Shown here: piece by piece, positions 1 to 64,000 of the stretch | Layout: every line of letters begins with the position of its first letter | How positions within the stretch are numbered: the stretch's first letter is position 1 | From: Candidatus Omnitrophota bacterium | GTDB lineage: Bacteria; Omnitrophota; Gorgyraeia; Gygaellales; Profunditerraquicolaceae | Assembly: GCA_963805065.1 (NCBI GenBank) | Contig: CAWDSS010000010.1 | Span: 275,696 to 339,695 of the forward strand | Direction of reading: 5' to 3' | Length of the DNA: 64,000 nt | Made by a program: the position numbers and the translations under genes | Notes under the pieces: generated by a model | Seen by the model: only the letters and a program-made list of their open reading frames with translations | The model's database searches: none | What the model was told of the DNA's origin: nothing

Positions 1-654
1 CATAAAACTGGCAAAGAAAAGAACCAGGGGTATTGTAAGAAAAGCAAAAAACATACGCCCATATAGGCTTTTCATAACCGGCGTTAAGGATAAACCTACC
101 TGAAGCAGATACATGCGTGTATTTTTATAATAGTAAGGGGTAGTGATTATACGAAGCCTACGGTTGCCTATATTGACGTTATGGTAGGATACTATTTTTT
201 GCGCAGATTCGCTGGTACCCTTCAAAAGATACGATAGTAATTGCTCATCTACATTCTTGGAAGTCGCTATTGCCTGGCCGCTGGTGGTTGCCAAGACTAT
301 ATAATTATTGCGGATGTCGAGTTTCTCATAGATAAAAGACAAGCGCTTCTTTACTTCTTTAATCTTTTCCTGATTGGGATATGAGGCTTCCTCCTGCCTG
401 ATTACTGTATTGGCTGATAAATAAAATGCCCGCTGGTCATTTTCTAACACCGGCAAAAAAGAGTTTATGGCATTAGTTACCTCCTGTGCTTTTATGGCAA
501 GTTCCCGGTCAAGGTCGCGGTAAAGCGCATAACGTTGTCCGAAAAAGAGGATTGCGGTGTAAAAAATCAGGATAACGCCCAGGATTGCCGTATATAACAA
601 GCTGACTTTGAACCTGATAGAATTGAATCCTATAAGTTTTATTCTTTTAGACAA
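1..654 (-). CDS. sensor histidine kinase, N-terminal part (gene runs off window start)
   Basis: The minus-strand frame is open from a TTG at 654 to position 1, and that TTG overlaps the response-regulator stop. Translation MSKRIKLIGFNSIRFKVSLLYTAILGVILIFY...RMFFAFLTIPLVLFFASFM shows two TM helices around a ~150-aa extracytoplasmic segment. This is the usual layout directly downstream of an OmpR-type regulator. It is missing from the ORF track because it is truncated. Confidence 0.6.
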   Translation of the reverse strand, partial: MSKRIKLIGFNSIRFKVSLLYTAILGVILIFYTAILFFGQRYALYRDLDRELAIKAQEVTNAINSFLPVLENDQRAFYLSANTVIRQEEASYPNQEKIKEVKKRLSFIYEKLDIRNNYIVLATTSGQAIATSKNVDEQLLSYLLKGTSESAQKIVSYHNVNIGNRRLRIITTPYYYKNTRMYLLQVGLSLTPVMKSLYGRMFFAFLTIPLVLFFASFM

Positions 655-1307
655 TAACCGCTCCCGCGAATGGTGTGAATCAGGGGCTTAGGAAACCCCT
701 TGTCAATTTTATTACGCAGATATTTAACAAATACGTCGATAACATTGGTAAGGCTGTCAAAATCTTCATGCCAGACATGTTCTGAAATCATGGTGCGGGT
801 AATCACTGCGCGGGGGTTAAGCATAAAATATTCAAGCAGGGCATATTCCTTGCTAGTAAGCTCAATTTCCCTTCCCTGCCGCGTGACTTTGTGGGTAAGC
901 TGGTTTAATTCCAAATCCGCCAGTTTAAGAATGCCTCCCTGGATTGGCCTTTGCCTCCTTAGCAAGGCCTGGACCCTGGCTAAAAGCTCCTTAAAAGCAA
1001 ACGGCTTTGCCAGGTAATCATCGGCACCGCAATTAAGGCCGCGCACCTTATCTTCAGCGGTGTTCTTGGCAGAAAGCATAAGAATCGGCATATCTTTCTT
1101 TTGGCTGCGTAGCTGCCGGCATATAGATATCCCGTCCTGGCCCGGAAGCCTGATGTCAAGGATAAGCAAATCGTAATCATTAACCTCGGCTAGATAAAGT
1201 CCTTTCTCTCCGTCTCCGGCAACATCCACTATATAATGGGCTTCTTTGAGACCCCGTGCGACAAAAGAAGCGATTTTTTCCTCATCTTCAACTAATAGAA
1301 TACGCAT
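639..1307 (-). CDS. OmpR/PhoB-family two-component response regulator
   Basis: 222 aa. The receiver domain is MRILLVEDEEKI...DLLILDIRLPGQDG...LSAK, and the C-terminal winged-helix is LTSKEYALLEYF...IHTIRGSGYCL. Confidence 0.9.
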   Translation of the reverse strand: MRILLVEDEEKIASFVARGLKEAHYIVDVAGDGEKGLYLAEVNDYDLLILDIRLPGQDGISICRQLRSQKKDMPILMLSAKNTAEDKVRGLNCGADDYLAKPFAFKELLARVQALLRRQRPIQGGILKLADLELNQLTHKVTRQGREIELTSKEYALLEYFMLNPRAVITRTMISEHVWHEDFDSLTNVIDVFVKYLRNKIDKGFPKPLIHTIRGSGYCLKE

Positions 1308-1346
1308 GGTTTATCCGTTTTTAATGCAACCCGTTTAGCGTACATA

Positions 1347-3365
1347 CTAATCGTTGCGCTTGGATGATAAAGACTCTATAATCTTTTCAACGTCCCTATC
1401 TATCTTTCTCTCTATGAAATGGGGAATAGATGCCTGAATTTTTCTTTTGAAATCCGATTGCAGCCACTGGAAGTTCATTTTATGCAAATTACCCGAAAGC
1501 TGGAAATCAAAAATTAGATTCTTAAAGTCTTTTCCCAAAAGATTAAGCAGGGGCGTAAATTTTCTAGACCGCCGCAGCAGTTCTCTGGTAAAGGACAAAG
1601 AAATCTTGCTGGAAACTAAATCTTTGTGCCCCAGGTTAAAAAAACCATTCAGGTTGACGTCTTTGGATTCAAGATACATGTTTTGCAGTCCGGCACCTTC
1701 TTCGTTAACCAGGAAATTTGAGGCTGCCCGCTTAAAGTATATTTTCTTAAGCGCTGACAAATCAAAGAAATCGGCTAACCATTTGAAGAATTGCAAATTA
1801 TATACATAACCTTTCTCTATATCCATGTCCCCTTTTAAATATGGATACGGAAGGCTGCTGAAATACATTGAGCTGGCTAACTTACCGCGAAATTTGGAAA
1901 AATGAATTAATAAACCATCGAGCTTGTTGGCGCTAACATTGTTTATTCTGGCCATAGCAGTAATTGTAGGGGGCCACTTGGATGTATCAAAGCGCCCCTG
2001 GCCTCTCAATACCCCGTCATAAAACAGAGAGCTGAATTTAACAAATTTTTCTTTCTCATTCTTAAGGAAAATTTCGGAATTTAAATCTTTCCAAGATAAT
2101 TGGTATTCATTTTGATTTGTTTGAAGGAATAAATTACCTTCCCCCAGGGACATCCTGAGGTGGGGGTATTGACTAAAATATAAATTTAATTTGTCAAAAC
2201 CCAATTCAAACCCCTCTAAAGGCAGGCCGCCTGCCTTCTTCTTTACAGACTCAAGCTTGAGTATCCCGTTACTACTAAATATATTATCCCTCAATGTCCC
2301 TTTTATTTTTAGCTCTACATTTTTAATATCTTCTGACTGTCCGTATTTTAAATTCATTAAGGAGGAAGAAATTACCAAATCTATAGTGACAGGGTCCAAA
2401 AGCACAATATTTCCTTTCAAGCTGACTGGATTGTTATTCAGGGAAAACTTTAGGCGTTCTATTTGAAGTAAAGGAAAATTAAAATTTCCCTGGCAGTCTA
2501 TATCAAGTATAAATAAGTTTGCCTGGGGCAGCCGCGCAACCGAAAGAATCCCCGGGCCCTCTTTAAAAAACCTCAAATTTTCAGTGACATTAAATGCTGA
2601 TCCCTGATGTTCGCTTTCTTTAAAAAGCGTATTCATGAAGATAAACCCGCTGAATCTAAAACTGCCGCCCTTTAAATTACCCTTTAATTGCGAAGAAAAA
2701 TTCTCCCTCGCTAATTCTAATTTTTCTATGGATATCCCGTTTCCTGTGAAAAGTGCCTCAATATTATACTTTAGGGGGAATTCCAGAGTTGGGTTTGCGG
2801 GCGTAACCTTGCTAATTGAGCCGAAGCTGGAAATAGAATTGCCTTTTATCAATAAAACGAAGTCTACGAAAGCATACTTAAAACCGATATTTTCTTTTGT
2901 AAAATCCGACTTGAGTCTTTTTATAAAAATGTTGATATCCTGTTTGTGCAAACTATGGATAAATGCCATAATTTGCTTAAAATTATACCTTAGGAAATTT
3001 CTAAACTCATAAGAATTCAGCTTAGCCCCATATACGTAAATATCTGAAACTAATAAATGCCTTTTTGTTAAGATTTCGCGCAAAGATAGTTTCATGCATA
3101 CGGTAGGCATAAAAAAAGATGCATTCTGATCAGGGAACATTACTTCCCTTAGTGAGACGTTTTTTAAAATAATGAAGTTGGGCGGCAGGTATATAATACG
3201 GGCTATGGTTATTTTTTTATCAAAATATTTTTCCAGAGGGAGTGTTAATTTATCTTTTGATACGGCAAGAATTATATTAAAGGATGCTGTGGTAAATGCG
3301 ATTACTAAAAGCAGGATACAGATGATAAACCAGAATTTACTAAATTTAATATGATATTTGCGCAA
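1347..3365 (-). CDS. large membrane-anchored hypothetical protein (AsmA-like architecture)
   Basis: 672 aa. An N-terminal TM anchor (FWFIICILLLVIAFTTASF) is followed by a long, apparently beta-rich extracytoplasmic region. No diagnostic motif was recognised. Confidence 0.4.
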   Translation of the reverse strand: MRKYHIKFSKFWFIICILLLVIAFTTASFNIILAVSKDKLTLPLEKYFDKKITIARIIYLPPNFIILKNVSLREVMFPDQNASFFMPTVCMKLSLREILTKRHLLVSDIYVYGAKLNSYEFRNFLRYNFKQIMAFIHSLHKQDINIFIKRLKSDFTKENIGFKYAFVDFVLLIKGNSISSFGSISKVTPANPTLEFPLKYNIEALFTGNGISIEKLELARENFSSQLKGNLKGGSFRFSGFIFMNTLFKESEHQGSAFNVTENLRFFKEGPGILSVARLPQANLFILDIDCQGNFNFPLLQIERLKFSLNNNPVSLKGNIVLLDPVTIDLVISSSLMNLKYGQSEDIKNVELKIKGTLRDNIFSSNGILKLESVKKKAGGLPLEGFELGFDKLNLYFSQYPHLRMSLGEGNLFLQTNQNEYQLSWKDLNSEIFLKNEKEKFVKFSSLFYDGVLRGQGRFDTSKWPPTITAMARINNVSANKLDGLLIHFSKFRGKLASSMYFSSLPYPYLKGDMDIEKGYVYNLQFFKWLADFFDLSALKKIYFKRAASNFLVNEEGAGLQNMYLESKDVNLNGFFNLGHKDLVSSKISLSFTRELLRRSRKFTPLLNLLGKDFKNLIFDFQLSGNLHKMNFQWLQSDFKRKIQASIPHFIERKIDRDVEKIIESLSSKRND

Positions 3366-3870
3366 ATAACTCGCCCTCTAAGTAAAATTCTATCTTCTCT
3401 ATATAATAGACTGCCTTATATTTTTTACCAAGAGGAGACTTGTATTTAAATTCTTTAGAATTCTTAAATAAGAAAATCTGTTGCTTAAAAGTCAGTATTG
3501 CATTCTCTAAATTACTCACTACGGCCTCGTTACCCTGAATTTCTGCTATTTTTAAAAGATAGACAAGAGCAAATAATTTGGATTTAGAATCCGGGTAATC
3601 ATTGATTAATTTAACGAATGCGTCATTCGCACCACGATAATTTTCAGTATCAAAGTAATATTCTCCTGTTGCAAATAATGCATCCGGCTTATATTTTGAT
3701 TCGGCAGAATTAGCCACAATCGACTGAAAATTCATAAATGCAGAAATAAAATCTCCGGATTTTGCCGCATTGATTCCTTCGTAATATATCTGCTTATCTT
3801 CCTGTGCATATACTGTAATGCCAGATAGAAGAATCAGAAAAAAAATGATACTTACTCTTTTAAATATCAT
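3346..3870 (-). CDS. secreted TPR-like repeat protein
   Basis: 174 aa. It has a signal peptide (IIFFLILLSGITVYAQ) and TPR-like helical repeats of the YbgF/BamD type (GDFISAFMNFQSIV, YKPDALFATGEYYF, GANDAFVKLINDYP). Confidence 0.5.
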   Translation of the reverse strand: MIFKRVSIIFFLILLSGITVYAQEDKQIYYEGINAAKSGDFISAFMNFQSIVANSAESKYKPDALFATGEYYFDTENYRGANDAFVKLINDYPDSKSKLFALVYLLKIAEIQGNEAVVSNLENAILTFKQQIFLFKNSKEFKYKSPLGKKYKAVYYIEKIEFYLEGELFAQISY

Positions 3871-3913
3871 CTAAACGCTCCTTTAGGTTGGCAATTTCTC
3901 ATCGCCGTTCTTG

Positions 3914-4133
3914 CTTTCATTAGTATGGCTATGGAGGCACCAAAACACATTGTTTGCAATCGAAGATTCCAAATCACATTGATTTGGAATAGATTCTGCG
4001 CCACATTGGTGTTAAGATACCAAAACACATTGTTTTGGTATCTCCGTTATCTTTCATTAATGCAGCTATGGAGGCACCAAAATACATTATTTTGGTGCCG
4101 TAGCCTTTTTTCATTAATGAAAAAAGGCTACGG
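3914..4133 (-). repeat. tandem hairpin-repeat array 1 plus tRNA trailer hairpin (downstream of tRNA-Ser GGA)
   Basis: The palindromic units are 3941-3956 (degenerate), 3966-3990 (ATTCCAAATCACATTGATTTGGAAT), 4016-4042 (GATACCAAAACACATTGTTTTGGTATC) and 4073-4099 (GGCACCAAAATACATTATTTTGGTGCC). A degenerate ATTAAT hairpin lies at 4041-4072, and the perfect trailer palindrome is at 4098-4133. Confidence 0.85.
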
Positions 4134-4215
4134 AGAGGCAGGGATTTGAACCCTGGGACCCTTGCGAGTCATACGCTCTCCAAGCGTACGCATTCAACCG
4201 CTCTGCCACCTCTCC
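4131..4215 (-). tRNA. tRNA-Ser (anticodon GGA)
   Basis: The reverse complement reads GGAGAGG TG GCAGAGCGGTTGAATGC G TACGC TTGGAGA GCGTA, then a long variable arm, then CAGGG TTCAAAT CCCTG CCTCTCC G. It folds as a class II cloverleaf by hand. No CCA is encoded. Confidence 0.85.
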
Positions 4216-4637
4216 AAAAAATTTTAATGTAAAATTTTTTGGATTCTGTAGGCAATGCTTAGATTAATCTAAGCATTGCCGCAAGAATCTCCAAAGTCGT
4301 TCGCTATTGCTTAATCAATACTTATCAGTAAACAAATAACAGTTGTTGCTTTATTTATTACGTAGCTTTATATTTTAGGACGCTCACTCCTCATAGGGGA
4401 AACCCGTTTGGTTTCCCCTGATGACGCTCTCCGCCAGCTGTTAGCTTTGGTCGCTGTCACCCCTTCCTTCGCAATTTAGAGAAACATCCTTAAGGGGAAA
4501 ACAATCTTTTCCCCTTAATAATCCCTTTTTTAGGTTTTTAACAACAGAACTTAAAACCACTTCTATTGTCCTGCTTCGCAGGATAGTTGTTAAAAACCTT
4601 TGTCGTTCGCTTGAGCTTTGTTTGTCAGATTACCAGA

Positions 4638-4753
4638 TCCTGAAATACATTATTTCAGGACTAAGATACCAAAACACATTGTTTTGGGACAAAGAAGCCA
4701 AAATACATTATTTTGGCTTCTCCGTGATTTTTCATTAATGAAAAATCACGGAG
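4638..4753 (-). repeat. tandem hairpin-repeat array 2 plus tRNA trailer hairpin (downstream of tRNA-Ser CGA)
   Basis: The units are 4638-4660 (TCCTGAAATACATTATTTCAGGA), 4669-4687 (CCAAAACACATTGTTTTGG) and 4694-4720 (GAAGCCAAAATACATTATTTTGGCTTC). The trailer palindrome is at 4720-4753 (CTCCGTGATTTTTCATTAATGAAAAATCACGGAG). Confidence 0.85.
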
Positions 4754-4835
4754 AGTGGAGGATTTGAACCTCCGGTCACCTTACGGCGACAACGGTTTTC
4801 GAAACCGCCGCATTCAACCGCTCTGCCAACTCTCC
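4749..4835 (-). tRNA. tRNA-Ser (anticodon CGA)
   Basis: The reverse complement reads GGAGAGT TG GCAGAGCGGTTGAATGC G GCGGT TTCGAAA ACCGT, then a long variable arm, then GGAGG TTCAAAT CCTCC ACTCTCC G. No CCA is encoded. Confidence 0.85.
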
Positions 4836-4869
4836 AGATTTATGAATACATACACGACTTTATCTGAAC

Positions 4870-5151
4870 TCAGCCTCTGAATACCAGTAAAAAAACTACT
4901 GAAGAAATAATACAGATTAATCCGACAATAACCCTTTTCTTTAATAGGCTTTCCTGAAAAGTATAAATCGTAGTCTCTAACTTAGGGATCATTATTTTTT
5001 TTAACCCAAAAATTTCTTTACCTAAAATACCTTCTAGTCTTCTGTATTTGTACTCGGCAATTAACAATAATACTCCCACTACAAAAACCACGGGGCTGAC
5101 GAATAATAACGCACTTTTCATGATATCGAAAATCGTTAATTCCGGAGCCAT
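4870..5151 (-). CDS. small membrane protein, two predicted TM helices, unknown function
   Basis: 93-aa ORF with hydrophobic segments ALLFVSPVVFVVGVLLLIA and VIVGLICIISSVVFLLVF. It lies between two tRNA-Ser genes. Confidence 0.45.
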   Translation of the reverse strand: MAPELTIFDIMKSALLFVSPVVFVVGVLLLIAEYKYRRLEGILGKEIFGLKKIMIPKLETTIYTFQESLLKKRVIVGLICIISSVVFLLVFRG

Positions 5152-5192
5152 TCTATACCTCCTTGCTTTGCTTGCGGATTAAAAGGTATCGA

Positions 5193-5350
5193 GGCACTGA
5201 AATACATTATTTCAGTTACGCAATAGGCACCAAAATACATTATTTTGGGTCTCAATAGGTACTAAAATATATTATTTTGGGCAACGATAGGCACTGAAAC
5301 ACATTGTTTCAGTGCCACCGCTTAGCTTCATTAATGAAGCTAAGCGGTGG
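5193..5350 (-). repeat. tandem hairpin-repeat array 3 plus tRNA trailer hairpin (downstream of tRNA-Ser TGA)
   Basis: Four units with a 32-33-nt period start at 5193, 5226, 5258 and 5290. One example is GGCACTGAAACACATTGTTTCAGTGCC at 5290-5316. The trailer palindrome is at 5315-5350 (CCACCGCTTAGCTTCATTAATGAAGCTAAGCGGTGG). Confidence 0.85.
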
Positions 5351-5433
5351 GGGTGAGATTTGAACTCACGGAGGGGAGAAATCCCCTCAACAGTTTTCAA
5401 GACTGCCGCTTTCAACCGCTCAGCCACCCCACC
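5345..5433 (-). tRNA. tRNA-Ser (anticodon TGA)
   Basis: The reverse complement reads GGTGGGG TG GCTGAGCGGTTGAAAGC G GCAGT CTTGAAA ACTGT, then a long variable arm, then GTGAG TTCAAAT CTCAC CCCCACC G. No CCA is encoded. Confidence 0.85.
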
Positions 5434-5543
5434 TATCCTGTTTTTCCCGCATCTATGAATTTTATTGTCGGGCGGGATCCCGCCTGTGATTTAATAGCCG
5501 AGCGGGACAAGACAAGCCCATTCGACCACTCTGGCACCCCACC
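5434..5543 (-). pseudogene. tRNA-like 5' half (class II, Ser-like) interrupted by a 63-nt twin-hairpin module and truncated after the anticodon stem
   Basis: The minus strand reads GGTGGGG TG CCA GAGTGGTCGAA TGG G CTTGT CTTG, then [TCCCGC-N18-GCGGGA][TCCCGC-N21-GCGGGA], then AAA ACAGG ATA, after which tRNA-Ser(TGA) begins. The variable arm, T arm and 3' acceptor strand are absent. Confidence 0.55.
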
Positions 5544-5551
5544 AGAACTAA

Positions 5552-6238
5552 TTATAAGAAAAGCTGTTTAAACACAGCATAAAATATACTCTCAGCCGAA
5601 AGGAATGCGCTGTTGAAGAAATTAACAAAGGAGAACTGTTTAAAAATGAAACTAAGGCTTAGGGAAAGCAGGATTAAATTGACTATAAAAATAAAAGAAA
5701 ACCCGAAAATGTAATTTGCTTTCAGGAAATCATTTTGTTTTGTCCGCACTGACTTTGCGCTGAATACCAAATGTAATGCCACACTGAAACTAAAAATAAA
5801 CAAGAAAAAATAAAAGAAATCTTTGGATTTAAAAATTAAAGAAAGCGGTAAGTACAAAATAAATACAATAATCGCATAGACCGGCAATACGAACGGCGCC
5901 ACCTTTACCAGAGGAGAAAAGAAACTGAATATAACCTCAAGCAGCCTGTGGCCTTTACGATAAATCGCTGCCGGTTCAAACACAAACAAATGTATGAGAA
6001 GAAAAGTTATTATGCCTGCCCAAAAATAACTTTGCGACGGTAAATCTATCAGCCCTAATTCTTTTAAAAATGATACCGATATCGAATATACGAACGGCAA
6101 AAGGCAAACCCCTAAGACAAATTTTATGATTCCAAACAACTTATCGGAAATTCCCGATATTCTGGAACGAGCACCCTCTAAAATCCTGGGACCCTCTTTT
6201 TTAGGAAGTTCTTTCTTAGGAAATTCTTTCTTTTCCAT
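5552..6238 (-). CDS. polytopic membrane protein, unknown function
   Basis: 228 aa. A lysine-rich N-terminus (KKEFPKKELPKKEGP) is followed by about 6 hydrophobic helices. The gene overlaps the serS 3' end by 23 nt. Confidence 0.5.
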   Translation of the reverse strand: MEKKEFPKKELPKKEGPRILEGARSRISGISDKLFGIIKFVLGVCLLPFVYSISVSFLKELGLIDLPSQSYFWAGIITFLLIHLFVFEPAAIYRKGHRLLEVIFSFFSPLVKVAPFVLPVYAIIVFILYLPLSLIFKSKDFFYFFLFIFSFSVALHLVFSAKSVRTKQNDFLKANYIFGFSFIFIVNLILLSLSLSFIFKQFSFVNFFNSAFLSAESIFYAVFKQLFL

Positions 6239-7484
6239 CTAAATATGTCCTTAAGACTTGCGGTATTATTACCGAGCCGTCTTTTTGTTGGTAGTTCTCA
6301 ATTATCGCTATCACTGTGCGCGCCAAAGCAATGCCTGAACCGTTGAGGGTATGTACAAAATCGATTTTCTTCGTGCCTTTTCTTCTGAATCTTATATTTG
6401 CCCTGCGTGCCTGGAAACCCTCAAAATTTGAACAACTGGATACTTCCAGCCACTTGTCCACTCCTGCGGCATATGCTTCAAGGTCATAGCATTTGCTTGC
6501 GGAAAAACTCAGATCTTCTGTAGATAACATTACTACCCGGTAAGGTAAACCCAATAATTGAAGTACCTCCTCTGCATCCTTGACTAATTTTTCCAACTCA
6601 TCATAAGAAGTCTCAGGCTTAACAAATTTAACCATTTCCACTTTATCAAACTGATGCACGCGCATAAGGCCTTTGGTATCTTTGCCGTATGAACCTGCCT
6701 CTCTTCTAAAGCATGCGGTATAAGCAGTATAATAAATAGGCAAGCTATCTTCGTCTAAAACTTCGTCCCGAAAGATATTTGTTACCGGCACTTCTGCGGT
6801 AGGAATTAAAAATAAATCGTCATCTTTTAAGCGGTACATATCTTCTTCCAGCTTGGGAAGCTGGCCTGTGCCGGTCATGGAAGCCCTGTTTACCAGAAAA
6901 GGTGGAAAAACTTCAGTATAGCCGTGTTTTTTGGTATGCAAGTCAAGCATGAAGTTTAATAATGCTCTTTCAAGTTTTGCACCCCAGCCTTTATAAAGAA
7001 TAAAATTTGAACCCGTGATTTTTGCCGCGCGGTTAAAATCAATTATATCCAGATGCTGGCTAAGTTCTATATGGCTAAGCGGCTGGTAATCAAATTTTGG
7101 CAAATCGCCCCACGAGCGCACAGTTTCTTTTTTTGAATGATCTCCGATAGGAATGGTTGAATCTGGTACATTAGGAATAGTTAACAATATTTTATCTAAC
7201 TCGGTTTCTGCTTGTTTTAATTTGTCTTCCAGTTGATCTATTTTATTTGAAATCTCCTTCATTGAGTAAATTTTTGCTTTTGCATCTTTTTTCTCTTTTA
7301 ATAGGCCGGTGATTTCATCGTTTGCCTTGTTCCTTTTTGCCCTTAACTCTTCCAATTCAACCAGGGCCTGCCTTCGCGCATCATCAACTTTCAACAAGGC
7401 AGATAAATCTAGCTTGAGATTACGGTTGTTCAAAGACTGCTTTACTAAATCCTGATTTTCGCGAATGAATTTTATGTCTAACAT
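6216..7484 (-). CDS. serS: seryl-tRNA synthetase
   Basis: 422 aa. It has an N-terminal coiled-coil tRNA-binding arm (MLDIKFIRENQDLV...) and class II core motifs (FRREAGSYGKDTKGLMRVHQF, TLNGSGIALARTV). Confidence 0.95.
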   Translation of the reverse strand: MLDIKFIRENQDLVKQSLNNRNLKLDLSALLKVDDARRQALVELEELRAKRNKANDEITGLLKEKKDAKAKIYSMKEISNKIDQLEDKLKQAETELDKILLTIPNVPDSTIPIGDHSKKETVRSWGDLPKFDYQPLSHIELSQHLDIIDFNRAAKITGSNFILYKGWGAKLERALLNFMLDLHTKKHGYTEVFPPFLVNRASMTGTGQLPKLEEDMYRLKDDDLFLIPTAEVPVTNIFRDEVLDEDSLPIYYTAYTACFRREAGSYGKDTKGLMRVHQFDKVEMVKFVKPETSYDELEKLVKDAEEVLQLLGLPYRVVMLSTEDLSFSASKCYDLEAYAAGVDKWLEVSSCSNFEGFQARRANIRFRRKGTKKIDFVHTLNGSGIALARTVIAIIENYQQKDGSVIIPQVLRTYLDGKERIS

Positions 7485-7485
7485 T

Positions 7486-8946
7486 TTATCCTTTTATTAC
7501 TCCTAATGGTCGCATCCTGCAGACGCGCTTGGAAATACCCACATTATGCACTACATCCACCACATCATTAATATCTTTATAAGCCTGGGGAGCCTCTTCT
7601 ACAATAGTGCCTCTGCCCGACGCTTTAACAATTATACCCTTAGATTCCAATTCTTTCAACAACATATTCAAGTCAATAGACTTAGTGGCAGATGTGCGCG
7701 ATTTTAGTCTTCCTGCGCCATGACAGGTAGAATAAAAGGTTTCTTCGGCTTTTGCAGTACCTACCAACAGATAGGAATTTCTTCCCATATCTCCGGGTAT
7801 AATCACAGGCTGGCCTGTTTTTTTATACCTCTGTGGCAATGCAGGATGCCCCGGGCCAAAAGCTCGCGTTGCTCCTTTTCTATGCACGCACAGCGATTTC
7901 TCCTTGCCATCAATTTTATATTTTTCAATTTTCGCAATATTATGTGCTACATCATAAATCAGAAACATTCCCAATTTCTGCCACGACGCTCCAAAAATAC
8001 GCTCAAAAGATTTACGCGTAAGATGCATCAGGCACTGACGGTTATTCCAGGCATAATTAGCAGCGCACTTCATAGCTGCCAAATATTGTTTACCTTCGGC
8101 AGAATTTACCGGAGCGCAGGCAAGCTGCCTGTCAGGTACATTGATATTGTATTTCTGAAGGCAATGAACCATGTTCTTTACATATTCATCGCATATCTGA
8201 TAGCCGAAACCCCGCGAGCCGGAATGGATCATCACTGTAACCTGGCCTAGATTAAGCCCGAATTCATCACAACAATCCCTATCGTAAAGTTGATCGATGA
8301 CTTGAACCTCAAGAAAATGATTTCCCGAACCCAGGGTCCCTGATTGCGCCTTTCCCCTTTCATAAGCCCTGTCTGAAACAGCATCGGGATCAGCGCCTTG
8401 TATTGCGCCATTTTCTTCAGTGCATTCCAAATCTTCCTGTGTCCCGTAACCTTTTTCTACCGCCCACTGAGAGCCTTTTACCAGAATTTCTTTTTCTTCT
8501 CTTGCGCTGACCCTGATATCGCCTTTTGAACCCACGCCAGAAGGCACATCAGAAAACAATGCATAAACTAAATCTTTGATTTTATCCTTTATTTCATCAT
8601 ACTGAAAATTAGTTTTTAATAATCTAATGCCGCAATTTATGTCATAGCCGACGCCTCCGGGAGAAATCACTCCGCCGTTTTCAATATCAGTCGCAGCTAC
8701 CCCTCCTATCGGAAAACCATAGCCCCAATGTATATCAGGCATGGCTAACGACGCATTTACAATTCCCGGTAAAAATGCCACATTAGCCACCTGCTGGGCT
8801 GCTTTGTCGTTACGGATATCCTTTAATAATTTCTCGTCTGCATAGATTATCCCCGGAACACGCATACCAGGCTGGTATGACTTAGGTATGCGCCAGCGAT
8901 AATCATCAATTTTCTCTAAAGGTCCATTCCAAACCTCAGACATCAA
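7486..8946 (-). CDS. rtcB: RNA 3'-phosphate/5'-OH ligase RtcB
   Basis: 486 aa with RtcB signature segments: GYDINCG, GSGNHFLEVQ, HSGSRGFG, CHGAGR and PLGVIKG at the C-terminus. Confidence 0.93.
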   Translation of the reverse strand: MMSEVWNGPLEKIDDYRWRIPKSYQPGMRVPGIIYADEKLLKDIRNDKAAQQVANVAFLPGIVNASLAMPDIHWGYGFPIGGVAATDIENGGVISPGGVGYDINCGIRLLKTNFQYDEIKDKIKDLVYALFSDVPSGVGSKGDIRVSAREEKEILVKGSQWAVEKGYGTQEDLECTEENGAIQGADPDAVSDRAYERGKAQSGTLGSGNHFLEVQVIDQLYDRDCCDEFGLNLGQVTVMIHSGSRGFGYQICDEYVKNMVHCLQKYNINVPDRQLACAPVNSAEGKQYLAAMKCAANYAWNNRQCLMHLTRKSFERIFGASWQKLGMFLIYDVAHNIAKIEKYKIDGKEKSLCVHRKGATRAFGPGHPALPQRYKKTGQPVIIPGDMGRNSYLLVGTAKAEETFYSTCHGAGRLKSRTSATKSIDLNMLLKELESKGIIVKASGRGTIVEEAPQAYKDINDVVDVVHNVGISKRVCRMRPLGVIKG

Positions 8947-9352
8947 AAATCACCTCTGCCATCCAGCCGGAATCCGACTGTTCCAATTTCAATTCATGAT
9001 AAGTAGCTGCCTTTATCTCGGTATTTACTTTATAATTTTTCATGTCGCTGCCTGCAACAACAGCCTCCAGGCTATGCTTATCTATTTTGTTTATCTTAAA
9101 ATCGCAAAATATCAGCGCCTTGGCAGCGGATAAAGACAATAATTCATTCAGCCAATTAACAAAAAGCTCATCAATATTATCCGCGCTCTGCTTAATTTGG
9201 ATTTGGTTGACTTTCTTAGCGCAATGCCCTGATTCTTCAGCCATAATGTCAAACATCGCGCGGGCAGTTTTTCGAAATAATTCTTCCAGGCTAGCCGCTG
9301 TTATTTTGACGCCTACGTCTGCGGTATGCTCGATCAGCTCATAATCCTTCAT
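8936..9352 (-). CDS. archease (RtcB activator family)
   Basis: The ORF track starts at 9373, but that ATG lies inside the tRNA-Lys acceptor stem/CCA. The second Met (MKDYELIEHTADVGVKI...) gives the canonical archease N-terminus. The gene overlaps the rtcB start by 11 nt. Confidence 0.8.
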   Translation of the reverse strand: MKDYELIEHTADVGVKITAASLEELFRKTARAMFDIMAEESGHCAKKVNQIQIKQSADNIDELFVNWLNELLSLSAAKALIFCDFKINKIDKHSLEAVVAGSDMKNYKVNTEIKAATYHELKLEQSDSGWMAEVIFDV

Positions 9353-9362
9353 GGGAGGGAAA

Positions 9363-9438
9363 TGGTGGGCCATGTAGGAGTCGGACCTACGACCTTGACA
9401 TTAAGAGTGTCCTGCTCTGCCAATTGAGCTAATGGCCC
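9363..9438 (-). tRNA. tRNA-Lys (anticodon CTT), CCA encoded
   Basis: The reverse complement reads GGGCCAT TA GCTC AATTGGCA GAGC A GGACA CTCTTAA TGTCA AGGTC GTAGG TCCGACT CCTAC ATGGCCC A CCA. It has an unusual C at T-loop position 55. Confidence 0.75.
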
Positions 9439-9640
9439 TAAAATCTAGGTTTTTATACCAGCCATTAGCGAAATGCCCGCTAGGGTATGAGCTAATGGCC
9501 CTGATTATTTGTTAGTGTAGTAAAGAGTATATCTTAGATAAAAAACTAAATCAAGGAAATTGTTACACAGAAATAGCTAGTGTCCAAATATTATCCATAT
9601 ATAACTACGCTGCTCGTTGTAAACAGATAAAATCTAGTTA

Positions 9641-9676
9641 CAAACAAAAAGGGCTGAACGGTTAAGTCCAGCCCTG
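9641..9676 (-). terminator. rho-independent terminator (shared islet terminator family, copy 1)
   Basis: The minus strand reads AGGGCTGGACTTAACCGTTCAGCCCT followed by TTTTTGTTTG. It lies 44 nt downstream of the 9720 stop. Confidence 0.65.
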
Positions 9677-9719
9677 GGAGAGTAAATGGTGCTTCTTATT
9701 TTCTGATTTAATTTAGTCT

Positions 9720-10031
9720 TTATTTTTTCACAGCTTGAGGCACTACAATGGTTGGCAGTTGAACAACCCCATTGGTTTTGGCCTTAGTGTCATTCAGTGC
9801 TTTCTTTGTGGTATCAAGCTCTGCTTTAACGCTGTTCAACTCAACTTGTTTTGTCCTTATTTCTTTAGTAAGTTTGGTTATCTGGGTATAATCTCGTTGA
9901 ATTATAGCGTTCAATGTATTAATTTGGTTTATCATCTGCTTTGCATTTTTATAATTTTGATAAGTAATACCGGCGGCGATAACTAAAACTACTAAGCCTA
10001 TGCCAATAACTATGTTCTCTTTCTTTGCCAT
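9720..10031 (-). CDS. membrane-anchored coiled-coil protein (paralog of 11853..12167)
   Basis: The start is moved to MAKKENIV, which is preceded by AAGGAGGGAGC. A TM helix (IVIGIGLVVLVIAAGI) is followed by a heptad-rich region (ELNSVKAELDTTKKALNDTKAK). Confidence 0.55.
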   Translation of the reverse strand: MAKKENIVIGIGLVVLVIAAGITYQNYKNAKQMINQINTLNAIIQRDYTQITKLTKEIRTKQVELNSVKAELDTTKKALNDTKAKTNGVVQLPTIVVPQAVKK

Positions 10032-10147
10032 GCTCCCTCCTTTTTTATTATTATAACACTCCTGTTCCAAAATGGTAGGGGATTTTTATAAACAAAAATG
10101 ACTGAACAGTTAAGTCCAGCCCTTAATTATTTGTATCTTGGTTAACT

Positions 10148-10849
10148 TTACCTGCAAGTCATCTTACTCGCATCGCCATCTTCGCTTATAAACCAACTAG
10201 ATTGCCCACCATTCTCTCTTGCCTCAGAACAAAAACCTCCTTTATCATCAGTAAAAACACAATATTTCCAATGCTCCGAGGAAAGTTTCAGACTTAGCTT
10301 ACTATTACAATCTTCCGTAGAATCACAACTTATATAATTATTTTTATCCGACCGTAACATTTTTTCTGCTAGTTGTATTGTTTTTAAACTTGCTTTTGCT
10401 TCCAAGTTTATTAGCTGCTCTTCATTAATCTTGTGATTCTTAATAAAAGACATGAGTTTTTCCGCCTTTTGATAATCTCCTGCCTTATTATATAACTCTA
10501 TCGCCTGTTGCATATTTTCTTGCCCGTCTTTCTCTCTGCCTGTCAAAAAATACGCAGTACCTATAAGGCTATAAGCTAAGGGGTCTTTAGGATTTGATTG
10601 AATAGCTTTTTGGAATTGCTCAATTGCTTCTGGGTATTGTCCACTCTTAAAATATTCAGTTCCTTTATTAAGATACAAGTTAGTTTCGGTATTATCTGAT
10701 GAAGGAATAGTTCTTTGAGATAAGGCTGATTTAGAAAACAAGGTGGTTAAAAATAATCCAACAAATATTGTTGTTATTGTAAGCACAAGTAATATATTCT
10801 TCATTATTTTAGTGTTTGGTCTCCTGTGAGTATTTATACTACTTAACAT
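10148..10849 (-). CDS. signal-anchored TPR protein with Cys-rich pilin-like C-terminal domain
   Basis: 233 aa. It has an N-terminal hydrophobic anchor and TPR repeats (YLNKGTEYFKSGQYPEAIEQFQKAIQSNPKDPLAY...). The C-terminal segment EAKASLKTIQLAEKMLRSDKNNYISC...C...C...C resembles a pilin/pseudopilin head. The start is uncertain (10849 or 10804). Confidence 0.5.
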   Translation of the reverse strand: MLSSINTHRRPNTKIMKNILLVLTITTIFVGLFLTTLFSKSALSQRTIPSSDNTETNLYLNKGTEYFKSGQYPEAIEQFQKAIQSNPKDPLAYSLIGTAYFLTGREKDGQENMQQAIELYNKAGDYQKAEKLMSFIKNHKINEEQLINLEAKASLKTIQLAEKMLRSDKNNYISCDSTEDCNSKLSLKLSSEHWKYCVFTDDKGGFCSEARENGGQSSWFISEDGDASKMTCR

Positions 10850-10867
10850 ACATAGAGAGTCACCTTA

Positions 10868-11002
10868 TTAATCCTCTTCTATCTCAAAGCGACAGCCGCA
10901 TACATTACACTCATAAACTGACATTTCTTCATGAGGCTCAACAAATCTTGTGTCTGTGCTGTTACATTTAGGACATTCAACGGGCGGATTCCATTCAGGC
11001 AT
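10868..11002 (-). CDS. 44-aa zinc-ribbon protein (CPKC...CNVCGC)
   Basis: Hand-translated as MPEWNPPVECPKCNSTDTRFVEPHEEMSVYECNVCGCRFEIEED, below the ORF-track size cutoff. It carries two CxxC-type knuckles and lies downstream of the ferritin-like gene. Confidence 0.45.
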   Translation of the reverse strand: MPEWNPPVECPKCNSTDTRFVEPHEEMSVYECNVCGCRFEIEED

Positions 11003-11099
11003 CGTCTTTCATCCCCAAGTAACTATTAATTGTTTTTATGTCTGTGGGTTTCTATTGGCCTTTAGCAAAATTTCTAATGCCTATCAAATCATTCTAAAA

Positions 11100-11600
11100 C
11101 TATTTCCAGTTATTAATCAAGAGACAGAGTAATCTTGCTCCCTCATCTTCATGAAAAAATTTATCTTCTTCTTGAAAATGCCTTTCTTTATCTAATGCCG
11201 ACCAATGTTTTCTTTCATCCCTAATTATATCATCATAAACTTTGCGAAAGCCTCTATCTTTTTTCTTTGCTTCTTCGTAAAACTCTATTGCTTGTCTTTC
11301 CGATTCCTTAGCAATTTTTAAAGCACCAATTAAGGAAAAACTGGAAACTTTAATGTTAGTATCTAACTTGCTTAAGTCTGCGACATAGGATTCCCCGGTC
11401 ATTGATTTCAATCTCTCATTTAAAAGCTCTTTATGTCTTTGTGCTTCTTCCTTACCAAATTTCATAAACATTTGCCTTATTCTGCCGTTTCTTATCTTCT
11501 GGGCAATATACATATAAAAATCGCCTGCTGCCTGTTCTGCTATTATGGACTCCTGTAGCATGTTTACAAACTGCTCTTCTCTTTTGCTTAATCTTTTCAT
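11100..11600 (-). CDS. ferritin-like diiron-domain protein (rubrerythrin family, no rubredoxin domain)
   Basis: The start is moved to MKRLSKREEQ, which is preceded by AAAGGAGAGG. It has paired ExxH-type helices (GKEEAQRHKELL, IIRDERKHWSAL) and the EQAAGDFY / ESERQAIEFY glutamates. Confidence 0.6.
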   Translation of the reverse strand: MKRLSKREEQFVNMLQESIIAEQAAGDFYMYIAQKIRNGRIRQMFMKFGKEEAQRHKELLNERLKSMTGESYVADLSKLDTNIKVSSFSLIGALKIAKESERQAIEFYEEAKKKDRGFRKVYDDIIRDERKHWSALDKERHFQEEDKFFHEDEGARLLCLLINNWK

Positions 11601-11763
11601 TTTTGCCTCTCCTTTTAACAAAAAAAGCAACCCACTATTTAGAGAGTTGCCTTATAAATTTAGCCTGCTTCTGCCTTCATGTACACCTCATTGCAACATA
11701 GGCATATTATACTACTTTCTAGGTATCATTTAAGCATTTTCTCGGTCTTTATGGCATAGAGCG

Positions 11764-11800
11764 CAAACAAAAAGGGCTGAAACGTTTTAAGTCCAGCCCT
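11764..11800 (-). terminator. rho-independent terminator (shared islet terminator family, copy 3)
   Basis: The minus strand reads AGGGCTGGACTTAAAACGTTTCAGCCCT followed by TTTTTGTTTG. It lies downstream of the 11853 stop. Confidence 0.6.
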
Positions 11801-11852
11801 TTTAAGATTTGCTATGTTCGTATCTTCTTATCAGTGACGTTTAATTTTAGAG

Positions 11853-12167
11853 TTATTTTTTCAAAACCTCTGGCTTAGCTGTTAAAATATTAAGCTTTTT
11901 ATTCACGTTATCCAGTTCTTTTTTTACACTGTCTAACTCTTTTTTAGAACTATTTAATTCCTTTTTAATACGTTCCAGCTCTTTTTCTTTCACCTGTGTT
12001 TGGTCAGTAAGCGTTTTTATTTTAGCATCTTTTTGTTGAATTAACTGATTCAGTTGACTGACCTCACTTTCTAACTGTTTCATTTTTCCAGAATTTATGC
12101 AGCCGCTTGTTAAAAAAGTAACTAAAGCTAAACCCAGAATTGCGAATGTAATCTGTCTATATGTCAT
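11853..12167 (-). CDS. coiled-coil lipoprotein (paralog of 9720..10031)
   Basis: 104 aa with a strong SD (AAGGAGGTG). It has a lipobox-type signal (LALVTFLTSGC) and heptad repeats (KKELNSSKKELDSVKKELDNVNKKL). Confidence 0.6.
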   Translation of the reverse strand: MTYRQITFAILGLALVTFLTSGCINSGKMKQLESEVSQLNQLIQQKDAKIKTLTDQTQVKEKELERIKKELNSSKKELDSVKKELDNVNKKLNILTAKPEVLKK

Positions 12168-12262
12168 CTCGCCACCTCCTTTTCTAGCTTATTTTACTTT
12201 AACCAGAACAGTCTTTGTTATATTCTACCACAAATTCCAAAATTACAAGCAAACAAAAAGGG

Positions 12263-12505
12263 CTAATACACCCCTTTTGTATTGATTATAGATTGTAATC
12301 TTTGAGAATCAATTTTTGACCAAACTAAACCACAGAATGAGCAGGCATTAAAATTGTTCTCCACCTGAATATTGGTGAAGAAAATTGCATAAAATGGCAG
12401 GTTCGCTGGCCTGAAATACGCCGGAGGATTAACATAATCAACCTGATTATAAACCTTGCCTACAACCGTTGCTTCACCATGGCATTGCGGGCACTTAACA
12501 CTCAT
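12263..12505 (-). CDS. zinc-ribbon-containing hypothetical protein
   Basis: 80 aa with SD AAAGGAGGAAAG. It has an N-terminal CPQCHG knuckle and a distal CSFCG knuckle. The stop overlaps a variant of the shared terminator (12250-12278). Confidence 0.5.
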   Translation of the reverse strand: MSVKCPQCHGEATVVGKVYNQVDYVNPPAYFRPANLPFYAIFFTNIQVENNFNACSFCGLVWSKIDSQRLQSIINTKGVY

Positions 12506-12522
12506 ACTTTCCTCCTTTGAAA

Positions 12523-12653
12523 TGCGCCTGGCAGGAGTTGAACCTGCAACGCCTAGCTCCGAAGGCTAGCGCTCTATCCAGTTGTCCCGCTATATCATTT
12601 AGTTCCGCTAGCGGGATCCCGCCTGCTATGGAATAGCTTGGCGGGAAGCTACA
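12523..12653 (-). pseudogene. tRNA-Arg-like gene (anticodon TCG) interrupted in the D arm by a 62-nt twin-hairpin module, with a decayed 5' acceptor strand
   Basis: The minus strand reads ..TG TA GCT, then [TCCCGCC-N16-GGCGGGA][TCCCGCTA-N16-TAGCGGGA], then C AACTGGATA GAGC G CTAGC CTTCGGA GCTAG GCGTT GCAGG TTCAACT CCTGC CAGGCGC A. The 7 nt that should pair with CAGGCGC read TTGAATG, giving only 4 of 7 pairs. Confidence 0.55.
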
Positions 12654-12660
12654 TTCAAAA

Positions 12661-12733
12661 CGCGCCCGAGTGGAGTCGAACCACCAATAGCCAGTTCCGA
12701 AGACTGGTGCCTTATCCATTAGGCCACGGGCGC
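12661..12733 (-). tRNA. tRNA-Arg (anticodon TCG)
   Basis: The reverse complement reads GCGCCCG TG GCCT AATGGATA AGGC A CCAGT CTTCGGA ACTGG CTATT GGTGG TTCGACT CCACT CGGGCGC G. Confidence 0.85.
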
Positions 12734-12734
12734 A

Positions 12735-13454
12735 TCAAATTATCTCGCACCTTTCCCCCAATATTTCTTTGATTTTCTTAAGCTTACCTTTATCTACCGG
12801 TAATATCCCCTCTTCTGCAGTAGAGCGCACAGGAGAATTCAGCTGGATTTTATCGGGATTTATCTCATCAATTACTGCTTTTAATTTCTTTATCTGCCTT
12901 AAATCATCATTCATCCCTTTAACCAGCATTACTTCCAGCCAGATTTTACCGCGGTATTCTTTTCTTAAAGCAATCAAACCGTTTATTATCGCTTCTAACT
13001 TTATATCCGGATGAGGCCGCTCAATCTTTACAAAGATTTCAGGAGTTACGGCATCTAAAGATGGAACTATAATATCAGAAGATAAAATATCTTTTCTTAC
13101 GGCAGGGTCACCTAACAACGAAGAATTGGTAATAACGACTATGGGTAAATTAGTCAGGGATTTGACTTTCTCTATCAATTCAGCGATTTTACTATTCAGC
13201 GTAGGCTCGCCGGAACCTGAGAGGGTAATATAATTTATTTTTTGTGTATCCGCGGGGTTATTTTCCATCCACCACTTTAACTCCCCCAATATATCCGAAA
13301 TCGAGACATACTCTTTTCTTTCACACAGCGGGTTAGAGGTTTTACCCAACTGGCAGTAAACGCAGTTAAAATTGCATACCTTGGGTGGAGTGAGAGTAAT
13401 CCCCAGAGAAAACCTTAGCCTTCTTGATTTAACCGGCCCATATATGTATTTCAT
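12735..13454 (-). CDS. radical SAM protein
   Basis: 239 aa. The N-terminus is YGPVKSRRLRFSLGI, followed by the CNFNCVYCQ cluster motif and GSGEPTL. Confidence 0.85.
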   Translation of the reverse strand: MKYIYGPVKSRRLRFSLGITLTPPKVCNFNCVYCQLGKTSNPLCERKEYVSISDILGELKWWMENNPADTQKINYITLSGSGEPTLNSKIAELIEKVKSLTNLPIVVITNSSLLGDPAVRKDILSSDIIVPSLDAVTPEIFVKIERPHPDIKLEAIINGLIALRKEYRGKIWLEVMLVKGMNDDLRQIKKLKAVIDEINPDKIQLNSPVRSTAEEGILPVDKGKLKKIKEILGERCEII

Positions 13455-13470
13455 AGCTTATATTATACCA

Positions 13471-13522
13471 CAAAAAAATCCCCGTCTCCTGAAAGTATTA
13501 ACTTCCTCTAAAAGACGGGGAT
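13471..13522 (-). terminator. rho-independent terminator after the CBM48 gene
   Basis: The minus strand has a 10-bp stem, ATCCCCGTCT...AGACGGGGAT, followed by TTTTTTTG. TGGTATAAT follows immediately, ending 7 nt before the radical-SAM ATG. Confidence 0.65.
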
Positions 13523-13539
13523 TATACCTTTAAATTATC

Positions 13540-13815
13540 TTATTTAACTTCTACTATGCAGTTCTGTGAGCCAAACGAATTAGTAACGCAAGAAGAACAA
13601 CGGGGATCATTAAGCCATGAGCCGTCGACAAAAAACTTATATTCGTGCCTACCCGGCTTTAGATTTACCTTTACTACCCAGTTTCCCTTTGAATCTTTTT
13701 TTGCTGAAAGTTTCTTGGGGTCCCAGTTATTAAAACTACCGGCAAGACTGACCCGTTTTGCCTGCGGCGCATAAAACTTAAACTGCATTGTTTTAGCTCT
13801 GGTTGTCGTAGCCAT
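13540..13815 (-). CDS. glycogen-binding CBM48 (AMPK-beta/isoamylase N-terminal type) domain protein
   Basis: The start is moved to MATTTRAK, preceded by AAGGAGGTAGTT. The sequence FKFYAPQAKRVSLAGSFNNWD...GNWVVKVNLKPGRHEYKFFVDGSW is a typical CBM48 fold sequence. Confidence 0.75.
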   Translation of the reverse strand: MATTTRAKTMQFKFYAPQAKRVSLAGSFNNWDPKKLSAKKDSKGNWVVKVNLKPGRHEYKFFVDGSWLNDPRCSSCVTNSFGSQNCIVEVK

Positions 13816-13874
13816 AACTACCTCCTTTGTCAAACTTAATTTATACACAAAACTAAGGGTAATGTCAAGGGTTT

Positions 13875-14687
13875 TTATACCGCAACTATCGCAAGCCTTT
13901 TTTTGTTCGCCAACTTCAGGCTTTGTTCTTTATCTATGAAAAGGGTTTTGCCCGCTTCAATTGCCAGGCAAGCGGCATCCGTCTTAATCAGGTTCTTCAC
14001 CGTGTTTAATCCTACTACCGGTATATCAAACCTCAAGTCCTGCATAGGCTTACTTACCTTCACTACAGTGGCACCGCCTCCGGTAATTCTTCCCGCACGC
14101 TTGATAAGATTATCGGTTCCTTCCAAAGCCTCAACCGCAACTATTGCCTTATCCTTCACTGCTACGGTCTGGCCTATATCCAAATAAGCTATTGCCTTTG
14201 CCAGATGCAGGCCGAAATAAATGTCTTCCCAAAGCGAAAAATCAGGCGCATGTTTAGTAAGAGAGCATTTTTCAGGCATGTAATCCTCCAGAAATGTTGT
14301 AGAGCTTAACAACTCCACGCCTGATTCACTTAATTTTTGAGCTATTGCCCCGAATATTGTATCTGCTTTCTTGTCTTTTATGCCTTCTAATAATTTCTTC
14401 AAGCCGGCATCTTTTGTAATTTCCCCGCTAAACAGCCTTCGCGGGCTGATTTGCCCGGCCATAATTACTTTGGAAATTCCCTCTTTCTTAAAAATCTCAA
14501 ACATGCGGCTGAATTCGCTAAGCCCCAGCCAGTATATTTTATCTACTTTCTTTTTTAATTGCGGGGAGGTGTCGCCTTTTACAGCAACCGCAACAATAGC
14601 GTAGCCTTTCTTCTTAGCTGCGCTTGCGACTAAAAGGGGGAATTTTCTATTGCCTGCAATCAAACCTATTTTATCCATATAAGCCAT
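13875..14687 (-). CDS. lpxI: UDP-2,3-diacylglucosamine pyrophosphatase LpxI (DUF1009 family)
   Basis: 270 aa with IGLIAGNRKFPLLVA, DIGQTVAVKDKAIVAVEALEGTDNLIKRAG and VVKVSKPMQDLRFDIPVVG. It lies directly downstream of lpxA. Confidence 0.8.
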   Translation of the reverse strand: MAYMDKIGLIAGNRKFPLLVASAAKKKGYAIVAVAVKGDTSPQLKKKVDKIYWLGLSEFSRMFEIFKKEGISKVIMAGQISPRRLFSGEITKDAGLKKLLEGIKDKKADTIFGAIAQKLSESGVELLSSTTFLEDYMPEKCSLTKHAPDFSLWEDIYFGLHLAKAIAYLDIGQTVAVKDKAIVAVEALEGTDNLIKRAGRITGGGATVVKVSKPMQDLRFDIPVVGLNTVKNLIKTDAACLAIEAGKTLFIDKEQSLKLANKKRLAIVAV

Positions 14688-15470
14688 TTATTTACGGCAG
14701 GAGTGAGTCACGCCTCTAGAAGAATTTTTCATAAAATTGATTAGATGCGAGACTTCTTTGCTAATCTCTACTTCTTTTTCAACCTTCTCCAGTGAATGTT
14801 TTAAGATATAACCCTCGTTAAAGAATATTTTAAAAGCACGGTTAAGCTGCTGTATGGAATCTTTTGAAACATTGTGGCGCCTTAACCCTACGAGATTTAA
14901 TCCGTATACGCGCGCAGGGTGCCCGTCGCAAGTGGAATACGGCGGGATATCCTGGACAACCTTGGAACAGCCTCCGATTATGGAAAGTGTGCCTATCCTG
15001 ACAAACTGATGTATGGCAACCAAGCCTCCTACTACCGCCATGTCTTCAATTGTGACGTGGCCGGCGAGAGTGCCGTTATTGGCAATTACGCAGTTGTTTC
15101 CTACCACGCAGTCATGCGCCACATGCGAGTATGCCATAAACAGGTTATTATTTCCTATCAATGTCTTTGAACCCTTTTCCGTTCCGGGGTTAAACGTGCA
15201 GTATTCGCGGATTATATTGCCGTCTCCAATTTCCAGGAAAACTTTTTCTCCTTTATATTTTAAATCCTGCGGCCTGCTTCCCACAACCGCTCCCGTAAAG
15301 ACTTCACAGTCCTTCCCAAGGCTGGTATAGCCGTCAATTACGCAAAATGCCCCAACTTTAGTATTTGCGCCTATACTGACATCGTCTCCTACAATGGAGT
15401 ATGGGCCGACCAGGACAGTATCGGCTAATTTTGCCTTTTTGGAAACTAAAGCTGTAGAATGTACCTGCAT
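14688..15470 (-). CDS. lpxA: acyl-ACP:UDP-GlcNAc O-acyltransferase
   Basis: 260 aa. It has hexapeptide-repeat left-handed beta-helix sequence and a C-terminal helical domain, and its position in the lpx cluster fits. Confidence 0.9.
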   Translation of the reverse strand: MQVHSTALVSKKAKLADTVLVGPYSIVGDDVSIGANTKVGAFCVIDGYTSLGKDCEVFTGAVVGSRPQDLKYKGEKVFLEIGDGNIIREYCTFNPGTEKGSKTLIGNNNLFMAYSHVAHDCVVGNNCVIANNGTLAGHVTIEDMAVVGGLVAIHQFVRIGTLSIIGGCSKVVQDIPPYSTCDGHPARVYGLNLVGLRRHNVSKDSIQQLNRAFKIFFNEGYILKHSLEKVEKEVEISKEVSHLINFMKNSSRGVTHSCRK

Positions 15471-15472
15471 AA

Positions 15473-16789
15473 TTATTCCTCTACCAGCGCAAACATGAAT
15501 TCCGCTTCTGCAACTACTTTTCCGTCGACAAGCGCTTTTGCAAATACCTGGCCGGTCCTGGATTTTATCTTGCCGGCAACCACATCAAGCACCAACTGGT
15601 CTCCTGGTAGGACTGTCTTTCTAAACTTTATATCTTTGGCTGACAGGAAGAATGCAAGTTTTCCCCTGTTCTCCTGCGGGGCTAACATCATAATACCTCC
15701 TACCTGAGCCATGGCTTCCACAATAATTACTCCCGGCATAACAGGCCTGCCCGGGAAATGCCCCTTAAAGAAATAGTCATTTATGGTTACGTTCTTTATG
15801 CCGGTGGCATGCTTTCCCATCTCCAAATGAATAATCCTGTCCACAAACAAAAACGGCTCGCGATGCGGCAGGATTTTCATAATGGTCGTTACGTCCAATT
15901 CCTGGCCGTGTTCCAGATGAAAACCCGCACCTATCCCTCCGGAAAAAGACCTTTCCTTTTGGACAGCAATCTTATTGGTTAGTTTTAGATTAAGAGAATG
16001 GCCGCTCCTTAATGCAATAATATGGGCTTTTAAAGGACTTCCTACCAAATATAAATCTCCTATCAAATCCAGCATCTTATGACGGACAAATTCATTTTCA
16101 AAACGCAATTTATTCTTGATTACTCCATTTTTGCCTACAACTAATGTATTTTCATAATTTGCTCCCAGGCCCATCCCACCACGCTGTAACTCATTGGCTT
16201 CCTCTTCAAGGCAAAATGTCCTGGCAGGCGATAACTCTGATTTGAAGACTTCAGGGTTTAAGTTAACTTCTAAGAAATCTTTTTTCAGGAATGCATGATT
16301 GTAACTTAAAGTGTAGGAAATCCTGAACTCATTAGAGGGCAAGGCAACAATGGATGCGTCCTCTTCTTCCACAAATATAGGCTCTCTTATGGAATAATAC
16401 TGCCGTTCTTTTTCCTGCTCAACAATGCCTGCCCGGGCAAACATCTCGGAAAAATTATTACTGCTTCCGTCCATGCCGGGAATTTCATTGTTATCGATGT
16501 CAATACAAATATTATCGATGCCTGCCCCGCATAAAGCTGCCATAAGATGTTCTATGGTTTGTACTTCAGCCCCGTCACGGCCTATGGATGTACGGCGCAA
16601 AGAATGTTCCGGAGACAAAAGGTTATTAGCCGAGGCTTTTATTATGGGCTTGCCCGGTAAATCCACGCGGATAAAATTAATGCCACTATTGGGCTCTGCC
16701 GGCTTAAATGTAATATTAACCTTATTTGCGGTATGTAAGCCTGTGCCTTTTAAACTAAATTCTTTGGCAATTGTTTTCTGTTTATCCAT
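15473..16789 (-). CDS. lpxC/fabZ: bifunctional UDP-3-O-acyl-GlcNAc deacetylase / 3-hydroxyacyl-ACP dehydratase (LpxC-FabZ fusion)
   Basis: 438 aa. The N-terminal ~285 aa are LpxC-like (TLKGTGLHTANKV, TIEHLMAAL, HKMLDLIGDL). The C-terminal ~140 aa are a FabZ hot-dog domain (LPHREPFLFVDRI, FFKGHFPGRPVMPGV). Confidence 0.9.
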   Translation of the reverse strand: MDKQKTIAKEFSLKGTGLHTANKVNITFKPAEPNSGINFIRVDLPGKPIIKASANNLLSPEHSLRRTSIGRDGAEVQTIEHLMAALCGAGIDNICIDIDNNEIPGMDGSSNNFSEMFARAGIVEQEKERQYYSIREPIFVEEEDASIVALPSNEFRISYTLSYNHAFLKKDFLEVNLNPEVFKSELSPARTFCLEEEANELQRGGMGLGANYENTLVVGKNGVIKNKLRFENEFVRHKMLDLIGDLYLVGSPLKAHIIALRSGHSLNLKLTNKIAVQKERSFSGGIGAGFHLEHGQELDVTTIMKILPHREPFLFVDRIIHLEMGKHATGIKNVTINDYFFKGHFPGRPVMPGVIIVEAMAQVGGIMMLAPQENRGKLAFFLSAKDIKFRKTVLPGDQLVLDVVAGKIKSRTGQVFAKALVDGKVVAEAEFMFALVEE

Positions 16790-16801
16790 ATCACAATTTT
16801 A

Positions 16802-17845
16802 TTATTTATCCTTTAATTTATTCTCTAATTCCTTTATTTTATTTTCCAACTCCTTAACGCTTTCATATAGCTTGGGTAAGTTTTGTATACAGGCATTCAC
16901 GCGCTTGGCCTGCTCGTGAGGCTTAGCAGGATAACCCGACACAATGGTATTGGCTGGCACGGACTTGGTTACACCTGCCTGAGCTGCTAGCACAGCGCCA
17001 TCCCCTACGCTGATATGGCCGACAAGACCTGCCTGGCCTGCAATGGTGACGCCATTTCCGATTGTGGTACTGCCGGAAATCCCTGCCTGCGCAACTATGA
17101 TGGAATTTTCGCCTATGACTACGTTATGGGCAATTTGCACAAGGTTATCAATTTTCGTGCCTTTACCGATAACCGTTTTATCAAAACGCGCCCTGTCGAT
17201 AGTTACGTTTGCGCCGATTTCTACATTATCGCCTATTTCTACTATGCCGATTTGCGGGATTTTATGATGCAGGCCCCTTATGGTAGCAAAACCGAACCCA
17301 TCAGAGCCTATTACCGTGCCGCTATGAATAATCACGCCGTTACCTATATTAATGCGCTCGCGTATTGAAACATTAGCGTAAATTAGCGTATCGGAGCCGA
17401 TTTTAGTATGATGGCCGATAAAGCAGCCAGAATATACCAGGGTATTGTCACCGATGGAAACACCGTCTTCAATAACCGTATACGGGCCTATGGCAATATT
17501 TTTGCCCAGCGATACTTTCTTGCCGATTATTGCCGTACTATGCACTTCCCTCGGCCGGACAGTCTCATGTGGAGCAAAAGAGGAAATTATTTTGGCAAAT
17601 GCAAGAGAAGGATTATCCGTGCGGATAATAGGTTTGGATGAATTTTTAACGTCTTTTGACGTAATTACTGCTGAGGCGCAAGTTTTATCCAAAAGCGAAA
17701 GATATTTGGGATTAGCTAAAAAAGTTATGTCGCCTTCCCGGGCTTCCTTAATGCCGGCTACTCCCGTGATAACTTTGCTTTCGTCTCCTATTACTTCACC
17801 TTCAATAAGCCTGGCTATTTCCTTTAAAGTTTTTTTCATCACCAT
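16802..17845 (-). CDS. lpxD: UDP-3-O-acylglucosamine N-acyltransferase
   Basis: 347 aa. It has an N-terminal uridine-binding domain (ITFLANPKY), a long hexapeptide-repeat core and a C-terminal coiled coil. Confidence 0.9.
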
Positions 17846-17881
17846 ATGTTTAATGCCGGATAATCTTTAGGCATTAGACAT

Positions 17882-18388
17882 TTATTTTTTGTACCCTTTA
17901 TTCAAAATCTCTATGACCTTATCCGTAATGTCATAGGATTTGCTTTCATAAACCAATACGCGGTCATTAAAGACAAAGCTATAGCCTTCTTTTTCAGAAT
18001 ATTTTTTTACCGCATCTTCTATGTCTTTAAGAATCTCTTTCATCTTCTCGTCTTGTTCCTTGCGTAAATCCTGCTGCTTCTGCCTGTCGAATTCCTGAAG
18101 CGCCTTTATCTTAGTCTCCATATCCGGCTTTTTTGCTTCTTTTTCTTTATCGCTTAACAGGTTCATTTTATCCTGGAGCTGTTTCACTTCATTTACTTTT
18201 TTCTCTTTTTCCTGGTTAAATGCATTTTCTTTCTCGCTTAACGTCTTATCATAATCTTTGGTCTTAACGTATTCGCTGAATGTCCTGCTTAAATCAACAT
18301 AAGCTAACTTGTCAGCTGCCTGAGCCATTCCGGTGAGAAACCACAACGTAAACATAACTATCCATATTTGAACAGTTATTTTTTTCAT
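17882..18388 (-). CDS. skp: periplasmic chaperone Skp/OmpH
   Basis: The start is moved to MKKITVQIW, preceded by GAAGGAGGAGG. It has a signal peptide ending MAQA and a lysine/glutamate-rich coiled coil, and it lies between bamA and lpxD. Confidence 0.8.
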   Translation of the reverse strand: MKKITVQIWIVMFTLWFLTGMAQAADKLAYVDLSRTFSEYVKTKDYDKTLSEKENAFNQEKEKKVNEVKQLQDKMNLLSDKEKEAKKPDMETKIKALQEFDRQKQQDLRKEQDEKMKEILKDIEDAVKKYSEKEGYSFVFNDRVLVYESKSYDITDKVIEILNKGYKK

Positions 18389-18488
18389 GCTGCCTCCTCC
18401 TTCTCTGGGTTTTCGGTGTTCGGTTTTCGGTTCTCGCCACAAAGAACCTAGAACCTATAACCTAGAACCTATCTGTTGTTTATATATT

Positions 18489-20949
18489 CTAAAATCCGTG
18501 ACTTGCGCTGAAATGCAACCTTCCGTTGCCTCTATGGTCTTGCCCGGTCAGCTTATTCATAGGGATACCATAATCGAGCATTATTGGCCCGATGGGTGTC
18601 TTAATTCTCACTCCCAGGCCAACGCCTGTCTTAAAACCGCCTTGGCCGATATCGCCTAATTTAGACCAGACATTACCCGTATCGCAAAATGCTGCCAATT
18701 TAAGGAAGCTCATTAACGGATATGTATATTCTATATTTCCTACGATCATGGCGTCGCCACCCAAAGGATCAGAAGAAGCAGGATCAATAGGCCCGACTTC
18801 TCTTTCTTTATAGCCTCTTATCGTATAAGCGCCTCCTGCAAAGAATCTCTCATATATGGGGATTTTTTCTGAGTTCGAATAAGGCTCAGCTGCTCCTACC
18901 CGAGCCCTTACCTCAAGGACAGAATCTTTTGGCAACGGGAAATAATGCGACGCCCTGCCAAAAAATTTCCAGTAATCCTTATCCCCGCCAAAAGGCCCGC
19001 CTGCCAACTCAAAAGACCCATTTAACAAATTTCCTCTTTTTGGATCAAACACATTATCCCTGTTATCGAAAGTAAGGCTGGGGGTTAAACTGCTTATAAC
19101 ATTCTTTCCAGCTTCGCTTTTAAGATCATCACTTGCCGCATCATCTACATTCCTGATATCTATGCTGTCAAGCCGATAGGTTATGTCTGACCTGAGATAT
19201 TCGGATAATTCTTTGCCTAAACGTAAATCCCCTCCCGTAACATCCTCATCATAACCATAACCGACATCCTCATTTTGTTTATGAGTTCGGCGGTAGGCAT
19301 CAAAGCCAAATGATACAGGATAGTCAAAAACCCAGGGATTAGTAAAACTTAACTCGAAACCCGAACTAACGGTTCCGGTGGAAGCGCGGAGCCTTAAGTC
19401 CTGGCCGGCCCCGGTAAAATAAGGAAAATTCTTCCAGTCAAAATTCTTCTGCTCTACCTCTATGAATCCGATTAATTGATCAACGGTGCTGTATCCGCCT
19501 CCAAAGCTGAATGCTCCTGTCTTTGCCTCTTTTACCTCAACAATCAAATCCTTCTTATCGGGTACCTGTGTGTTTTGGGTATCGTAATTTATTTCTTCAA
19601 AAAAGCCTAAGTTTTGCAACCTCTCTCTGCTGCGCCGTAGCTTATCTCCGTCGAACCTTTCGCCGGGGTGTATCCTTAATTCTCTGCGGATGACCACATC
19701 GCGGGTTTTTATGTTCCCGCGTATCTTTATCTTATCCAGATATGCGATGGTATTTTCTGTTATATTATAGGCGATATCGACCCTGCCTGTATACGCATTT
19801 ACAGAACTGGTATCTTCTACCTGGCAGGAAATGTAGCCTTTATCAAAATACAAGCTCTGGATGTTGGCTACATCCTCTTTTAAAGCATCGTTGCTGAAGA
19901 CCTTGCCAGGGATACATTCTTTTAATTTTGCCAAAATATCTTTCTCTGGAATATCCTTATTCCCCGGAAACAGTGATATTGCCTACAAGATACTTTTTGC
20001 CTTCAACTATTGTAATGTAGACAAATAATAAATACGCCCTTTTTACATCGGGCTTAACTTCATATTCAACTGTTGCGTCGGTAAAGCCCTGCCTGTGATA
20101 AAATGACCTTAAGCGTTCGATGTCTTCCTTTAATACCTCATCCTTAAGCACCCCGGCATTAAATAACCAGGCGCTTTTTGTCTTCATTAATTTTAGCAAG
20201 CGGCCTGAACTAAATGCTTTATTGCCTTCTGTAACAATTTTTTTAATCCTTACTTTCTTGCCTTCGCTCACATTAAATTGTATATTTGCTTTAGTGCCTT
20301 CTTTGTTTAAATCTATCTTGTAATCGACCTCGGCCTGGCTAAAACCCATTTTCTCATACATCTGTTTAAGCGTGCGCACATCCGCAACAAGACTAGGCTG
20401 ATCGAGATACTGTTTTTCTTTTGACTTCAGTTGCTCTTTGAGTTTCTCGTCCTTCATGGTAATACGCCTGATGCCGGAAAAATTAATCTTATCAATTATC
20501 GGCCGTTCTACAACCGAAACTATGACTTTAATACCATCTTTGTAATCTTCGGTATCTATTTTTATATCGCTGAAAAAACCCAAAAGGTATAGCCTTTTTA
20601 AATCATCACTGGTAATATTTTCTTTGTAGGAGGCACCTATTCGGGTTTTCATTTTGGAAATAATGTTGTTGGTGCTTATGGATTTATTCCCTTTGACTTC
20701 AATCGCTGTAACTAATTTTTCTTCCTTTGGGGCAGTTGTGGTAGTAGAAGGTTCTTGAACTGAGGGTTGATCTTGGGCGAAGGATAAATGACAAATGAAT
20801 ACCAAAGCACAAATTACAAAACTTAAAGAAAAGGGGACGTTTCTATTTTTCTGCTGATTAGGAGACGTTAAAAATAGAAACGTCCCCTTTATTTTGGGTG
20901 TTGAATTGCCTGAATTAAAGGCTTTATTTTGACATTGGGATTTTGTCAT
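18489..20949 (-). pseudogene. bamA: outer-membrane protein assembly factor BamA, interrupted by one frameshift
   Basis: ORF 19957..20949 holds the signal peptide and POTRA repeats. ORF 18489..19934 holds the last POTRA and a 16-strand-type barrel ending HFSASHGF. The frames join if one G is removed from GGGG (plus-strand CCCC 19962-19965): ...NITVSGNKDIPEKDILAKLKE... Confidence 0.85.
20830..20890 (-). terminator. GGGGACG hairpin family copy 1 (terminator-like)
   Basis: A 21-bp stem, AAAGGGGACGTTTCTATTTTT / AAAAATAGAAACGTCCCCTTT, with a 19-nt loop. On the minus strand it is followed by TCTTTAAGTTTTG. It lies inside the annotated N-terminal extension of bamA, downstream of dnaB. Confidence 0.55.
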
Positions 20950-20997
20950 TTGGATTTTTTACAATATATCGTGATCTTTTATGAATGTAAATTACCC

Positions 20998-22338
20998 TTA
21001 TTCTATACGGGCGATATTTTCGAATCTTGTATATTCTTTAATAAAGGACAGTTTCAGCGAGCCCACGGGTCCGTTACGCTGTTTTGCTATTATGACTTCT
21101 GCTATCCCCTGGTTTTCAGACGTAGGGTTATAATATTCCTCTCTTAACAATAAAACTACCACATCCGCGTCCTGCTCTATGGCTCCGGATTCCCTTAAAT
21201 CAGAAAGCTGGGGCCTGTGGTCTGTGCGCGACTCTACTGCGCGGGATAACTGGCTTATGGCTATGACGGGGATATTTAATTCCCTTGCCAATGCCTTAAG
21301 AGAACGCGAGATTTCGGAAATCTCCTGCTGCCTGCTTTCTATATTGGTGCTGGAACTACGCATTAACTGCATATAGTCTAAGATAATTAACTTTATATCC
21401 TGATGTGCCTTTAGCCTTCTGGCTTTCGCACGTAGTTCCATAACCGAAATCGACGGAGAATCGTCTATAAATATAGGCACTTCTGAAAGTTTTCCCGCAG
21501 CAGCAGTCAGGCGCGGCCAGTCGGAAGTAGCGAGGTAGCCTGTCCTTACCTTATGCGCGTCAACTTTAGCGTGGGAGCAAAGCATTCTCTGGACAAGCTG
21601 CTCCTTAGACATTTCCAGGCTAAAAATCGCTACGGGTGTTTTTTCAGTTACGCCCACGTATTCTGCAATGCCTATGGCTAAAGCACTCTTTCCCATAGAA
21701 GGCCTTCCTGCAATAATAATCAAATCAGACGGCTGTAACCCTGCGGTCTTAATATCAAAATCTATGTAGCCTGTGGGGACACCCGTAATATGAGCTTTTT
21801 TCTGATACAACTTGTCTATGGTTTCAATGCTGTCTTTAACAATCTCCTTCAGATGTATGTAGCTACCCTGTGTCCGCCTGTCACTTACTTCAAATATAAA
21901 TTTTTCCGCGCTGTCCACTACCTCCTCGACGTTGCCTTCGCTTTCATAACAAAGAGAAACTATTTTTGTGGCATTATTGATGAGGGTCCTAAGGATGCTC
22001 TTTTCTCTGACGATTGCCACGTAGTGACTTATATTTGCCGACGTGGGCACTACGTTTACTAATGCGGTTAAGAAACTCACTCCGCCAATTCCATCAAGAT
22101 TGCCGTTTTTCTTAAGCTCGTTGGTAAGGGTAATAAGGTCGACCGCCTTGTTGGAGTTGTAAAGATCAAGTATTGATTCGAATATTTTCCTGTGGGTTTC
22201 TTTGTAAAAAGAATTTTTATCGAGGGTTTCAAAGGCTATGGATAAAGCTTCTTCGTCCAAAAGCATTGAACCCAATACCGCCATTTCCGCTTCCAAATTC
22301 TGAGGCGGGATTTTTTCTAAGGTTAGTTCCTGGGGCAT
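20998..22338 (-). CDS. dnaB: replicative DNA helicase DnaB
   Basis: 446 aa with PPQNLEAEMAVLGSMLLD at the N-terminus, Walker A GRPSMGKSA, and LIILDYMQLM and SQLSRAVE motifs. Confidence 0.95.
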   Translation of the reverse strand: MPQELTLEKIPPQNLEAEMAVLGSMLLDEEALSIAFETLDKNSFYKETHRKIFESILDLYNSNKAVDLITLTNELKKNGNLDGIGGVSFLTALVNVVPTSANISHYVAIVREKSILRTLINNATKIVSLCYESEGNVEEVVDSAEKFIFEVSDRRTQGSYIHLKEIVKDSIETIDKLYQKKAHITGVPTGYIDFDIKTAGLQPSDLIIIAGRPSMGKSALAIGIAEYVGVTEKTPVAIFSLEMSKEQLVQRMLCSHAKVDAHKVRTGYLATSDWPRLTAAAGKLSEVPIFIDDSPSISVMELRAKARRLKAHQDIKLIILDYMQLMRSSSTNIESRQQEISEISRSLKALARELNIPVIAISQLSRAVESRTDHRPQLSDLRESGAIEQDADVVVLLLREEYYNPTSENQGIAEVIIAKQRNGPVGSLKLSFIKEYTRFENIARIE

Positions 22339-22345
22339 ATTTAAA

Positions 22346-22789
22346 TTATTGCTTTACGATCCAGACTTTGATTTTTGCGAGAATTTGCGCATGCAACCTT
22401 ACGGGAATTTCATAAATACCCAATGATTTTATCGGCTCATTGAGCTCTATAATATTTTTATCAATATCAAACCCTTCATCTTTCAAAGCCTTGGCTATAT
22501 CCTGCGCAGTTACGCTGCCGTATAACCTATCTTCTTCCTGAGCCTGCGCCTGGATGGTTATCGATACTCCTGACAAGCGGTCTCTGAGGCCTTCGGCTTC
22601 TTTTTTTATTTTTTCCTGAAGCACAATTTTATTTTGCTTTTCGGATTCCAGCTGTTTAAGGTTCTTAGGGGTAAGCGGAAGCGCTAAATTATTAGGCAAA
22701 AGGAAATTCCTGGCGAAACCGTCTTTAACTTTCACTACGGCGCCTGCCTTACCTATCTTAGATACATCCTGTTTTAGAATGACTTCCAT
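22346..22789 (-). CDS. rplI: 50S ribosomal protein L9
   Basis: 147 aa: MEVILKQDVSKIGKAGAVVKVKDGFARNFLLP. Confidence 0.93.
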   Translation of the reverse strand: MEVILKQDVSKIGKAGAVVKVKDGFARNFLLPNNLALPLTPKNLKQLESEKQNKIVLQEKIKKEAEGLRDRLSGVSITIQAQAQEEDRLYGSVTAQDIAKALKDEGFDIDKNIIELNEPIKSLGIYEIPVRLHAQILAKIKVWIVKQ

Positions 22790-22799
22790 TTAAGTGGCG

Positions 22800-23069
22800 T
22801 TAACGTACGTAAGGCACAAGCGAAATGAACCTTGCCTTTTTAATTGCCTCTGCTATTCTCCTTTGATGCTTGGCGCAGTTGCCTGAAACACGGCTGGAGA
22901 GGATTTTTCCCCGCTCCGTTATAAAAGTTTCCAGCCTCTTAGTATCCTTGTAATCTATGAATTTAACTTTATCATGGCAGAACCGGCAATATCTCTTTTT
23001 AGTAATTATGCTTGCTGAGCGTTTCCTTAGAACTGGCTTTTTACCAAATTGTTTAGTCTTAACTTTCAT
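22800..23069 (-). CDS. rpsR: 30S ribosomal protein S18
   Basis: 89 aa: CRFCHDKVKFIDYKDTKRLETFITERGKILSSRVSGNCAKHQRRIAEAIKKARF. Confidence 0.93.
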   Translation of the reverse strand: MKVKTKQFGKKPVLRKRSASIITKKRYCRFCHDKVKFIDYKDTKRLETFITERGKILSSRVSGNCAKHQRRIAEAIKKARFISLVPYVR

Positions 23070-23499
23070 GTACTTGATCCTCGCTTTCCTCTAACCATGC
23101 TGTTTCTGTGGATTGTTCTGCTGCTGCCGGCGGCTCTTCTGCTGCTTCGGCAGTTGCGCCTTTAGCGGGTGCCGAACCCAGGAATTGCACGCGCTCAGCC
23201 CTGACTTCTATGACATTACGTTTCTGGCCGGCATTGTCCTCCCATGAACGCGACTGGAGCCTTCCTTCTACAAAAATACCGCTACCTTTATGCAAATATT
23301 GATTGCACGTCTCTGCCTGTTTATTCCAGACGACGACTGTAATAAAACATACTTCTTCTTTTAACTCCTGGGTTTTCGTGCGGTACCTTCTGTTCACTGC
23401 AAGCCGAAGGTTAACTACTGCCATGCCCTGCGGGGTATAGCGCAATTCAGGGTCTTTGGTTAGATTACCCATCAGGAATACTCTGTTAAAATTTGCCAT
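23059..23499 (-). CDS. ssb: single-stranded DNA-binding protein
   Basis: 146 aa. It has an OB fold (NRVFLMGNLTKDPELRYTPQG) and an acidic C-terminal tip. Confidence 0.92.
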   Translation of the reverse strand: MANFNRVFLMGNLTKDPELRYTPQGMAVVNLRLAVNRRYRTKTQELKEEVCFITVVVWNKQAETCNQYLHKGSGIFVEGRLQSRSWEDNAGQKRNVIEVRAERVQFLGSAPAKGATAEAAEEPPAAAEQSTETAWLEESEDQVHES

Positions 23500-23542
23500 C
23501 AGTTTCTCCTTAGAGTTGAACTGCCAAGCACAGTCAAAGCAC

Positions 23543-23836
23543 TTATTCTGCTTTTGTAATGAGAACTCTTAATATATTCTCGTTCAGCTTATAGGTGTGG
23601 TTTATCTCTTTTATCGCAGAAGGCGCAATGGAAAAGTTCACCAGATAATACAGCCCTTCATGCTGCTTATTGATGGGGAAAAACAGTTTTCTTCTTTCCG
23701 CCCATACAGAGCTTGTAATAACACTACCCTGATTTTTGGATACTGCTTCATTGACCTGGTTAAACAGGTTCTTTTTTTCTTCTTCAGACAAATCCGGTCT
23801 TATGATAAACATTGCTTCGTATTTATTCATTGTCAC
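23543..23836 (-). CDS. rpsF: 30S ribosomal protein S6
   Basis: 97 aa: YEAMFIIRPDLSEEE...WERRKLAY-like segment. It completes the rpsF-ssb-rpsR-rplI gene order. Confidence 0.9.
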   Translation of the reverse strand: MTMNKYEAMFIIRPDLSEEEKKNLFNQVNEAVSKNQGSVITSSVWAERRKLFFPINKQHEGLYYLVNFSIAPSAIKEINHTYKLNENILRVLITKAE

Positions 23837-24401
23837 CCCTCTTGTTAAATATGTTCATAGTTTCAGTTGTCCCTTTAGTAACCCACACAGAGCAACATTC
23901 AGTTGCTCTGATAATCATTTCCCTGACCTGTTTACTTTCCTTCCTGTTAAAAGGCGATAATACGTAATCAGCGGCATCTGTATTCTTTAAGGGCCTGCCT
24001 ATGCCGATACGTAACCGCGCAAATTCATTATTCCTGAGTGAATTTATTATAGACTGGATACCGCGATGGCCGGCTGATGACCCGCCTGGCCTTAGTTTCA
24101 ACCTTCCGAATCCTAAGTCCAAATCATCGCAGACGACCAACAAATCAGCCAAATCTATTTTATACTTTCTAAGCAGGCCTGCTACTGCAATGCCTGATAA
24201 ATTCATAAAAGTTAACGGCGTTGCGATTAAGACAGCCTGGCCTTCAATTCGTAACTTAGCGCTTTTACAAAGAACTCCCCTCTCTCTTTTAAGAGAGGCT
24301 TTGTGAGATTTTGCGATATTCTTAACTACTGAAAAACCTATATTATGCCTTGAAAATGCGTAAATTAATCCCGGGTTACCTAATCCTACAATGAGCTTCA
24401 T
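23823..24401 (-). CDS. pth: peptidyl-tRNA hydrolase
   Basis: 192 aa: MKLIVGLGNPG...RHNIGF...DDLDLGFGRLKLRPGGSSAGHRG. Confidence 0.93.
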   Translation of the reverse strand: MKLIVGLGNPGLIYAFSRHNIGFSVVKNIAKSHKASLKRERGVLCKSAKLRIEGQAVLIATPLTFMNLSGIAVAGLLRKYKIDLADLLVVCDDLDLGFGRLKLRPGGSSAGHRGIQSIINSLRNNEFARLRIGIGRPLKNTDAADYVLSPFNRKESKQVREMIIRATECCSVWVTKGTTETMNIFNKRGDNE

Positions 24402-24473
24402 CGTATTAGCTATCAGCTTTCAGTCATCAGCTTTCAGCTGAAAGCTGGCAGCTGATAGCTGAGAGCTAAATTC

Positions 24474-25190
24474 CTATTTTTCTTTTTCTTTATCTTTTTC
24501 CTTCTTGCTTTCTTTGCCTTCTTCCTGACCCTCGCCCTCAACAGGCACTTCCTTCTTTTCTTTGATTACTTCGGGCTCCTGTGTTTCCTCGCCTTCAACA
24601 GGAGCGGCTGCAACTTCTTCCTTCATCGGTTCAGCTACAGAAAGCACAATTGCCGTCGGGTCATTTAAGACCTTAACCTTTGGCGGCAGGGTTAAATCCT
24701 TTATGTGCACTGAATCTCCGATCTTTAACTGGCTTACGTCAACCTCTACCTCTTTAGGAATATCGGTAGGCAGACACTCAACTTCAATTTCCCAAAGAAT
24801 ATGCTCTAAGGATCCGCCCTCCTGTTTTACTCCCACGGGCTCTCCCTTTGCAACTACGGGGATATTAACTTTTATTGCCTTAGTCAGGGAAACTTCGTTA
24901 AAATCCACGTGCACTATGTCTCCATGAACCGGGTCATATTGAATTTCCTTGATTAAACATGCCCTGGCCTTTTGTTTTTTGTCGTCCTTGATATTGAGAT
25001 TGATTATTATACCCTCAACCCTATGATGATGTACGAGTTTTAAAAATTCGCTGTGCAATAGTTTTAAAGGAGTTGCTATTTTGCCCTCGGCGTAAACCAC
25101 AGCCGGAATAAAGCCCTGCTGCCTTAAATCCTTAACCTTACCCTTGCCTAATTCTTCTCTAGGCTGCACATCTAAAAATATGTCTGCCAT
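24474..25190 (-). CDS. rplY: 50S ribosomal protein L25 / general stress protein Ctc form
   Basis: 238 aa with an L25 N-domain (RQQGFIPAVVY), the Ctc C-domain and an acidic/lysine-rich tail. Confidence 0.85.
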   Translation of the reverse strand: MADIFLDVQPREELGKGKVKDLRQQGFIPAVVYAEGKIATPLKLLHSEFLKLVHHHRVEGIIINLNIKDDKKQKARACLIKEIQYDPVHGDIVHVDFNEVSLTKAIKVNIPVVAKGEPVGVKQEGGSLEHILWEIEVECLPTDIPKEVEVDVSQLKIGDSVHIKDLTLPPKVKVLNDPTAIVLSVAEPMKEEVAAAPVEGEETQEPEVIKEKKEVPVEGEGQEEGKESKKEKDKEKEK

Positions 25191-25219
25191 TTCTCTACGC
25201 TCCGCTCGTTGTTTGCTTG

Positions 25220-26158
25220 TTAATCAAATAGTGAACTTACCGATTCTTCGTTGTGTATCCTTTTTATTGCCTCACCCAACAGGCCTGCGACTGACAGAAC
25301 TTTAATCTTCGGGCGCTTCTTATTGTTAGCTAAAGGAATACTGTCAGTGATTAAAAATTCCTGAATGTCTTTACAATTATCTATTCTTTCTATGGCTGGC
25401 CCCGATAAAACACCATGGCTAATAGCAGCCCTGATAGTCTTTGCCCCTTCTTGCTTTAATGCCTCTACAGCCTCAAGCAGAGAACTGCCCGTAGCAATTA
25501 AATCATCGACTATTACGGTGTTCTTTCCTTTTACCTCGCCTAAAATATGCATTACCTCTGTTTTTTCCGGAGAATCACGCCGTTTGTCTATTATGGCAAG
25601 GCCCGCAGAAAGCCTTTTTGCATATGCACGTGCCATTTTTATTCCGCCGACATCCGGAGAAACAATTACCAAATCTTTGAGCTTTAATTTCTCAATATAA
25701 TCTTTAAAAACTCCGATAGCAAAAAGATGATCCACGGGGATATCAAAAAACCCCTGGATTTGCCCGGCGTGCAGGTCCATGGTGAGTACCCTGTTTGCTC
25801 CGGCAACAGTCAAAAGGTTTGCTACCAGTTTTGCCGTAATGGGGACGCGCGGCTGGTCTTTTCTGTCCTGGCGCGCATAACCAAAATAAGGGACGACCGC
25901 AGTAATTCTGGAAGCCGAGGCCCTCTTTAAGGCATCGATCATTATCAAAAGCTCCATTAGATTCTCGTTGGGCGGAGGACAGGTAGGCTGGATTACAAAC
26001 ACATCTTTTCCCCGTACATTATCGTTAATCTTTAAGCGAATCTCTCCCTCGCTAAATTTAGTCACCAAAGCATCGCACAATTTAACTTTAAGGTACTTAC
26101 AGATATCCTTAGCTAATTTAGGATGGGCACTTCCACTGAATATACATAATTTATCCAT
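25220..26158 (-). CDS. prs: ribose-phosphate pyrophosphokinase
   Basis: 312 aa: PYFGYARQDRK, DLHAGQIQGFF, and a VDDLIATGSS PRPP loop. Confidence 0.95.
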   Translation of the reverse strand: MDKLCIFSGSAHPKLAKDICKYLKVKLCDALVTKFSEGEIRLKINDNVRGKDVFVIQPTCPPPNENLMELLIMIDALKRASASRITAVVPYFGYARQDRKDQPRVPITAKLVANLLTVAGANRVLTMDLHAGQIQGFFDIPVDHLFAIGVFKDYIEKLKLKDLVIVSPDVGGIKMARAYAKRLSAGLAIIDKRRDSPEKTEVMHILGEVKGKNTVIVDDLIATGSSLLEAVEALKQEGAKTIRAAISHGVLSGPAIERIDNCKDIQEFLITDSIPLANNKKRPKIKVLSVAGLLGEAIKRIHNEESVSSLFD

Positions 26159-26160
26159 GC

Positions 26161-27420
26161 TTACCTCTTTTTCTTAAGTATTTTTGCCGGAACGCCTGCG
26201 ACTATTGCGTTATCGGGGACGTTTCTATTCTTAAGCACGATACTGCCTGCGCCGGTAGAAGCACGCTTGCCGATTTTGACGGGAGCTACCAGCACCGTAT
26301 CAGAACCAATAAACGCACCGTCATTTATTACCGTGGCATTCTTTTTCTTGCCGTCGTAGTTAGCGGTAATAGTGCCTGCTCCGATATTTACCTTACGTCC
26401 TATAAGGCTGTCTGCAAGATAACTGAAATGTTTTGCGCGGCTTCCTGAAGAAATCCTTGAACGGGTGATTTCTGAGTAATTCCCGACCGACACATCATCA
26501 TCAAGTCGAACATTATCTCTTAAGTGACAAAATGGACCAACGCGGCAACGTTTACCAATTTTAACATTCCTTTCAATAACTGTAAAGGGATAAATAACCG
26601 AATCCTCGCCTATTCTTGTGCCGAAACTTATAAAAGTAGTGGCTGGATCTACGATGGTAACGCCGCTTTTCATTAGTTCTTCATTAATGCGAGCCTGCAT
26701 TATTGAATTTGCCTTGGCCAATTCAGAACGCGAATTTATTCCCAATGCCTCATTGATATCCGAAAGTTTGACTGCATCGATTAAATAACCCTTATTATAA
26801 AATATGGTTACGATGTCGGTTAAATAATATTCTTTTTTTCGATTATTAGGCCGTATCTGTTTAATACACTCAGTTAGCTTGTCTTTCTTAAAACAAATGA
26901 TACCGGTATTTATCTCTTTAATATCTTTTTGAAAATCATCGGCGTCTTTTTCTTCGATGATGCCATAGACGCTGGAATATTTATCCCTTAAAATCCTGCC
27001 ATAGCCAGTGGGTTTATCCAACTGCGCAGTTAAGAGTGTGGCGTCTAAAGCATTTTCTGTATGATATTTCAAAAGTTTATTTATTGTTTCTCTGGTTAGC
27101 AAAGGATTATCTCCGTAAAGAACCAATACGGTTCCTTTAAAATTACGCAGCAAAGCCAGCCCTTCTTTTACCGCATCGCCAGAGCCTCTTAGCCTTTTTT
27201 GTATGGCTATTTTTATTCCGGGGTTTAGCACTTTTCTTACATCCTGATGCTTATATCCTAAAACGCAAACAACTTTGCTAGGCTTTAAATTAGCTGCCAG
27301 GTCCAGGACATAACTAAGCATGGCTCTTTGGCAAATAGGATGTAAGACCTTGGGGGTCTTGGATTTCATCCTTGTGCTTTTTCCGGCTGCTAAAATAATA
27401 ATCGCAAGATTTTTATTCAT
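26161..27420 (-). CDS. glmU: bifunctional GlcNAc-1-P uridyltransferase / GlcN-1-P acetyltransferase
   Basis: 419 aa. The N-terminus is LAAGKSTRMKSKTPKVLHP, and the C-terminus is a hexapeptide-repeat acetyltransferase domain. Confidence 0.88.
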   Translation of the reverse strand: MNKNLAIIILAAGKSTRMKSKTPKVLHPICQRAMLSYVLDLAANLKPSKVVCVLGYKHQDVRKVLNPGIKIAIQKRLRGSGDAVKEGLALLRNFKGTVLVLYGDNPLLTRETINKLLKYHTENALDATLLTAQLDKPTGYGRILRDKYSSVYGIIEEKDADDFQKDIKEINTGIICFKKDKLTECIKQIRPNNRKKEYYLTDIVTIFYNKGYLIDAVKLSDINEALGINSRSELAKANSIMQARINEELMKSGVTIVDPATTFISFGTRIGEDSVIYPFTVIERNVKIGKRCRVGPFCHLRDNVRLDDDVSVGNYSEITRSRISSGSRAKHFSYLADSLIGRKVNIGAGTITANYDGKKKNATVINDGAFIGSDTVLVAPVKIGKRASTGAGSIVLKNRNVPDNAIVAGVPAKILKKKR

Positions 27421-27440
27421 AGTTTATTGAGTATGTTAAA

Positions 27441-27511
27441 TTGCCCGGTGAGGATTCGAACCTCAACAGTCAGACCCAAATTCTGATGTGCTACCATTAC
27501 ACAACCGGGCA
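27441..27511 (-). tRNA. tRNA-Gln (anticodon TTG)
   Basis: The reverse complement reads TGCCCGG TT GTGT AATGGTA GCAC A TCAGA ATTTGGG TCTGA CTGT TGAGG TTCGAAT CCTCA CCGGGCA A. The U1:A72 pair is typical of tRNA-Gln. Confidence 0.8.
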
Positions 27512-27538
27512 GATAATAGTTCGAACCTCATTTGCTAC

Positions 27539-27931
27539 TTAAACAGTAATTCCCTTTGCCTTTTCCTGTTCGTAACCCTCTAGAACTTTCTTTTGCAAAT
27601 ATTCCCTGAAGGACTGTGTTATGGGATGGGCAATGTCTTTGTGCTCTAATTGAGCTGTGCTTTGCGCTTCGGGAGTAGCCGGCTTAACTGTCATAGGCAG
27701 CGAAGAGCCGCACTGGTTACAATATTTGCTGCGCATTTCATTCTTAAAACCGCACTTTGGACACGGCTGCTTTATCTTCCTTGAAGGCATGGCAATAAAT
27801 AAACCGCTTGTGCCTTCTATGACTTTTATATTCCTGACCACGAAAGCATTATCCAAGGTTACCGTGGCATATGCCTTTAATTTTTTATCGGGAGAGTCTT
27901 TTAAAACCACCTTAACCTCTGTTATCTCCAT
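27539..27931 (-). CDS. spoVG: SpoVG-family protein with internal zinc-ribbon insertion
   Basis: 130 aa. The SpoVG core is MEITEVKVVLK...AYATVTLDNAFVVRNIKVIEG..GLFIAMPSRK...DIAHPI. It is interrupted by CPKCGFKNEMRSKYCNQCGSSL plus a ~25-aa linker. Confidence 0.8.
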   Translation of the reverse strand: MEITEVKVVLKDSPDKKLKAYATVTLDNAFVVRNIKVIEGTSGLFIAMPSRKIKQPCPKCGFKNEMRSKYCNQCGSSLPMTVKPATPEAQSTAQLEHKDIAHPITQSFREYLQKKVLEGYEQEKAKGITV

Positions 27932-27949
27932 ATTAACCTCCTAGTTGTT

Positions 27950-28891
27950 TCAAATTGTGCCTGTTACAAATACCTGTAAGGATTTATCCCAAGTTTTAAG
28001 CTTCCTGGCTAAAGTTGCTGCCTCCTTTCTTGCAGGAACAATAACAAACACAGCCGGACCGCTTCCGGACATCAAGATTGTTTTTAACCCAAGCTTACGA
28101 AGCTTATTCCTTATGGCTTGAACCTTCGGATAGTATTTAACCGTAACAGGTTCAAGGCTATTGAACAAAAAACTCCCACTGCGAGAAAGAGCATTCTTTT
28201 GCAATGCCGAAGTTAATAGTTTAACATCAAATTTTGGCATTGTCAACCCCGCGCCTTTTATTTTATTCATGTTTTTGTGATTTCTTTGAATGCCAAAAAG
28301 GTGCGGGGTCAACCCAGAATCTTCATCCCATTTTCTATATATAAAGGGCGTAGAAACTGCCAATTTAGGCACAACCAAGACATGCCAAAGCTTTGTATCT
28401 TTAAGCGCCGCTAATGGTTTTATTTCATCTCCACGGCCACTACCTATTGCAAAACAAGACTCATAAACAAAAAATGGCACATCGCAGCCTATTCTTTTGG
28501 CTAGCCGCAAGAGGCTATCTTTGGATAAATGCAGTTTCCAGAGTTTGTTTAAGCCCAGAAGAACAGCTGAGGCATTACTAGAGCCTCCTGCCAGCCCTGC
28601 TCCTACCGGGATACGCTTTACAATTTCTATATCTAAGCCTTTATTCATATGAAGGGTTTCCCGCAATAATGCAGCGCTTTTAAAGCAAAGATTGGAACTG
28701 TTTTTAGGGACAGCGGGATTTTTACATACAATCTTTATTTTTTTGTCCGCACGGGTTCTTAAAAGGATTCTGTCGACAAGGTCTATTCGTTCGAATAGTG
28801 TTTTAATGTTGTGGTAGTTGTCTTTGCGTTTATTTAAGACTTCAAGGCAGAGGTTTAATTTAGCGTAGGAGTTTAAGGCTAGGCTTTCCAC
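27950..28891 (-). CDS. ispE: 4-diphosphocytidyl-2-C-methyl-D-erythritol kinase
   Basis: 313 aa. It has the GHMP-kinase motif PVGAGLAGGSSNASAVL and an N-terminus AKLNLCLEV. Confidence 0.9.
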   Translation of the reverse strand: MESLALNSYAKLNLCLEVLNKRKDNYHNIKTLFERIDLVDRILLRTRADKKIKIVCKNPAVPKNSSNLCFKSAALLRETLHMNKGLDIEIVKRIPVGAGLAGGSSNASAVLLGLNKLWKLHLSKDSLLRLAKRIGCDVPFFVYESCFAIGSGRGDEIKPLAALKDTKLWHVLVVPKLAVSTPFIYRKWDEDSGLTPHLFGIQRNHKNMNKIKGAGLTMPKFDVKLLTSALQKNALSRSGSFLFNSLEPVTVKYYPKVQAIRNKLRKLGLKTILMSGSGPAVFVIVPARKEAATLARKLKTWDKSLQVFVTGTI

Positions 28892-28920
28892 TTATGAACC
28901 CAATTTAAAAACTAGTAAAT

Positions 28921-28981
28921 AATGGGGACGTTTCTATTTTTATGCTAATCTGGAGACGTTAAAAATAGAAACGTCCCCATT
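28921..28981 (-). terminator. GGGGACG hairpin family copy 2 (terminator-like)
   Basis: AATGGGGACGTTTCTATTTTT / AAAAATAGAAACGTCCCCATT. It starts 3 nt after the transketolase stop, and on the minus strand it is followed by ATTTACTAGTTTTT. Confidence 0.6.
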
Positions 28982-28984
28982 ATT

Positions 28985-29914
28985 TTAAGAAGCGATTCTT
29001 AATGCTACTTTTTCTATATCGGCGCTTGTAAGATTATACTCTTTTAAAAGTTCCTCGGGTTCTCCTGACTGGCCATATCTGTTTTTTATGCCCAGGCACA
29101 TTACTTTGGTGGGATGATTCTCCACAACAATTTCATCAACTGCCGAGGCAAGGCCTCCGATAACTGAATGTTCTTCGCATACCAAAATGGCACGGGTTTC
29201 TTTGGCTGCTTTTAATATTGCCTGCGCATCAAAAGGCCTGATAGTATGAATATTAATAACACGCACCTTTATACCTTTATTAAGAAGGTTTTTAGCGGCA
29301 ACAAGCGCCTCTTGAACCATAATCCCGCAGGCGACGATTGCTAAATCATTTCCTTCAGTCAAAACCTGTGCCTTGCCTAATATAAACTCACCCTTGTTTT
29401 CAATGGTAGTAACTTTAGGCCTGCCCAGGCGTACATAAAAGGGGCCCTTATTATTTGCAGCAGCCATTATAGCATCTCTTGTTTGAGGCCCGTCGCAGGG
29501 GACAATTATGTTCATATTCGGTATTACCCTCATAAGTGCTATATCTTCCAAGGCCTGGTGGCTTGCTCCGTCAGGCCCGACGGTGATACCGGCATGCGTA
29601 GCTACTATTTTAATATTGAAGTTATTGTAACAAACGGAATTTCTCACCTGATCCCAGGCCCTTCCAGCTGCAAATATGGCAAAAGTGGAAGCAAAAACTG
29701 TTTTTTGACAGCTGGCAATGCCAGCTGCAGTTGCCATCATGTTTTGTTCAGCTACACCGAAATTAAAAAATCTATCTGGGAATTCTTTGGCAAACAGGCC
29801 TGTGCGAGTTGAGCCGGATAAATCAGCATCCAGAACGACTATGTTCTTATTAGCCTTTCCTAGCTCGACCAGGGCCTTGCCGTAAACATCACGTTGATAA
29901 AGTTGCTCTGCCAT
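28985..29914 (-). CDS. transketolase, C-terminal (pyrimidine-binding) subunit
   Basis: 309 aa: FGVAEQNMMATAAG, HAGITVGPDGASHQALEDIA. It is start/stop-coupled to the N-terminal subunit. Confidence 0.9.
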   Translation of the reverse strand: MAEQLYQRDVYGKALVELGKANKNIVVLDADLSGSTRTGLFAKEFPDRFFNFGVAEQNMMATAAGIASCQKTVFASTFAIFAAGRAWDQVRNSVCYNNFNIKIVATHAGITVGPDGASHQALEDIALMRVIPNMNIIVPCDGPQTRDAIMAAANNKGPFYVRLGRPKVTTIENKGEFILGKAQVLTEGNDLAIVACGIMVQEALVAAKNLLNKGIKVRVINIHTIRPFDAQAILKAAKETRAILVCEEHSVIGGLASAVDEIVVENHPTKVMCLGIKNRYGQSGEPEELLKEYNLTSADIEKVALRIAS

Positions 29915-30735
29915 TATTCCAATTCCTTTAAAGCTTTTTCCGCTTCTTCATTTGTCGGTGCGCGGCCGTGAAAATCGCAGACGTTTTCCATAAAAGACAC
30001 GCCTTTACCTTTTATGGTATGGGCAATGATAATTGCGGGTTTTCCTTTTGTTTTTTTGGCTTCCTCATACGCAGACAAAATTTGTTTCATATCGTGGCCG
30101 TTTATTTCTATGGTATGCCAGCCAAAAGATTGCCACTTGGCAACAACAGGCTCTAATTCCATAATATCGCAAATTTTCCCGTCGATTTGAAAACCATTGT
30201 AATCTAAAATCGCGCACAGATTGTCGCATTTATAATGAGCGCAAGCCATTGCCGCTTCCCAAATATTTCCTTCCTGTGTTTCTCCGTCACCCATAAGCAC
30301 ATACACCCGGTAATCCTTTTTGTCAATTCTGGCTGCCAGGCTCATCCCCAAGCCAACAGATAAACCCTGGCCCAAAGAACCGGAAGCAGCTTCTACTCCA
30401 GGAGTACGCCTGTCAGGATGGCCTTGCAACATCGAACCCAATTGCCTTAAGGTAAGCAATTTATCTTTGGGGAAATAACCTGATTCTGCTAATACCGCAT
30501 ATAGTAACGGACAGCAATGGCCTTTTGACAAATGAAACCTGTCTCGATCAGACCAGGATGGATCTTTAGGATTATACTGTAATACGCTAAAATATAAGGC
30601 AGTAATTAAATCCGCTGCAGACAGGCTTCCTCCGGGGTGACCTGAACCTGCCTTAGCAAGCATCTGTATAATCAGCCGCCTTATTTGCTTAGCTTTATTT
30701 TCTAATTCTTTAATTTGGTTATCGGTATATTGCAT
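29914..30735 (-). CDS. transketolase, N-terminal (TPP-binding) subunit
   Basis: 273 aa: GSGHPGGSLS, LSKGH, GDGETQEGNIWEA. Confidence 0.9.
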   Translation of the reverse strand: MQYTDNQIKELENKAKQIRRLIIQMLAKAGSGHPGGSLSAADLITALYFSVLQYNPKDPSWSDRDRFHLSKGHCCPLLYAVLAESGYFPKDKLLTLRQLGSMLQGHPDRRTPGVEAASGSLGQGLSVGLGMSLAARIDKKDYRVYVLMGDGETQEGNIWEAAMACAHYKCDNLCAILDYNGFQIDGKICDIMELEPVVAKWQSFGWHTIEINGHDMKQILSAYEEAKKTKGKPAIIIAHTIKGKGVSFMENVCDFHGRAPTNEEAEKALKELE

Positions 30736-30736
30736 T

Positions 30737-31750
30737 TTACTTTTGAGTTTTGCTTTTTTCGTTTTGAGTTATTTTCTCTAGCTTCTGTTTTACCTTATCC
30801 TGTTTTGCGTCCAATTTCAAGGACTTCTGCCAATTTAATTTTGCATTAGCGGGATCATTTAATTTAAGGTAGGCATCCCCCAAGTGGTCATATATAACCG
30901 GATCTTCCATCAATGAGCTTGCTTTTTGTAACTGTGTTAGCGCCTCTTTGAATTTTCCTTTCTTAAAATAAAACCAGCCGAGGCTGTCAATATATGCGCC
31001 GTTATCAGGGGATAATTCCAGCGCCTTTTTTATCATCGCCTCTGCCTGGTCTAAATTCTTATCACTATCAACATACATATAACCTAAAAAATTCAAGGCA
31101 TCGTCGTAATCGGGCTTTAATGCAAGCGCTTTTTTCAGCTCTGTCTCTGCCGTATTATTATCTTTAAGCTCGTTGTAAACACTGGCTAAATAAAAGTGGG
31201 CTTCAGCGTCATTAGCGGACAACTTTATTACTAATTTGTATATCGCCTCTGCCTGTTTAAATTTCTTCTGCTGTACGTAAATTGCCCCCAGGCTCTTATA
31301 AATATCTATATTATCAGGTTGAAGCTTGGAAGCGTTTTTAAGCGCGGTTTCGTATTCTCCTGCCGCCTCATCCTGTTTGTTCTGTGAAGAATAAAGGATC
31401 GCTAATATGGCATGCGGCTCTACAGCACCGGGATCAAGTTTTATCACGGTATTTAATTCATCTACGGCCTTAGGGATATTGTTATTTTTTATGAAACTGG
31501 CGGCTAAACTTAAATGTACCACGGAATTTTCAGGCTCTGATTTTAGAACCTTTTTGTATTCCTGGATGGCTTGCTCTGCCTGGCCCAGGTCATCATACAT
31601 AACACCCATCATATAGTGGCTAAGGGCATAAGAAGCCTTACGGTCCAAGGCAAAACTGTTTGTTGTCACAAACAAGGTTGTAGCGACGCTTAAAAGCAGA
31701 CTGCACCTACACATTATGCGAGGTATCATAAGTGTTATGTTTAAAGACAC
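30737..31750 (-). CDS. secreted tetratricopeptide-repeat protein
   Basis: 337 aa with an N-terminal signal/anchor and about 8 canonical TPR units (e.g. AEAHFYLASVYNELKDNNTAETELKKALALKPDYDDA). Confidence 0.75.
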   Translation of the reverse strand: MSLNITLMIPRIMCRCSLLLSVATTLFVTTNSFALDRKASYALSHYMMGVMYDDLGQAEQAIQEYKKVLKSEPENSVVHLSLAASFIKNNNIPKAVDELNTVIKLDPGAVEPHAILAILYSSQNKQDEAAGEYETALKNASKLQPDNIDIYKSLGAIYVQQKKFKQAEAIYKLVIKLSANDAEAHFYLASVYNELKDNNTAETELKKALALKPDYDDALNFLGYMYVDSDKNLDQAEAMIKKALELSPDNGAYIDSLGWFYFKKGKFKEALTQLQKASSLMEDPVIYDHLGDAYLKLNDPANAKLNWQKSLKLDAKQDKVKQKLEKITQNEKSKTQK

Positions 31751-31789
31751 AGCATAATTAGCGTGTCCTGGAAGGCTATAATCGGGGAT

Positions 31790-31891
31790 TTAACCCCAGG
31801 CTCTCTTCTTCAGATGGCGTAGGCGTCTACGCATCTTTTTTCTTTTATGAGTCCTGATTTTTCTTCTTTTTCTTTTTCTGCCGCAAGGCAT
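31790..31891 (-). CDS. 33-aa highly basic protein, bS22/AURKAIP1-like small ribosomal-type protein
   Basis: Hand-translated as MPCGRKRKRRKIRTHKRKKMRRRLRHLKKRAWG, with SD AAGGAG 8 nt upstream. It is below the ORF-track cutoff. Its pattern resembles the actinobacterial/Bacteroidota bS22 peptide (KRRKRM.KKKHRKLL.R.R). Confidence 0.5.
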   Translation of the reverse strand: MPCGRKRKRRKIRTHKRKKMRRRLRHLKKRAWG

Positions 31892-32002
31892 AGCCTCGCT
31901 CCTTTCAGTCGCTCGGAAGTCAAAATGTAAAAGTTAACTTAAAATTTAAAAGTTTTTACTTTTTACTTGTACTTTTTACTTTTGGCTTTTTACTTTTAAC
32001 TT

Positions 32003-32887
32003 TTAATAGATTACTTTATTCAACGGGTACTCAATAATTCCCTGGGCACCTGCTTTTTTTAATTCGGGAATTAAAACCCGTACAATTTTTTCGTCAATCA
32101 CTGTTTCAATAGCGAACCAGCCTTCTTCCGAAAGCCCGGATATAGTCGGCCTTTTTAAAGCCGGCAGCTTCTTAATAACTTTTCCTAAATCCTGCTTTCT
32201 AACGTTCATTTTTAGTCCGACCTTCTCTTCTGCACTGATTGCGCCCTTCAAGAGAAGCGCAATTTGTTCCATTTTTGATTTTTTCCACTCTTGCTTATAG
32301 GAATCCTTATTGGCGATGAATCGGGTAGTAGATTCACAAAGTGTGGCGATTTCTACCAGTTTATTTGCCCGAAGGCTCTTTCCGGTTTCTGTCAATTCCA
32401 CAATCGCATCCACTAATCCAGCGCTTACCTTTACTTCGGTTGCTCCCCAGCTGAATTCCACATCTACATTTACTTTGTTTTTCTTAAAATAATCCTTGGT
32501 AACGTTGACCAACTCTGTGGCAATGCGCTTTCCGGAAAGATCTTTAAGGGATTTAATCCCTGAATCCTGCGGCACTGCCAAAACCCACCTTACCTTGCTT
32601 AAACTCTGTTTGGCATAAACCAAGTCAGTTATCGTTACGCAATCCGACTTATTCTCTAGTATCCAGTCATTACCGGTAATCCCGCAATCCAAAGCCCCAT
32701 CCTGGACATACCGAGACATTTCTTGCGCACGCAGCAAAACCGGCTCAATCTCCGGGTCATCTATCGACGGAAAATACGAGCGCTCGCTGGGCAGGGAAAC
32801 ATTGAAACCTGCTTTTTTGAACATTTTAAAGGTGGCCTCCTGGAGGCTCCCCTTTGGTAACCCTAATTTCAGCACTTTATCGCTCAT
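32003..32887 (-). CDS. hisG: ATP phosphoribosyltransferase, long form
   Basis: 294 aa: [21 protein letters not shown], and a C-terminal regulatory domain is present. Confidence 0.9.
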
Positions 32888-33027
32888 TTTTGATTATCCT
32901 TTTTAGTTCCAGTTTAAATTTCTGGCGCGAATATATTAACAGCCCAGGTTTTTCTCAACTTTATGGGCCTCTTTTTCACGGAGAATCATTATAGCGGTCT
33001 TACGGCGTTTTGTAAAGTAAAAAGTTC

Positions 33028-33167
33028 TAATGAATCTGTCGGTTTTCTCACCAATGGACGGGTCCTGCCTGCCAAGCCACCTCGCCGTGCTCGCTCACGC
33101 TCCGCGCGGCAAGGGCTTCGGCTTGTCAGTCACCCGTCCATACGCTTGAAAACCGCCAGATTCATTA
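33028..33167. repeat. GC-rich long-hairpin element with 19-20-nt terminal inverted repeats, copy 1 (140 nt)
   Basis: The ends are TAATGAATCTGTCGGTTTTC ... GAAAACCGCCAGATTCATTA. Interior pairings are ATGGACGGGT/ACCCGTCCAT, GCCAAGCC/GGCTTCGGC and GCCGTGC/GCGCGGC. The ends are shared with 46018-46243. Confidence 0.7.
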
Positions 33168-33198
33168 ATATAATGGGGGCGGTGGCTGAATTTTGTAA

Positions 33199-33226
33199 TT
33201 GCAATATTTGATTTTTAAATTATAAT
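33199..33226 (+). promoter_or_regulatory. sigma70-type promoter candidate for the ppiD-like gene
   Basis: TTGCAA, a 16-nt spacer, then TATAAT. It lies about 3 nt upstream of the start of the conserved leader element. Confidence 0.5.
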
Positions 33227-33228
33227 CA

Positions 33229-33343
33229 AATGAAGACATAACTTACGGAGCGTAAGCGAACGTAAGTTATTGTCTGAATTTGTCCCCGCGTTTTGCTTCG
33301 CAAAGCGAAGCAGCGGGGATTAATTCGCAAAAAAGGAGCAGGT
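33229..33343 (+). promoter_or_regulatory. conserved two-hairpin 5' leader element, copy a
   Basis: It starts AATGAAGACATAACTTACGG. Hairpin 1 pairs 33238-33247 with 33261-33270. Hairpin 2 is TCCCCGC...GCGGGGA, pairing 33283-33289 with 33313-33319. An SD and ATG follow. It is homologous to the reverse complement of 38489-38620. Confidence 0.6.
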
Positions 33344-34753
33344 ATGCTAAAAGCGTTACGCAATAAGAAAACGGCAAGAAAAATATGGATTGTCCTGGCA
33401 ATTATAATTGTTCCGGCATTTGTCCTCTGGGGCCTGGGAGGAGCTTTACGCAGCAAGCAGGAAGCAGCTTATGTAGGCAGGATTTTCGGCCGGGAAATCT
33501 CAAGCATGGAATATAAAGACGCCCTGATTGCCGTGACAAATACAGCAATCATGCAGTATGGTGATAAATTACCCGAGGTACAAAAATACCTTAACTTAGA
33601 GGCCCAAGCATGGGAAAGGCTTATTCTACTACATGAGACAAAGTGGCGTAAAATTCGGGCGAGCGATAAAGAAGTTATTGAACTGATTGAGGCTTATCCG
33701 TTTTTTCAGCGTAACGGACAATTTGATAACCGGATATATTCACAAACTCTGCGCTATTTATTCAGGATTCAACCCCGTGCCTTCGAAGAGCAGACGCGGC
33801 AAAACATAATGATCGCCAAGCTGTTCAATCAGGTTACCCGCAAAATCAACATAACCCCGGAAGAACTAAAGGAGGAATACAGAAAAGCAAATGAAGAGAT
33901 AAGCCTTTATTACATAGCGGCCTTACCTTCTGATTTCGCAAAACAAATTAACCCCAGCGATCAGCAGATCAAGGATTACTATGAGAAAAATTCCCTTGAA
34001 TTTAAACTTCCCCCTTCCTTCAACCTCGATTACGTATCTGTCGATTCCGAGGAAAAGGCAAAAAATATAATTACGGGCTTATCCAAAAAAGAAGACTTGG
34101 GAAAGATAGCAAAGAATTTGGGGCTAACCCTCAAGGAAACCGGATTGTTCAAACAGACAGACCCTATACCCGGCATTGGCTGGTCTCCGGAAATCGCAAG
34201 CCTGATTTCCAAATTAAATATCGGGCAATGCAGCCAGCCGATACTCTATGAAAAGAATTACTACTTTTTAAGGCTCAAGGATAAAAAAGAAGCTTATATC
34301 CCGGAATTCGATAAAATAAAAGATAAGGTAAAAGAAACGGTTATAAAGAAGGGTTCTGGTGAATTGGCAAAGAAAAATTCCCAAGACTGCCTGAAGTACA
34401 TGAAAGAATTATACAAACAAAATCCTAAACTTGTTGATTTTGGAGTATGTGCAAATAAATTCAACTTAAAGTCAGACTCTACAAAACTGTTTAAATTCGG
34501 CAGCTATATTGAGGGGATAGGTGCATCTGATGATTTCTGGAACGCCGGCGCTAGCCTAAAGCCGCAAGAGTTTAGTGATGTAATCGCTATTCCTATCGGA
34601 TTTTTTATCGTAAAGGTTAAGGACAGGACTGTAACTGACGGGAGCAAATTCGAAAAGGAAAAAACTGACTTCGCACAAAAATTACTATCTCAAAAGAAAC
34701 AGGCGTATTTTTCTTCGTTTGTAGACGACCTGAAGAAAAAAACGCAGATTTAA
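33344..34753 (+). CDS. periplasmic chaperone / PPIase-like protein (PpiD/SurA family)
   Basis: The start is moved to MLKALRNKKTARKIW, preceded by AAAGGAGCAGGT. It has an N-terminal TM anchor and SurA-N-like and parvulin-like segments. It is the only convincing plus-strand gene. Confidence 0.7.
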   Translation: MLKALRNKKTARKIWIVLAIIIVPAFVLWGLGGALRSKQEAAYVGRIFGREISSMEYKDALIAVTNTAIMQYGDKLPEVQKYLNLEAQAWERLILLHETKWRKIRASDKEVIELIEAYPFFQRNGQFDNRIYSQTLRYLFRIQPRAFEEQTRQNIMIAKLFNQVTRKINITPEELKEEYRKANEEISLYYIAALPSDFAKQINPSDQQIKDYYEKNSLEFKLPPSFNLDYVSVDSEEKAKNIITGLSKKEDLGKIAKNLGLTLKETGLFKQTDPIPGIGWSPEIASLISKLNIGQCSQPILYEKNYYFLRLKDKKEAYIPEFDKIKDKVKETVIKKGSGELAKKNSQDCLKYMKELYKQNPKLVDFGVCANKFNLKSDSTKLFKFGSYIEGIGASDDFWNAGASLKPQEFSDVIAIPIGFFIVKVKDRTVTDGSKFEKEKTDFAQKLLSQKKQAYFSSFVDDLKKKTQI

Positions 34754-34762
34754 ATCAGCTTC

Positions 34763-34945
34763 TTAGTTTACCTTAATTGCAGTAACCGGGCACTGCTCGG
34801 CCACTTCCGTAAGATTGTGCATCCCGCAACTTTGTGCCTTGACATGAGCAATACCATCCCCCTGGACTTCAAATACCTCAGGGCAAACCTGTTCGCATAA
34901 GCCGCAACCCACACAAGTTGAAACATCAACGCTTACTTTAGCCAT
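34763..34945 (-). CDS. small ferredoxin (single [4Fe-4S]/[3Fe-4S] type)
   Basis: 60 aa: CVGCGLCEQVCPEVF ... CPVTAI. Confidence 0.85.
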   Translation of the reverse strand: MAKVSVDVSTCVGCGLCEQVCPEVFEVQGDGIAHVKAQSCGMHNLTEVAEQCPVTAIKVN

Positions 34946-35016
34946 TTCTTACTACCTCCGTTTAGCTGTCAGTCGCCAGCTATCAATTATCGACTGAAGG
35001 CTAAAAGCTATCAAAT

Positions 35017-35496
35017 CTATCTTTCTAATAAATTCTCAAATATCTCTTCGTGGTTGACTTCTTCCGATAATATATGAGTTACCAGCTGGTAAGTGACATT
35101 GTCCTTGCCCAAGGTCTTTTTGGCAATTTTATTATAAACTTCTATAGCGCCTGCTTCTGCCTCAGTGACAATGCGGATTATCCTGTTAATGTCTGCAGTA
35201 TTCTTTGGCGGCATCGCATACGGAAAATTAGCATGCTTTTCCAGTTCCATGGGATTGGCAATCGGCACATCGCCTAATTTAACGATTAAATCTGCCAATT
35301 CTGTGGCATGCTCCAACTCTTCCTTGGCAACCTTATTCAAAAATTCCGCGATATCTTCGTAGGCGCGGCCGGAAACTATCTGTGCCATGTACCAATACAA
35401 ATAAAACGCCAGCCATTCATCTGCATATGCCTTGTTTAAATCTTTTACCAAATCCTTTAAGCTTACTTCAACTATAGTCCTTGCTTGTTTTCCCAT
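35017..35496 (-). CDS. ferritin-like / Dps-like (DPSL-type) diiron protein
   Basis: 159 aa with four-helix-bundle ligand motifs: EWLAFYLYWY, KEELEHATELADLI, EAEAGAIEVY, SEEVNHEEIF. Confidence 0.7.
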   Translation of the reverse strand: MGKQARTIVEVSLKDLVKDLNKAYADEWLAFYLYWYMAQIVSGRAYEDIAEFLNKVAKEELEHATELADLIVKLGDVPIANPMELEKHANFPYAMPPKNTADINRIIRIVTEAEAGAIEVYNKIAKKTLGKDNVTYQLVTHILSEEVNHEEIFENLLER

Positions 35497-35600
35497 CCCA
35501 CACCTCCTTAATTTTCCCGCTATCTGCGGTCAGAAAATTAATCCCGAGCTTACGCAGAAAATTTCGTAGAAATTTTCAAGTGCTTAAGCGAGGGGTCTGT

Positions 35601-36494
35601 TTATTGCTGATTCTGCTGTGCTTGCGCTTTAAGGCCATATTTTGCTATATTGGCATCAGCAATAGCCTGAATCTGCTTAATTGCATCAGGGTTATTAAGT
35701 AAATGCTTAAATCTGCCTTGAGTCTTCAAATATTCCTCTACAGGCTTAGGTGTAATTTGGCGCCTGGAAATTAATACCCCATTCTCATACTCAATCAGAG
35801 GATATAAACCGGTATCAACCGCTAACTTTGCCACCTTGAACATATCCTCCGGCTCATGCCTCCATCCTAAGGGACAGGATGCGTGAATCTGAATGTATTT
35901 CGGCCCTTTAATGGAAATGGCTTTTTTGACTTTACGTTGCAAATCCTGTATGAATCCGCTTGAACAAGTTGCTACATAAGGAATGCCGTGGGCAAGCGCA
36001 ATTTCCGGCATGGGTTTTTTAGGCCGTATGTTTCCAGATGACTTTGCGCCTATTGGACTGGTTGTAGTATTGGTGCTAAAAGGCGTAAGCCCGCTTCTTT
36101 GCACGCCTGTATTCATATAGGCTTCATTATCATAACAGACATAAAGTATGTCGTGGCCTCTTTCAAACATTCCCGATAAAGCCTGCAGGCCTATATCCGC
36201 AGTGCTTCCGTCTCCGCCCTGCGCGATTACATTTGTTGTGTCTTTCTTGCCCAAATGAATCAGCGCCGCTTCCACGCCAGAAGCAACTGCAGCTGCATTC
36301 TCAAATAGAGAGTGTATCCAGGGGACATTCCATGCTGTCTCAGGAAACCTTGTAGAAAAAACCTCAAGGCAGCCTGTATTATTTACCACTATCGTATTAC
36401 TCCCGGCTGCTTCTATTACCAAACGCGCAGCTATCGCCTGTCCGCATCCTGCGCAGGCAGTGTGGCCGGGTTTAAATAAAAGCTTATTGTCCAT
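35601..36494 (-). CDS. porB: pyruvate/2-oxoacid:ferredoxin oxidoreductase beta subunit (TPP-binding)
   Basis: 297 aa: CAGCGQ, GGDGSTADIGLQALS, YDNEAYMNTGVQRS. Confidence 0.9.
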   Translation of the reverse strand: MDNKLLFKPGHTACAGCGQAIAARLVIEAAGSNTIVVNNTGCLEVFSTRFPETAWNVPWIHSLFENAAAVASGVEAALIHLGKKDTTNVIAQGGDGSTADIGLQALSGMFERGHDILYVCYDNEAYMNTGVQRSGLTPFSTNTTTSPIGAKSSGNIRPKKPMPEIALAHGIPYVATCSSGFIQDLQRKVKKAISIKGPKYIQIHASCPLGWRHEPEDMFKVAKLAVDTGLYPLIEYENGVLISRRQITPKPVEEYLKTQGRFKHLLNNPDAIKQIQAIADANIAKYGLKAQAQQNQQ

Positions 36495-37671
36495 ATTCCT
36501 CCCTTAAAAGCTCGGGTTTTAAATCAATGAATTCCAGGTTTATTTCTTTTGCATTCAGTTTGGCGAATATTTCTCTTACGGATTCTAACGTAATATCTCT
36601 TCCTCCCAGGCCTGCTATAAAGCTGCTGATTATCTGAGGAGATTTTTTCTTGCCAAAGAACGTAGATTTTATTTCAACCGCCAAAGGCGCATAAGCGCCT
36701 AATGAAACCGATTTATCTAACACCGCTACCTTAGGCACATTTTTCAAGGCTTCATAAACCCGTGCGTAGGCAAACGGCCGATATGAAATAATTTTTAACA
36801 AGCCGACTTTTTTGCCTTTCTTTCTCAACTCATCAACTACTTCCTTAATTGTCCCGCAGACTGAACCCATGGCCACAATTACTTTCTCAGCATCTTTGGT
36901 ATGATATTCTTCTACCAGGCAATCCTTATAATCGCGGTTAAACAGGGCTTTGAATTCTGTACTCACTTGGGGTAACATTTCTAATACGTGCTTAAAGGTT
37001 TCCTGTATTGCGAAGCGTGCCTCCATATAATAATCAGGATCAGCCAATATCCCCATAGTTAACGGCTCTGCAGTATCAAGCTTATACAAAGGTTTATATG
37101 CCGGCAGGAATTTATCTACCTTGTCTTGTTCGGGCATATCCACTGATTCCATGCCGTGTGTTAATATAAAGCCATCCATACACACCATCACAGGAAGCAT
37201 TATGGATTTATCTTCGCTTAAACGGTAGCCCATGAAGTGAAAATCAACTGCCTCCTGGTTATTTTCCGCGTAAAGCTGAATCCATCCTGCATCACGCAAG
37301 GATATGGAATCCTGCTGGTCGTTCCATATATTTATGGGAGCGGATACTGCGCGGTTAGCACAGGTTAAAACTAAGGGAAGCCGCAGCCCCGCGATATTAA
37401 AAATAACTTCTGCCATGTAAAGCAGACCTTGAGAACTGGTAGCCGTATAAGAACGCACCCCTGCTGCAACACCTCCCAACACCACCGACGCAGCGGAATG
37501 TTCGCTTTCCACATTCACGAATTGGGAGTTTAATTCTCCGTTGGCAACCATTTGGGCCAATTCTTCCACTATGTGCGTCTGAGGGGTTATGGGATAAGCA
37601 GAGATGACTCCCGGCTTACACAACTTTACCGCTTCAGCAATTGCGCGCGAACCTTCTAAGAATGCTTTCAC
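36484..37671 (-). CDS. porA: pyruvate/2-oxoacid:ferredoxin oxidoreductase alpha subunit
   Basis: The start is reassigned to a GTG at 37671, with a GTGA overlap onto the porD stop and GGAG 8 nt upstream. This gives VKAFLEGSRAIAEAV... and removes the Arg-rich 28-aa extension in the ORF track. Confidence 0.88.
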   Translation of the reverse strand: MKAFLEGSRAIAEAVKLCKPGVISAYPITPQTHIVEELAQMVANGELNSQFVNVESEHSAASVVLGGVAAGVRSYTATSSQGLLYMAEVIFNIAGLRLPLVLTCANRAVSAPINIWNDQQDSISLRDAGWIQLYAENNQEAVDFHFMGYRLSEDKSIMLPVMVCMDGFILTHGMESVDMPEQDKVDKFLPAYKPLYKLDTAEPLTMGILADPDYYMEARFAIQETFKHVLEMLPQVSTEFKALFNRDYKDCLVEEYHTKDAEKVIVAMGSVCGTIKEVVDELRKKGKKVGLLKIISYRPFAYARVYEALKNVPKVAVLDKSVSLGAYAPLAVEIKSTFFGKKKSPQIISSFIAGLGGRDITLESVREIFAKLNAKEINLEFIDLKPELLREEYGQ

Positions 37672-37940
37672 TTCTTTTCTCCTTCGGGGTTTTCTTCTAT
37701 CATCACAATATCGCCTTTGGGGCATACAAGCGTGCAAAGCCCGCAGCCCTTGCAATAATTATAATCACAGGTATAGGCATTCTTTTCTTTACCCTGGATA
37801 CAGCCTTCAGGGCATACCGTAATACACATCTTACAACCTATGCAGTTCTTCTTTAAGAATTCAGGCCTTAGCTTTATTCTCCAGGCCCCTGTCTTATCGC
37901 CTTTACTCTTTATGGGTTTTACTATTAACGGTCCAAACAT
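37668..37940 (-). CDS. porD: pyruvate:ferredoxin oxidoreductase delta subunit (2x[4Fe-4S])
   Basis: 90 aa: CIGCKMCITVCP and CKGCGLCTLVCP. Confidence 0.9.
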   Translation of the reverse strand: MFGPLIVKPIKSKGDKTGAWRIKLRPEFLKKNCIGCKMCITVCPEGCIQGKEKNAYTCDYNYCKGCGLCTLVCPKGDIVMIEENPEGEKK

Positions 37941-37948
37941 AACTCTCC

Positions 37949-38488
37949 TTACCTCTTTATGTATTGATACCCCTGCTTTACTGCTTCAATATTGCCTTCC
38001 AGGGCCTTACCGGAAAATCTCTGCTTTACAACCTTTAATAAGGTATCCAGCTTAATTTCCCCGGTTGCAGCAGCAAAACTTCCAATTAGTGTAGTGTTTG
38101 CTAAAGGCCTGCCAATGGTTTTTAGGGCAATATCGTTTGCCGGAACAACAAAAGCCTTTTGCTTGGGCTTTAGCTTAGGCAAATCTAGCTCATCTTTTGC
38201 GTTTATTATTGCGATCCCCTCTTCCTTCAGGCCGGAAAAACAATTGTAACCACGCATAAGCGTGGGATCCACGATAATCACGAAGTCTGGAGTATAGATC
38301 TGGCTTCTTAAGCGTACCGGCTTTGCATCAACCCTTACAAAGGCATTCATAGGTGCGCCCATGCGTGCCGCTCCAAAATTCGGGAAAGCATAGGGATACA
38401 TCCCTTCTTCAAAATAGGCAAAGCCAATTAAACTGGCGGTAGTAATTGCCCCCTGCCCTGCGCGGGCATGAATACGTATTTCTTTCAT
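37949..38488 (-). CDS. porG: pyruvate:ferredoxin oxidoreductase gamma subunit
   Basis: 179 aa: IRIHARAGQGAITTA. It is first in the por G-D-A-B gene order. Confidence 0.9.
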   Translation of the reverse strand: MKEIRIHARAGQGAITTASLIGFAYFEEGMYPYAFPNFGAARMGAPMNAFVRVDAKPVRLRSQIYTPDFVIIVDPTLMRGYNCFSGLKEEGIAIINAKDELDLPKLKPKQKAFVVPANDIALKTIGRPLANTTLIGSFAAATGEIKLDTLLKVVKQRFSGKALEGNIEAVKQGYQYIKR

Positions 38489-38620
38489 TTAATGTTAGCT
38501 CCTGTAGTTTCCCCGCTGCTTCGCTTTGCTTCGCAAAGCGCGGGGATTAATTCAGCCATAAACTTATGTTCGTTTACCTGCCTGCCAGCAGGCAGGCACT
38601 CCATAAGTTTAGGCTTCATT
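38489..38620 (-). promoter_or_regulatory. conserved two-hairpin 5' leader element, copy b
   Basis: The minus strand reads AATGAAGCCTAAACTTATGGAG...CATAAGTTTAT GGCTGAATTAA TCCCCGCG...CAGCGGGGA AACTACAGGAGC. It aligns with 33229-33343, but hairpin 1 carries an extra GCCTGCCTGCTGGCAGGCAGG palindrome in its loop. Confidence 0.6.
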
Positions 38621-38635
38621 AAAAAACGATTTCCT

Positions 38636-38664
38636 ATAATATAACTTTTAAGTGAATTTGTCAA
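38636..38664 (-). promoter_or_regulatory. sigma70-type promoter candidate for the por operon
   Basis: The minus strand has TTGACA, a 17-nt spacer, then TATTAT, about 15 nt upstream of leader copy b. Confidence 0.55.
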
Positions 38665-38675
38665 ATAATTTATTT

Positions 38676-39719
38676 TTAGGGCAATTTTGTAAGTAAGGAT
38701 GAGGTTTGGGAAAGGAGCGTGAATACTTTTTCCGCTTTTTCAACAGCAAAGGTCCCCAGGCCGCAAGCCGGGCTGATTAAGAGATTGCTGGATAATATTT
38801 CTTCTCCTATTGCCTTATTCTCCAATTGATAAATCCCCTGTTTAATCTTTCTAATCAGTAAATCCGGCGTTTCTTCGCCGCTGAATAACTGCGTAGGCAC
38901 TATGCCCCAGCAAAGAATGCCGTCTCTGGCAAAGAAATCCTTAAGGTCGTTTGCGTAAAGCAATAACCTGTCCAGATACCCAAAGGCGTCAAAGCTGATG
39001 ATATCCAGCGCATTTATTTGAGTAAACATTGACCAATCGGTATTACCGCAGCAATGCACTCCCAGCAAAACCTCTTCGGATTCTAAGGGTTGCGTAAATT
39101 CGGATAATACTTTTACTACATCTTCCCTGTTTATGGGAGTATAAGCAGAGCCAAAACAACCCAGAAACGGCTCATCAATAAACAGTATTATCCTCCTGTT
39201 AAATTTCTTAAACAGCTTAATTTGCCAGAGTGCTTTTAAAGCCAGGGCTTTAGTAACTGCCTGCATATAAATTTTGTCGTGAAGCAGGGCAATCCCGTTT
39301 TCATCGCTGATTCCTGCAGCGAATGTAAACGGCCCGGTTACTTGGCATTTGATAAATTTAATATCCGCCAGGCTTATCTTCTCTAACAGCTGATTGAATT
39401 TATGTAATCCCGGGGCATAATCCTGGCTAATCTTGAAATAATCCGTATCATTGGCAATCACCCGCTCATAAAATTTTTCCAGCTGCTCGTCTTTATTATT
39501 CGGGTTAAAATTAAGCCCTCCGGAAGTCATGGTTAAGCAAGGCAAATTTTCGCTAAACTGGGCAACCATTGCCTCCCGGATATCCCGCTTGGGAAGCTGC
39601 GGCCAAAAGGGAATTGCCGGGACATATTTGAAAATAAAATCCAGGGCCTCATAAGCATCCTTATGCGGCAGGCTGCCTATACCTGTAGCTAATCCTTTAA
39701 TGTTATGCATAAGTTTCAC
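38676..39719 (-). CDS. MetE-like/URO-D-superfamily (cobalamin-independent methyltransferase-type) protein
   Basis: 347 aa with TIM-barrel-like sequence: GIGSLPHKD, FIDEPFLG, HCCGNTDW. The exact substrate is unknown. Confidence 0.5.
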   Translation of the reverse strand: MKLMHNIKGLATGIGSLPHKDAYEALDFIFKYVPAIPFWPQLPKRDIREAMVAQFSENLPCLTMTSGGLNFNPNNKDEQLEKFYERVIANDTDYFKISQDYAPGLHKFNQLLEKISLADIKFIKCQVTGPFTFAAGISDENGIALLHDKIYMQAVTKALALKALWQIKLFKKFNRRIILFIDEPFLGCFGSAYTPINREDVVKVLSEFTQPLESEEVLLGVHCCGNTDWSMFTQINALDIISFDAFGYLDRLLLYANDLKDFFARDGILCWGIVPTQLFSGEETPDLLIRKIKQGIYQLENKAIGEEILSSNLLISPACGLGTFAVEKAEKVFTLLSQTSSLLTKLP

Positions 39720-40167
39720 TCTTTAATGTGCCGCTTGGCCCGATTTCCAGAATTTCTTCAATCTTTACCTTAAAAACAACGAACCTTTGAGGCAATGAAA
39801 TTTCAAAACGTTCATGCACCTTACCCTTTTCTACGCCTTCAATAATACGTTTGGTAGAAAGGTCGATTTGCCTGCTCTCTAAATCCCTCAGTATGTCCTC
39901 ATATGCCGGCCCACCCTCGATTATCTCTACCGGCCCGTTTATACGGTACCCTATAAGAGAATCTGTATCTACAAACGAAATGGAAACGCGCGGATTAATC
40001 AAAATATTCTGCCAAGTCTTACCGATAACATAATCCACCAAGAATATAAAATTCTTTTCTACTTTTAAGAGAAATTTAGGTGCGGCATTGGGGTGGCCTT
40101 TAAAATCACACGTGGCCACGCTGACGAATTCCCTGGATTTAAGAAGCTTAGCGACTTTTTCTGTCAT
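39703..40167 (-). CDS. pyridoxamine 5'-phosphate oxidase-family FMN-binding protein
   Basis: 154 aa with split-barrel sequence: REFVSVATCDFKGHPNAAPK...NPRVSISFVD. Confidence 0.65.
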   Translation of the reverse strand: MTEKVAKLLKSREFVSVATCDFKGHPNAAPKFLLKVEKNFIFLVDYVIGKTWQNILINPRVSISFVDTDSLIGYRINGPVEIIEGGPAYEDILRDLESRQIDLSTKRIIEGVEKGKVHERFEISLPQRFVVFKVKIEEILEIGPSGTLKSETYA

Positions 40168-40214
40168 TAGAATGCCCCGTGTGCGGCAATATCATGCGAA
40201 TGCTTAATTGCTCT

Positions 40215-40243
40215 ATTATAGGCGTCTTTAATTGCTTTTTCAA
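40215..40243 (-). promoter_or_regulatory. sigma70-type promoter candidate
   Basis: The minus strand has TTGAAA, a 17-nt spacer, then TATAAT. The -10 hexamer ends about 47 nt upstream of the 40167 start. Confidence 0.55.
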
Positions 40244-40292
40244 GGCTGGTTTTATATGTTACTCCCTACCTTTTATTTATTCTTTCTTCCAT

Positions 40293-41645
40293 TTATTGCC
40301 TGTTTTTTAATTGGCGTGCTAGTTCCTGCCTAAGTTTCTTAAGAGCCGGGCTTATAATAACCGGATATTTATACCTTGAATAAGGCCCCTGCAATCTTTC
40401 GGGTAATCTGGATATATTGGACCTCACTACTTCTCTTATTTCTTTTAATGAAGGTTTTCCGTAGATTATTCTTCCGCAGGTAACAACCTTTTTTAAAAGA
40501 GGCACACCTTTTATCTTTTCGTTCTCTAAACCTAAAACGTCTCTTATGAATTTACCTTTAATATTTCTCACCCTAAAAATCTGCTTTCTTCCCGGATATG
40601 TCACTTTTGCCTGGCTCAATTTCATCGTCGGAAGGAACCTTCCGTTCTCATCAGTAACTTGGCTTATCTTGTAAATTACATCCAGTGATGGCGCATCCGT
40701 GCTTACGCCCATATTTGTCCCCACGCCAAAACTATCAACCTGTGCACCTCTATCCAGCAAATCTCTTATCTTAAATTCATCAAGATTTCCGCTGGCAAGA
40801 ATTTTTACGTAATTAAGCCCTGCGCCATCTAGCATGGTTCTTGCCATTTTAGACAAGGTCACGATGTCGCCACTATCCAATCTTATTCCCTGTAACTTGT
40901 ACCCTTTTTCCTTAAGATACAGTCCTGCTAAAATCGCATCTTTTACTCCCTTCCCAGTGTCATAGGTATCCACTAAAAGGGTTGATTTTTGTGGAAAGGT
41001 ATCGCAATATGCAAGAAAACTATCCATTTCCTGCTTGAAAGACATGATAAAAGAATGTGCCATGGTCCCGACTATGGGTATAGCGTATAATTTTCCTGCT
41101 AATACATTGGATGTGCCGTTAAAACCGGCGATAAAAGCAGAACGGGCAACTTTTAATCCGGCATCCTGGCCATGTGTCCTTCTTAAAGCAAAATCAAATA
41201 CCGGCCTGTCCTGTGCGCTGGAAACTACGCGCGAGGCCTTGCTGGCAATCATAGTCTGCAAATTTACTGTATTAAGCAGGAAACTTTCGATAATCTGGGC
41301 TTCGATTATCGAGCCGGTAACGCGTATCAACGGCTCATCTGCAAAGAAAATTTCTCCTTCCGGCAATGCCCATATATCTCCTTTAAACTTGAAATTACTT
41401 AAATAGCCTAAAAAATCTCTGGAGAAAATATTCTGTTTCTTTAAAAAGCCGATGTCATCCGGGCTGAAACGCAAATTTCTTATGTAACTCAAAATATCTT
41501 CTAACCCTGCGCTAACCAGGTAAGAGCGATTAATGGGTAATTCCCTGACAAATAAATCAAAGGTGGCAGAAGTTTGACTCCTATACACAAAGTAACTCTG
41601 CGCCATGGTCAGTTCATATAAATCCAGCAATAAAGAATTCCCCAT
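40293..41645 (-). CDS. pncB: nicotinate phosphoribosyltransferase
   Basis: 450 aa: LLLDLYELTMAQSYF, GTMAHSFIM, LRLDSGD. Confidence 0.88.
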   Translation of the reverse strand: MGNSLLLDLYELTMAQSYFVYRSQTSATFDLFVRELPINRSYLVSAGLEDILSYIRNLRFSPDDIGFLKKQNIFSRDFLGYLSNFKFKGDIWALPEGEIFFADEPLIRVTGSIIEAQIIESFLLNTVNLQTMIASKASRVVSSAQDRPVFDFALRRTHGQDAGLKVARSAFIAGFNGTSNVLAGKLYAIPIVGTMAHSFIMSFKQEMDSFLAYCDTFPQKSTLLVDTYDTGKGVKDAILAGLYLKEKGYKLQGIRLDSGDIVTLSKMARTMLDGAGLNYVKILASGNLDEFKIRDLLDRGAQVDSFGVGTNMGVSTDAPSLDVIYKISQVTDENGRFLPTMKLSQAKVTYPGRKQIFRVRNIKGKFIRDVLGLENEKIKGVPLLKKVVTCGRIIYGKPSLKEIREVVRSNISRLPERLQGPYSRYKYPVIISPALKKLRQELARQLKNRQ

Positions 41646-41655
41646 TGCTCTTTAG

Positions 41656-42126
41656 TTATTTTTTAATCAATTCCTTATATTGTTCTTCAGGAAAACTATG
41701 GTCGACTGAAATGATGTGACCTGCCTTGTCTATAAGTATATAGGTAGGGATACCTAAAACATCGTAAGACTCAGCAACCCTCGTATCTTTGTCTAAAAGT
41801 ATTTTAAAATTTAAAGAATTGGCTTTGGCGAATTTGTCAACTTTACTTTCGGACTCTCCTACGTCAACAGCAAATAACTCAAATCCCTGTTTTACCAGCT
41901 GCGGATACCTGTCTTTGAGCCCGGAAAGCTCCTTACGGCAGAAAGGGCACCACGTAGCCCAGAAAAGTAAAATTACAGGTTGTTTTTCTTTATAGCTGCT
42001 TAAGGAATATTCCTTGTTATATGCATCTGCCAATTTAAAATCAGGCGCAAGCCTAAGTTCCTCTGCCGCCGACACAGCTTGTGCCAAAATTAAAAACAGC
42101 AAAATGCCGATAACGTACTTCTTCAT
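41656..42126 (-). CDS. secreted thioredoxin-fold thiol:disulfide oxidoreductase (TlpA/ResA-like)
   Basis: 156 aa with a signal peptide and the active site WATWCPFCRKE. It is adjacent to ccdA. Confidence 0.85.
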   Translation of the reverse strand: MKKYVIGILLFLILAQAVSAAEELRLAPDFKLADAYNKEYSLSSYKEKQPVILLFWATWCPFCRKELSGLKDRYPQLVKQGFELFAVDVGESESKVDKFAKANSLNFKILLDKDTRVAESYDVLGIPTYILIDKAGHIISVDHSFPEEQYKELIKK

Positions 42127-42127
42127 T

Positions 42128-42796
42128 TTATAGCCCCCTTATCCCGCTGTATACAAAATATGCGCCTATTGCAATTAAAAATATTGCCACTGTCTTTTTG
42201 ATATATTCCATCCACTTGCCGGATTTAGGCAGATTAATTAAAAGAGAGCTAAAAGCTCCGATTAAAATCAATATCAAGCCCATGCCATAGGCAAAACTTA
42301 ACAGAAGTAAGGTTCCGTAAACCAAATTCTTTTTTGTGGTTAAATAAAATAATATTGAACCTAAGACCGGTGTCAGGCAGGGAGATGCCACTAATCCTGA
42401 ACTTAGCCCTAAAACAAAAGCAGAAAAATAATTCCCTTTATCATGCTTGTGTAATTTGATTACGGGGTAAAACGGTACAATAAATAAATCCAGCATGGAT
42501 ACACCGAATAAAATCATGATTATACCTACAATAATATGGGTAATAGGATTAGTGCTGATCATTCCGAAAATCGAACCGGTCAGCGATGCCAATAGCCCCA
42601 GCATGGCGTAAGTTACAGCTACGCCGCTAACATAGATGAAACTTAAAATCAAACCTTTAAATTTGGATCCGGCTGCATTTACTCCGATATAGCCGGCGGT
42701 TATGGGTATGAGAGGATAGATACAGGGAGTTAAGCTTATCGTTACTCCCCCTAAAAATGCCCTTAGATAATCCAAGGAATCAGCTGAGAGAATCAT
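42128..42796 (-). CDS. ccdA: cytochrome c biogenesis / thiol-reductant transporter CcdA (DsbD core)
   Basis: 222 aa and 6 TM helices, with conserved PCIYPLIP and SPCLTPVLG cysteines. Confidence 0.85.
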   Translation of the reverse strand: MILSADSLDYLRAFLGGVTISLTPCIYPLIPITAGYIGVNAAGSKFKGLILSFIYVSGVAVTYAMLGLLASLTGSIFGMISTNPITHIIVGIIMILFGVSMLDLFIVPFYPVIKLHKHDKGNYFSAFVLGLSSGLVASPCLTPVLGSILFYLTTKKNLVYGTLLLLSFAYGMGLILILIGAFSSLLINLPKSGKWMEYIKKTVAIFLIAIGAYFVYSGIRGL

Positions 42797-43091
42797 TTAT
42801 CCAGTTTAAATAAGGTTTAAACCCGCCTATTATAGGTACGGCAATAATTTCAGGAACTTCGTAAGTATGCCGCGACTTAACAACTTTGATGATTTTAGCT
42901 AATTTTTCTTTTTTAGATTTTATAATCATCAGGGTTTCATTCGCGTGCTCGATTTTATTCTGCCAGCGGAATATTGATTCTATTTTTTCAACTATATTTA
43001 CGCAGGCAACGAGTTTTTTCTTTAGAAGTTCGCTAGCAATAGCCTTGGCTTGTTTTTTATGAGAAACGGTTATGAAGATAACAATGTGCAC
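42780..43091 (-). CDS. cutA: divalent-cation tolerance protein CutA
   Basis: 103 aa: LVACVNI....SIFRWQNKIE...E..MIIKS...YEVPEII. Confidence 0.8.
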   Translation of the reverse strand: MHIVIFITVSHKKQAKAIASELLKKKLVACVNIVEKIESIFRWQNKIEHANETLMIIKSKKEKLAKIIKVVKSRHTYEVPEIIAVPIIGGFKPYLNWINDSLS

Positions 43092-43094
43092 CTT

Positions 43095-43331
43095 TTATGC
43101 TCCTTGTTCATTTACTTTAATTGCCTTGATCCTGCCGAATTGTGAACAGATATCGAAAATCATCGTCGGGTCTTCGGTATTAACATTGATTTTAAAATCC
43201 CTGCCCGCACCTTTCGTCACTTCGCAATTATGGATTTCCAAGTATTCTGCGAATTCGGTCAGAGAATTCTTTATTGCATCTTCTGAGATATTATAAGTGG
43301 TAATGATAAATTCAAGAAAATACTTTTGCAT
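43095..43331 (-). CDS. small hypothetical protein
   Basis: 78-aa ORF in the operon context. No motif was recognised. Confidence 0.35.
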   Translation of the reverse strand: MQKYFLEFIITTYNISEDAIKNSLTEFAEYLEIHNCEVTKGAGRDFKINVNTEDPTMIFDICSQFGRIKAIKVNEQGA

Positions 43332-43343
43332 ACGAGAGAATTT

Positions 43344-44078
43344 TCACTTTAGCATTATAACAGACATGAGCCTGCCGCAGGATTTTCCTTCTTTACGGAA
43401 AGAAAAAAAATCTTCATTCCTGCAAGAAGTGCAAATTTGAGAATCCCGCATATTCATTTCTTTAACTCCGCAGTCCTGTGCCTGTATTTTATTTACCTTA
43501 ACTAAATCCAGGTAAAAACGTCCTTGTTTTTGCGATACCTCTTTGGGGAAAAAATCCATAAAATCCTTAGCCACTTCACAACAACAGTTTCTTATGTCCG
43601 GGCCAAAAGAAACATGCAAGTTTACGGCCTTAGTATTAAAAGTCTCCTGCATTAAATTTATGGTTTTGGCTAAAATTCTTTCTTTGGAGCTACGCCATCC
43701 AGCATGGACCAGGCCTATGGCAGGAATCAGGGGATCAAATAAAAATATGGATAGGCAATCAGCAGTAAACACAGCCAACGGCACATCTTTCTTATCGGTA
43801 ATAAAAGCATCTGTCGCTTCTATGGAAGTATCGTGTGTTAAAGCGCCACTGCCCGTATCTTTTTCAGTTACGTACCTTGTGTTACTGCTATGAATTTGTT
43901 TTGCACAGACTAAAGACTGGTAATCTATGCCCAGGTTAACCAGGAAATTCTGTCTATTCTTCAAAGAATGGCTTGTGTCTCCATAAGATAAAGACATGTT
44001 GCCCAGGATGCGAGAACTGAATCCTGCAATAACACTTGAATCAACCAGATTAAAAATTTGTTCATGTGCTAATTTCAA
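43344..44078 (-). CDS. pgeF: YfiH/PgeF (DUF152, laccase-domain) family protein
   Basis: 244 aa: DAFITDKKDVPLAVFTADC, HAGWRS, CTSC. Confidence 0.85.
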   Translation of the reverse strand: MKLAHEQIFNLVDSSVIAGFSSRILGNMSLSYGDTSHSLKNRQNFLVNLGIDYQSLVCAKQIHSSNTRYVTEKDTGSGALTHDTSIEATDAFITDKKDVPLAVFTADCLSIFLFDPLIPAIGLVHAGWRSSKERILAKTINLMQETFNTKAVNLHVSFGPDIRNCCCEVAKDFMDFFPKEVSQKQGRFYLDLVKVNKIQAQDCGVKEMNMRDSQICTSCRNEDFFSFRKEGKSCGRLMSVIMLK

Positions 44079-44280
44079 TAATTTTTTCCCTCGATTTATG
44101 GCCTTTAATGATTTTTACCTGGTATTTTCTTACGTTAAAGAATTCCGACAATAGTTTAATAAGCTGTTCATTGGCGAGGTTGTCTTGCGCCGGCTTGGTA
44201 AGGTAAGCCTTGAAATGGCTATTTTCTTTTTTAACTAAGTTCCTGCTGGATTTCGGCGCGACACGCACATTTATAATCAT
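44062..44280 (-). CDS. DUF167 (YggU) family protein
   Basis: 72 aa: INVRVAPKSSRN...KPAQDNLANEQLIKLLSEFF.V.K..V.I.KG.KSREK. Confidence 0.7.
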   Translation of the reverse strand: MIINVRVAPKSSRNLVKKENSHFKAYLTKPAQDNLANEQLIKLLSEFFNVRKYQVKIIKGHKSREKIIEIST

Positions 44281-45248
44281 TCCTGCTTGGATTCAATCTG
44301 CTGCCTTTGGGCGGTCAGGCTTAATTTATCTTTAAACTGGCTTAATTTCTGATTTGCGTCGTTGTATTTGTTTGAGGCTTTAGAAAGGTGGCCGCCCACC
44401 AGCTCAAAATCTTCCTGGAATTTTTTAAAGTCTATCTCCAGCCTTCCTAATTCGGAAAATATTTTCTGGATATTCTTCTGGATATTCATCCCTCTTAGCC
44501 CGTAAAGTATTGCCTGGAGGTAGGCATAAAACGTATTGGGAGAAACAAATACGATTTTTCTCGTCTTGGCATAATTGCTCAGCTCCTCATCCCTGCTAAT
44601 CTGATAATATATCGCTTCGGCAGGAATGTACATCAGGGCAAAATCAAAAGTTGACTCGTCAGGCAGGATATATTTGGAGGCAACTTCATCAATGCGGCCC
44701 TTTACATCGCGCACAAACACGCGGTAAGTTGATTTCTTTTCATCTTCGGAGTTACTTTCGGAAAACTTTTTGAAATTTTCTAAAGGGAATTTTGCATCAA
44801 TGGAAATCAGGTTTGCACCGATTACAATCGCCGCATCCGCGATATCGCCGCTTTTAAAACGGTGTTGCAGTTTTATATTTTCCTTCGGTAGAATTTCTTC
44901 CAGTAATTTTCCCAATAAAGTCTCTCCTACTTCACCTCTAAATTTCGGCGCGCGTAAGAGATCCTGCAAACTGGTAATATTTTTACTTATTTCAATAATT
45001 TGTTTATTGGTTTCTTCGAGCTTGCCTAAGCTTCTTTGCACATCTCCGAAAACTTTAGTAGCTGAATCCAGCCTTTCACCCACTGTCTTATGGCCCTCCT
45101 GGACCGCCTGATACGCCTCCTTAAGGCGCTCGTTAAGCTGCTGGGTGATAGAATTCAACTGCTGATTCACCTGAGCCGAAATTTTCTGGACAAGAAAAAT
45201 CACCGCTATAAGCCCAATGGCAAAAATTCCTGCGATTATCCAAATCAT
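44277..45248 (-). CDS. rmuC: DNA recombination protein RmuC
   Basis: 323 aa with an N-terminal TM, a coiled coil, and the RmuC core (FRGEVGETLL, IDAKFPLE, ALMYIPAEAIY). Confidence 0.85.
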   Translation of the reverse strand: MIWIIAGIFAIGLIAVIFLVQKISAQVNQQLNSITQQLNERLKEAYQAVQEGHKTVGERLDSATKVFGDVQRSLGKLEETNKQIIEISKNITSLQDLLRAPKFRGEVGETLLGKLLEEILPKENIKLQHRFKSGDIADAAIVIGANLISIDAKFPLENFKKFSESNSEDEKKSTYRVFVRDVKGRIDEVASKYILPDESTFDFALMYIPAEAIYYQISRDEELSNYAKTRKIVFVSPNTFYAYLQAILYGLRGMNIQKNIQKIFSELGRLEIDFKKFQEDFELVGGHLSKASNKYNDANQKLSQFKDKLSLTAQRQQIESKQE

Positions 45249-45278
45249 AAGGTTATTATATCACCATCCCTTATTTTC

Positions 45279-45998
45279 TTAAAGTAAATAATCCTGTTTT
45301 ATCCTTTTAACGCTTTTAAAGATATTGGTTTTTATTTCGGGGCAGGTTCTTTTCAAATCGCTGATAATCTTTGCCATTTTCGTGCGGTTGGAAATTATGG
45401 AATTGGGGCAAGCGCAGGTTTCAAGCGGAAGTTTTTCTTCTTTGGCAAAGCGCTTAGTCATATATTCTTCTACATAGGCAAGTGGACGGATAATAGTAAT
45501 TTTCCCTTTAAACAATTCCTGCTTGGGCGCCATGGCTGAAATTTCTCCCTGGAAAAATAAGTTCAAAAGAATTGTTTCTACGATATCATCCTTATGATGA
45601 CCCAGGGCAACTTTAGTGCAGCCAAAACGGTTAGCTACTTCAAATAAGGCTTTCCTTCTATTCCAAGAACACCAAAAACAATTTATGTCTTTCTTGTTAG
45701 TTTTTTTTAATACATCAACTTTCTCAATATGATATTTGACGCCTATTTTCTTGAAATATTTCACTAACTTTTTGGCGCAGGAACGCGGATAACCCAAATC
45801 AATATGCACAGCCAAAATATCATATTTTATGGGCACAAATTTCTTCCGGTCATGCAATATGCGTAGCAGCGTAAGGCTATCCTTGCCGCCTGAAACTGCC
45901 ACCGCAATCTTATCGCCTTCGGAGAGCATCTTGTAATCCATAATCGCCCTCCCTATGCGCTTAGAAATATAAAACTCCGGACCTTGTAGAACTGCCAT
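45279..45998 (-). CDS. ttcA: PP-loop ATPase, tRNA 2-thiocytidine synthase TtcA family
   Basis: 239 aa with the PP-loop VAVSGGKDSLTLL and Cys motifs CFWCSW and CACPN. Confidence 0.8.
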   Translation of the reverse strand: MAVLQGPEFYISKRIGRAIMDYKMLSEGDKIAVAVSGGKDSLTLLRILHDRKKFVPIKYDILAVHIDLGYPRSCAKKLVKYFKKIGVKYHIEKVDVLKKTNKKDINCFWCSWNRRKALFEVANRFGCTKVALGHHKDDIVETILLNLFFQGEISAMAPKQELFKGKITIIRPLAYVEEYMTKRFAKEEKLPLETCACPNSIISNRTKMAKIISDLKRTCPEIKTNIFKSVKRIKQDYLL

Positions 45999-46017
45999 TT
46001 TAAACCTTTCTATCGTC

Positions 46018-46243
46018 TAATGAATCTGTCGGTTTTCTCGCTCAGCACGATTTTGCCCCTTTGGGGCACGCCAATGATCTTTCGTTCTTCGGCGGCTGCT
46101 GAACTCGTCGCATTTGCTCTAGCAAATGCTCCTCAAACAGCATCGCCGTGCCAGTGTTGTCGCTTCGCTCCACTGGCATTCCCTCATCACTCAAGCTCCA
46201 TTGGCTAAAATCGTGATTCGCTCGAAAACACGCCAGATTCATT
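46018..46243. repeat. GC-rich long-hairpin element with terminal inverted repeats, copy 2 (226 nt)
   Basis: The ends are TAATGAATCTGTCGGTTTTC ... GAAAACACGCCAGATTCATT. The interior is branched: CACGATTTT/AAAATCGTG, GCCCC-TTT-GGGGC, GCATTTGC-TCTA-GCAAATGC, GCCAGTG/CACTGGC. It ends 20 nt upstream of the ttcA start. Confidence 0.7.
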
Positions 46244-46288
46244 TTTGCTATAACGCTATAGCTATATTTATAGTTCGGGTGTTATATC

Positions 46289-47263
46289 CTAAATGTAGGA
46301 TTTATACATAGGTTCGCTTCTTATAAATTGGCGATCTTTTGAAATTATAACCTCTTGAAATGAATAACTTTTTTCCTCGTGTGTTTCTAGTAATAGCTTT
46401 ATTTTGATATCTTTTTTAAAACTCAAAGTGATATGATCAAAAACTGTTGGAGAATTTGGATATAAAGGTCTCCGAAGAAGCTCAAACTGAAAAGCTTTTA
46501 TGCAATTAGAATTTATACTGGTAACATCAGTACTCTTTTCACTTTTAATGATTACATTTGAATCTTGACCTTCATGAAGTCTAAAGGTTAAAATTGAAGT
46601 TAAATGAGTTCCGGGTTTATTACCAAAATTATTGTAAACAACTCTTAACTTACCCTCTATAGAATCTTCTTTTTCCTCCCAAGTTTCTGGTTCTAGATTA
46701 ATGTTAATCCGAGGTATTATTTTTTCCTCAATCAGCTTCAAAGTTTCAACAAAAGGGATTTGTGTAGTCTCATCTCCTATCCTACGATAAGCGCGATCTT
46801 CTAATCTTGAGAAATAAACAACATTCAAATCTATTGGATGAATTTCTATAATAAAAATGTTTTCTTTCTTTTGGATTTCGATCTTCTCAATTTCAACTGA
46901 TGGGAAAGTAGAATAAAGAGGAATAGAAGTCAAATTGGCTATTATCCATTTTCTTATTTGATCATCATCTTTAATCAATTCTTCCTTGATGGGGATAATA
47001 TCTATGGGAAATCCATCTTTTTCACTCAACCCCAAAAATAAGACGCCTCCTTCTGAAATAAATTTATTGAGGAACCCAACTAAGGGCTTGATGATTATTT
47101 GTTTAGAATGGTCATCACGTATTGATATATTCTTAAATGTTTTACATTCAAATATCGTTGATTCTTTATATTTGCAATCTATTATATTATTTTTTATATC
47201 TACTTTATTAATATTATTCTCTTTTCCAAATATATCTTTCATTAATCTTCTTGAATTCATCAT
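46289..47263 (-). CDS. AlbA_2 (Schlafen-like divergent-AAA/DNA-binding) domain protein with unknown C-terminal domain
   Basis: 324 aa and very AT-rich. The N-terminal half fits the AlbA_2 pattern (ESTIFECKTFKN...LVGFLNKFISEGGVLFLGLSEKDG...IFIIEIHPIDLNVVYFS..DRAYRRIGDETTQIP). The C-terminal ~140 aa are unassigned. Confidence 0.55.
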   Translation of the reverse strand: MMNSRRLMKDIFGKENNINKVDIKNNIIDCKYKESTIFECKTFKNISIRDDHSKQIIIKPLVGFLNKFISEGGVLFLGLSEKDGFPIDIIPIKEELIKDDDQIRKWIIANLTSIPLYSTFPSVEIEKIEIQKKENIFIIEIHPIDLNVVYFSRLEDRAYRRIGDETTQIPFVETLKLIEEKIIPRININLEPETWEEKEDSIEGKLRVVYNNFGNKPGTHLTSILTFRLHEGQDSNVIIKSEKSTDVTSINSNCIKAFQFELLRRPLYPNSPTVFDHITLSFKKDIKIKLLLETHEEKSYSFQEVIISKDRQFIRSEPMYKSYI

Positions 47264-47578
47264 TTATCTCCTTCCATAAATTTTATGCGTTTCGCTGAAG
47301 ACGCTCCAGAAAATTTTCGCTGCGTAAGCGGGTGACTTGGCTGATTTCCGAGCAGGGCATGGAGGCAAGGAGCGGGCACGGTTCCCGCATCCGGCTCCTA
47401 AATTAAAAAAATGGATTTATACACGGCCCGGATGCGGGAGAGCGACGCAGCCGACCTGAGCGAAGTTTTGCCTCGCAGGGGCAAAACGAGCGTCCCTGCG
47501 AGGAAACAGCCAAGGCAACACCCGGCTCTAAAGGATGAGCCGGTGCGCCGCCTCCTGCGGCGGGACCCGCAAAAAAAG
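47264..47578. other. GC-rich, hairpin-dense non-coding region (candidate structured RNA or 5' leader)
   Basis: A 12-bp stem pairs 47383-47394 with 47428-47439. Two mutually exclusive hairpins pair 47465-47472 with 47480-47487 and 47471-47480 with 47494-47503. A further stem is CCGGCTC-N8-GAGCCGG. There is no credible ORF. Confidence 0.5.
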
Positions 47579-49321
47579 CTATATTCTACCAGAATCAGAA
47601 ATCATGCTACGGATTTCTTTGGTTACTTTGTGCTTTAATAATTCCTCGAGGGAAATTGGAATAGTTAAGGACCAGTTTTTGTTGCTGATTGTGCCGGGGA
47701 AATTAATCCTGTATTGGTAAGGATCGCCCTTAAACACATCAGTAAGATACAGGTAGTCTACGATGGTATTGATGCAAAGGCGTGCATTGGAATTAAGGGT
47801 TATTTTTAATACTGCTTTAACAATCTCGGCATCGGACTTCTCGCGCATCTTTCCTTTTAATCCCAAATGTTTCCATAGCTTTTCTTTCTCCTGGTAGGAA
47901 TTAAGGTACAAGTCTATAAAATCACCGACTTCTCCCCTGTTTTTACCCAGGCTAGATACGAGCTTTTCTTGGGAATCAATGCTGTCAAGCCAACGCAGCC
48001 TGCCATGGCAAGAGCGGGCCTTGTCAAAAAGCAAGCCCTTTACAGAATCATAATCTATTTTTCTGTCTTTGCATTTTCTCAAAAATAAATCCTCATCAAT
48101 AGTGCCTGCCTCATTTTCCCACCAGGCAGGCCAGTTGGTTGTATCATGTGTGGATAACATTGCCACTGAAAGCGCGCGGTATTCTGCCGGTTCAAGAAAA
48201 TCATGCAACACATTCCAGTCTTTTACCCAACGCTGGACATCATTGCCAGGAATTCCTAGTTCTTTTAAAGTATCTGTGCAAACTTTAGGTATAATCCCTA
48301 GATCTTCAGCGCATAAGCTCATTTTCGTGCTTGCCTGTATCAGGGATAATATGTGTTTACCCTGCCCCAGCCATTTGCTTTCATCAACAGGATCGAAGAA
48401 ACCGTTTAAACCCTGATTCTCTAACGGTTCATTATAAGAAATGCTCCAGATACGGAATAAGCCCACAACATGGTCTATTCTTAAAATATCGTAGAAATTC
48501 TCGGCGTATTTTAATTTTTCTTTTAAATACTTATAATCATCGGCTGCAATCCTCGCCCAATCATAAGTAGGCATGCCCCAACGCTGCCCCTTAGCACAAT
48601 ACATATCGGGAGGCGCTCCGGCGGCAAAATCCAATTTGAAATACTCTGGATACGACCAGACATCCGCGCTGTCTCTGGAAACCAAAATCGGCAGGTCACC
48701 TTTTAATAAAACTTTTCTCGAAGCAGCGTAAACTTTGACTTCTTTGAACTGCTTAAATGCTAACCACTGCATCCAACTCTGAAATTCTATTTCGCAAAGA
48801 TGTTCGTTTTTAAAACTCTCCAATGCCTGGGCTTTGCGGTTCCTGTATTTTTCCTGCCAATCCCACCAGGCTAACCCTTGGTGATAATCTTTGAGCGCTT
48901 TAAACAGGGAAAAATCAGCCAGCCAATAAGAATTCTGGTTCTTGAATTTATCAAATTCTGAATTTAATTTGGGGCGAGAAACAAAAATTTCCCGCAAGAT
49001 TTTGATTTTTTCATTTTTTAACGAATAGTCTACATATGGTTTTACATCCGGGAAGGATTTTTTTAAAGCTGCTTGTTTGGCGGCGGTGAGCGAAATGTAA
49101 ACTGGCTCAAGCGCAAAAGAACTTACCGAATCATAGGGGCAAAACAGCGACCCTACTTCGTTCATGGGCAAAAGCTGTATTATGCTATTACCGGTTTTCC
49201 TGGCCCAATCTACAATAAGTTTGATGTCTGATAAATCCGCCAGCCCTGCGCTTTTTTGGGAATATACGCAGAAAAGGGGAACTAAAACCCCGGCCCTTTT
49301 TTGTAACTTTACCTGTTGCAT
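47579..49321 (-). CDS. malQ: 4-alpha-glucanotransferase (GH77 amylomaltase)
   Basis: 580 aa: RAGVLVPLF, LRIDHVVGLFR, GIIPKV..T...LGIPG, STHDT. Confidence 0.88.
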   Translation of the reverse strand: MQQVKLQKRAGVLVPLFCVYSQKSAGLADLSDIKLIVDWARKTGNSIIQLLPMNEVGSLFCPYDSVSSFALEPVYISLTAAKQAALKKSFPDVKPYVDYSLKNEKIKILREIFVSRPKLNSEFDKFKNQNSYWLADFSLFKALKDYHQGLAWWDWQEKYRNRKAQALESFKNEHLCEIEFQSWMQWLAFKQFKEVKVYAASRKVLLKGDLPILVSRDSADVWSYPEYFKLDFAAGAPPDMYCAKGQRWGMPTYDWARIAADDYKYLKEKLKYAENFYDILRIDHVVGLFRIWSISYNEPLENQGLNGFFDPVDESKWLGQGKHILSLIQASTKMSLCAEDLGIIPKVCTDTLKELGIPGNDVQRWVKDWNVLHDFLEPAEYRALSVAMLSTHDTTNWPAWWENEAGTIDEDLFLRKCKDRKIDYDSVKGLLFDKARSCHGRLRWLDSIDSQEKLVSSLGKNRGEVGDFIDLYLNSYQEKEKLWKHLGLKGKMREKSDAEIVKAVLKITLNSNARLCINTIVDYLYLTDVFKGDPYQYRINFPGTISNKNWSLTIPISLEELLKHKVTKEIRSMISDSGRI

Positions 49322-49334
49322 AGGTAGTTATAAA

Positions 49335-50144
49335 TTAAAAACCTATAATTAAGCGTATTATTTTATCAGCCCAGAACAAAGAAATCAAAGCAGCTAGAGA
49401 CAAAAACGGGCCGTAAGGTATGGTATGGTCTTTTTTGATAATGAGATTTACTAAGCCGATTATCGCTCCAAAGAAAGGAGCGAGGAAAAAAGTCAATACT
49501 GCCCTTTTCCAGCCTAAGAATGCGCCGATTGCCGCCAATAGCTTTACATCCCCTCCTCCCATGGATTCAGTCTCACCCTGGATAGGGGCTTTTTTGAGCA
49601 ATTTAAAATACACCAAATCAAAAATAAGGCCTGTGAGATAAATTATGCCTCCTCCGATTATTATTCCGGCAAAGGAACTTAGCATGGACTTAGGATTTAG
49701 AGAAAACGGGTGCAGGTTAATGCCCCTAACCGAACTTAATATAAAACCAATAATTATTCCGCCTACTGAAATTTCATCCGGTATAATGCGGTGTTCTATG
49801 TCCACGAATGTTGCTATAATCAAGCCGCAGGCAAATAGAAGATAAAAAATAAAATTATAACTTAGGCCGTAGCGGCTATAGAATAGCACGAATATTATGG
49901 CCGTTAATAATTCTACCAATGGATACTTTAAGGAAATCTTCTGTTTACAATAACGGCATTTGCCTTTTAATAACAGGAAGCTTAAAAAAGGTATGTTATC
50001 ATAACCGGGAATCCTTTTCTTGCATTTAGGACAATGCGAACGCGGCCAGACAATTGACTCACCCAGCGGCATCCTGTGGATACAAACATTTAAGAAACTA
50101 CCGACTATAGAGCCAAAAATAAAAACAATAATTTTCTCTAACAT
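49335..50144 (-). CDS. pilD: prepilin peptidase (A24 family)
   Basis: 269 aa with an N-terminal CPKC...CRYC zinc motif, polytopic TM helices and the conserved GGGDVKLL aspartate motif. Confidence 0.88.
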   Translation of the reverse strand: MLEKIIVFIFGSIVGSFLNVCIHRMPLGESIVWPRSHCPKCKKRIPGYDNIPFLSFLLLKGKCRYCKQKISLKYPLVELLTAIIFVLFYSRYGLSYNFIFYLLFACGLIIATFVDIEHRIIPDEISVGGIIIGFILSSVRGINLHPFSLNPKSMLSSFAGIIIGGGIIYLTGLIFDLVYFKLLKKAPIQGETESMGGGDVKLLAAIGAFLGWKRAVLTFFLAPFFGAIIGLVNLIIKKDHTIPYGPFLSLAALISLFWADKIIRLIIGF

Positions 50145-51007
50145 AACTTATCCTCTCCTCCTTGTCCACTCTGTAATAACGCATCCCACATCACATCTTT
50201 TGGAGCCTTCTGGACTGTCCAAATCTCAAAACTGGCCATCGCTTGATACAAAAGCATACCCAGGCCGTTAGAGGCATTTGCCCCGCATTTTTTTGCCAGG
50301 GCCAGCAATTTTGTTTCTTTAGGGTTATAGATTAAATCATAAACCAAAAGCCCGGCATGAAGGCTTTTTTCCTCAACCAGGCAATGGTCGCTTGCTTTCA
50401 TGCCCATAGGCGTAGCATTAACCAATAAATCCGCCTCCTCAATACCTAATTTATCGGCTGAGCTTACAGGATTAAATTCTATGTGATTAAAATTTGCCTT
50501 CAGGTGATTAACTAAGGTCAAAAGTTTAGCGCCATCAACGTCGTAAATGGAGAGCTTCTTGGGATTAAGCCTACACAAGCCGACTGAAACTGCCCTGCTG
50601 GCTCCTCCTGCTCCTATAATGGCAATGCTCTTTGCTGCAGGATCAAACCTCAAGTCCTGGGTCAGGTGCTTTAGGAAACCATCTGCGTCGGTATTGAAAC
50701 CTTCGAGGGCTTTATCCCCAATTTTAATAGTATTGACTGCTCCGATTAACTTGGCTTCAGCGGAAATGCTAGTAAGAAAAGGAATGACTTTTTCTTTGTA
50801 AGGCACCGTGACATTCAGGCCACTGATATTTCCTTTTGATAACGAATGCATAAAAACATCCAGGTCTTTCGGTTCTATCTCAAAGACTTGATACTTTGCG
50901 TCTATGTTTAAAGCGCTGAATGCTGCATTATGCATTAAGGGTGAAAGACTATGCCTGGAAGGAAACCCTAATACTCCGTAGATTTTAGTGGCCAAAGTTT
51001 TTTCCAT
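50138..51007 (-). CDS. aroE: shikimate dehydrogenase
   Basis: 289 aa: SLSPLMHNAAF, NVTVPYK, GAVNT, GAGGASRAV. Confidence 0.9.
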   Translation of the reverse strand: MEKTLATKIYGVLGFPSRHSLSPLMHNAAFSALNIDAKYQVFEIEPKDLDVFMHSLSKGNISGLNVTVPYKEKVIPFLTSISAEAKLIGAVNTIKIGDKALEGFNTDADGFLKHLTQDLRFDPAAKSIAIIGAGGASRAVSVGLCRLNPKKLSIYDVDGAKLLTLVNHLKANFNHIEFNPVSSADKLGIEEADLLVNATPMGMKASDHCLVEEKSLHAGLLVYDLIYNPKETKLLALAKKCGANASNGLGMLLYQAMASFEIWTVQKAPKDVMWDALLQSGQGGEDKLC

Positions 51008-51048
51008 TTACCCCCGCACCAATTAGAATATTACTATCATGTAGAGTC

Positions 51049-52569
51049 CTAATTGGTGCGGGGGTTAAGACTTTCTATTTTGTTGAGGGCATTAATATAC
51101 GCCCTTATTGAAGCTTCAATAATATCCGTGCTTGATCCGCGGCTAGTTACAACTTTCCCTTTAGCTTTTAGTTTTACTCCTACCTCACCTAAAGCATCTT
51201 TACCTTTGGTAACTGCCTCAATGCGATAATCCTGCAGATCAACTTTCATGCCGGTAACCTTATCAATTGCCTTAAAACAGGCATCAACCGGACCGTCACC
51301 GAAAGATTTGGCAGAATAAATTTTGTTTTTATACTTAAGCGCAACGCTTCCCGTGGGCTTGATTTTTGAGCCGGAGTTAATTTCAAAACCTTCCAGCTTC
51401 CAAACCGGTTTAACCACCCTGATTTCATCCTCGACCAAAGATACCAAATCGTCGTCGAAGATGTTCTTCTTCTTATCGGCAAGCGCCTTGAAACGTTCGC
51501 TGACTTTATCCAGCTGCTCTGCTGAAAGAGCAAAACCCAATTCTTTCAGGCGGACAAACAATGCATGCCTTCCCGAATGCTTTCCCAGCACAATCCCCGT
51601 CCCGCTAAAACCTACGTCCTCAGGCTGGATAATTTCATAGGTAGTGCGCTCTTTCAATATTCCATCCTGATGAATTCCTGATTCATGGCGAAATGCATTG
51701 CCTCCTACGATAGCTTTATTGGGCGCAACTACAAAACCGGTCAGCTTGCTTACCAGACGAGAAACTTTATAAATATTTTTCGTATTTATACTGGTTTCAA
51801 TTCCGCTAAAAATATCTTTACGCGTCTTTATGCACATAACTATTTCTTCCATGGATGCATTGCCTGCGCGCTCGCCTATACCGTTAATAGTGCACTCAAC
51901 CTGGCGGGCTCCGTTCTTCACTGCCTGCAAAGAATTTGCCACTGCCAGCCCCAGGTCATTATGGCAATGTACGGAAATGACCGCTTTATTGATATTAGGC
52001 ACGTTTTCATTTATGGCCTTGATTAAACTTCCGTATTCCTGCGGCTCTGAAAAACCTACGGTATCCGGTATATTAACAGTGGTAGCGCCAATATCAATAA
52101 CCGACTCAACCACTCTAAACAAGAATTCTCTTTCAGTGCGTGAGGCGTCCTCCGGAGAAAATTCTACGTCCGGGCAGAAGCGCTTTGCGTATTTTACGAG
52201 TTCCACTGCCAGCCTCAATATTTCATCCTCGGCTTTTTTCAATTTATACTGCATGTGTATTTTGGAAGTAGCCAGGAATACATGAATGCGCGGCCTCTTA
52301 GCGAGCTTGACTGCTTCAGCGGCAGCATCAATATCTGCTTTTATTGCCCGCGCCAAGGCGCAAATAACCGGGTTCCTTACTGACTTGGCAATTTGCTTAA
52401 CCGAATCAAGTTCCCCCTTACTGGCAATGGGAAAACCTGCTTCAATTACGTCAACACCCAGTTCAGCCAGAGAATGGGCTATCTCCAACTTTTCAGTGGG
52501 ATTTAAACTTGCTCCCGGCGCCTGCTCTCCGTCGCGCAGCGTTGTATCAAATATTATAATCTTTTCCAT
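51049..52569 (-). CDS. leuA: 2-isopropylmalate synthase
   Basis: 506 aa: IFDTTLRDGEQ, HCHNDLGLAVANSL, and a C-terminal LeuA regulatory domain. Confidence 0.93.
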   Translation of the reverse strand: MEKIIIFDTTLRDGEQAPGASLNPTEKLEIAHSLAELGVDVIEAGFPIASKGELDSVKQIAKSVRNPVICALARAIKADIDAAAEAVKLAKRPRIHVFLATSKIHMQYKLKKAEDEILRLAVELVKYAKRFCPDVEFSPEDASRTEREFLFRVVESVIDIGATTVNIPDTVGFSEPQEYGSLIKAINENVPNINKAVISVHCHNDLGLAVANSLQAVKNGARQVECTINGIGERAGNASMEEIVMCIKTRKDIFSGIETSINTKNIYKVSRLVSKLTGFVVAPNKAIVGGNAFRHESGIHQDGILKERTTYEIIQPEDVGFSGTGIVLGKHSGRHALFVRLKELGFALSAEQLDKVSERFKALADKKKNIFDDDLVSLVEDEIRVVKPVWKLEGFEINSGSKIKPTGSVALKYKNKIYSAKSFGDGPVDACFKAIDKVTGMKVDLQDYRIEAVTKGKDALGEVGVKLKAKGKVVTSRGSSTDIIEASIRAYINALNKIESLNPRTN

Positions 52570-52730
52570 TTGTTAGCTTTCAGCTTTCAGTCTTCAGCTG
52601 ATGGCTGATAGCTGACGACCGATAGTAAACTTCTCTCTTACTTCCTCATCCATGGCATCATTCAAAACAAGCGTTGCCTCTGGCGCTTTACGCTTGTTTT
52701 GTCCTTCGCTCTGCGAAGGATCTCCTTAGC

Positions 52731-53723
52731 TTATTTCTTCATCCAAGGCATCATCTGCCTAAGTTGTTTTCCCACCTTCTCTATCTGGTGCTCATCGCCT
52801 TCCTGTAGCAATTTATTGAAATTTGGCCTGCCGGATTCATTCTCTTTAATCCATTCACGTGCGAATCTACCCGTCTGTATCTGTTTTAGCATCTTTTTCA
52901 TTTCTTTTCTGGTTCTCTCGGTAATTATCCTTTTACCCCTGGTTAAATCTCCGTAACAAGCGGTATTAGAAACCCTACGGCGCATCCCGCTGATTCCAAA
53001 CTCCTGAATTAAATCAGTAATCAGTTTTAATTCATGCAAAACTTCAAAATATGCGATTTCGGGTTGATAACCGGCTTCTACTAATGTATCGAACCCTGCT
53101 TTGATTAATTCACTCACTCCGCCGCAAAGCACAGCCTGCTCGCCAAAAAGATCGGTTTCTGTTTCCTCTTTGAATGTAGTTTCAATTACGCCTGCCCTTG
53201 TTGCACGAAGCGCCTTTGCATAAGCTAAAGCCAGGTTCAAAGCATCTCCGGTAGCATTCTGAAAAACCGCAACTAGCGAAGGAACACCCTTGCCTTCTTC
53301 ATACATTCTTCTCACTAAAGCGCCCGGCCCCTTAGGAGCAACCATAAATACATCTACGGTCTTAGGGGGCTTTATCTGTTTAAAGTGAATATTAAATCCG
53401 TGAGAAAAACAAAGTGCCTTGCCTTTTTTTAAATTTGGTTTTATGGATTCTTTATAAACTTTTGCCTGGACATGATCCTGAGTTAAAATCTGGATGATGT
53501 CAGCTGCTTTTGCCGCTTCTTGCGCAGAAACCGGCAGGAATCCGTCTTGTTTTGCCAGTTCAAAATTAGGGGTGCCCGGCATTTCCGAAACCACTACCCT
53601 GCAGCCTGAATCGCGTAAACACAGCGATTGTCCCCTTCCCTGAATGCCATAACCGATTATGGCAATTGTCTTGTCTTTTAATAAATTTAAATCCGCGTCG
53701 TTGTCATAGTAAACTTTAATCAT
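52731..53723 (-). CDS. ilvC: ketol-acid reductoisomerase
   Basis: 330 aa: [36 protein letters not shown]. Confidence 0.95.
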
Positions 53724-53741
53724 CTTTTTTACCCTCCACTT

Positions 53742-54215
53742 TTAACTTGCCACTGCAACTCTACCTGTCCTTGCCAACTCCTTAATCCCAAACTCCTTCA
53801 ATTTCTCAAGAAGATCCTTAATCTGCGTTTGATCGCCTACTGCTTCAATAATCGCGGTATCGCCTTTATGCTGAACGATCTTTCCCACGTATTTATTGAA
53901 TATCCCTTCTAACTTGGCTTTTTCTTTTGTGCTATAAATAACTTTTGCCAGAATGAGCTCACGGTCAACATGCTCTTTCTTGGTAAAATCCGTGACGATA
54001 ATCACATCAATCAATTTATTAAGCTGCTTTTTTATCTGCTCAAGGATTTTTTCGTCCTTAGCCTCTACCACTATAGTCATATAGGAAATAGAGGGATCCA
54101 GTGTCTCGCTGACTGATAAAGATGCGATATTATAACCCCGCGCGCTAAACAGGCCTGCTATGCGCGCTAAAACTCCGAATTTATTTTCTACTAAGACAGA
54201 TATTGTGTGCCTCAT
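53742..54215 (-). CDS. ilvN: acetolactate synthase small (regulatory) subunit
   Basis: 157 aa with an ACT domain: HTISVLVENKFGVLARIAGLFSARGYNI. Confidence 0.9.
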   Translation of the reverse strand: MRHTISVLVENKFGVLARIAGLFSARGYNIASLSVSETLDPSISYMTIVVEAKDEKILEQIKKQLNKLIDVIIVTDFTKKEHVDRELILAKVIYSTKEKAKLEGIFNKYVGKIVQHKGDTAIIEAVGDQTQIKDLLEKLKEFGIKELARTGRVAVAS

Positions 54216-55882
54216 TATGCTAACCCGCCTATTATCTTATTAATCGCTTCTCCCGCCGGCACCATAGGAAATACATTTTCCTCCGGTTCAACGTGAAAAT
54301 CCAGAAAAACACGTATTATCCGTTGCTATTGCCTTTTCAATAGCCGGCCGCACTTCTTCTTTTTTTGTGACTTTTATTCCCACCGCCCCGTAGCTTTCGG
54401 CTAAGTTTGACAAAATCCGGGCTGGTAATACAGACCTGGGAATAACGCTTTTTGTAAAAAAGCTCCTGCCATTGCCTTACCATCCCCAAATATCCGTTAT
54501 TTAAAATCGCCACCTTCACGTTTATTTTATTACACACACAGGTACCTAATTCCTGAATATTCATCTGGATTGACCCGTCTCCGGCAATATCAAACACGTT
54601 TTTCTCCGGGCAACCCATTTTGCTCCCATGGCAGCGGGAAAACCAAAACCCATAGTGCCTAACCCGCCCGAAGAAATAAACGTACGCGGGGTCTTATATT
54701 TATACCACTGCGCAGCCCACATCTGATTCTGGCCAACTTCAGTAGTAATAATCGCATTACCCTTTGTAGCTTCATAAATTTGCTCAACCACGATATTGCG
54801 GCCTAAGCCTATCATCCTTCTTGTATTGCAAAGGGTATTTTTTCTTCCAGGCCTCTATGGTCTTAAGCCACTCTCCAGTATCGGGTGATTTTTTAACCTG
54901 TTCCAGTAATTCACCTAAAATATTCTTAGCATCACCGACTATAGGCATATCCACTCTCACGTTTTTGCTGATTGATGAGGGATCGATATCAATATGGATG
55001 ATCTTTGCATAGGGCGCAAATGCATCGAGCCTGCCGGTTACGCGGTCATCAAAACGCGCACCAACCGCAATGATTAAATCCGATTCCATTATGGCATGAT
55101 TCGCATAGGCAGTCCCATGCATGCCTAGCATTCCCAAAGACAATTCATGGTCTGCGGGAAAACCACCTATCCCCATAAGCGTCCAAGTTAAAGGCGCTTT
55201 TATTTTTTCCGCTAATTTTCTTAATTCTTTGTGCGCGCCGGAAGTAATTACTCCTCCGCCGATATAAAGAATGGGTTTCTTGGCGAAAGATATAAGTTTA
55301 GCTGCTTTTTTAATCTGCCCGGGATGGCCAAAATACGTAGGTTTGTAACTGCGCATTTCCACGGTTTCCGGCCAGATAAATTCCGTATCAGCCAGCTGAA
55401 TATCAGAAGGAATATCAATAACCACAGGACCGGGCCTTCCGGTTGATGCAATATAAAAATGCCTCGCGCACAATCCTGGCTAAATCTTTTACGTCTTTTA
55501 CCAGATAATTATGCTTGGTTATCGGACGGGTAATCCCGGTGACATCGGCTTCCTGAAACGCGTCATTGCCGATTAAGAATGTTTTTACCTGTCCGGTAAT
55601 CGCCACCATGGGAATTGAATCCATGTAGGCATTGGCAATGCCGGTAGTAAGGTTAGTTGCTCCCGGTCCTGAGGTAGCAATACAAACTCCTACTTTGCCG
55701 GTTGCGCGCGAGTAACCATCAGCAGCATGTGCTGCCCCCTGCTCATGGCGCACCAGGATAAACTTTAAATCAGAATCATAGAGTTTATCAAAAATAGGCA
55801 AAACCTGGCCGCCGGGGTATCCGAATACAACTTCAACCCCTTCGCGCTTCAAACATTCAAGTAAAATCTGTGAACCATTCAT
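54215..55882 (-). pseudogene. ilvB: acetolactate synthase large subunit, broken by at least five frameshifts
   Basis: The fragments are 55415..55882, 54784..55473, 54561..54815, 54337..54618 and an unlisted tail 54215-54340 ending ...NKIIGGLA, with a TAATG overlap onto ilvN. Concatenated, they give a colinear AHAS sequence ([40 protein letters not shown]). Confidence 0.85.
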
Positions 55883-55983
55883 AATTATCTTTATCCTTCC
55901 AATACAGAATGAACCAAAGTTTTGCGTTTTTACTTTTACGTTTTAAGTTTATTTCAATATCGCTCCTTTATCCGCTGAACTTA

Positions 55984-57599
55984 CTAATTGGAATACCTCT
56001 TTAGATATCCTGTCTTTATCTTCGGAGGAACCGGCTTCCAGGTTTTAAATCTCTTTTGTATTTCTGATTGAGTAAGTTTTACTTCCAATTTTCTATTGGG
56101 TATATCGATTGTTATTTTATCACCATCTTTTAAAATTGCAATCGGGCCGCCGCTTGAAGCCTCGGGAGAAACATGGCCTATGCAAGGCCCTTTTGTGCCT
56201 CCGGAGAATCTTCCGTCAGTAATCAAGGCTACCGAATCAGCCAGGCCCATGCCCACAATTGCCGAAGTAGGCGCCAGCATCTCACGCATGCCTGGGCCGC
56301 CGCTTGGGCCTTCATAACGGATAACTATCACATCCCCGCTTTTGATTTTCTTATTTAAAATTGCCTGCATGGCTTCTTCTTCCCGGTTAAATACGCGTGC
56401 CTTACCGCTAAACTTAATCATTTTTGCGCTTACTGCGGATTGCTTCACCACAGCCCCTCCAGGAGCCAGATTTCCGTACAAAACCGCAATCCCTCCCTGC
56501 TTATGGTAGGCATTATTTAAAGGCCTTATTACGTCTTCATCAAAAATTTCTGCCGCGTTAGCAATATTAAATATTTTTTCGCCGCTTACAGTTGCAGTAT
56601 TGTTCAATTTATTTTTCAACCTCTTTAGCACCGCAGGAATTCCTCCGGCATATTCCAAATCTTCCATAAAATGCTCGCCGCTGGCTCCAGGTTTGTAATA
56701 TGCGGGGTCTTTTTGCTGACATCGTCAAAGGTTTTGAGATCCAATTTAATCCCTGCTTCATTTGCAATAGCCATAAGGTGTAAAACCGTGTTGCTTGAGC
56801 CTCCTAAAGCCATATCAACCACGATTGCATTATGTAAAGAATCTTTCGTGATTATATCTTTTGGTTTGATATCTTTTTTCACTAATTCCACAATGCGCTC
56901 ACCACTTGCCTGTGCAATGCGCCTCTTTTTTGCAGACACTGCTAGTGCCGTGGCGCAACCCGGCATAGACATGCCTAAGGTTTCTGTGATGCAAGCCATG
57001 GTATTAGCTGTATACAAACCCTGGCAAGAACCTGCTCCCGGGCAAGCCTCCATTTCCAAACACACCAATTCCTCGGGAGAAATATCCCCATTTTTGGCGC
57101 GCGCTAATGCTTCATAGGTATCGTGCACAAAAGCTAACTTTTTCTGGCGGAAACGGCCGGATAACATTGGTCCGGCAGTAACGATAATCGCAGGGATATT
57201 TAAACGTGCCACTCCCATAAGCATGCCGGGAGTAATCTTATCGCAATTTGTCAGGCAGATTATTCCGTCCAGGCTATGTGCATTACACACTGTTTCAATA
57301 GTGTCTGCCACAATCTCTCTTAGCGCCAAAGGATAGCACATCCCTAAATGGCCCATGGCAATCCCGTCGCAAATGCCCGGCACTCCGAAGAAAAACGGCA
57401 CACCTTGACCGTAACAAACACCGCGTTCAATGAAACGCTCAAGGTCCCGCATTCCGATATGTCCGGGAATTAAATCAGTAAATGATGTGGCGACACCTAT
57501 AAAAGGCCTGCCTAAATCCTTTCTGCTTAATCCGGTTGCATGTAAAAGTGCGCGGTGAGGTACACGTTCAAGTCCTTTTTTGATTTTGTCTGAACGCAT
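55984..57599 (-). pseudogene. ilvD: dihydroxy-acid dehydratase, broken by one frameshift
   Basis: ORFs 56625..57599 and 55984..56667 overlap and are colinear with IlvD ([21 protein letters not shown], ...[21 protein letters not shown]...). One nucleotide appears to be missing near 56674-56686. Confidence 0.85.
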
Positions 57600-57640
57600 G
57601 TTTTTCTCCCTGTTAAAAACTACAAGTTAACGTAAAACGT

Positions 57641-57687
57641 AAAGCGTAAAACTCAAAACTGAAACTTAAAACAAAAACGTTTTGAGT
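57641..57687 (-). terminator. terminator-like hairpin after fba
   Basis: The minus strand has ACTCAAAAC, a 19-nt loop and GTTTTGAGT, followed by TTTACGCTTT. Confidence 0.45.
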
Positions 57688-57738
57688 CTTTACAGAATGA
57701 ACCTTAGTTTTGCCTTTTGACTTTTGCGTTTTGAACTC

Positions 57739-59061
57739 TTAGTCTGCTCCTTCGCTGTCATGCATTACCTTTGATTCTTCGCGTTTACGCACGATAACCC
57801 TCTTTAGGGTTATGTATTTATCCACGAGCTCTTTATTATTCACGGCATTGAGCTGCTTGAAAAGAAAATCAAATTTCTGCTCAATTTCCCGGGCAATCGC
57901 ATCCCTGGTGTCTTGAGGTAAACCTATAATCTCTTTTTTAAACGGCCCCAGTGCTTTTTTACGGGTCTTATAAATAAATTGCTCCTCAGTCTCGTCTTCT
58001 TTCTTTTCTGAAGCAGCGTTGACTTTCAGCCATTCGTAAATTTTCGCCTTAAGTTCAGCAGGAAAATGCTTGCTTTCATAAATCATGTTCTGAAATTCTG
58101 TTGCCAAATGCACCTCTATAGCTTCACATTCAGCGAATTTATGGAATGCCTCAGCAGGCAAGGTTGAGGCACCATGCTGCACTGCTCCGCCTAATCCATA
58201 TTCTTTCCTGGCTATTTCTGATAATGCCTTTAATGTATCGAAATCAAGCTTAACCTGTGCAACTGTACCGTCGGGCAAAACTACCCCTCCGTGCGAAGTT
58301 CCGGTCTGAATGGAAATCTTGCTTATGCCTGCCAGGCCTTTGCGTAACCTTTCTTTAAAACCAGCCATAAACGCGTGCAAATCTTCGGGAGTTGAATTTT
58401 GATGGCCGACCTCTCCTATTTCTCCTCCTACAGAAACCGTAATGCCTTTTGGCTCAATACGGCGGATAAACTGGGTAAGCTTGGCGCATACTTCATAATT
58501 AGACTTCTGTTGCTTTTTGATATCAGGCTTAGATAAATCCACTAAAGTGGATGAATCAATGTCAATGTTATAAAAGCCGCAAGCTATTGCATCGGCAATC
58601 ACATTCTGCAGAGTTTCTAATTCCTTGTCGGGGTTCTCCTGGAATTTCTTGGCATTAGCCTGGGTATGATCTGCCTGAATGAAAACAGGGCCCCTGTAAC
58701 CTTCTTTTAAGGCTGCTGCCAATATTACTGCAGAGTATTCCAGCGGCGGCTGATTAGTATAGCCCATTTCGGATTTGGCAATTTCAAAAATAAATGCGCC
58801 GGAATTATTTTTGTTCGCCACTCTAAATAGTGCCTTGGCCAAATCATAAGTCATGCTTCTTAAATTTATTGCCGGCACGGTAAACCCGTGGAATTCCTGC
58901 CTTCCTCTTGCCATATAGAATTCATGAATGCTCGAAGGATAAATCCCTTTCTTATATGCCATATCAAATATTTTTTTAGCGGTTTTCTTTTTTGTTTCCT
59001 GATCATCGCTCATAATTAATTCCATCGCGATTTTGTCAATATCCAGCGGCTTCCTTCCCAT
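57739..59061 (-). CDS. fba: class II fructose-1,6-bisphosphate aldolase (long form)
   Basis: 440 aa: FIQADHTQ, SVGGEIGEVG, TGTSHGG, HGASTLP. Confidence 0.88.
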   Translation of the reverse strand: MGRKPLDIDKIAMELIMSDDQETKKKTAKKIFDMAYKKGIYPSSIHEFYMARGRQEFHGFTVPAINLRSMTYDLAKALFRVANKNNSGAFIFEIAKSEMGYTNQPPLEYSAVILAAALKEGYRGPVFIQADHTQANAKKFQENPDKELETLQNVIADAIACGFYNIDIDSSTLVDLSKPDIKKQQKSNYEVCAKLTQFIRRIEPKGITVSVGGEIGEVGHQNSTPEDLHAFMAGFKERLRKGLAGISKISIQTGTSHGGVVLPDGTVAQVKLDFDTLKALSEIARKEYGLGGAVQHGASTLPAEAFHKFAECEAIEVHLATEFQNMIYESKHFPAELKAKIYEWLKVNAASEKKEDETEEQFIYKTRKKALGPFKKEIIGLPQDTRDAIAREIEQKFDFLFKQLNAVNNKELVDKYITLKRVIVRKREESKVMHDSEGAD

Positions 59062-59076
59062 GTTACCTTTCCCCCT

Positions 59077-60039
59077 TTAAGTTAATATTTTAAGCAGATC
59101 GTATAACCTGTCTACCTCTAATTCTTTTTTCGTAACTGCATGTTCCAATTCAACCGTGATTATTTCACTGTCTTTAGTCGCTACTGCCTTATCGGTCCCT
59201 CCCTGTAATAAATGTTGAACTGCGGCATTCCCCAGCCTGGCGGCAAGAGTCCTGCTGAAAGCAGTGGGCCTGCCGCCTCTCTGGATATGGCCTAAAACCA
59301 CATCACGCGTTTCTAAACTCGTGATATCACTTATCTTTTTGGCAATATCTTCTGCCTTGCCAGCGCCTTCTGCTAACACGATAATCCAGCTGATTTTGCC
59401 GCGTATGTTGCCTTGCACAATACTATGGCATATGCTTTCCATGTCAAGTTTCTTCTCGGGGATTATTACGTCTTCGCAGCCGCCTGCCAAAGCTACCTGC
59501 AAAGCAATGTAACCTGATTCGCGGCCCATAACTTCAACCACAAAAATTCTCTCCATGGAACTCGCAGTATCGCGGATATTATCAATAGCGAAAAGCGCGG
59601 TATTCAATGCAGTATCTAAGCCTATGGTCATTTCTATGCCGTTTATGTCGTTGTCAATGGAGGCCGGTATTCCCATGCAGGGAAATTTATATTTTTTATA
59701 AAATTCGTGTGCGCCACGGAAACTGCCGTTTCCTCCGATAACAATCATCCCGTCTATGTAATTATTTTTTAAGGTGTTGTATGCCCTATCCTGGCCTTCT
59801 TTGGTTTCAAATTGAGGGCAGCGCATGGTCTTAAGTATTGTTCCGCCCTGGTTGATAATCCCGGATATGGAACGATGGTCCAGGGGTTTAAGTTCCTCAT
59901 TAATTAAACCCCAATAACCGCGTAATACCCCTACTACCTCTATCTTGTTATTCAAGGCAGTCCGCGCTGCTGCGCGTATTGCAGCGTTCATTCCCGGCGC
60001 ATCACCGCCGGTCGTAAGAATCGCAATTTTTTTAATCAT
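59077..60039 (-). CDS. pfkA: ATP-dependent 6-phosphofructokinase
   Basis: 320 aa: TTGGDAPGMNAAIR, GGNGS, PASIDND, MGRESG, LGHIQRGG. Confidence 0.93.
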   Translation of the reverse strand: MIKKIAILTTGGDAPGMNAAIRAAARTALNNKIEVVGVLRGYWGLINEELKPLDHRSISGIINQGGTILKTMRCPQFETKEGQDRAYNTLKNNYIDGMIVIGGNGSFRGAHEFYKKYKFPCMGIPASIDNDINGIEMTIGLDTALNTALFAIDNIRDTASSMERIFVVEVMGRESGYIALQVALAGGCEDVIIPEKKLDMESICHSIVQGNIRGKISWIIVLAEGAGKAEDIAKKISDITSLETRDVVLGHIQRGGRPTAFSRTLAARLGNAAVQHLLQGGTDKAVATKDSEIITVELEHAVTKKELEVDRLYDLLKILT

Positions 60040-60104
60040 CGTACACTACCTATTATTATAACTTACTGTGTAACGTTTAAGGTGTAATGTGTAACGTGGG
60101 TAAA

Positions 60105-60169
60105 GAAAAGGGGACGTTTCTATTTTTCTTCTAATTAGGAAACGTTAAAAATAGAAACGTCCCCTTTTC
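60105..60169 (-). terminator. GGGGACG hairpin family copy 3 (terminator-like)
   Basis: A 23-bp stem, GAAAAGGGGACGTTTCTATTTTT / AAAAATAGAAACGTCCCCTTTTC. On the minus strand a T-rich tail (TTTACCC) follows. It is embedded in a larger imperfect GTGTAA-word palindrome. Confidence 0.6.
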
Positions 60170-60309
60170 TTTACTTTATTTTGCATTACACTGGCATTAC
60201 ACACTTTACACATTAAACGATTCTATGTGCCTATTTCTGAAATGAAACCAGCCTTTGGCGTTTTGGTTTCATTTCACCCTTTCCTCTGGAAAGGACCTTT
60301 ATGAAGTTA

Positions 60310-61566
60310 TTACGTTCCTATTTCCCAACTAGCCAAATACTTTTTCTGTTCTTTGGTTAATGTGTCTATCTTAATCCCCAGTGATTTTAATTTTAAGCTG
60401 GCAATATTCTTATCGATATTCTCCGGGACTTTATAAACCTGCCTGTTTAATTTTTTGTAATTTCCTGCCAAGTATTGCGCAGATAACGCCTGATTAGCAA
60501 ATGACATATCCATAACACTTGCCGGATGGCCTTCAGCAGCAGCTAAATTTATCAGGCGGCCTTCGCCTAAAAGATAAATTTTACGCCCGTCTCTTAGAAT
60601 ATATTCTTCTACAAAATCGCGGATAACTTTTCTTCTTTTGCTTAATTTCTGCAATCCTGGAATATCCAATTCCACATTAAAATGCCCCGAGTTACAAACT
60701 ATTGCGCCGTCTTTCATTAATTTAAAGTGCTCTTTTCTTATAACATTTATATCGCCGGTTACCGTAACAAAAACATCCCCGATTTTAGCAGCTTCTCTTA
60801 TCGGCATAATTCTAAAACCATCCATATTCGCTTCTAAGGCACGCAGCGGATTGACTTCTACCACAATTACCTTAGCACCCATACCTTTAGCGCGCATAGC
60901 AGTTCCTTTTCCGCACCAGCCATAGCCACAGACCACAAAATTTGCACCGGCTAATAATTTATTCGTTGCCCTTATTATGCCGTCTAGCGTAGATTGGCCT
61001 GTGCCATAACGATTATCAAACAGATGCTTAGTCTGGGCATCGTTAACCGCAATTATGGGATAGCGTAATTTGCCTTCACTGGCCAAGGCCCTTAAGCGTA
61101 TGACGCCTGTGGTTGTCTCTTCGGTCCCGCCGATAATATTATTGTGTGTAGAAATCGGGCGTTGATGAATAGTGCTGACTAAATCCGCGCCATCATCCAT
61201 AGTGATATCGGGCTTGGCACTTAAAGCAGATTTTATATGGCTATAATAAGTTTTAGTATCCTCACCCTTGATTGCAAAGACACTAATTTTTAAATCCTTG
61301 ACCAAAGATGCGGCAACGTCGTCTTGCGTAGACAATGGGTTAGAGGCGCAGACAAATACTTGTGCTCCTCCTGCTTTTAAGACTTCAGACAATACGCCTG
61401 TTTCAGTAGTAACATGCAAACACGCAGCTATCTTAAGCCCTTTTAAAGGTCTAACTTTTCTGAATTGCTGTTTTATCAGGCTTAAAACAGGCATATTATT
61501 CCTTGCCCACTCTATTCTTGACGCGCCCTTCTTAGCTAAATTGATATTCTTGATGTCGTATCTCAT
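60310..61566 (-). CDS. ahcY: adenosylhomocysteinase
   Basis: 418 aa: [40 protein letters not shown]. Confidence 0.95.
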
Positions 61567-61575
61567 GCAATCTCC

Positions 61576-62754
61576 TTATAAACGAGCTGCCTGTTTCTTT
61601 AAAGCTGCTGTTTTATCTATCCTCTCCCAGCTAAACTCCGGCTCCATCCTGCCAAAATGCCCGTAACAAGCGGTTTTCCTATATATAGGACGCAATAAAT
61701 CCAGAGTTTTAATTATACCTTTAGGCGTAAGGTCAAAATTCTCACGGATAAGTTTTATAAATTTATCTTCTGCCAATTTGCCCGTGCCGAAAGTATCCAC
61801 ATAAATAGATAGCGGTTCGGCATGGCCAATAACATAGGACAATTGCACCAATAATCTTTCTGCCAGCCCCGCAGCGACCATATTCTTGGCTACATAACGG
61901 CAGATATAGGCTGCCGAACGGTCCACTTTCGTAGGGTCCTTGCCTGAGAAAGCACCACCCCCATGGGGAACGGTTCCGCCGTAGGTATCTACGATTATTT
62001 TTCTTCCGGTCATGCCGGTATCTGACTGCGGCCCGCCAATCACAAACTTTCCTGTCTGATTGACATAATATTTTGTATTCTTATCTACAAGGCCTTTTAA
62101 TACGGGCTTGGCAATTGCTTCAATCATCTCATTGCGCGCCTTGGCGGTAATGTGCTTACCCGTGTTATCCAGTATATCCTCGGTATGCTGACAGGCCAGG
62201 ACTATGGAATCAATGCGCTTAGGCTTATTGTTTTCGTACTCTACCGTTACCTGGGATTTACAATCCGGCCCCAGATACTTTAAAATATTCTGCCTGCGCA
62301 CATCTGCCATACGCTTTACTAATTTATGCGCCAGCATGATGGGAAGAGGCATAAATTCTTCGGTTTCTAAACAGGCATACCCGAACATAATGCCCTGGTC
62401 TCCTGCCCCGCCGGTATTAACGCCCTGGGCTATATCCGGAGACTGGCTATTGATTGTATTAACGATTGCGCAGGTTTCATAATCAAACCCGTATTTTGGG
62501 TGGGTGTAGCCTATTTCCTTAATAATCCCGCGCGCCATCTTTTGTATATCAACATAGGCATTGGTCGTAATCTCTCCGCCTACTATCAAAAGCCCCATTG
62601 TAACGTAAGTCTCGCAGGCTACCCTGCATTTTTCCTTATTATTATCGCGGGATAATACCTGATCCAATACCGAATCGGATATCTGGTCGCATACTTTGTC
62701 AGGATGGCCCTCTCCGACTGATTCAGATGTAAAAAAATGCTTGCGTGCTGCCAT
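61576..62754 (-). CDS. metK: S-adenosylmethionine synthetase
   Basis: 392 aa: [46 protein letters not shown]. Confidence 0.95.
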
Positions 62755-62769
62755 TAATCCTCCTTATTA

Positions 62770-63510
62770 TTAGCTGGCGAACTTCTTGATAGCTTCGTGA
62801 TAAAATTTGTAATCGCCTATATCAAACCAAATGCCCTTAAACACACAACCATAAACCGGCACCCTGTTTCTTAGCCAATCTATATACAAGCCTGTGGCAT
62901 CGTGAATTTTCGCTTTATTATTGAGATACTCCTTCATCAGCGTTAATTTCTTTCCGGGGAAAAAATAAAGGCACATGGCTACCAATTTTGATTTGGGCTT
63001 AGCGGGTTTCTCCTGGAAATCAATCACTTTGTGTTCTTTGTCCAGCTTGAGAACCCCGTATTTTTTCGCATTAATTTTATTTTTGATATTATAAACACCT
63101 ATCACCGGATTCGGGTATTTATCCTGAGCTAAGGCAACAAAATCTTTTAAGCTTGCGTCAAACAGGTTATCGCCCCCGATTACAATCAAGTCGTCTTTGA
63201 TGCGTTTATTCTTTATAGCAAAATGCATATCGCCTATGGCACCGCGCCTATCCGAGAGGCTTTTCGTCAAATCATCAACCAGGGTTATTTTTTTGCCGGC
63301 CTTAATACTCCTCGCCCACTTTCTAAAATGAGGTATAAATTTGCTGTTGGTTATTACGATTATCTCGTCAATTTCTTCGATTGGCTTAAGCTTATCAATA
63401 ATATAATCAATAATCGGCCTTTTGCCTAACTTAAGGAGCGGCTTAGGATAATCCTTGGTTAAAGGGTAAAGCCTCGTAGCATATCCTGCTGCTAAGACTA
63501 ATGCCTTCAT
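62770..63510 (-). CDS. sugar-1-phosphate nucleotidyltransferase
   Basis: 246 aa: KALVLAAGYATRLYPLTKDYPKPLL, of the RmlA/GalU-type N-terminal fold. Substrate not assignable. Confidence 0.7.
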   Translation of the reverse strand: MKALVLAAGYATRLYPLTKDYPKPLLKLGKRPIIDYIIDKLKPIEEIDEIIVITNSKFIPHFRKWARSIKAGKKITLVDDLTKSLSDRRGAIGDMHFAIKNKRIKDDLIVIGGDNLFDASLKDFVALAQDKYPNPVIGVYNIKNKINAKKYGVLKLDKEHKVIDFQEKPAKPKSKLVAMCLYFFPGKKLTLMKEYLNNKAKIHDATGLYIDWLRNRVPVYGCVFKGIWFDIGDYKFYHEAIKKFAS

Positions 63511-63514
63511 TGAG

Positions 63515-64000
63515 CTATGCTAAAATCTCTTTTAATTTAAGCTTGGTGTATTCTTCTACCTCGGTTCCGGTAGAAAGCTTAAGTACGGCTTGGGCAATTT
63601 CCTGCGCCTGTTTAAAAGTCAGCGACCGTATTATATACTTTAATTCAGGAATTACTTGCGGAGGAATACTGAATTCATCCAGGCCCATGCCCAAAAGTAT
63701 CAGCGCCAGGTTCTGCTCGCTGGCCATTTCACCGCACATGCCTACCTTTATTTTGTCCCTGTGCGCAACATCAATGATATTCTTAATCAGCCTTAACACC
63801 GCAGGGTGTGCCGGCTCATACAGATAAGCCACCTTTTCATTCGCCCGGTCAACTGCCAAGGCATACTGGATTAAGTCATTCGTACCAATACTAAAAAAAT
63901 CCGCCTGTTTTGCCAATATGTCTACGGTCATGGCAGCTGATGGTACTTCTATCATCGCGCCCACCTCGATATCTTCATTATAAGCAATGCCCTTGCTCTT
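63515..64000 (-). CDS. ptsI: phosphoenolpyruvate-protein phosphotransferase (PTS enzyme I), C-terminal part; gene continues beyond window end
   Basis: MIEVPSAA...FFSIGTNDLIQYALAVDRANEKVAYLYEPAHPAVLRLI...VGMCGEMA. The frame stays open to position 64000. Confidence 0.8.
   Translation of the reverse strand, partial: KSKGIAYNEDIEVGAMIEVPSAAMTVDILAKQADFFSIGTNDLIQYALAVDRANEKVAYLYEPAHPAVLRLIKNIIDVAHRDKIKVGMCGEMASEQNLALILLGMGLDEFSIPPQVIPELKYIIRSLTFKQAQEIAQAVLKLSTGTEVEEYTKLKLKEILA

Follow-up and report, generated by a model that had tools for sequence, protein, structure and literature searches.

Rickettsia palindromic elements (RPEs) are short, non-coding, hairpin-forming sequences that occur in many copies in intergenic regions, in RNA genes and, in frame, within protein genes. 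In protein genes they add a peptide while the reading frame is kept, and their copies persist at the same site in orthologues. In tRNA-targeted integration, crossovers fall in the anticodon or T stem-loops. The element described here was found in a 64,000-nucleotide stretch of DNA (the window) from a Candidatus Omnitrophota bacterium, in which it interrupts the remnants of two tRNA genes. Compared with RPEs by their general description, this module is likewise short, hairpin-forming and present in many copies, lies in frame in open reading frames (ORFs) and occupies the same sites in orthologues. It differs from them in sequence, being a doublet of two hairpins with the centre GCGGGATCCCGC, and in its bias towards tRNA-gene loops accompanied by a partial tRNA duplicate, its link to a GIY-YIG nuclease gene and its hosts, which are Omnitrophota and members of the candidate phyla radiation (CPR).

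REP and REPIN sequences resemble the module in their unit, a hairpin of approximately 30 nt, in the appearance of an inverted doublet and in compensatory stem changes, and RAYT–REPIN systems resemble it in combining a small, apparently vertically kept nuclease gene with flanking repeats. Unlike in those systems, the module's hairpins abut without a spacer, lack a GTAG-type head and are inserted in tRNA loops with part-duplication of the tRNA, and no Y1/HUH (RAYT) protein is present among the 25 commonest families of the 138 ORFs adjoining modules. The module differs from a classical MITE in the lack of a target-site duplication. It nevertheless has the general properties of MITE-, REP- or RPE-like elements, being short and non-coding, with many copies at unrelated sites and with its pairing maintained. 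A further parallel is SegB of phage T4, which is described as cleaving within a tRNA gene region and driving the inheritance, and even the amplification, of its neighbourhood (PMC2330249, PMC13096335). A small GIY-YIG gene similarly adjoins tRNA genes in related module loci; in contrast to SegB, the proteins encoded there are putative nucleases of approximately 80–90 residues, consist of the catalytic domain only and belong to cellular genomes, and their genes, absent from the window, go together with a palindromic module and with a second copy, built into the unit, of the tRNA part that is displaced.

On the minus strand of the window, a tRNA-like stretch, GGTGGGGTGCCAGAGTGGTCGAATGGGCTTGTCTTG (5543→5508), starts 8 nt after the TAA stop codon (5554–5552) of orf228, not 9 nt as given in the preliminary description. 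The gene orf228 (5552–6238, minus strand) encodes a protein that is conserved in Omnitrophota and belongs to no family of Pfam or NCBIfam. The stretch, hereafter the stub (5508–5543, minus strand), corresponds to nt 1–36 of a tRNA-Ser(UGA) and is made up of the acceptor 5′ strand, a class-II D arm, the 5′ strand of the anticodon stem and the loop nucleotides CTTG. It is interrupted at CTTG|AAA of the anticodon loop by the first module copy (5445–5507, 63 nt), composed of the hairpins TCCCGC-N18-GCGGGA (5507→5478) and TCCCGC-N21-GCGGGA (5477→5445). The octamer that follows, AAAACAGG (5437–5444, minus strand), represents nt 37–44 of the same old tRNA-Ser, supplying the rest of the anticodon loop and the 3′ strand of its stem, and the old copy ends at 5437, directly after the anticodon stem. 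A spacer of 3 nt, ATA (5434–5436, minus strand, as read from the sequence), separates it from an intact, functional-looking tRNA-Ser(UGA) gene (5344–5433, minus strand), which was called by ARAGORN and scored 60.1 bits with Rfam. The preliminary description had reported the tRNA-like stretch, the twin hairpins, the AAA ACAGG segment, the lack of a variable arm, T arm or 3′ acceptor strand, and the intact gene after 3 nt, and all of these are confirmed on the minus strand.

The stub occurs once in the window, as a search with its 36-mer showed. It was not called as a tRNA by ARAGORN or by Rfam RF00005, the model proposed earlier as a check, and an Rfam search over stub and module together (5434–5543) gave no match at the gathering threshold or at E ≤ 10. 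A group I intron was considered and rejected, given an insert of 63 nt, a group I core of approximately 200 nt or more and no Rfam match over the segment. The stems of the stub are self-consistent, with a D stem CCA/TGG and an anticodon stem CTTGT/ACAGG, and both are unlike those of the adjoining intact gene, which belongs to another sequence type (D stem GCT/AGC, anticodon stem GCAGT/ACTGT); the D arms read CCAGAGUGGUCGAAUGG and GCUGAGCGGUUGAAAGC, respectively. The ACAGG strand pairs with the remnant's own CTTGT and mismatches the stem of the intact gene. Stems that are internally paired and yet differ from those of the neighbour indicate that the stub descends from a tRNA that once worked and did not arise as a duplicate decaying at random.

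Related loci place this tRNA next to orf228. Approximately 15 metagenome contigs carry an intact tRNA-Ser(UGA) with the exact first 26 nt of the stub, followed by GCCTGTCTTGAAAACAGG, and in at least 10 of them an orf228 homologue lies directly upstream. The stub matches these intact genes except for one C→T change, and its two flanks, joined across the module junction, align to nt 1–45 of one of these metagenomic tRNA-Ser(UGA) genes with one mismatch. A metagenome scan with an exact 27-mer running from the D arm to the anticodon stem returned no matches because of the single C→T change; with a 26-mer covering the acceptor strand and D arm, 24 loci were found. The stub is thus, judging by sequence, the remnant of a tRNA-Ser(UGA) gene originally sited just downstream of orf228, the stop codon of which would mark the ancestral position of the gene. 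In the closest relatives (L119, L121 and L123) the site is empty: orf228, 75% identical to the window's in L119, is followed by a single intact tRNA-Ser(UGA), without stub or module. Between the intact gene of the window and its positional counterpart in L119 there are differences at 2 positions. A more distant relative, L126, in which orf228 is only 51% identical, carries the stub, a degenerate module that has lost hairpin H1, AAAACAGG and an intact tRNA of the same type, without the 3-nt spacer. Between the window and L126 the stub is almost unchanged and the module has strongly diverged, which fits independent recent insertions into a conserved tRNA; the near-constancy of the stub could also reflect constraint on it.

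A second module copy (12585–12646), which was not part of the preliminary description, lies 7 kb away in the same orientation and interrupts an older tRNA-Arg(UCG) at the boundary of D stem and D loop (GCT|CAA). Here the short flank to the left of the module, TGTAGCT (12647–12653, minus strand), represents nt 6–12 of the old tRNA, and the long remnant (12523–12584, minus strand; 62 nt) runs from nt 13 to its 3′ end and is 97% identical over 62 nt to an intact tRNA-Arg(TCG) of locus L026. An intact tRNA-Arg(UCG) gene (12660–12734, minus strand), called by the tRNA finders, lies on the other side of the module from this long remnant, and the locus is the mirror image of the tRNA-Ser arrangement. 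In the window the hairpin pattern occurs 4 times, with 0.01 expected, and a relaxed module pattern, with mismatches allowed, found no further copies there. The second copy folds as a clean twin hairpin (−19.3 kcal/mol as DNA, z = −4.8), and shares 84% identity with a module that L077 carries within a TatD-like ORF. The fold of the first copy is no better than that of shuffled sequence (z = −0.46 as DNA, −0.07 as RNA).

Beyond the window, the exact module pattern was found at 118 or more genome loci, nearly all of them in Omnitrophota and a few in Patescibacteria (CPR), with a chance expectation of approximately 0.3 by our own estimate from 24 fixed bases; together with the window this makes at least 126 copies. 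Among the genomes concerned is that of Ca. Velamenicoccus archaeovorus LiM, in which modules lie at approximately 1,799,685 and 1,724,481 of NZ_CP019384. The module is approximately 62 nt long, a doublet of abutting hairpins. Stem variants support pairing of arm 1 with arm 2 and of arm 3 with arm 4, and in 12 of the 18 hairpins altered in both arms the changes compensate each other, compared with approximately 1 of 18 expected by chance. Support for the hairpin structure thus comes from the fold of the Arg copy and from covariation, and none of it from folding of the Ser copy. Since its stems of 6–7 bp are kept by a base-pairing constraint, the module works in single-stranded, folded form, either as DNA or as RNA. 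The loop sequences are hypervariable, decayed copies occur, and several copies have a loop 2 similar to the reverse complement of loop 1. Comparison of the loops with the adjoining tRNA by eye, for match or complement, revealed no pattern other than a recurrent CAAGC start in one loop. Modules that are 93–100% identical occupy unrelated sites with different flanks, and the sites include non-tRNA hairpins and AT-rich spacers. Long ORFs contain in-frame modules in 11 of 124 cases, each of a length divisible by 3, and in TatD-like and macro-domain-like orthologues these share the same site. The pattern had no match in IMG/VR viral contigs, which leaves the module without evident phage carriage.

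The flanks of the module follow the preference TTN|NAA, with T at −3 in 63% and at −2 in 78% of cases, and A at +2 in 81% and at +3 in 67%. Such sites are contained in the near-universal T loop (TTCRAAT) and in many anticodon loops; the D-loop junctions GTCT|AGCC and GCT|CAA match the preference poorly. General targeting of hairpin loops was considered and rejected: flank pairing of at least four pairs beyond TTN|NAA occurs in 59% of cases, only slightly above the 49% of controls, and the target looks sequence-based, not structure-based. No target-site duplication was detected, the tRNA sequence being continuous across the module without repeated bases. In 46 of the 126 modules the flanks are contiguous with a partial tRNA copy, compared with 1 of 234 shifted controls, with 20 junctions in the T loop, 15 in the D loop and 11 in the anticodon loop. 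Among the flanks examined, all module-bearing tRNA copies are truncated, and all those within 70 nt of a tRNA have as their neighbour an intact copy of that tRNA or of a close relative of it. In many cases the short flank amounts to one stem strand only, of 5–10 nt, a regularity not fully explained by selection acting on random duplications. The partial and intact copies are identical over 34 nt in L005, 65 nt in L025 and 57 nt in L035, which points to recent events, and tandem arrays of the unit are present in L014, L079, L069 and L104.

Among the 138 ORFs that adjoin modules the commonest family is GIY-YIG; no integrase, transposase or RAYT family recurs. Of 16 GIY-YIG hits in the loci, 12 start 16–52 nt from the module. 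In 12 loci the module and the intact tRNA are separated by a small GIY-YIG gene, and the order remnant, module, ORF, intact tRNA was seen in the 11 examined in detail. The encoded proteins are nearest to UPF0213 proteins. In 10 of the loci the arrangement recurs at a tRNA-Glu, with a GIY-YIG gene, the proteins being only approximately 52–67% identical. The space between the module and the intact tRNA measures 3–65 nt, or approximately 300 nt with the GIY-YIG gene, and the short spacers of L069 keep the 3′ end of the ORF. A tblastn search of the 64-kb window found no GIY-YIG gene, so that the nuclease would there act in trans, or the window copies would be fossils; with the ORF present in 12 related loci, they are at most ORF-less derivatives. 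The adjacency of module and nuclease gene could also reflect two independent tRNA-seeking elements. Full-text searches and papers on Omnitrophota gave no description of the module, or of units of GIY-YIG genes and tRNA fragments, in these phyla. The module family is apparently undescribed and inserted recurrently in the loops of tRNA genes across Omnitrophota.

The preliminary description had offered two readings of the Ser locus. In the first, the tRNA gene is dead, a small palindromic mobile element having inserted in it; in the second, the locus is one half of a split or intron-containing tRNA. On this second reading the stub would be the 5′ half, the insert would be removed from the RNA, and RtcB with archease would join the halves. 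The insert in an anticodon loop (in D and T loops in relatives) with an RtcB gene nearby does recall archaeal split and intron-containing tRNAs, with their non-canonical intron sites, and the group I introns of bacterial tRNAs, and exact excision would, as proposed, rebuild a CU-UGA-AA loop on a CTTGT/ACAGG stem. The excised locus would still have no variable arm, T arm or acceptor 3′ strand, and a search of the window, 64 kb of a contig of 1.19 Mb, for a matching 3′ half returned the intact gene only. When all 126 modules were excised, with a slack of ±3 nt at each end, ARAGORN found no credible tRNA; its sole call, at the window's Arg locus, uses the 3′ end of the neighbouring gene and has a poor acceptor stem. 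The outer arms can close the insert onto the anticodon stem, as had been suggested, through a 6-bp TCCCGC/GCGGGA helix beyond an internal loop of 4 and 3 nt, but this geometry is not the 3-4-3 bulge-helix-bulge of archaeal introns, and Rfam intron families gave no match. In a further difference from archaeal tRNAs that are split or contain introns, the interrupted copy is always incomplete and adjoined by an intact gene, which at the Ser locus is 3 nt away, so that the stub is not the only source of this tRNA. RtcB and archease are encoded 2–4 kb upstream on the same strand, a proximity put forward in favour of splicing; the order archease–RtcB–SerRS–orf228–tRNA-Ser is, however, kept in relatives without stub or module, and this neighbourhood is therefore ordinary lineage synteny, unlinked to the stub. 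The module also lies in protein genes, in frame, and at many other non-tRNA sites, an occurrence that the preliminary description had named as telling against splicing. A split or intron-containing tRNA is thus extremely improbable, and the dead-gene reading, with a real tRNA-Ser(UGA) remnant and a multi-copy element at many sites, is the one supported.

A partial tRNA copy beside an intact gene, with breakpoints in stem-loops, is also the classic sign of tRNA-targeted integration, and stub and intact gene might be attL/attR-type duplicates left by a shrunken tyrosine-recombinase element, the short flank of exactly one stem strand then resembling a core site. We regard such a scar as very unlikely. 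Neither window locus has an integrase or recombinase nearby and none recurs among the 138 adjoining ORFs, the DNA between the repeats is 3–65 nt or, with the nuclease gene, approximately 300 nt and not kilobase-sized, the module interrupts the loop, in which an unbroken crossover region would be expected, and tandem arrays of identical units, together with modules at non-tRNA sites and in ORFs, are not accounted for. Module and tRNA stem might instead form a structure used by the host, for instance as a signal in tRNA transcripts for processing or insulation, as a site at which proteins bind or recombination occurs, or as a tRNA fragment that serves as a decoy. The pairing constraint on the stems would agree with such a use, as would the tRNA-Glu and GIY-YIG arrangement kept in 10 loci despite the protein divergence, the near-identity of the stub between the window and the distant L126, and the in-frame copies that persist at the same site in orthologous proteins. 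The distribution of the module is patchy, with none at the tRNA-Ser locus of L119, L121 or L123; loops are hypervariable and copies degenerate, as in the lost H1 hairpin of L126 and in the C→T change and weak fold of the Ser copy; sites are heterogeneous, comprising three tRNA loops, ORFs and AT-rich spacers; and the tandem arrays, like the near-identical copies found at unrelated sites, are what selfish spread typically produces. A host-used structure is on these grounds unlikely.

We are fairly confident that the 110-nt segment (5434–5543) is a non-functional pseudogene stub with a mobile palindromic element, beside a functional replacement. The function is supplied by the complete tRNA-Ser(UGA) 3 nt downstream, and the stub itself probably has none; it would at most be transcribed as a leader RNA, to be removed by the RNase P cleavage that forms the 5′ end of the intact tRNA. 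How the layout of stub, module and intact tRNA arises can be outlined as one possible route, in which we have somewhat less than even confidence. A module inserted in an essential single-copy tRNA gene would survive only where the part that it displaces is present a second time, intact, alongside. The layout 5′ part, module, few nucleotides, spacer and intact tRNA, or its mirror image, may be the product of a single-crossover or gene-conversion insertion, in which the incoming DNA would carry a module-interrupted tRNA copy and the homology used would lie within the tRNA. The short spacers can be deletion derivatives of the GIY-YIG gene. With that gene in 12 spacers and the short spacers as its derivatives, the full unit is probably a selfish cassette like that of a homing endonuclease, of which the two window copies would be versions without the gene.

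More speculatively, the module and the small GIY-YIG nuclease may together constitute an undescribed type of selfish element, a homing cassette with built-in target repair; this proposal is put forward tentatively. Such a cassette would colonise tRNA genes at TTN|NAA sites in their loops and would spare the host in that it brings along, or generates, a second copy of the tRNA part that it displaces. Each insertion would regenerate an intact target, so that tandem arrays could accumulate. Non-autonomous descendants of the cassette, distributed through Omnitrophota and CPR, would comprise nuclease-less versions, both window copies among them, and the free modules found in protein genes.

For this locus the outcome is a correction: it provides neither a bacterial split tRNA nor RtcB-dependent tRNA splicing, and the stub is best annotated as a pseudogene fragment. 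The pattern as a whole is that of a phylum-wide palindromic element that lies, time and again, in one of the three loops of tRNA genes, is sometimes linked to a GIY-YIG gene and is tolerated in frame in conserved proteins. The tRNA fragments associated with it can mislead tRNA counts and estimates of completeness for metagenome-assembled genomes. If the link to the nuclease is true, part of the UPF0213-type GIY-YIG family, which is large and uncharacterised, would gain a candidate function, the series of tRNA fragments seen in these small genomes would have an explanation, and the system would be a new example of selfish DNA that exploits essential genes while the host survives.

The main remnant at the serine locus is a tRNA-Ser 5' stub (GGTGGGGTGCCAGAGTGGTCGAATGGGCTTGTCTTG, 5543–5508, minus strand), which starts 8 nt past the TAA (5554–5552) of orf228 (5552–6238, minus strand), a gene for a conserved Omnitrophota protein with 880 homologues. 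The stub runs directly into two hairpins, TCCCGC-N18-GCGGGA and TCCCGC-N21-GCGGGA (5507–5445, minus strand), followed on that strand by AAAACAGG, the trinucleotide ATA and an intact tRNA-Ser(TGA) (5433–5344). The preliminary description had all of these parts in place, its gap of 9 nt between stop codon and stub being the one element corrected. The window contains four matches to the hairpin pattern, where 0.01 would be expected. None of the six tRNAs called there by ARAGORN and Rfam covers the stub. The Ser module folds no better than shuffled sequences, and we read it as a decaying copy.

A metagenome scan with the first 26 nt of the stub returned 24 loci, about 15 of which carry an intact tRNA-Ser(UGA) with ...GGGCCTGTCTTGAAAACAGG..., at least 10 of these with an orf228 homologue directly upstream. 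The stub together with AAAACAGG equals this metagenomic tRNA with one C→T change, split at CTTG|AAA and ending after nucleotide 44. Both its D stem (CCA/TGG) and its anticodon stem pair internally, yet neither matches the adjoining intact gene (GCT/AGC and GCAGT/ACTGT), which makes the stub the descendant of a functional tRNA belonging to a different sequence type. In three related loci with orf228 identities of 75% (L119), 68% (L121) and 63% (L123) to the window, the order archease–RtcB–SerRS–orf228 is kept (the L121 locus begins within RtcB, with archease outside view), and a single intact tRNA-Ser(UGA) lies 9–45 nt after orf228, with neither stub nor module. In L126, orf228 is only 51% identical, despite which the layout is that of the window: stub, degenerate module with a TCCCGA...TCGGGA hairpin, AAAACAGG and intact GCAGT-type tRNA. 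The distribution is thus patchy relative to the flanking gene, a pattern consistent with lateral spread, or with repeated insertion at a conserved target, and subsequent loss in some lineages.

The neighbourhood has further features of its own. The order archease–RtcB–SerRS–orf228 followed by a tRNA-Ser cluster (window 6216–9373; L119, L123 and L124) is kept across several Omnitrophota; tRNA-Lys lies immediately before the archease start or overlaps it. That an RNA ligase is linked to SerRS and serine tRNAs may be significant in its own right. In L121, RtcB contains an intein (1–2686; 994 residues, Intein_splicing) and a 334-residue LAGLIDADG-type ORF (4829–5833) directly follows tRNA-Ser(UGA), a further indication that homing-type elements are drawn to the locus. 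After each tRNA-Ser gene of the window, three in all, comes a perfect 36-nt palindrome (5315–5350, 4719–4754 and 4098–4133, minus strand) that starts within the acceptor 3' strand and is centred on TTCATTAATGAA; the L119 orthologue retains it with compensatory changes (CCACCGCCAAGTTTCATTCATGAAACTTGGCGGTGG), and it may be a 3'-processing or termination structure sequestering the tRNA 3' end. Beyond each palindrome lie one to five tandem hairpins of about 33 nt (window ~5190–5315, ~4650–4720 and ~4075–4100; L119 4800–4950, where five follow Ser-UGA consecutively). Their stems include CACCAAAA/TTTTGGTG, their loop A(A/C)AATGT(A/G)TTT is conserved, and Rfam gives no match. The spacer between tRNA-Ser(CGA) and tRNA-Ser(GGA) includes a stretch of about 330 nt (~4360–4640, minus strand) absent from the equivalent L119 spacer, with several GC-rich hairpins (such as GGGGAAAAGATTGTTTTCCCC and GGGGAAACCAAACGGGTTTCCCC), no ORF of at least 60 residues and no Rfam match.

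A second twin-hairpin module, missed by the preliminary description, lies at 12585–12646 in the same orientation as the Ser copy and accounts for the other two hairpin matches; a relaxed pattern brought up no additional copy across the 64 kb. Read along the minus strand, the intact tRNA-Arg(TCG) (12734–12660) precedes a TTTGAA spacer, TGTAGCT, the module and a 62-nt stretch comprising a D loop, an anticodon arm with TCG, a T arm and the 3' strand CAGGCGCA. This remnant shares 97% identity with the intact tRNA-Arg(TCG) of L026, a different Omnitrophota genome, and TGTAGCT corresponds to nucleotides 6–12 of that tRNA. The order is therefore intact tRNA, a few nucleotides of old tRNA, module and remainder of old tRNA, mirroring the Ser locus. 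The Arg module folds as a twin hairpin (z = −4.8). Upstream of tRNA-Lys(CTT) (9363–9438), a region at 9439–9501 (minus strand) holds a 14-nt partial copy of tRNA-Lys, running from the 5' end to the D loop (GGGCCATTAGCTCA), then a 49-nt insert that can pair back on the copy and contains GCGGGCATTTCGC, which may be a decayed module centre; copy and insert are absent upstream of the identical tRNA-Lys in L119.

The module belongs to a dispersed family. Scanning one genome per species with TCCCGC-N14-26-GCGGGATCCCGC-N14-26-GCGGGA gave at least 118 loci, or at least 126 modules counting the window, against a chance expectation of about 0.3 by our own estimate from the 24 fixed bases. Among the matches listed, nearly all records are titled Omnitrophota or Omnitrophica, or are third-party bins labelled Planctomycetales or Planctomycetia, with a minority from Uhrbacteria, Kerfeldbacteria and other Patescibacteria; one Brachybacterium match looks like chance. 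The complete Ca. Velamenicoccus archaeovorus genome carries at least two modules, and the pattern scan found none in IMG/VR viral contigs. Loops are highly variable, yet subfamilies exist: some pairs are 93–100% identical at unrelated flanks, and the window Arg module is 84% identical to a module within a TatD-like gene of L077 (95th percentile of random pairs, 77%). Where both arms of a hairpin depart from TCCCGC/GCGGGA, 12 of 18 are exactly compensated (for example, TCCCGA/TCGGGA, TCCCAC/GTGGGA and CCCCGC/GCGGGG), against about 1 of 18 expected without pairing constraint, and the variant arms pair 1 with 2 and 3 with 4, as in the twin-hairpin fold. In L041, an unclassified bin, possibly CPR, two identical 54-nt modules (228–281 and 4974–5027) form inverted repeats 4.7 kb apart with reverse-complementary flanks, and may be the ends of a larger composite element.

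Module flanks are symmetric, TTN|module|NAA, with T at −3 in 63% and at −2 in 78%, and A at +2 in 81% and at +3 in 67%. Joined flanks align uninterrupted to a tRNA, taken from a small library compiled from the module-bearing loci, for 46 of 126 modules against 1 of 234 shifted controls, and these alignments reveal no target duplication. Junctions fall at nucleotides 12–14 in the D loop (n = 15), 30–39 in the anticodon loop (n = 11) and 54–58, or 65 in class II tRNAs, in the T loop (n = 20). T loops (TTC|RAAT) and many anticodon loops, such as CTTG|AAA (Ser-UGA), CTTC|CAA (Gly-UCC) and TTTT|CAA (Glu-UUC), fit the TTN|NAA preference; agreement is poorer for D-loop sites. Of 124 modules, 11 are located within long ORFs, every one with a length divisible by three: in TatD-like (L012:769, L057:2408, L077:305 and L080:2324) and macro-domain-like ORFs (L073:5969 and L094:5743), so labelled from their flanking residues, and in other long ORFs (L007, L027, L036, L071 and L115). 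The added peptides, YPARVSNSGRDPASGNKMAQRD or SRRVYKIKGGIPPTVKEKWAGK for example, occur at one shared site in TatD-like and macro-domain-like orthologues from different genomes. Other modules occupy AT-rich spacers or the tips of other hairpins.

Near a tRNA (within 70 nt), modules occur in two mirror layouts, in both of which the interrupted tRNA copy is partial and an intact tRNA lies alongside. Layout A, seen at the Arg locus, reads intact tRNA, spacer, 5–10 nt ending in a loop, module and remaining tRNA to the 3' end; layout B, seen at the Ser locus, reads tRNA 5' part up to the loop, module, 6–10 nt that are often only the stem 3' strand, spacer and intact tRNA. In some pairs the partial copy is identical to the intact one across 34 nt (L005), 65 nt (L025) and 57 nt (L035), which marks them as recent; tandem arrays of identical units occur in L014, L079, L069 and L104. 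The preliminary description had weighed a split or intron-containing tRNA against a dead tRNA gene hit by a palindromic mobile element. Excising the module with ±3 nt of slack at each end and rerunning ARAGORN never restored a tRNA. The sole call, at the window Arg locus, drew on the next tRNA's 3' end for a poor acceptor strand; nowhere in the sample, therefore, is the module an intron in a functional gene. The split or intron-containing reading is unsupported by this test, and the presence of modules in frame in ORFs, in spacers and at hairpin tips likewise speaks against it, as the preliminary description had itself allowed for a generic element at non-tRNA sites. The dead-gene reading is supported, the stub being the remnant of a real tRNA-Ser(UGA) and the insert a generic element: the locus is a tRNA pseudogene fragment with a palindromic mobile element beside a functional replacement.

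In 12 loci, an ORF of about 80–90 residues begins 16–52 nt after the module and extends to an intact tRNA (Glu, Asp or Thr), with the order remnant, module, few nucleotides of tRNA, ORF and intact tRNA in all 11 viewed in detail. These ORFs match Pfam GIY-YIG (E ~1e-15), their nearest solved relatives being UPF0213 proteins, with weak similarity to group I intron endonucleases. GIY-YIG is the commonest family among 138 module-adjoining ORFs, which include no recurrent integrase, transposase or RAYT family, and 12 of 16 GIY-YIG matches in the fetched loci start 16–52 nt from a module. The 64-kb window has no GIY-YIG gene. Short spacers of the L069 array retain the final ~35 nt of the spacer that carries the ORF, so deletion can turn long units into short ones.

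Inside an essential tRNA gene, a module would persist only if the displaced part were duplicated. Layouts A and B could be products of a single crossover or gene-conversion tract within tRNA sequence, for which the incoming or sister DNA would need a module-interrupted tRNA copy; because the product would regenerate an intact target, repeated events could build arrays. The trigger may be a GIY-YIG nuclease, acting in cis or trans, that cleaves either alleles lacking the module or the module. GIY-YIG genes also adjoin tRNAs without a module (L020 and L110). Alternatively, module and GIY-YIG gene may be independent tRNA-seeking elements; the short stem-length flank, in turn, may be a requirement of the module's own mobility. 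Different hairpin modules occupy the same kind of site in partial tRNA-Arg, tRNA-Glu and tRNA-Tyr copies beside intact genes (L123 360–470; L133 3700–3780; L042 1690–2330; L053 7500–7700; L104 3720–3900; L110 4455–4560), examples being CTCGGGATCCGCC...GGCGAGGGGCGGA, a ~115-nt twin hairpin, TCCCGTC...GACGGGA variants and single-hairpin units. Evidently, tRNA loci in these genomes host such elements quite generally.

In how it works, the module is closest to Rickettsia palindromic elements and REP/REPIN repeats. The fuller units recall free-standing GIY-YIG homing genes, of which T4 SegB, located among tRNA genes (PMC2330249), is one, and the partial tRNA duplicates resemble integrase att sites. 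Identification as a group I intron failed on the defining test, as did intron or split tRNA; a classical MITE fails for lack of target duplication, and an integrase scar for lack of a recombinase or sizeable element. No published description of the module was found, Omnitrophota genome papers included, in coverage that leaves out most subscription journals. The element family and its tRNA-loop habit look apparently new, of RPE/REP-like kind, and the family deserves genome-wide follow-up.

Follow-up and report, generated by a model that had tools for sequence, protein, structure and literature searches.

Positions 12523-12653 of the 64-kb window (the whole stretch of DNA analysed here) are probably, at a probability of roughly 0.7, what remains (nt 6-73) of an ordinary tRNA-Arg(UCG) gene of this lineage: a displaced, non-functional copy into which a 62-bp double-hairpin repeat has been wedged between nt 12 and 13, and which was left behind when a mobile element rebuilt the intact tRNA-Arg(UCG) gene immediately upstream. 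The host DNA is bacterial chromosome, with lpx genes, bamA and dnaB in the window.

All parts of the Arg locus are encoded on the minus strand. The intact and presumably functional tRNA-Arg(UCG) gene, at 12660-12734 (-), was called by ARAGORN and scored 64 bits with Rfam. Its first five nucleotides are GCGCC, exactly those absent from the downstream relic, and beyond them it is an atypical variant for the lineage when compared with the tRNA-Arg genes of L027 and L044. A 7-nt spacer, TTTTGAA, at 12654-12660 (-), leads to the short arm of the relic, TGTAGCT (tRNA-Arg nt 6-12; 12647-12653 (-)), followed by the twin-hairpin module at 12585-12646 (-), in which TCCCGCC-N16-GGCGGGA precedes TCCCGCTA-N16-TAGCGGGA. 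The long arm, CAACTGG...CAGGCGCA, at 12523-12584 (-), runs from nt 13 to the discriminator (nt 13-73) and was assigned with Rfam and by its identity (96.8% over 62 nt) to positions 13-74 of the bona fide tRNA-Arg(tcg) gene of the related MAG L027; it is of the type usual for the lineage. The spacer is similar to the trailer TTTCAAA 3′ of the relic, a likeness of spacer and trailer also seen in L067 and L109, and it occupies the slot held by a GIY-YIG nuclease ORF in related loci (analogues L184 and L202, below).

When the module was deleted in silico, the junction became contiguous with the L027 tRNA-Arg(tcg) gene from position 6 (96%, 52 nt), placing the insertion after nt 12. An earlier note on this DNA had located the module there, directly after TGTAGCT, had described the Arg-type sequence of the long arm and had reported the first five acceptor nucleotides as absent; all three observations were confirmed. 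Five of the seven 5′ nucleotides of the acceptor stem (nt 1-5) are missing, and the sequence reconstructed without the module was not called by ARAGORN until GCGCC was restored. In situ, the relic scores 24.4 bits against the Rfam tRNA model, under the gathering score of 29. The earlier reading of the locus as an interrupted tRNA-Arg gene was not borne out; we class the copy as a relic because nt 1-5 are missing, its Rfam score is below threshold, an intact isoacceptor lies 7 nt upstream and none of 126 module copies gave a complete tRNA on excision.

These data bear directly on the possibility that a genuine tRNA-Arg gene is interrupted here by an intron-like module, which would be cut from the transcript by an endonuclease, with the ends rejoined by the nearby RtcB/archease ligase. 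That reading is extremely unlikely, although it would account for the precise insertion at loop positions, for the archease-RtcB operon 3.6 kb away between tRNA genes, and for the excess of G-T over A-C pairs on the tRNA-sense strand of the module stems. The loss of most of the 5′ acceptor strand from the Arg copy speaks against it, as does the excision experiment, in which the 126 copies (from at least 118 loci, mostly Omnitrophota) were examined with four boundary variants and ARAGORN found no complete tRNA, while an intact gene of the same anticodon adjoins. Intact tRNAs lie within 60 nt in 33 cases other than the two in the window. The ends of the supposed intron are constant and those of the exons variable, so that there is no conserved bulge-helix-bulge (BHB) or exon-intron pairing; the module has no Rfam match at E ≤ 1, whether to an intron or a ribozyme family; and it is translated in frame inside proteins. 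An intron-bearing tRNA gene, group I or BHB, was rejected for lack of a complete cloverleaf and of a splicing structure and given the intact gene for the same anticodon close by. RtcB/archease was likewise rejected as a splicing ligase for the module, the operon being syntenic in L044 whatever the state of the element, and we treat its adjacency as coincidental. Like archaeal BHB tRNA introns and bacterial group I tRNA introns, the modules are discrete insertions at D-arm, anticodon-loop and T-loop positions, with related insertions at different positions in different tRNAs, but they differ in that their hosts are truncated, no BHB or group I core is present, an intact intron-less gene is adjacent and there is no sign of removal at the RNA level.

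The window contains a second footprint of the same kind, also on the minus strand. The long arm of a tRNA-Ser(UGA)-type relic (nt 1-35; GGTGGGGTGCCAGAG...CTTG) lies at 5508-5543 (-) and is followed at 5445-5507 (-) by a 63-bp twin-hairpin module, recognised by pattern and fold, which sits in the anticodon loop between nt 35 and 36. The short arm, AAAACAGG, at 5434-5444 (-), corresponds by sequence and alignment to loop nt 36-38 and the 3′ strand of the anticodon stem. Across the junction the relic is 88.6% identical to positions 1-44 of the L044 tRNA-Ser(tga). The homology of this module with that of the Arg locus, in a different tRNA family, had been proposed before and holds; the Ser module is the more degenerate of the two (fold z = -1.8). 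The relic has nothing 3′ of the anticodon stem, and ARAGORN found no tRNA in the sequence reconstructed without the module. After a 3-nt spacer, ATA, comes an intact tRNA-Ser(UGA) gene (ARAGORN, Rfam) at 5344-5433 (-), directly downstream, and both relics of the window thus lie 3-7 nt from an intact gene of the same anticodon. In L044 the roles are exchanged: the sequence type of the window's intact tRNA-Ser(UGA) is found there as the plugged fragment, and the intact gene is of the other type. No further modules, tRNA fragments or nuclease remnants were found in the 64-kb window; a 16-nt tRNA-Ala-like match inside coding sequence was judged to be chance.

The module is a family of tandem double hairpins meeting at a GCGGGA|TCCCGC palindrome, with stems of 6-7 bp. 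The window has four TCCCGC-N18-21-GCGGGA hairpins, all inside the two modules, against 0.04 expected, and the pattern search across genomes that the earlier note had proposed found the module in at least 118 stretches of public genomes, mostly Omnitrophota, so it is not a chance resemblance. We distinguished 124 modules and analysed 126 copies. The Arg module folds as two hairpins (-30.1 kcal/mol, z = -4.0), and stem pair 7 covaries across the family, being Watson-Crick in 189 of 248 pairs (53% expected). The family occurs in either orientation, inside coding sequences and in contexts that do not look transcribed. Removal of the module gave contiguous tRNA sequence at 47 of 126 junctions (T arm 20, D arm 15, anticodon loop 11), such that 37% of copies reside in partial tRNA gene copies, in which the short arm of the relic has a median length of 8 nt. 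The other 79 are intergenic or in frame in protein genes. In L043, an inverted pair of short modules flanks 4.7 kb.

The flanks of the insertions share the consensus T-T-N|N-A-A, which was also found at 78 distinct non-tRNA sites; D-arm sites, including the Arg locus (GCT|CAA), fit it only partly. We explain the association of the module with tRNA by the match between this target and tRNA loops, together with the displaced tRNA copies left by the GIY-YIG element. Precise excision yields contiguous tRNA and TatD sequence, and insertion therefore makes no target-site duplication. Of the 47 tRNA contexts, 21 showed direct local duplication of the flanks, as did 3 of the 79 other contexts, and a long target-site duplication was rejected on the ground that flank duplication belongs only to tRNA contexts. 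General insertion into hairpin loops was also rejected, since flanking stems were present at 18% of non-tRNA sites and 18% of controls, and the sequence target was adopted instead.

Seventeen module copies lie in frame within ORFs of at least 100 aa, with lengths of 54-63 nt that are all multiples of 3. Module-bearing proteins with full-length Pfam matches are TatD, EPSP synthase, a GlgC-like protein, Def and a Macro-Nudix protein. TatD homologs have forms of 252-253 aa without and 273-276 aa with a 21-aa insert at one site, and the closest homolog (88% identical) is without it. This presence/absence polymorphism, with the in-frame copies in real genes, marks the module as a mobile and selfish sequence. 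The earlier suggestion of an element that inserts into, or is tolerated in, tRNA genes therefore survives in part: the module is discrete, homologous between loci, precisely inserted and, judging by TatD, mobile, but with no complete tRNA among the 126 excisions it interrupts no expressible or splicable tRNA gene.

As a short, dispersed, hairpin-forming repeat, the module resembles the Rickettsia palindromic elements (RPE) and bacterial palindromic MITE/REP repeats. RPEs are typified by insertions that lie in frame in protein genes and are translated. The module shares with RPEs the insertion into intergenic DNA, RNA genes and, in frame, protein genes, which then encode an insert of ~20 aa, and the presence/absence polymorphism among close relatives; the RPE properties used in this comparison are those reportedly described by Ogata et al. 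in 2000. It differs from RPE/REP/MITE sequences in its two tandem hairpins with the GCGGGA|TCCCGC junction, the lack of target-site duplication, the defined T-T-N|N-A-A target, the 37% share in partial tRNA copies, and an association with GIY-YIG rather than with a RAYT/HUH or DDE transposase, of which none was found. Within 2 kb of modules no transposase family was enriched, and GIY-YIG was the only enriched protein family.

Double-hairpin elements (DHEs) in fungal mitochondrial genomes have a similar architecture: two adjacent, G+C-rich hairpins of tens of bp, putatively mobile and with no known function, which are found in intergenic regions and inside rRNA genes and are not removed from transcripts (Paquin, Laforest and Lang 2000; PMC10085805). 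Like these, the module comprises two adjacent G+C-rich hairpins, is repeated within a genome and is putatively mobile. It is bacterial and chromosomal rather than mitochondrial, its sequence is seemingly unrelated, and DHEs are not described as linked to tRNA fragments or a nuclease gene.

The nuclease ORF that accompanies the module in related genomes encodes ~85 aa, matches GIY-YIG (Pfam PF01541, E about 1e-15) and amounts to a bare UPF0213-type catalytic domain, with 1zg2 as the closest solved structure and no recognisable DNA-binding domain. It usually runs into the tRNA, its stop codon being a TAG in the D arm. At the loci of six Omnitrophota homologs, five of them located via the protein, a 5′ tRNA-Glu fragment with the module lies 14-28 nt before the ATG, and an intact tRNA is found at the 3′ end of the ORF. 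In a metagenome sample centred on the nuclease, a tRNA gene abuts 40 of 60 ORFs; many distant homologs, including L121 and the other 20 of this sample, are not beside tRNAs. An upstream 5′ tRNA fragment was present in 34 of 44 tRNA-abutting nuclease loci, and at least 17 of these fragments contain hairpin insertions of lineage-specific sequence. In other nuclease lineages the hairpins at these loop positions belong to other families; the hairpin families overall are TCCCGC, TCCCGA, CCTGCCTGCC|GGCAGGCAGG and TCCRCAGGATCCTGYGGA.

Two loci are direct analogues of the Arg locus. In L184 the order is tRNA-His, ORF and hairpin-plugged 3′ copy, and in L202 it is tRNA-Ser, ORF and a copy without ~4 nt at its 5′ end. 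In the L202 copy there are four plugs, yet it departs from the intact gene by a single point substitution, which argues for a process that is targeted and rapid and against slow, neutral accumulation. Units form tandem arrays in L072, L082, L015 and L107, and ORF-less units in L072 keep the last ~35 nt of the ORF. The spacers between tRNA repeats are either 3-38 nt long or contain a single ~85-aa GIY-YIG ORF; no other gene was seen there. A single composite transposon (module, ORF, tRNA, and module at 35/36) fits L125 and L126 and was rejected over L123, where the outer fragments are from different tRNA-Glu types. At some symmetric loci (L123) the outer fragments do not stem from one native gene, so that no single insertion model fits all loci. 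In the 64-kb window there is no GIY-YIG ORF or remnant (best tblastn E-value 0.38), and it is by likeness to related loci that the nuclease may be linked to the window's Arg locus. By this analogy, the Arg and Ser loci would be nuclease-less footprints of a GIY-YIG system that invades tRNA genes by the putative mechanism given below.

The absence of a nuclease gene from the window, and the total of only 14 GIY-YIG ORFs over the 118 module loci, could also mean that the module is an independent selfish palindrome of the RPE/REP/MITE kind with no mechanistic tie to GIY-YIG. The partial tRNA copies would then have arisen by ordinary tandem duplication or through other elements, and the module would accumulate in them as tRNA loops match T-T-N|N-A-A and dead copies tolerate it. 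The 79 of 126 copies outside tRNA, some in frame in housekeeping genes and with the same target consensus, are in keeping with this. We nevertheless think it unlikely, given the module just upstream of the nuclease start in the six Omnitrophota loci, the different hairpin families that other nuclease lineages have at the same loop positions, the four plugs with one substitution in L202 and the lack of an enriched transposase family near modules.

It is very unlikely that the partial copy is instead the attR-type scar of an integrase-mediated island or prophage in tRNA-Arg, since mostly deleted, with the twin hairpin as a residue of the element's end. Module sites do include the anticodon and T loops, which Williams is said to have identified in 2002 as the classical crossover sublocations. 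Furthermore, partial tRNA direct repeats next to intact tRNA genes are a hallmark of integrase-mediated integration (PMC9897764). However, neither integrase nor cargo lies between the repeats, where the spacers are 3-38 nt and the only gene seen is the ~85-aa GIY-YIG ORF; the module is within the repeat and not between repeats, and it is found in frame in proteins. The module pattern had 0 matches in IMG/VR (2.9 million viral contigs), a megablast of 10.5 kb against phage records returned nothing and there is no integrase cluster near modules; on these three results a phage or integrative-island origin was rejected.

Selection for the hairpins as functional RNA or DNA structures, by host or element, is quite unlikely as the explanation of the locus. 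They might stabilise the nuclease mRNA or provide a processing site in it, act as a terminator or insulator after tRNA genes, or guard against misfolding of the tRNA-like leader with the real tRNA. The constant place of the module just upstream of the ORF start suggests such a role, and the covariation of stem pair 7, the sense-strand G-T bias and the unrelated hairpin sequences at equivalent sites in other lineages are consistent with it, whereas the occurrence of the module in either orientation, in coding and apparently non-transcribed contexts, is not, and the window copies have no ORF to regulate. A functional structure is compatible with, and not exclusive of, the displaced-copy reading that we favour.

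In related genomes the element family is made up of a very small GIY-YIG (UPF0213-like) nuclease gene, flanked on one side by an intact tRNA gene and on the other by a partial direct repeat of that tRNA, and of GC-rich palindromic hairpins, which are inserted into D, anticodon or T loops of the redundant tRNA copy, cleanly and without target duplication. On the displaced-copy reading, the predicted targets of the nuclease are tRNA genes, cut at or close to loop sequences that read T-T-N|N-A-A, and the flank consensus of the module hints that this is its cleavage site. Repair from an element-bearing template would copy in both the nuclease gene and a replacement tRNA segment, leaving the host with a working tRNA. 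Copying of the module into the cut sites of the dispensable copy would destroy the target and disrupt a direct repeat through which the element might otherwise be looped out. The module may also spread alone, in the manner of Rickettsia palindromic elements, and survive where it is harmless, in intergenic DNA, permissive in-frame protein sites and dead tRNA copies. In the window, the Arg and Ser loci would each have lost the nuclease gene by deletion while keeping relic and hairpin; the module would not be spliced and would play no role in making tRNA-Arg. A putative immunity conferred by the plug sits uneasily with the intact tRNA, which keeps the same loop sequences as the plugged copy, so that the working gene would stay cleavable unless recognition also requires the native leader.

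A further close parallel is with free-standing GIY-YIG homing endonuclease genes (HEGs). T4 SegB is a GIY-YIG homing endonuclease gene in a tRNA gene cluster (PMC2330249) and drives segmental amplification (PMC13096335), and HEGs of fungal mitochondria duplicate the end of the gene that they invade (PMC4162613, PMC6506933). The element resembles them in having a nuclease gene beside or in tRNA genes, in apparently keeping the invaded gene functional through a carried replacement with the displaced native segment left as a fragment (Arg and Ser loci; 34 of 44 loci), and in the tandem amplification of units, as with SegB. It differs in that the protein is only a bare ~85-aa UPF0213-type domain, the ORF usually reads into the tRNA, the displaced copy is systematically plugged with hairpins, and cleavage and homing are putative.

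We found no published description of a GIY-YIG/hairpin tRNA-gene system in the searchable full-text literature, which takes in a minority of subscription journals. Tentatively, and at somewhat less than even odds, the small GIY-YIG gene and its hairpin modules may represent a class of tRNA-gene parasite that has not been described before, with a wide distribution among uncultivated bacteria (Omnitrophota, Patescibacteria-like bins and others), which would cut tRNA loops, have them repaired with a fresh tRNA segment, immunise every cleavable loop of the displaced copy with an unspliced plug, and give rise to solo modules as MITE-like offspring that also colonise proteins.

tRNA-like sequences with clean insertions can pass for intron-bearing genes; those described here are displaced relics, and their annotation should say so. 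The recurrent layout of a minimal ~85-aa GIY-YIG gene between an intact tRNA and a hairpin-plugged partial copy, apparently undescribed, extends over many tRNA isotypes and several uncultivated phyla, and from it follows a concrete hypothesis of what the widespread UPF0213 and small GIY-YIG proteins do. If the mechanism is true, a selfish nuclease would have a new means of residing in essential RNA genes with no need of splicing, and these proteins would be candidates from which to obtain compact nucleases specific for structures or loops.

On the minus strand of the window, the intact tRNA-Arg(UCG) gene (12734..12660, Rfam 64 bits) is followed by the spacer TTTTGAA, a short arm TGTAGCT (12653..12647), a 62-bp module TCCCGCC-N16-GGCGGGA / TCCCGCTA-N16-TAGCGGGA (12646..12585) and a long arm, CAACTGGATAGAGC...CAGGCGCA (12584..12523), the two arms forming a tRNA-Arg relic. 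Over its 62 nt, the long arm matches positions 13-74 of the tRNA-Arg(tcg) in L027, a related MAG neighbourhood, at 96.8% identity. When the module is removed in silico, the junction aligns contiguously with the same gene from position 6, which places the insertion point after nucleotide 12. These alignments bear out the earlier note, which had described an Arg-type sequence from nucleotide 13 onward with a module after nucleotide 12. As it had also recorded, the first five acceptor nucleotides are missing, and ARAGORN made no call on the reconstructed sequence until GCGCC was restored. The Arg module folds with -30.1 kcal/mol (z = -4.0), and four TCCCGC-N-GCGGGA hairpins are present in the window against 0.04 expected; the hairpin pattern is therefore not due to chance. 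An Rfam search with the module matched no family. Starting 17 nt past the relic (12263-12505, minus strand) is an ORF of 80 aa that is Cys-rich and zinc-ribbon-like and has a strong Shine-Dalgarno sequence; its best Pfam E-value is 0.002, with no confident family.

The second module of the window (5445-5507) lies between nucleotides 35 and 36, in the anticodon loop of a 5′ tRNA-Ser(UGA) fragment that stops after the anticodon stem, and an intact tRNA-Ser(UGA) begins 3 nt past the end of this plugged fragment. A tight, co-directional block on the minus strand (6216-9438), comprising tRNA-Lys(CUU), archease (8936-9373), RtcB (7486-8946) and seryl-tRNA synthetase (6216-7484), leads into the tRNA-Ser cluster, so that an RNA-ligase operon is embedded among tRNA genes; the order is the same in L044, another related MAG neighbourhood. 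We found no evidence for a link between RtcB and the hairpin element. The window is bacterial chromosome, carrying lpxI, lpxA, an lpxC-fabZ fusion, lpxD, bamA and dnaB, with most genes on the minus strand. The BamA homologue (18489-20949, minus strand) is divided into two adjacent ORFs, of 330 aa with POTRA repeats (19957-20949) and 481 aa with POTRA and Omp85 domains (18489-19934); the split may be genuine or may result from a frameshift or misassembly.

A pattern search for further copies, proposed in the earlier note and run on one genome per species, returned at least 118 loci. Of the matches listed, 85 carry an Omnitrophota label, among them the complete Velamenicoccus archaeovorus genome, a further 16 fall in ‘uncultured Planctomycet*’ bins, some of them syntenic with the window, and one is a chance match. 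Together with the two window modules, 124 copies from these loci made up a set of 126. An intact tRNA gene lies within 60 nt of 33 of the 126 copies, each of these being within a partial tRNA copy. In the downstream layout, as at the window Arg locus, the intact tRNA is followed by a short spacer, a short arm, the module and the remaining tRNA to its 3′ end; in the upstream layout, as at the Ser locus, the tRNA 5′ part, module, short arm and spacer precede the intact tRNA. The median short-arm length is 8 nt. Excision of the module restored a complete tRNA in none of the 126 copies. Given this result, the absence of nucleotides 1-5 and an Rfam tRNA score for the Arg copy in situ of 24.4 bits, under the threshold of 29, the proposed reading of the module host as an interrupted tRNA gene is not supported. 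The more modest proposal, that tRNA sequence receives or tolerates the element, holds. At 47 of the 126 junctions, deletion of the module leaves contiguous tRNA, in many cases with 100% identity to the adjacent gene, indicating exact insertion with no target duplication.

These 47 insertions lie in the T arm (20), D arm (15), anticodon loop (11) and anticodon stem (1). The flanks follow a consensus, T(-3) T(-2) N / N A(+2) A(+3), that holds equally at 78 distinct non-tRNA sites. T loops (GTTC/RAAT) and several anticodon loops fit this consensus; D-arm sites, including the window Arg site, match it poorly. Flank duplication is confined to tRNA contexts (21/47 versus 3/79 elsewhere). The 79 non-tRNA copies comprise 62 intergenic and 17 within long ORFs, and all 17 of the latter have a length that is a multiple of three. 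Translated in frame, the module forms an 18-21-aa insert (SRQA...AGK, YPAK...RD) in otherwise full-length housekeeping proteins: TatD (L013, L059, L080, L083), EPSP synthase (L038), a GlgC-like protein (L008), peptide deformylase Def (L020, L062), SMC (L074), PurL (L035) and Macro-Nudix (L076, L097). TatD homologues come in two sizes, 252-253 aa and 273-276 aa, the longer form having a 21-aa insert at a single site; the nearest homologue, 88% identical, lacks it. The stems are 6-7 bp long and the seventh pair covaries (189/248 Watson-Crick against 53% expected); on the tRNA-sense strand, G-T pairs outnumber A-C pairs. The module thus behaves like the Rickettsia palindromic element (RPE), a selfish palindromic repeat, and in having two hairpins it is similar to the mitochondrial ‘double-hairpin elements’.

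The hairpin units act like separable cassettes. In L119 (~1395-1470) a small hairpin is nested within the loop of another, in L113 (~4470-4560) a tRNA-Tyr fragment has single hairpins in two of its loops, and one array unit of L107 has only half a module. A ~54-nt variant with an extended central palindrome, CTTTGGCGGGATCCCGCCAAAG, is present in L043, L031, L050, L053, L085, L096, L110, L113 and L047, its hosts being Uhrbacteria and unclassified bins; inverted copies in L043 (228-281 and 4974-5027) bracket 4.7 kb with five ORFs.

Where module and intact tRNA lie 260-300 nt apart, the interval is filled by a ~85-aa ORF encoding a GIY-YIG domain (Pfam PF01541, E 1e-15 to 4e-17), whose nearest solved relatives are UPF0213 proteins (1zg2). 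The module loci, at least 118 in number, contain 14 such ORFs. Among the loci listed, no protein family besides GIY-YIG is enriched within 2 kb of a module, transposase and integrase families included. Six Omnitrophota loci, five reached via the nuclease protein (L119, L120, L123, L125, L126) and one via the module pattern (L055), share the order gyrA, module-bearing tRNA-Glu 5′ copy, 14-28 nt, ORF, intact tRNA-Glu. GyrA beside this locus carries intein and LAGLIDADG domains in several Omnitrophota (L123-L126), so selfish nuclease elements of more than one kind reside in this neighbourhood. The ORF usually runs into the intact tRNA, its stop codon being the TAG of the D arm. No stop codon of its own is seen in L055, L094, L098, L068, L089, L119, L120, L123 and L125 (alignment A2), where the C-termini read ...PSSSLV* or ...DPIV*. 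A stop codon in this position would be cut off when RNase P processes the tRNA, a possible means of controlling expression of the ORF. In the L072 tandem array, units without the ORF retain its final ~35 nt, identifying ORF-less footprints as deletion derivatives.

Nuclease genes, partial tRNA repeats and hairpins again occurred together in a set of 80 metagenomic loci drawn around the nuclease (33-63% identity), 60 of them with enough flank. A tRNA gene of one of at least 13 isotypes abuts the 3′ end of the GIY-YIG ORF in 40/60 loci; a 5′ tRNA fragment lies upstream of the ORF in 34/44 abutting loci, and at least 17 of these 34 fragments have a hairpin insertion in the D or anticodon loop. 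Hairpin sequence varies between lineages, for example TCCCGC..., TCCCGA..., small TCCCGCC/CCCCGCC pairs, CCTGCCTGCC/GGCAGGCAGG, and a TCRCCC.../CCACCCGTGAGGGTGG pair. Three metagenome contigs (L150, L175, L199) share an identical 20-nt perfect palindrome, CCTGCCTGCCGGCAGGCAGG, each time inserted into the D arm or loop of an upstream tRNA fragment (tRNA-Lys, tRNA-Arg(UCU) and tRNA-Leu) adjoining a GIY-YIG ORF. It represents a second, unrelated hairpin family with the same role as the module. The downstream fragment of L135 has modules in both anticodon and T loops. ORF-containing counterparts of the window Arg arrangement are L184, with tRNA-His, the ORF and a 3′ copy bearing T-loop hairpins, and L202 (Ga0190271_10222619, ~940-1100), with tRNA-Ser(UGA), the ORF and a near full-length copy without the first ~4 nt. 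The L202 copy has four small TCCRCAGGATCCTGYGGA-like palindromes, in the D loop, anticodon loop, variable/T junction and T loop, and differs from the intact tRNA-Ser by one base. Four insertions against one substitution argue for targeted, fast plugging over slow neutral accumulation.

L027 and L044, at 65-72% nucleotide identity, are the orthologous neighbourhoods of the window. L027 has an intact gene for the typical tRNA-Arg(UCG), behind which lies a module-bearing T-loop fragment; L044 has several hairpin-bearing 5′ Arg fragments upstream of the intact gene. In the window it is the relic that has the typical sequence, and the working gene, an atypical variant, has in common with that typical sequence just the first five nucleotides, GCGCC, as expected if an incoming segment carrying nucleotides 6-73 had taken over the gene from position 6, which would have displaced the native copy downstream. 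The tRNA-Ser(UGA) types of the window (5344-5543) and L044 (7070-7319) have their roles as plugged fragment and intact gene reversed both ways.

The architecture and its recurrence, the precise insertion, target consensus, module mobility, tandem arrays, the physical linkage of nuclease gene, partial tRNA copies and hairpins, and the limitation of flank duplication to tRNA contexts are established, and from these we propose a mechanism. The GIY-YIG protein would cut tRNA genes at or near target-consensus loop sequences, and double-strand-break repair off an element-bearing template would bring in the ORF and a replacement tRNA segment. Hairpins would be copied to the cut sites of the dispensable tRNA copy, where they may block re-cleavage and split the direct repeat into pieces too short for the ORF to be lost by recombination. 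Two observations fall outside this scheme: the loops of the intact tRNA are unplugged, with the same sequences as those of the plugged copy, and the D-arm sites fit the consensus poorly.

No nuclease ORF or remnant was found in the 64-kb window, and we found no description of a GIY-YIG/hairpin-plug system in the literature searched. The Arg feature is an inert footprint. Its parent system consists of a small GIY-YIG gene and hairpin plugs in displaced tRNA copies, with solo modules that are RPE-like, and looks like a variant both of free-standing homing-endonuclease elements and of palindromic selfish repeats.

Follow-up and report, generated by a model that had tools for sequence, protein, structure and literature searches.

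Several groups of short non-coding repeats and palindromic sites have been described in bacteria. ERIC/IRU sequences are imperfect palindromes of ~127 bp found in enterobacteria, whereas the Correia elements (CREE) of Neisseria are MITEs with 26-bp terminal inverted repeats (TIRs), whose hairpins are substrates of RNase III and which can create promoters. The REP/REPIN system is composed of a palindromic unit of ~20-40 nt with a 5' GTAG and a RAYT (Y1 HUH) gene flanked by the repeats. Integron attC sites, which measure 57-141 bp and form cassette arrays near intI, are recognizable by R''/R' core sites (RYYYAAC ... GTTRRRY), and IS200/IS605-type elements have no TIR, characteristically possessing subterminal hairpins, a fixed 5' target tetra- or pentanucleotide, and a strong replication-linked orientation bias. 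The absence of a target-site duplication (TSD) is unusual for elements moved by TIR-acting transposases, and RNA families that function from one strand normally exhibit G·U pairs far above A·C. To our knowledge, the repeat content and non-coding RNAs of the Omnitrophota, a large and almost uncultured phylum, have not been described, and a literature search on Omnitrophota/Omnitrophica noncoding RNA or inverted repeats yielded nothing relevant.

The window analysed here, a stretch of 64 kb of Omnitrophota DNA, contains two hairpin elements, copy 1 and copy 2, both of which belong to a non-coding, mobile family of repeats that has not been described before in this phylum. Like ERIC/IRU, the family is non-coding, intergenic, usually situated in transcribed regions and present in both orientations, and it consists of imperfect palindromes that are conserved while their flanks diverge, exist as indel size variants, and are gained or lost between relatives, with no known transposase and no clear TSD. 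However, it has no sequence similarity to ERIC/IRU and belongs to another phylum; its main form, termed type A, has roughly twice the length and a branched structure (11 helices), with invariant junction strands, whereas ERIC is a simple hairpin, and it is further distinguished by swappable interiors in one outer stem and by a conserved stem mismatch. The features shared with Correia elements include TIRs of ~20-28 bp, a short non-coding body, many intergenic copies, co-transcription with formation of hairpin RNA (predicted for the Omnitrophota family), and a promoter-like site, which at copy 1 is a consensus match only. By contrast, insertion of a Correia element duplicates a TA target, and Correia elements contain an IHF site; in the Omnitrophota family, no consistent TSD and no IHF site were identified, and the interior is far more structured and covarying. 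Additionally, the family resembles BIME/REP-REPIN repeats and pneumococcal BOX elements in being a modular mosaic of palindromic modules (types A-E), in occurring at gene 3' ends and inside operons but rarely in divergent promoter regions, and in lacking a TSD. It differs from them in that neither a REP unit of ~20-40 nt with a GTAG head nor a RAYT was found in ~240 loci, that a long-range 20-bp stem closes the whole element in place of two adjacent REPs, and that there is no replication-strand orientation bias. The covariation-supported multi-helix fold and conserved junctions are of the quality seen in Rfam families of non-coding RNA, but there is no G·U excess and no fixed genomic context, both orientations occur, and truncated or chimeric copies are common.

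The first-pass annotation of the window had reported that the two elements start with the same 24 nt, end in its near-reverse complement, fold strongly on themselves, and lie in the same orientation, with copy 1 unbranched and copy 2 branched, and these observations were reproduced. The 24-mer TCTAATGAATCTGTCGGTTTTCTC is identical at 33026-33049 (copy 1) and 46016-46039 (copy 2), 2 nt to the left of the positions originally assigned, and 0 shuffles gave any match of this kind between the copies; the partner arms, near-complementary to the 24-mer, are listed in Table 1 together with the other features. Copy 1 forms a nearly unbranched hairpin of -74.1 kcal/mol (z = -10.4) and copy 2 a branched fold of -91.1 kcal/mol (z = -8.95), no shuffle being as good in either case. 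As to the description as GC-rich elements in an AT-rich genome, the GC content is 57% in copy 1 and 50% in copy 2, and the genome, having 41% GC, is only moderately AT-rich. Two distances also required correction: the start of copy 1 lies 139 nt, not 141 nt, from the start of hisG, and the end of copy 2 lies 17 nt, not 20 nt, from the start of the longest ttcA open reading frame (ORF), or 74 nt should the public annotation of 220 aa be correct. The 3' arm of copy 2 is followed by TTTTT.

Table 1. Coordinates of the two elements and their constituent parts within the window
Feature	Position	Strand	Remarks
Copy 1, chimeric 'type B' element (outer stem module + type B GC-rich hairpin core)	33026..33169	+	covariance model, fold, homologues
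Copy 1 P1 basal stem, 5' arm AATGAATCTGTCGGTTTTC	33029..33047	+	
Copy 1 type B core hairpin GACGGGTCCTGCCTGCC...CACCCGTC	33057..33138	+	conserved ~85-nt hairpin
Copy 1 degenerate loop motif CATACGCTT	33139-33147	+	just before 3' arm
Copy 1 P1 3' arm GAAAACCGCCAGATTCATT	33148..33166	+	
Copy 1 outward promoter-like site	33146..33174	+	TTGAAA (within 3' arm), 17 nt, TATAAT (flank); 11/12 consensus match
Copy 2, canonical full-length 'type A' element	46016..46246	+	covariance model R1, 241.9 bits, E = 6e-74, whole model; alignments A1, A3
Copy 2 P1 5' arm	46019..46037	+	position 11 (T at 46029) = conserved mismatch
Copy 2 conserved internal loop, 5' strand TCGCTCAG	46038..46045	+	
Copy 2 P2 5' strand CACGATTTT	46046..46054	+	pairs with 46207-46215 (AAAATCGTG)
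Copy 2 P3 hairpin	46055..46067	+	optional; absent from some copies
Copy 2 distal domain	46068..46206	+	P4 (ACGCCAATG/CATTGGCT), then helices 6-8, then three-way junction
Copy 2 junction branches	P7/P8 46091-46148; P9 46149-46178	+	
Copy 2 conserved internal loop, 3' strand ATTCGCTC	46216..46223	+	direct repeat of 5' loop strand, not complement
Copy 2 P1 3' arm GAAAACACGCCAGATTCATT	46224..46243	+	

Inverted arm pairs separated by 60-300 nt were identified in many Omnitrophota MAGs and metagenome contigs, which refutes the possibility, considered earlier, that the termini are limited to two places or unconserved in relatives. A total of 73 non-redundant elements of 82-300 nt were counted, ~60 of which measure 200-300 nt, and the window holds 2 copies in its 64 kb, a MAG at least 3-5. 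The constant module that defines all variants is the basal stem, as had been proposed for a hairpin family with this stem as its key feature. Its arms (19-20 bp, or 28 bp with the loop motif counted in) are preserved in every copy, and the termini of the outer module, ~19-20 bp in length, follow the pattern AATGAATCTG-Y-CG-N-TTTTC ... GAAAA-N-CG-C-CAGATTCATT. The stem mismatch is pyrimidine-pyrimidine in 44 of 50 copies, with neighbouring pairs 98-100% Watson-Crick, and the arms are adjoined by a loop whose strands, 5' TCGCTCA and 3' ATTCGCTC, are not complementary; both the loop and the mismatch had been overlooked in the first reading. A TCGCTC direct repeat flanks every interior type, and a GTCGRTTTT motif is located near each end in direct orientation.

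The interiors are mostly type A, a branched fold of ~190 nt giving an element of ~235 nt, of which more than 60 distinct copies are present in Omnitrophota MAGs and metagenomes. The remainder are internal-deletion minis or palindromic modules of types B and E, and modules of types A-E can be combined, nested, or alone. The initial description of the two interiors in the window as unrelated and free-evolving holds as far as their lack of relationship is concerned, but each is a member of a conserved family: copy 2 contains the covarying 190-nt branched structure common to more than 60 copies, and copy 1 contains a second conserved module, type B, which is also found elsewhere.

The type A fold, consisting of 63 base pairs in 11 helices with a three-way junction, is kept by compensatory changes. 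Paired cells account for 93.3% of the alignment, shuffles reaching 81.7% and slid controls 31-45%, and double-sided changes occur in 40 of the 63 pairs against 24.4 expected, a number reached by 0 of 500 shuffles; the covariation score is 0.314 versus 0.110. For example, the R/Y position of P2 covaries among copies. The junction strands (GATCTTTCG, CTGAACTCG, CTCAAACAG, a GGATTCCC-like strand, and CTCAAGC) are invariant. In the type A alignment, G·U pairs occupy 46 cells (1.5%) in 19 columns and A·C mismatches 38 cells in 20 columns, the corresponding cell counts being 32:21 for elements sense to flanking genes and 13:12 for antisense ones, with no reversal of the ratio, and the alifold energy is similar on either strand. 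At the site downstream of ruvB, the elements are 67-76% identical, whereas the third-codon positions of ruvB are 43-62% identical. The Rfam scan advised in the first-pass annotation was performed with Rfam 15 and assigned no family to these elements: the window at the gathering threshold returned tRNAs only, and copy 2 at E <= 10 gave no match.

With covariance model R1, copy 1 scores 42 bits, the match being confined to the outer module, and elements homologous to it were found at six loci (L212, L217, L146, L167, L196, and L221). The type B core is an independent module, which exists without P1 arms in L067 and within other arms in L165. The promoter-like site at the 3' end of copy 1 points toward a ppiD-like gene, and judging from its match to the consensus, the element may supply the -35 box to this neighbour.

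Comparisons of sites demonstrate that elements are gained and lost and that their interiors are exchanged between relatives. No element is present upstream of ttcA in three relatives (L238, L240, and L241); the window and L237 share the arms and their 17-18-nt spacing but differ in the interior (type A versus type E), and L239 has a module without arms. The hisG-upstream site is occupied by type B in the window (139 nt), copy 1 being a chimera, and by type A in a relative, L026 (138 nt). In L201 and L144, the 3' ends of ruvB are 96% identical and are followed by different elements, while the elements of L204 and L131 are 94.9% identical in unrelated flanks, several more pairs being ~90% identical. 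Within such near-identical copies (90-95%) in unrelated flanks, similarity begins and ends exactly at the arm ends; the stem-bounded unit is copied whole to new sites without target duplication. Deletion derivatives, chimeras, and nested modules are also present. No empty site was encountered among the arm-selected loci, an outcome to be anticipated from their selection by the arms. The empty and filled states of the ttcA site, the different elements of L144 and L201, and the copies in unrelated flanks are evidence of transposition. What is supported of the MITE-like reading is that the elements are mobile, non-coding, multi-copy, and without TSD.

All elements lie between genes, in many cases at a distance of 1-50 nt, and occur in both orientations. 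Sense and antisense orientations relative to flanking genes number 32 and 15 in the metagenome set and ~10 and 8 in the genome set, and 0 of 30 fully resolved metagenome cases lie in a divergent gap. Many elements are located directly 3' of a stop codon, and the consensus of the flanks is rich in T upstream and in A downstream, whichever strand is considered. The neighbours include ruvB, ttcA, hisG, folD, trpS, and purM, and clustering of 996 ORFs from element-bearing loci returned only housekeeping genes as recurrent neighbour families. Phage and plasmid collections gave no blastn match, with one chance-like viral match.

The lack of a TSD first noted at copies 1 and 2 extends to 71 non-redundant copies, among which no consistent duplication was found (direct repeats of at least 3 nt only slightly exceed the number expected from composition, 5 versus 1.4), the flanks being AT-rich and polar only. 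TIRs, small non-coding dispersed copies, and insertion polymorphism are present as in MITEs, and a TSD is absent. The search for a full-length IS with the same termini, proposed earlier, revealed no autonomous IS, transposase, or recombinase with these termini in ~240 loci (~1.6 Mb; arm pairs up to 6 kb apart), and an 'ordinary MITE' is therefore not established. Three long arm pairs that were considered as autonomous elements, L149 (1287 nt), L201 (981 nt), and L190 (3369 nt), proved to be separate or fragmentary elements around ordinary genes or other modules. Known classes were also compared and rejected. A REP/REPIN-RAYT system was dismissed since the arms carry no GTAG head and do not form palindromes by themselves, with no recurrent transposase-like neighbour in ~240 loci, and integron attC sites since the core consensus is absent from the arms and the elements stand singly among housekeeping genes, not in arrays. 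IS200/IS605-type or other ssDNA-mobilised (PATE-like) elements are incompatible with the long TIRs, the T-rich 5' flank without a fixed word, and the unbiased orientation relative to GC skew (27 versus 19, p = 0.30). Retrons, bridge RNA/IS110, and Y RNA, compared along with attC, differ in their motifs, and no gene for a reverse transcriptase, an integrase, a transposase, or Ro is located nearby. A landing pad, in which the loop of a simple stem would receive the interiors, with duplication of TCGCTC, was discarded because ~240 loci contain no empty stems.

Taken together, copies 1 and 2 probably belong to a single modular family of palindromic repeats that are small, non-coding, and mobile, kin in kind to MITEs, ERIC, BIMEs, and Correia elements. 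A transposase or recombinase acting in trans, its gene lying at another place in the genome, would recognise the termini and move the element, and the stem mismatch and loop would give these termini polarity. Since the gaps inside operons are tight, the elements are presumably co-transcribed with the operons and fold into long hairpins, which could serve as RNase III or exonuclease-barrier sites. The two readings originally offered, a MITE-like element and a hairpin family with a recognised basal stem, are each retained in part, without the free-evolving interiors. Certain observations run against the MITE-like reading, including the lack of a partner enzyme or autonomous element in ~240 loci, the missing TSD, an orientation that leans sense to the flanking genes, and the invariant unpaired junctions and compensation-saturated stems, which look more like functional RNA than MITE filler. 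Moreover, sites such as that 3' of ruvB are filled across lineages with near-saturated synonymous sites, and this occupancy could reflect a host-level function rather than selfish spread. An alternative that accommodates the very strong covariation, the invariant junction nucleotides, and the three-way-junction architecture is that type A constitutes a structured non-coding RNA (a ribozyme, a scaffold for an RNP, or an element for cis regulation or processing), whose stem acts as a processing stem, for instance for RNase III, to free the interior from operon transcripts; the class would be new because nothing in Rfam matches, the copies would be paralogous RNA genes, and mobility would be secondary. 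Conservation beyond that of synonymous sites, the ~2:1 sense orientation in the metagenome set, and the location of nearly all elements in transcribed intergenic gaps rather than divergent ones are in line with such an RNA, as is the retention of the stem mismatch and asymmetric loop, both of which palindrome homogenisation would erase. Nevertheless, we regard it as unlikely: G·U is rare and no commoner than A·C, alifold energy is alike on the two strands, about one-third of the copies run antisense to flanking genes that are packed too closely to accommodate a promoter, the T-rich upstream and A-rich downstream flanks provide no terminator layout, copies with internal deletions and swapped cargo persist, and sites are polymorphic among relatives. 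Of the features of a stand-alone non-coding RNA gene, covariation support is present, and neither strand-specific constraint nor a single transcription polarity was seen.

The symmetrical maintenance of pairing on both strands, the TCGCTC direct repeat around every interior type, the directly repeated GTCGRTTTT near the ends, and the missing TSD would also suit a feature operating at the DNA level, in which the arms and TCGCTC are paired sites for a recombinase that swaps hairpin cargo cassettes, or in which a cruciform or ssDNA hairpin is recognised by a domesticated HUH/RAYT-like enzyme (cf. REP/REPIN). Orthologous sites with the same arms and spacing but different interiors (A versus B at hisG, A versus E at ttcA) and the existence of the type B module with and without arms fit this explanation, although gene conversion between copies with common arms accounts for the exchange of interiors equally well. 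It is decidedly unlikely given that no empty stem (arms and a short loop only) that might act as a landing pad was seen in ~240 loci, that no recombinase or RAYT gene recurs nearby, that the replication-strand orientation bias which strict ssDNA mechanisms tend to give is lacking, and that inspection revealed no REP features and no attC core GTTRRRY in the arms. Ordinary intrinsic terminators, or chance palindromes without family identity, are hardly credible; the position of many loci just 3' of stop codons and the TTTTT behind copy 2 are what terminators would predict, but a terminator scan calls none at copy 1 or 2, the flank polarity is reversed, and a branched fold of 235 nt is unlike a terminator, while chance is excluded by the shuffle tests and by conservation over more than 70 distinct copies. 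A combined reading, which we consider quite unlikely, holds that a mobile hairpin cassette carries type A as a new-class functional RNA, be it a ribozyme, an RNP scaffold that depends on processing, or an operon regulator acting in cis, and that the stem, the Y·Y mismatch, and the TCGCTC/TCGCTC loop would be both a release or docking site and a handle for a dedicated enzyme moving the cassette or swapping cargos (A, B, E) at fixed sites. If it were true, bacteria would possess a system that spreads structured RNAs through operons.

Because the family is abundant and located inside housekeeping operons, it is likely to influence local promoters, the polarity of operons, and the processing of mRNA, and to mark hotspots of variable-gene turnover. 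The puzzle posed by these repeats is that they are mobile without target duplication, yet display covariation of riboswitch or ribozyme grade and invariant junctions without the G·U signature of RNA; its solution would disclose either a new way of keeping a DNA repeat folded or a new class of mobile RNA.

Protein coding was considered and rejected for these elements. In the window, the ATG in the 5' arm opens an ORF of 62 codons that ends in the conserved GGCTAAAA, but across 60 copies the ORFs starting at the arm ATG range from 8 to 79 codons with shifting frames, and their peptides agree solely over the arm-encoded MNLSxFSL. Spurious ORFs of 60-80 codons overlie most copies, and the covariance model can be used in annotation to guard against mis-calling the elements as ORFs.

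The window contains the 24-mer TCTAATGAATCTGTCGGTTTTCTC at just two positions, and dinucleotide-preserving shuffles yielded no match. Each occurrence opens a GC-rich hairpin element, one upstream of hisG (copy 1) and one upstream of ttcA (copy 2), which closes with a near-complement of the same sequence, as the first-pass annotation had described; the neighboring genes also agree with its calls, and the elements are real, with positions shifted by 2 nt from those proposed. Single-strand folding gives −74.1 kcal/mol for 142 nt of copy 1 (z = −10.4) and −91.1 kcal/mol for 229 nt of copy 2 (z = −8.95), values equaled by no shuffle, with copy 1 forming a hairpin with almost no branching and copy 2 a branched structure, in keeping with the strong self-complementarity reported earlier. 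The elements are GC-rich (57% and 50%, respectively) relative to the window (41%), for which the earlier term "AT-rich" was an overstatement.

Coordinates of the repeat elements, their neighboring genes, and other palindromic features
Feature	Position	Strand
TTCATTAATGAA palindrome, first	4098-4133	
tRNA gene at first palindrome	4131-4215	minus
TTCATTAATGAA palindrome, second	4719-4754	
tRNA gene at second palindrome	4749-4835	minus
TTCATTAATGAA palindrome, third	5315-5350	
tRNA gene at third palindrome	5345-5433	minus
Three-copy hairpin family	20817-20903; 28917-28985; 60100-60174	
Quasi-palindromic stretch	24404-24469	
HisG	32003-32887	minus
Copy 1	33026-33169	
Copy 1, 24-mer	33026-33049	plus
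Copy 1, type B interior	33057-33138	
Copy 1, near-complement	33148-33166	
Hairpin, terminator-like call	33241-33257	minus
Hairpin	33283-33320	
PpiD/SurA-like protein	33293-34753	plus
Palindrome CCTGCCTGCCAGCAGGCAGG	38576-38597	
PP-loop/TtcA protein	45279-45998	minus
Copy 2	46016-46246	
Copy 2, 24-mer	46016-46039	plus
Copy 2, near-complement	46224-46243	
AlbA_2/Schlafen-domain protein	46289-47263	minus
Type E-like palindromic module	47476-47570	minus

Genomes, one for each species, were scanned for a pattern fitting both arms (the inverted termini, which pair as stem P1); most returns were lone chance hits, but inverted arm pairs 60–300 nt apart also appeared in numerous Candidatus Omnitrophota MAGs, a few of which carry a Planctomycetales label although their proteins closely resemble the window's. 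A further 120 loci came from a metagenome scan. TtcA homologs confirm an Omnitrophota origin for the window. Once the copies had been placed in a common orientation, nearly all displayed 5'-TTTTC-TCGCTCA and ATTCGCTC-GAAAA-3' inside the stem. Since the TCGCTCA and ATTCGCTC blocks are direct repeats rather than complements, they constitute a conserved internal loop, which together with P1 makes up the outer module. At stem position 11, 44 of 50 copies have a pyrimidine-pyrimidine mismatch, flanked by pairs that are 98–100% Watson-Crick. Among 73 non-redundant elements, approximately 60 are of the size of type A, the commonest form, and none is an "empty" stem consisting of arms without an interior.

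Elements of approximately 205–280 nt can be aligned end to end, and the type A alignment contains long invariant blocks (ACGCCAAUGAUCUUUCG, GGCUGCUGAACUCG, CUCAAACAGCAUCGCC, GGAUUCCC, CUCAAGCU, and GGCUAAAA) separated by helices that vary in sequence from copy to copy. RNAalifold assigned 61 pairs to 13 genomic copies, 25 of them with compensatory changes, and the covariance model built from this alignment gave copy 2 a full-length score of 242 bits and copy 1 a score of 42 bits for the outer module alone, with no further copies in the window. A refined structure of 63 pairs, including the long-range helix P2, was evaluated on 52 metagenomic copies, in which standard pairs occupy 93.3% of cells (81.7% in column shuffles and 31–45% with slid partners), double-sided changes affect 40 of the 63 pairs (24.4 expected; none of 500 shuffles reached 40), and the covariation score is 0.314 versus 0.110. 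From the outside inward, type A comprises P1 (20 bp), the TCGCTCA/ATTCGCTC loop, P2 (GTCGRTTTT/AAAAYCGAC), the optional hairpin P3, P4, and a rod ending in a three-way junction that bears two variable hairpins. Copy 2 belongs to this type in its canonical form. The Rfam scan recommended earlier gave no matching family, with nothing in Rfam 15 resembling the element even at E <= 10.

Copy 1 is a chimera holding a second conserved module, type B, whose interior (GACGGGTCCTGCCTGCCAAGCCACCTCGCCGTGC...CACCCGTC) folds into a near-continuous hairpin of 46 pairs and recurs within the same arms at L212, L217, L146 (twice), L167, L196, L221, and L081, without arms at L067, and in a different arm pair at L165. 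With type A in one and type B in the other, the two window copies have the outer module in common but not the cargo, and the interiors, both conserved, are not "free-evolving" as first described. Short forms of 82–155 nt retain the outer helices and lack the distal domain to varying extents, which identifies them as internal deletions. Types C, D, and E are additional palindromic modules, nested inside the arms or abutting them. Type C, a conserved palindrome of approximately 200 nt (…GCACTGAAAATTTTTGCCGT…CTACGGTTTACTTCGTCGC…) located beside or nested in stem-bounded elements at L237:2490-2720, L099, L003, L033, L034, L124, L135, L166, and L203, looks like a family in its own right.

That the elements are mobile is shown in four ways. 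The site upstream of ttcA is polymorphic among relatives: three of them (TtcA 90%, 83%, and 81% identical) lack the element, as only 7–58 nt separate the upstream gene from ttcA, while in L237 (TtcA 91%) a type E interior is enclosed by the arms found in the window, likewise oriented, which stop 18 nt short of the ATG (17 nt for copy 2) and adjoin a type C module, and L239 (84%) carries an armless type E module. Upstream of hisG, type B in the window corresponds to a full type A in L026 (HisG 79% identical), in the same orientation and 138 nt rather than 139 nt from the start codon. L201 and L144 share 96% identity through the end of ruvB, after which L144 has a complete type E module and L201 an arm-bounded type A followed by only a type E 3' remnant. 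Finally, type A pairs are typically about 75% identical, whether or not at the same site, whereas the L204 and L131 elements are 94.9% identical within unrelated flanks, and several other pairs reach approximately 90%. In such high-identity pairs similarity starts at (T)AATGAATCTG and stops at CAGATTCATT(T), so the stem-bounded unit is copied whole to new places. In near-identical type A elements of L204, L131, and L215, about 35 nt past the 3' arm (TTATTAT..GA.AAATTTT...AAGAATTT) are also shared in unrelated contexts, and in this subgroup a small additional module at the 3' end may belong to the copied unit.

The elements are intergenic without exception, often within 1–50 nt of the flanking genes and mainly between co-directional genes, with none in divergent-gene gaps among 30 fully resolved metagenome cases. 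Relative to the flanking genes, approximately 10 are sense and 8 antisense in the genome set, and 32 and 15 in the metagenome set (half-resolved cases counted); orientation is not tied to the replication strand (27 versus 19, p = 0.30). Recurrent neighbors are housekeeping genes only (ruvB at 12 loci, folD, trpS, queA, purM, murJ, and ttcA), which mark orthologous sites, and no transposase or recombinase recurs beside the elements. The reading frame beginning at the arm ATG is not conserved, which rules out a protein-coding element. The 5' flank is T-rich and the 3' flank T- and then A-rich, without extension of the stem into either; an intrinsic terminator was rejected, the flank polarity being reversed on either strand and terminator scans calling none.

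Downstream of ruvB in five lineages, a sense type A starts between 1 nt before and 9 nt after the stop codon. These elements are 67–76% identical, compared with 43–62% at third-codon positions of ruvB, and are thus conserved beyond near-neutral sites. In one-strand RNA families, G·U pairs are expected to far exceed A·C mismatches, whereas here G·U pairs account for only 1.5% of cells and show no excess over A·C (46 cells in 19 columns versus 38 cells in 20 columns), the ratio does not clearly flip with orientation to the flanking genes, and consensus energies are similar on the two strands. Watson-Crick complementarity is maintained symmetrically, possibly because the DNA itself is what counts, in cruciform form or via either single strand, because either strand is eventually transcribed as the family spreads, or because any mismatch is selected against. 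Simple palindrome homogenization is not the whole story, given the asymmetric loop and the fixed mismatch.

We classify the family with the mobile palindromic repeats that lie between bacterial genes. It is a stem-bounded unit, modular and non-coding, that is copied without target duplication and gained and lost between relatives, whose interiors are exchanged at fixed sites and whose specific fold is maintained. Its nearest known counterparts are ERIC/IRU, the MITEs of the Correia/CREE type, and the mosaic repeats of the BIME/REP and BOX types. The MITE-like option raised in the first-pass annotation accords with terminal inverted repeats, small size, lack of coding capacity, multiple copies, and insertion polymorphism, but target duplication does not exceed compositional expectation and no cognate IS was found among about 240 loci. 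The defining features of REP/RAYT, attC, and IS200/IS605-type elements are absent, and the family differs from all named repeats in its 235-nt branched, strongly covarying core with invariant junctions, its interchangeable cargos within a single outer stem, and its conserved stem mismatch. Neither an earlier description in the searchable literature nor a match in phage and plasmid collections was found. The approximately 28-bp ends would be recognized by a trans-acting enzyme, their left-right polarity probably arising from the mismatch and the directly repeated TCGCTC, and interiors may be exchanged by gene conversion between arm-sharing copies. REP, ERIC, and Correia elements are co-transcribed hairpins that are cut by RNase III or block exonucleases; co-transcription with host operons would likewise produce long hairpins here, candidate RNase III targets or exonuclease blocks. 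A minority probability is assigned to type A representing a new class of functional, mobile RNA.

Several minor features accompany the window copies. A C-to-T difference from the consensus in the copy 1 arm (TCGAAA to TTGAAA), with a flanking TATAAT at 17 nt, creates an 11/12 promoter-like match toward the ppiD-like gene, a consensus match only; two more hairpins lie between copy 1 and the start of that gene. In the public record of an identical TtcA protein (P0002, on a 1.19-Mb contig), the annotated length is 220 aa, 19 codons less, so copy 2 may be separated from the ttcA start by 74 nt instead of 17. A type E-like module between the AlbA_2/Schlafen and GH77 genes leaves the former with repeat modules on both sides. 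Five relatives (L237–L241) carry other genes or nothing in its place, making the GH77-ttcA interval a variable-gene hotspot.

Other palindromes were also observed. Three perfect ones share the central 12-mer TTCATTAATGAA with stems of differing sequence, and each abuts the 3' end of a tRNA gene; the 12-mer is the exact junction of the repeat element's two ends if joined (GATTCATT + AATGAATC), and occurs in other loci at 20 per 1.6 Mb, without clear enrichment. A separate three-copy hairpin family has 26–34-bp arms (GGGGACGTTTCTATTTTT ... AAAAATAGAAACGTCCCC) and a 17–19-nt loop. A quasi-palindromic tandem-like stretch (AGCTATCAGCTTTCAG...CTGAAAGCTGGCAGCTGATAGCT) is called as several overlapping inverted repeats, and CCCTGCCTGCCGGCAGGCAGGG, a motif located close to elements in L026, L129, L178, and L186, is related to the palindrome CCTGCCTGCCAGCAGGCAGG.
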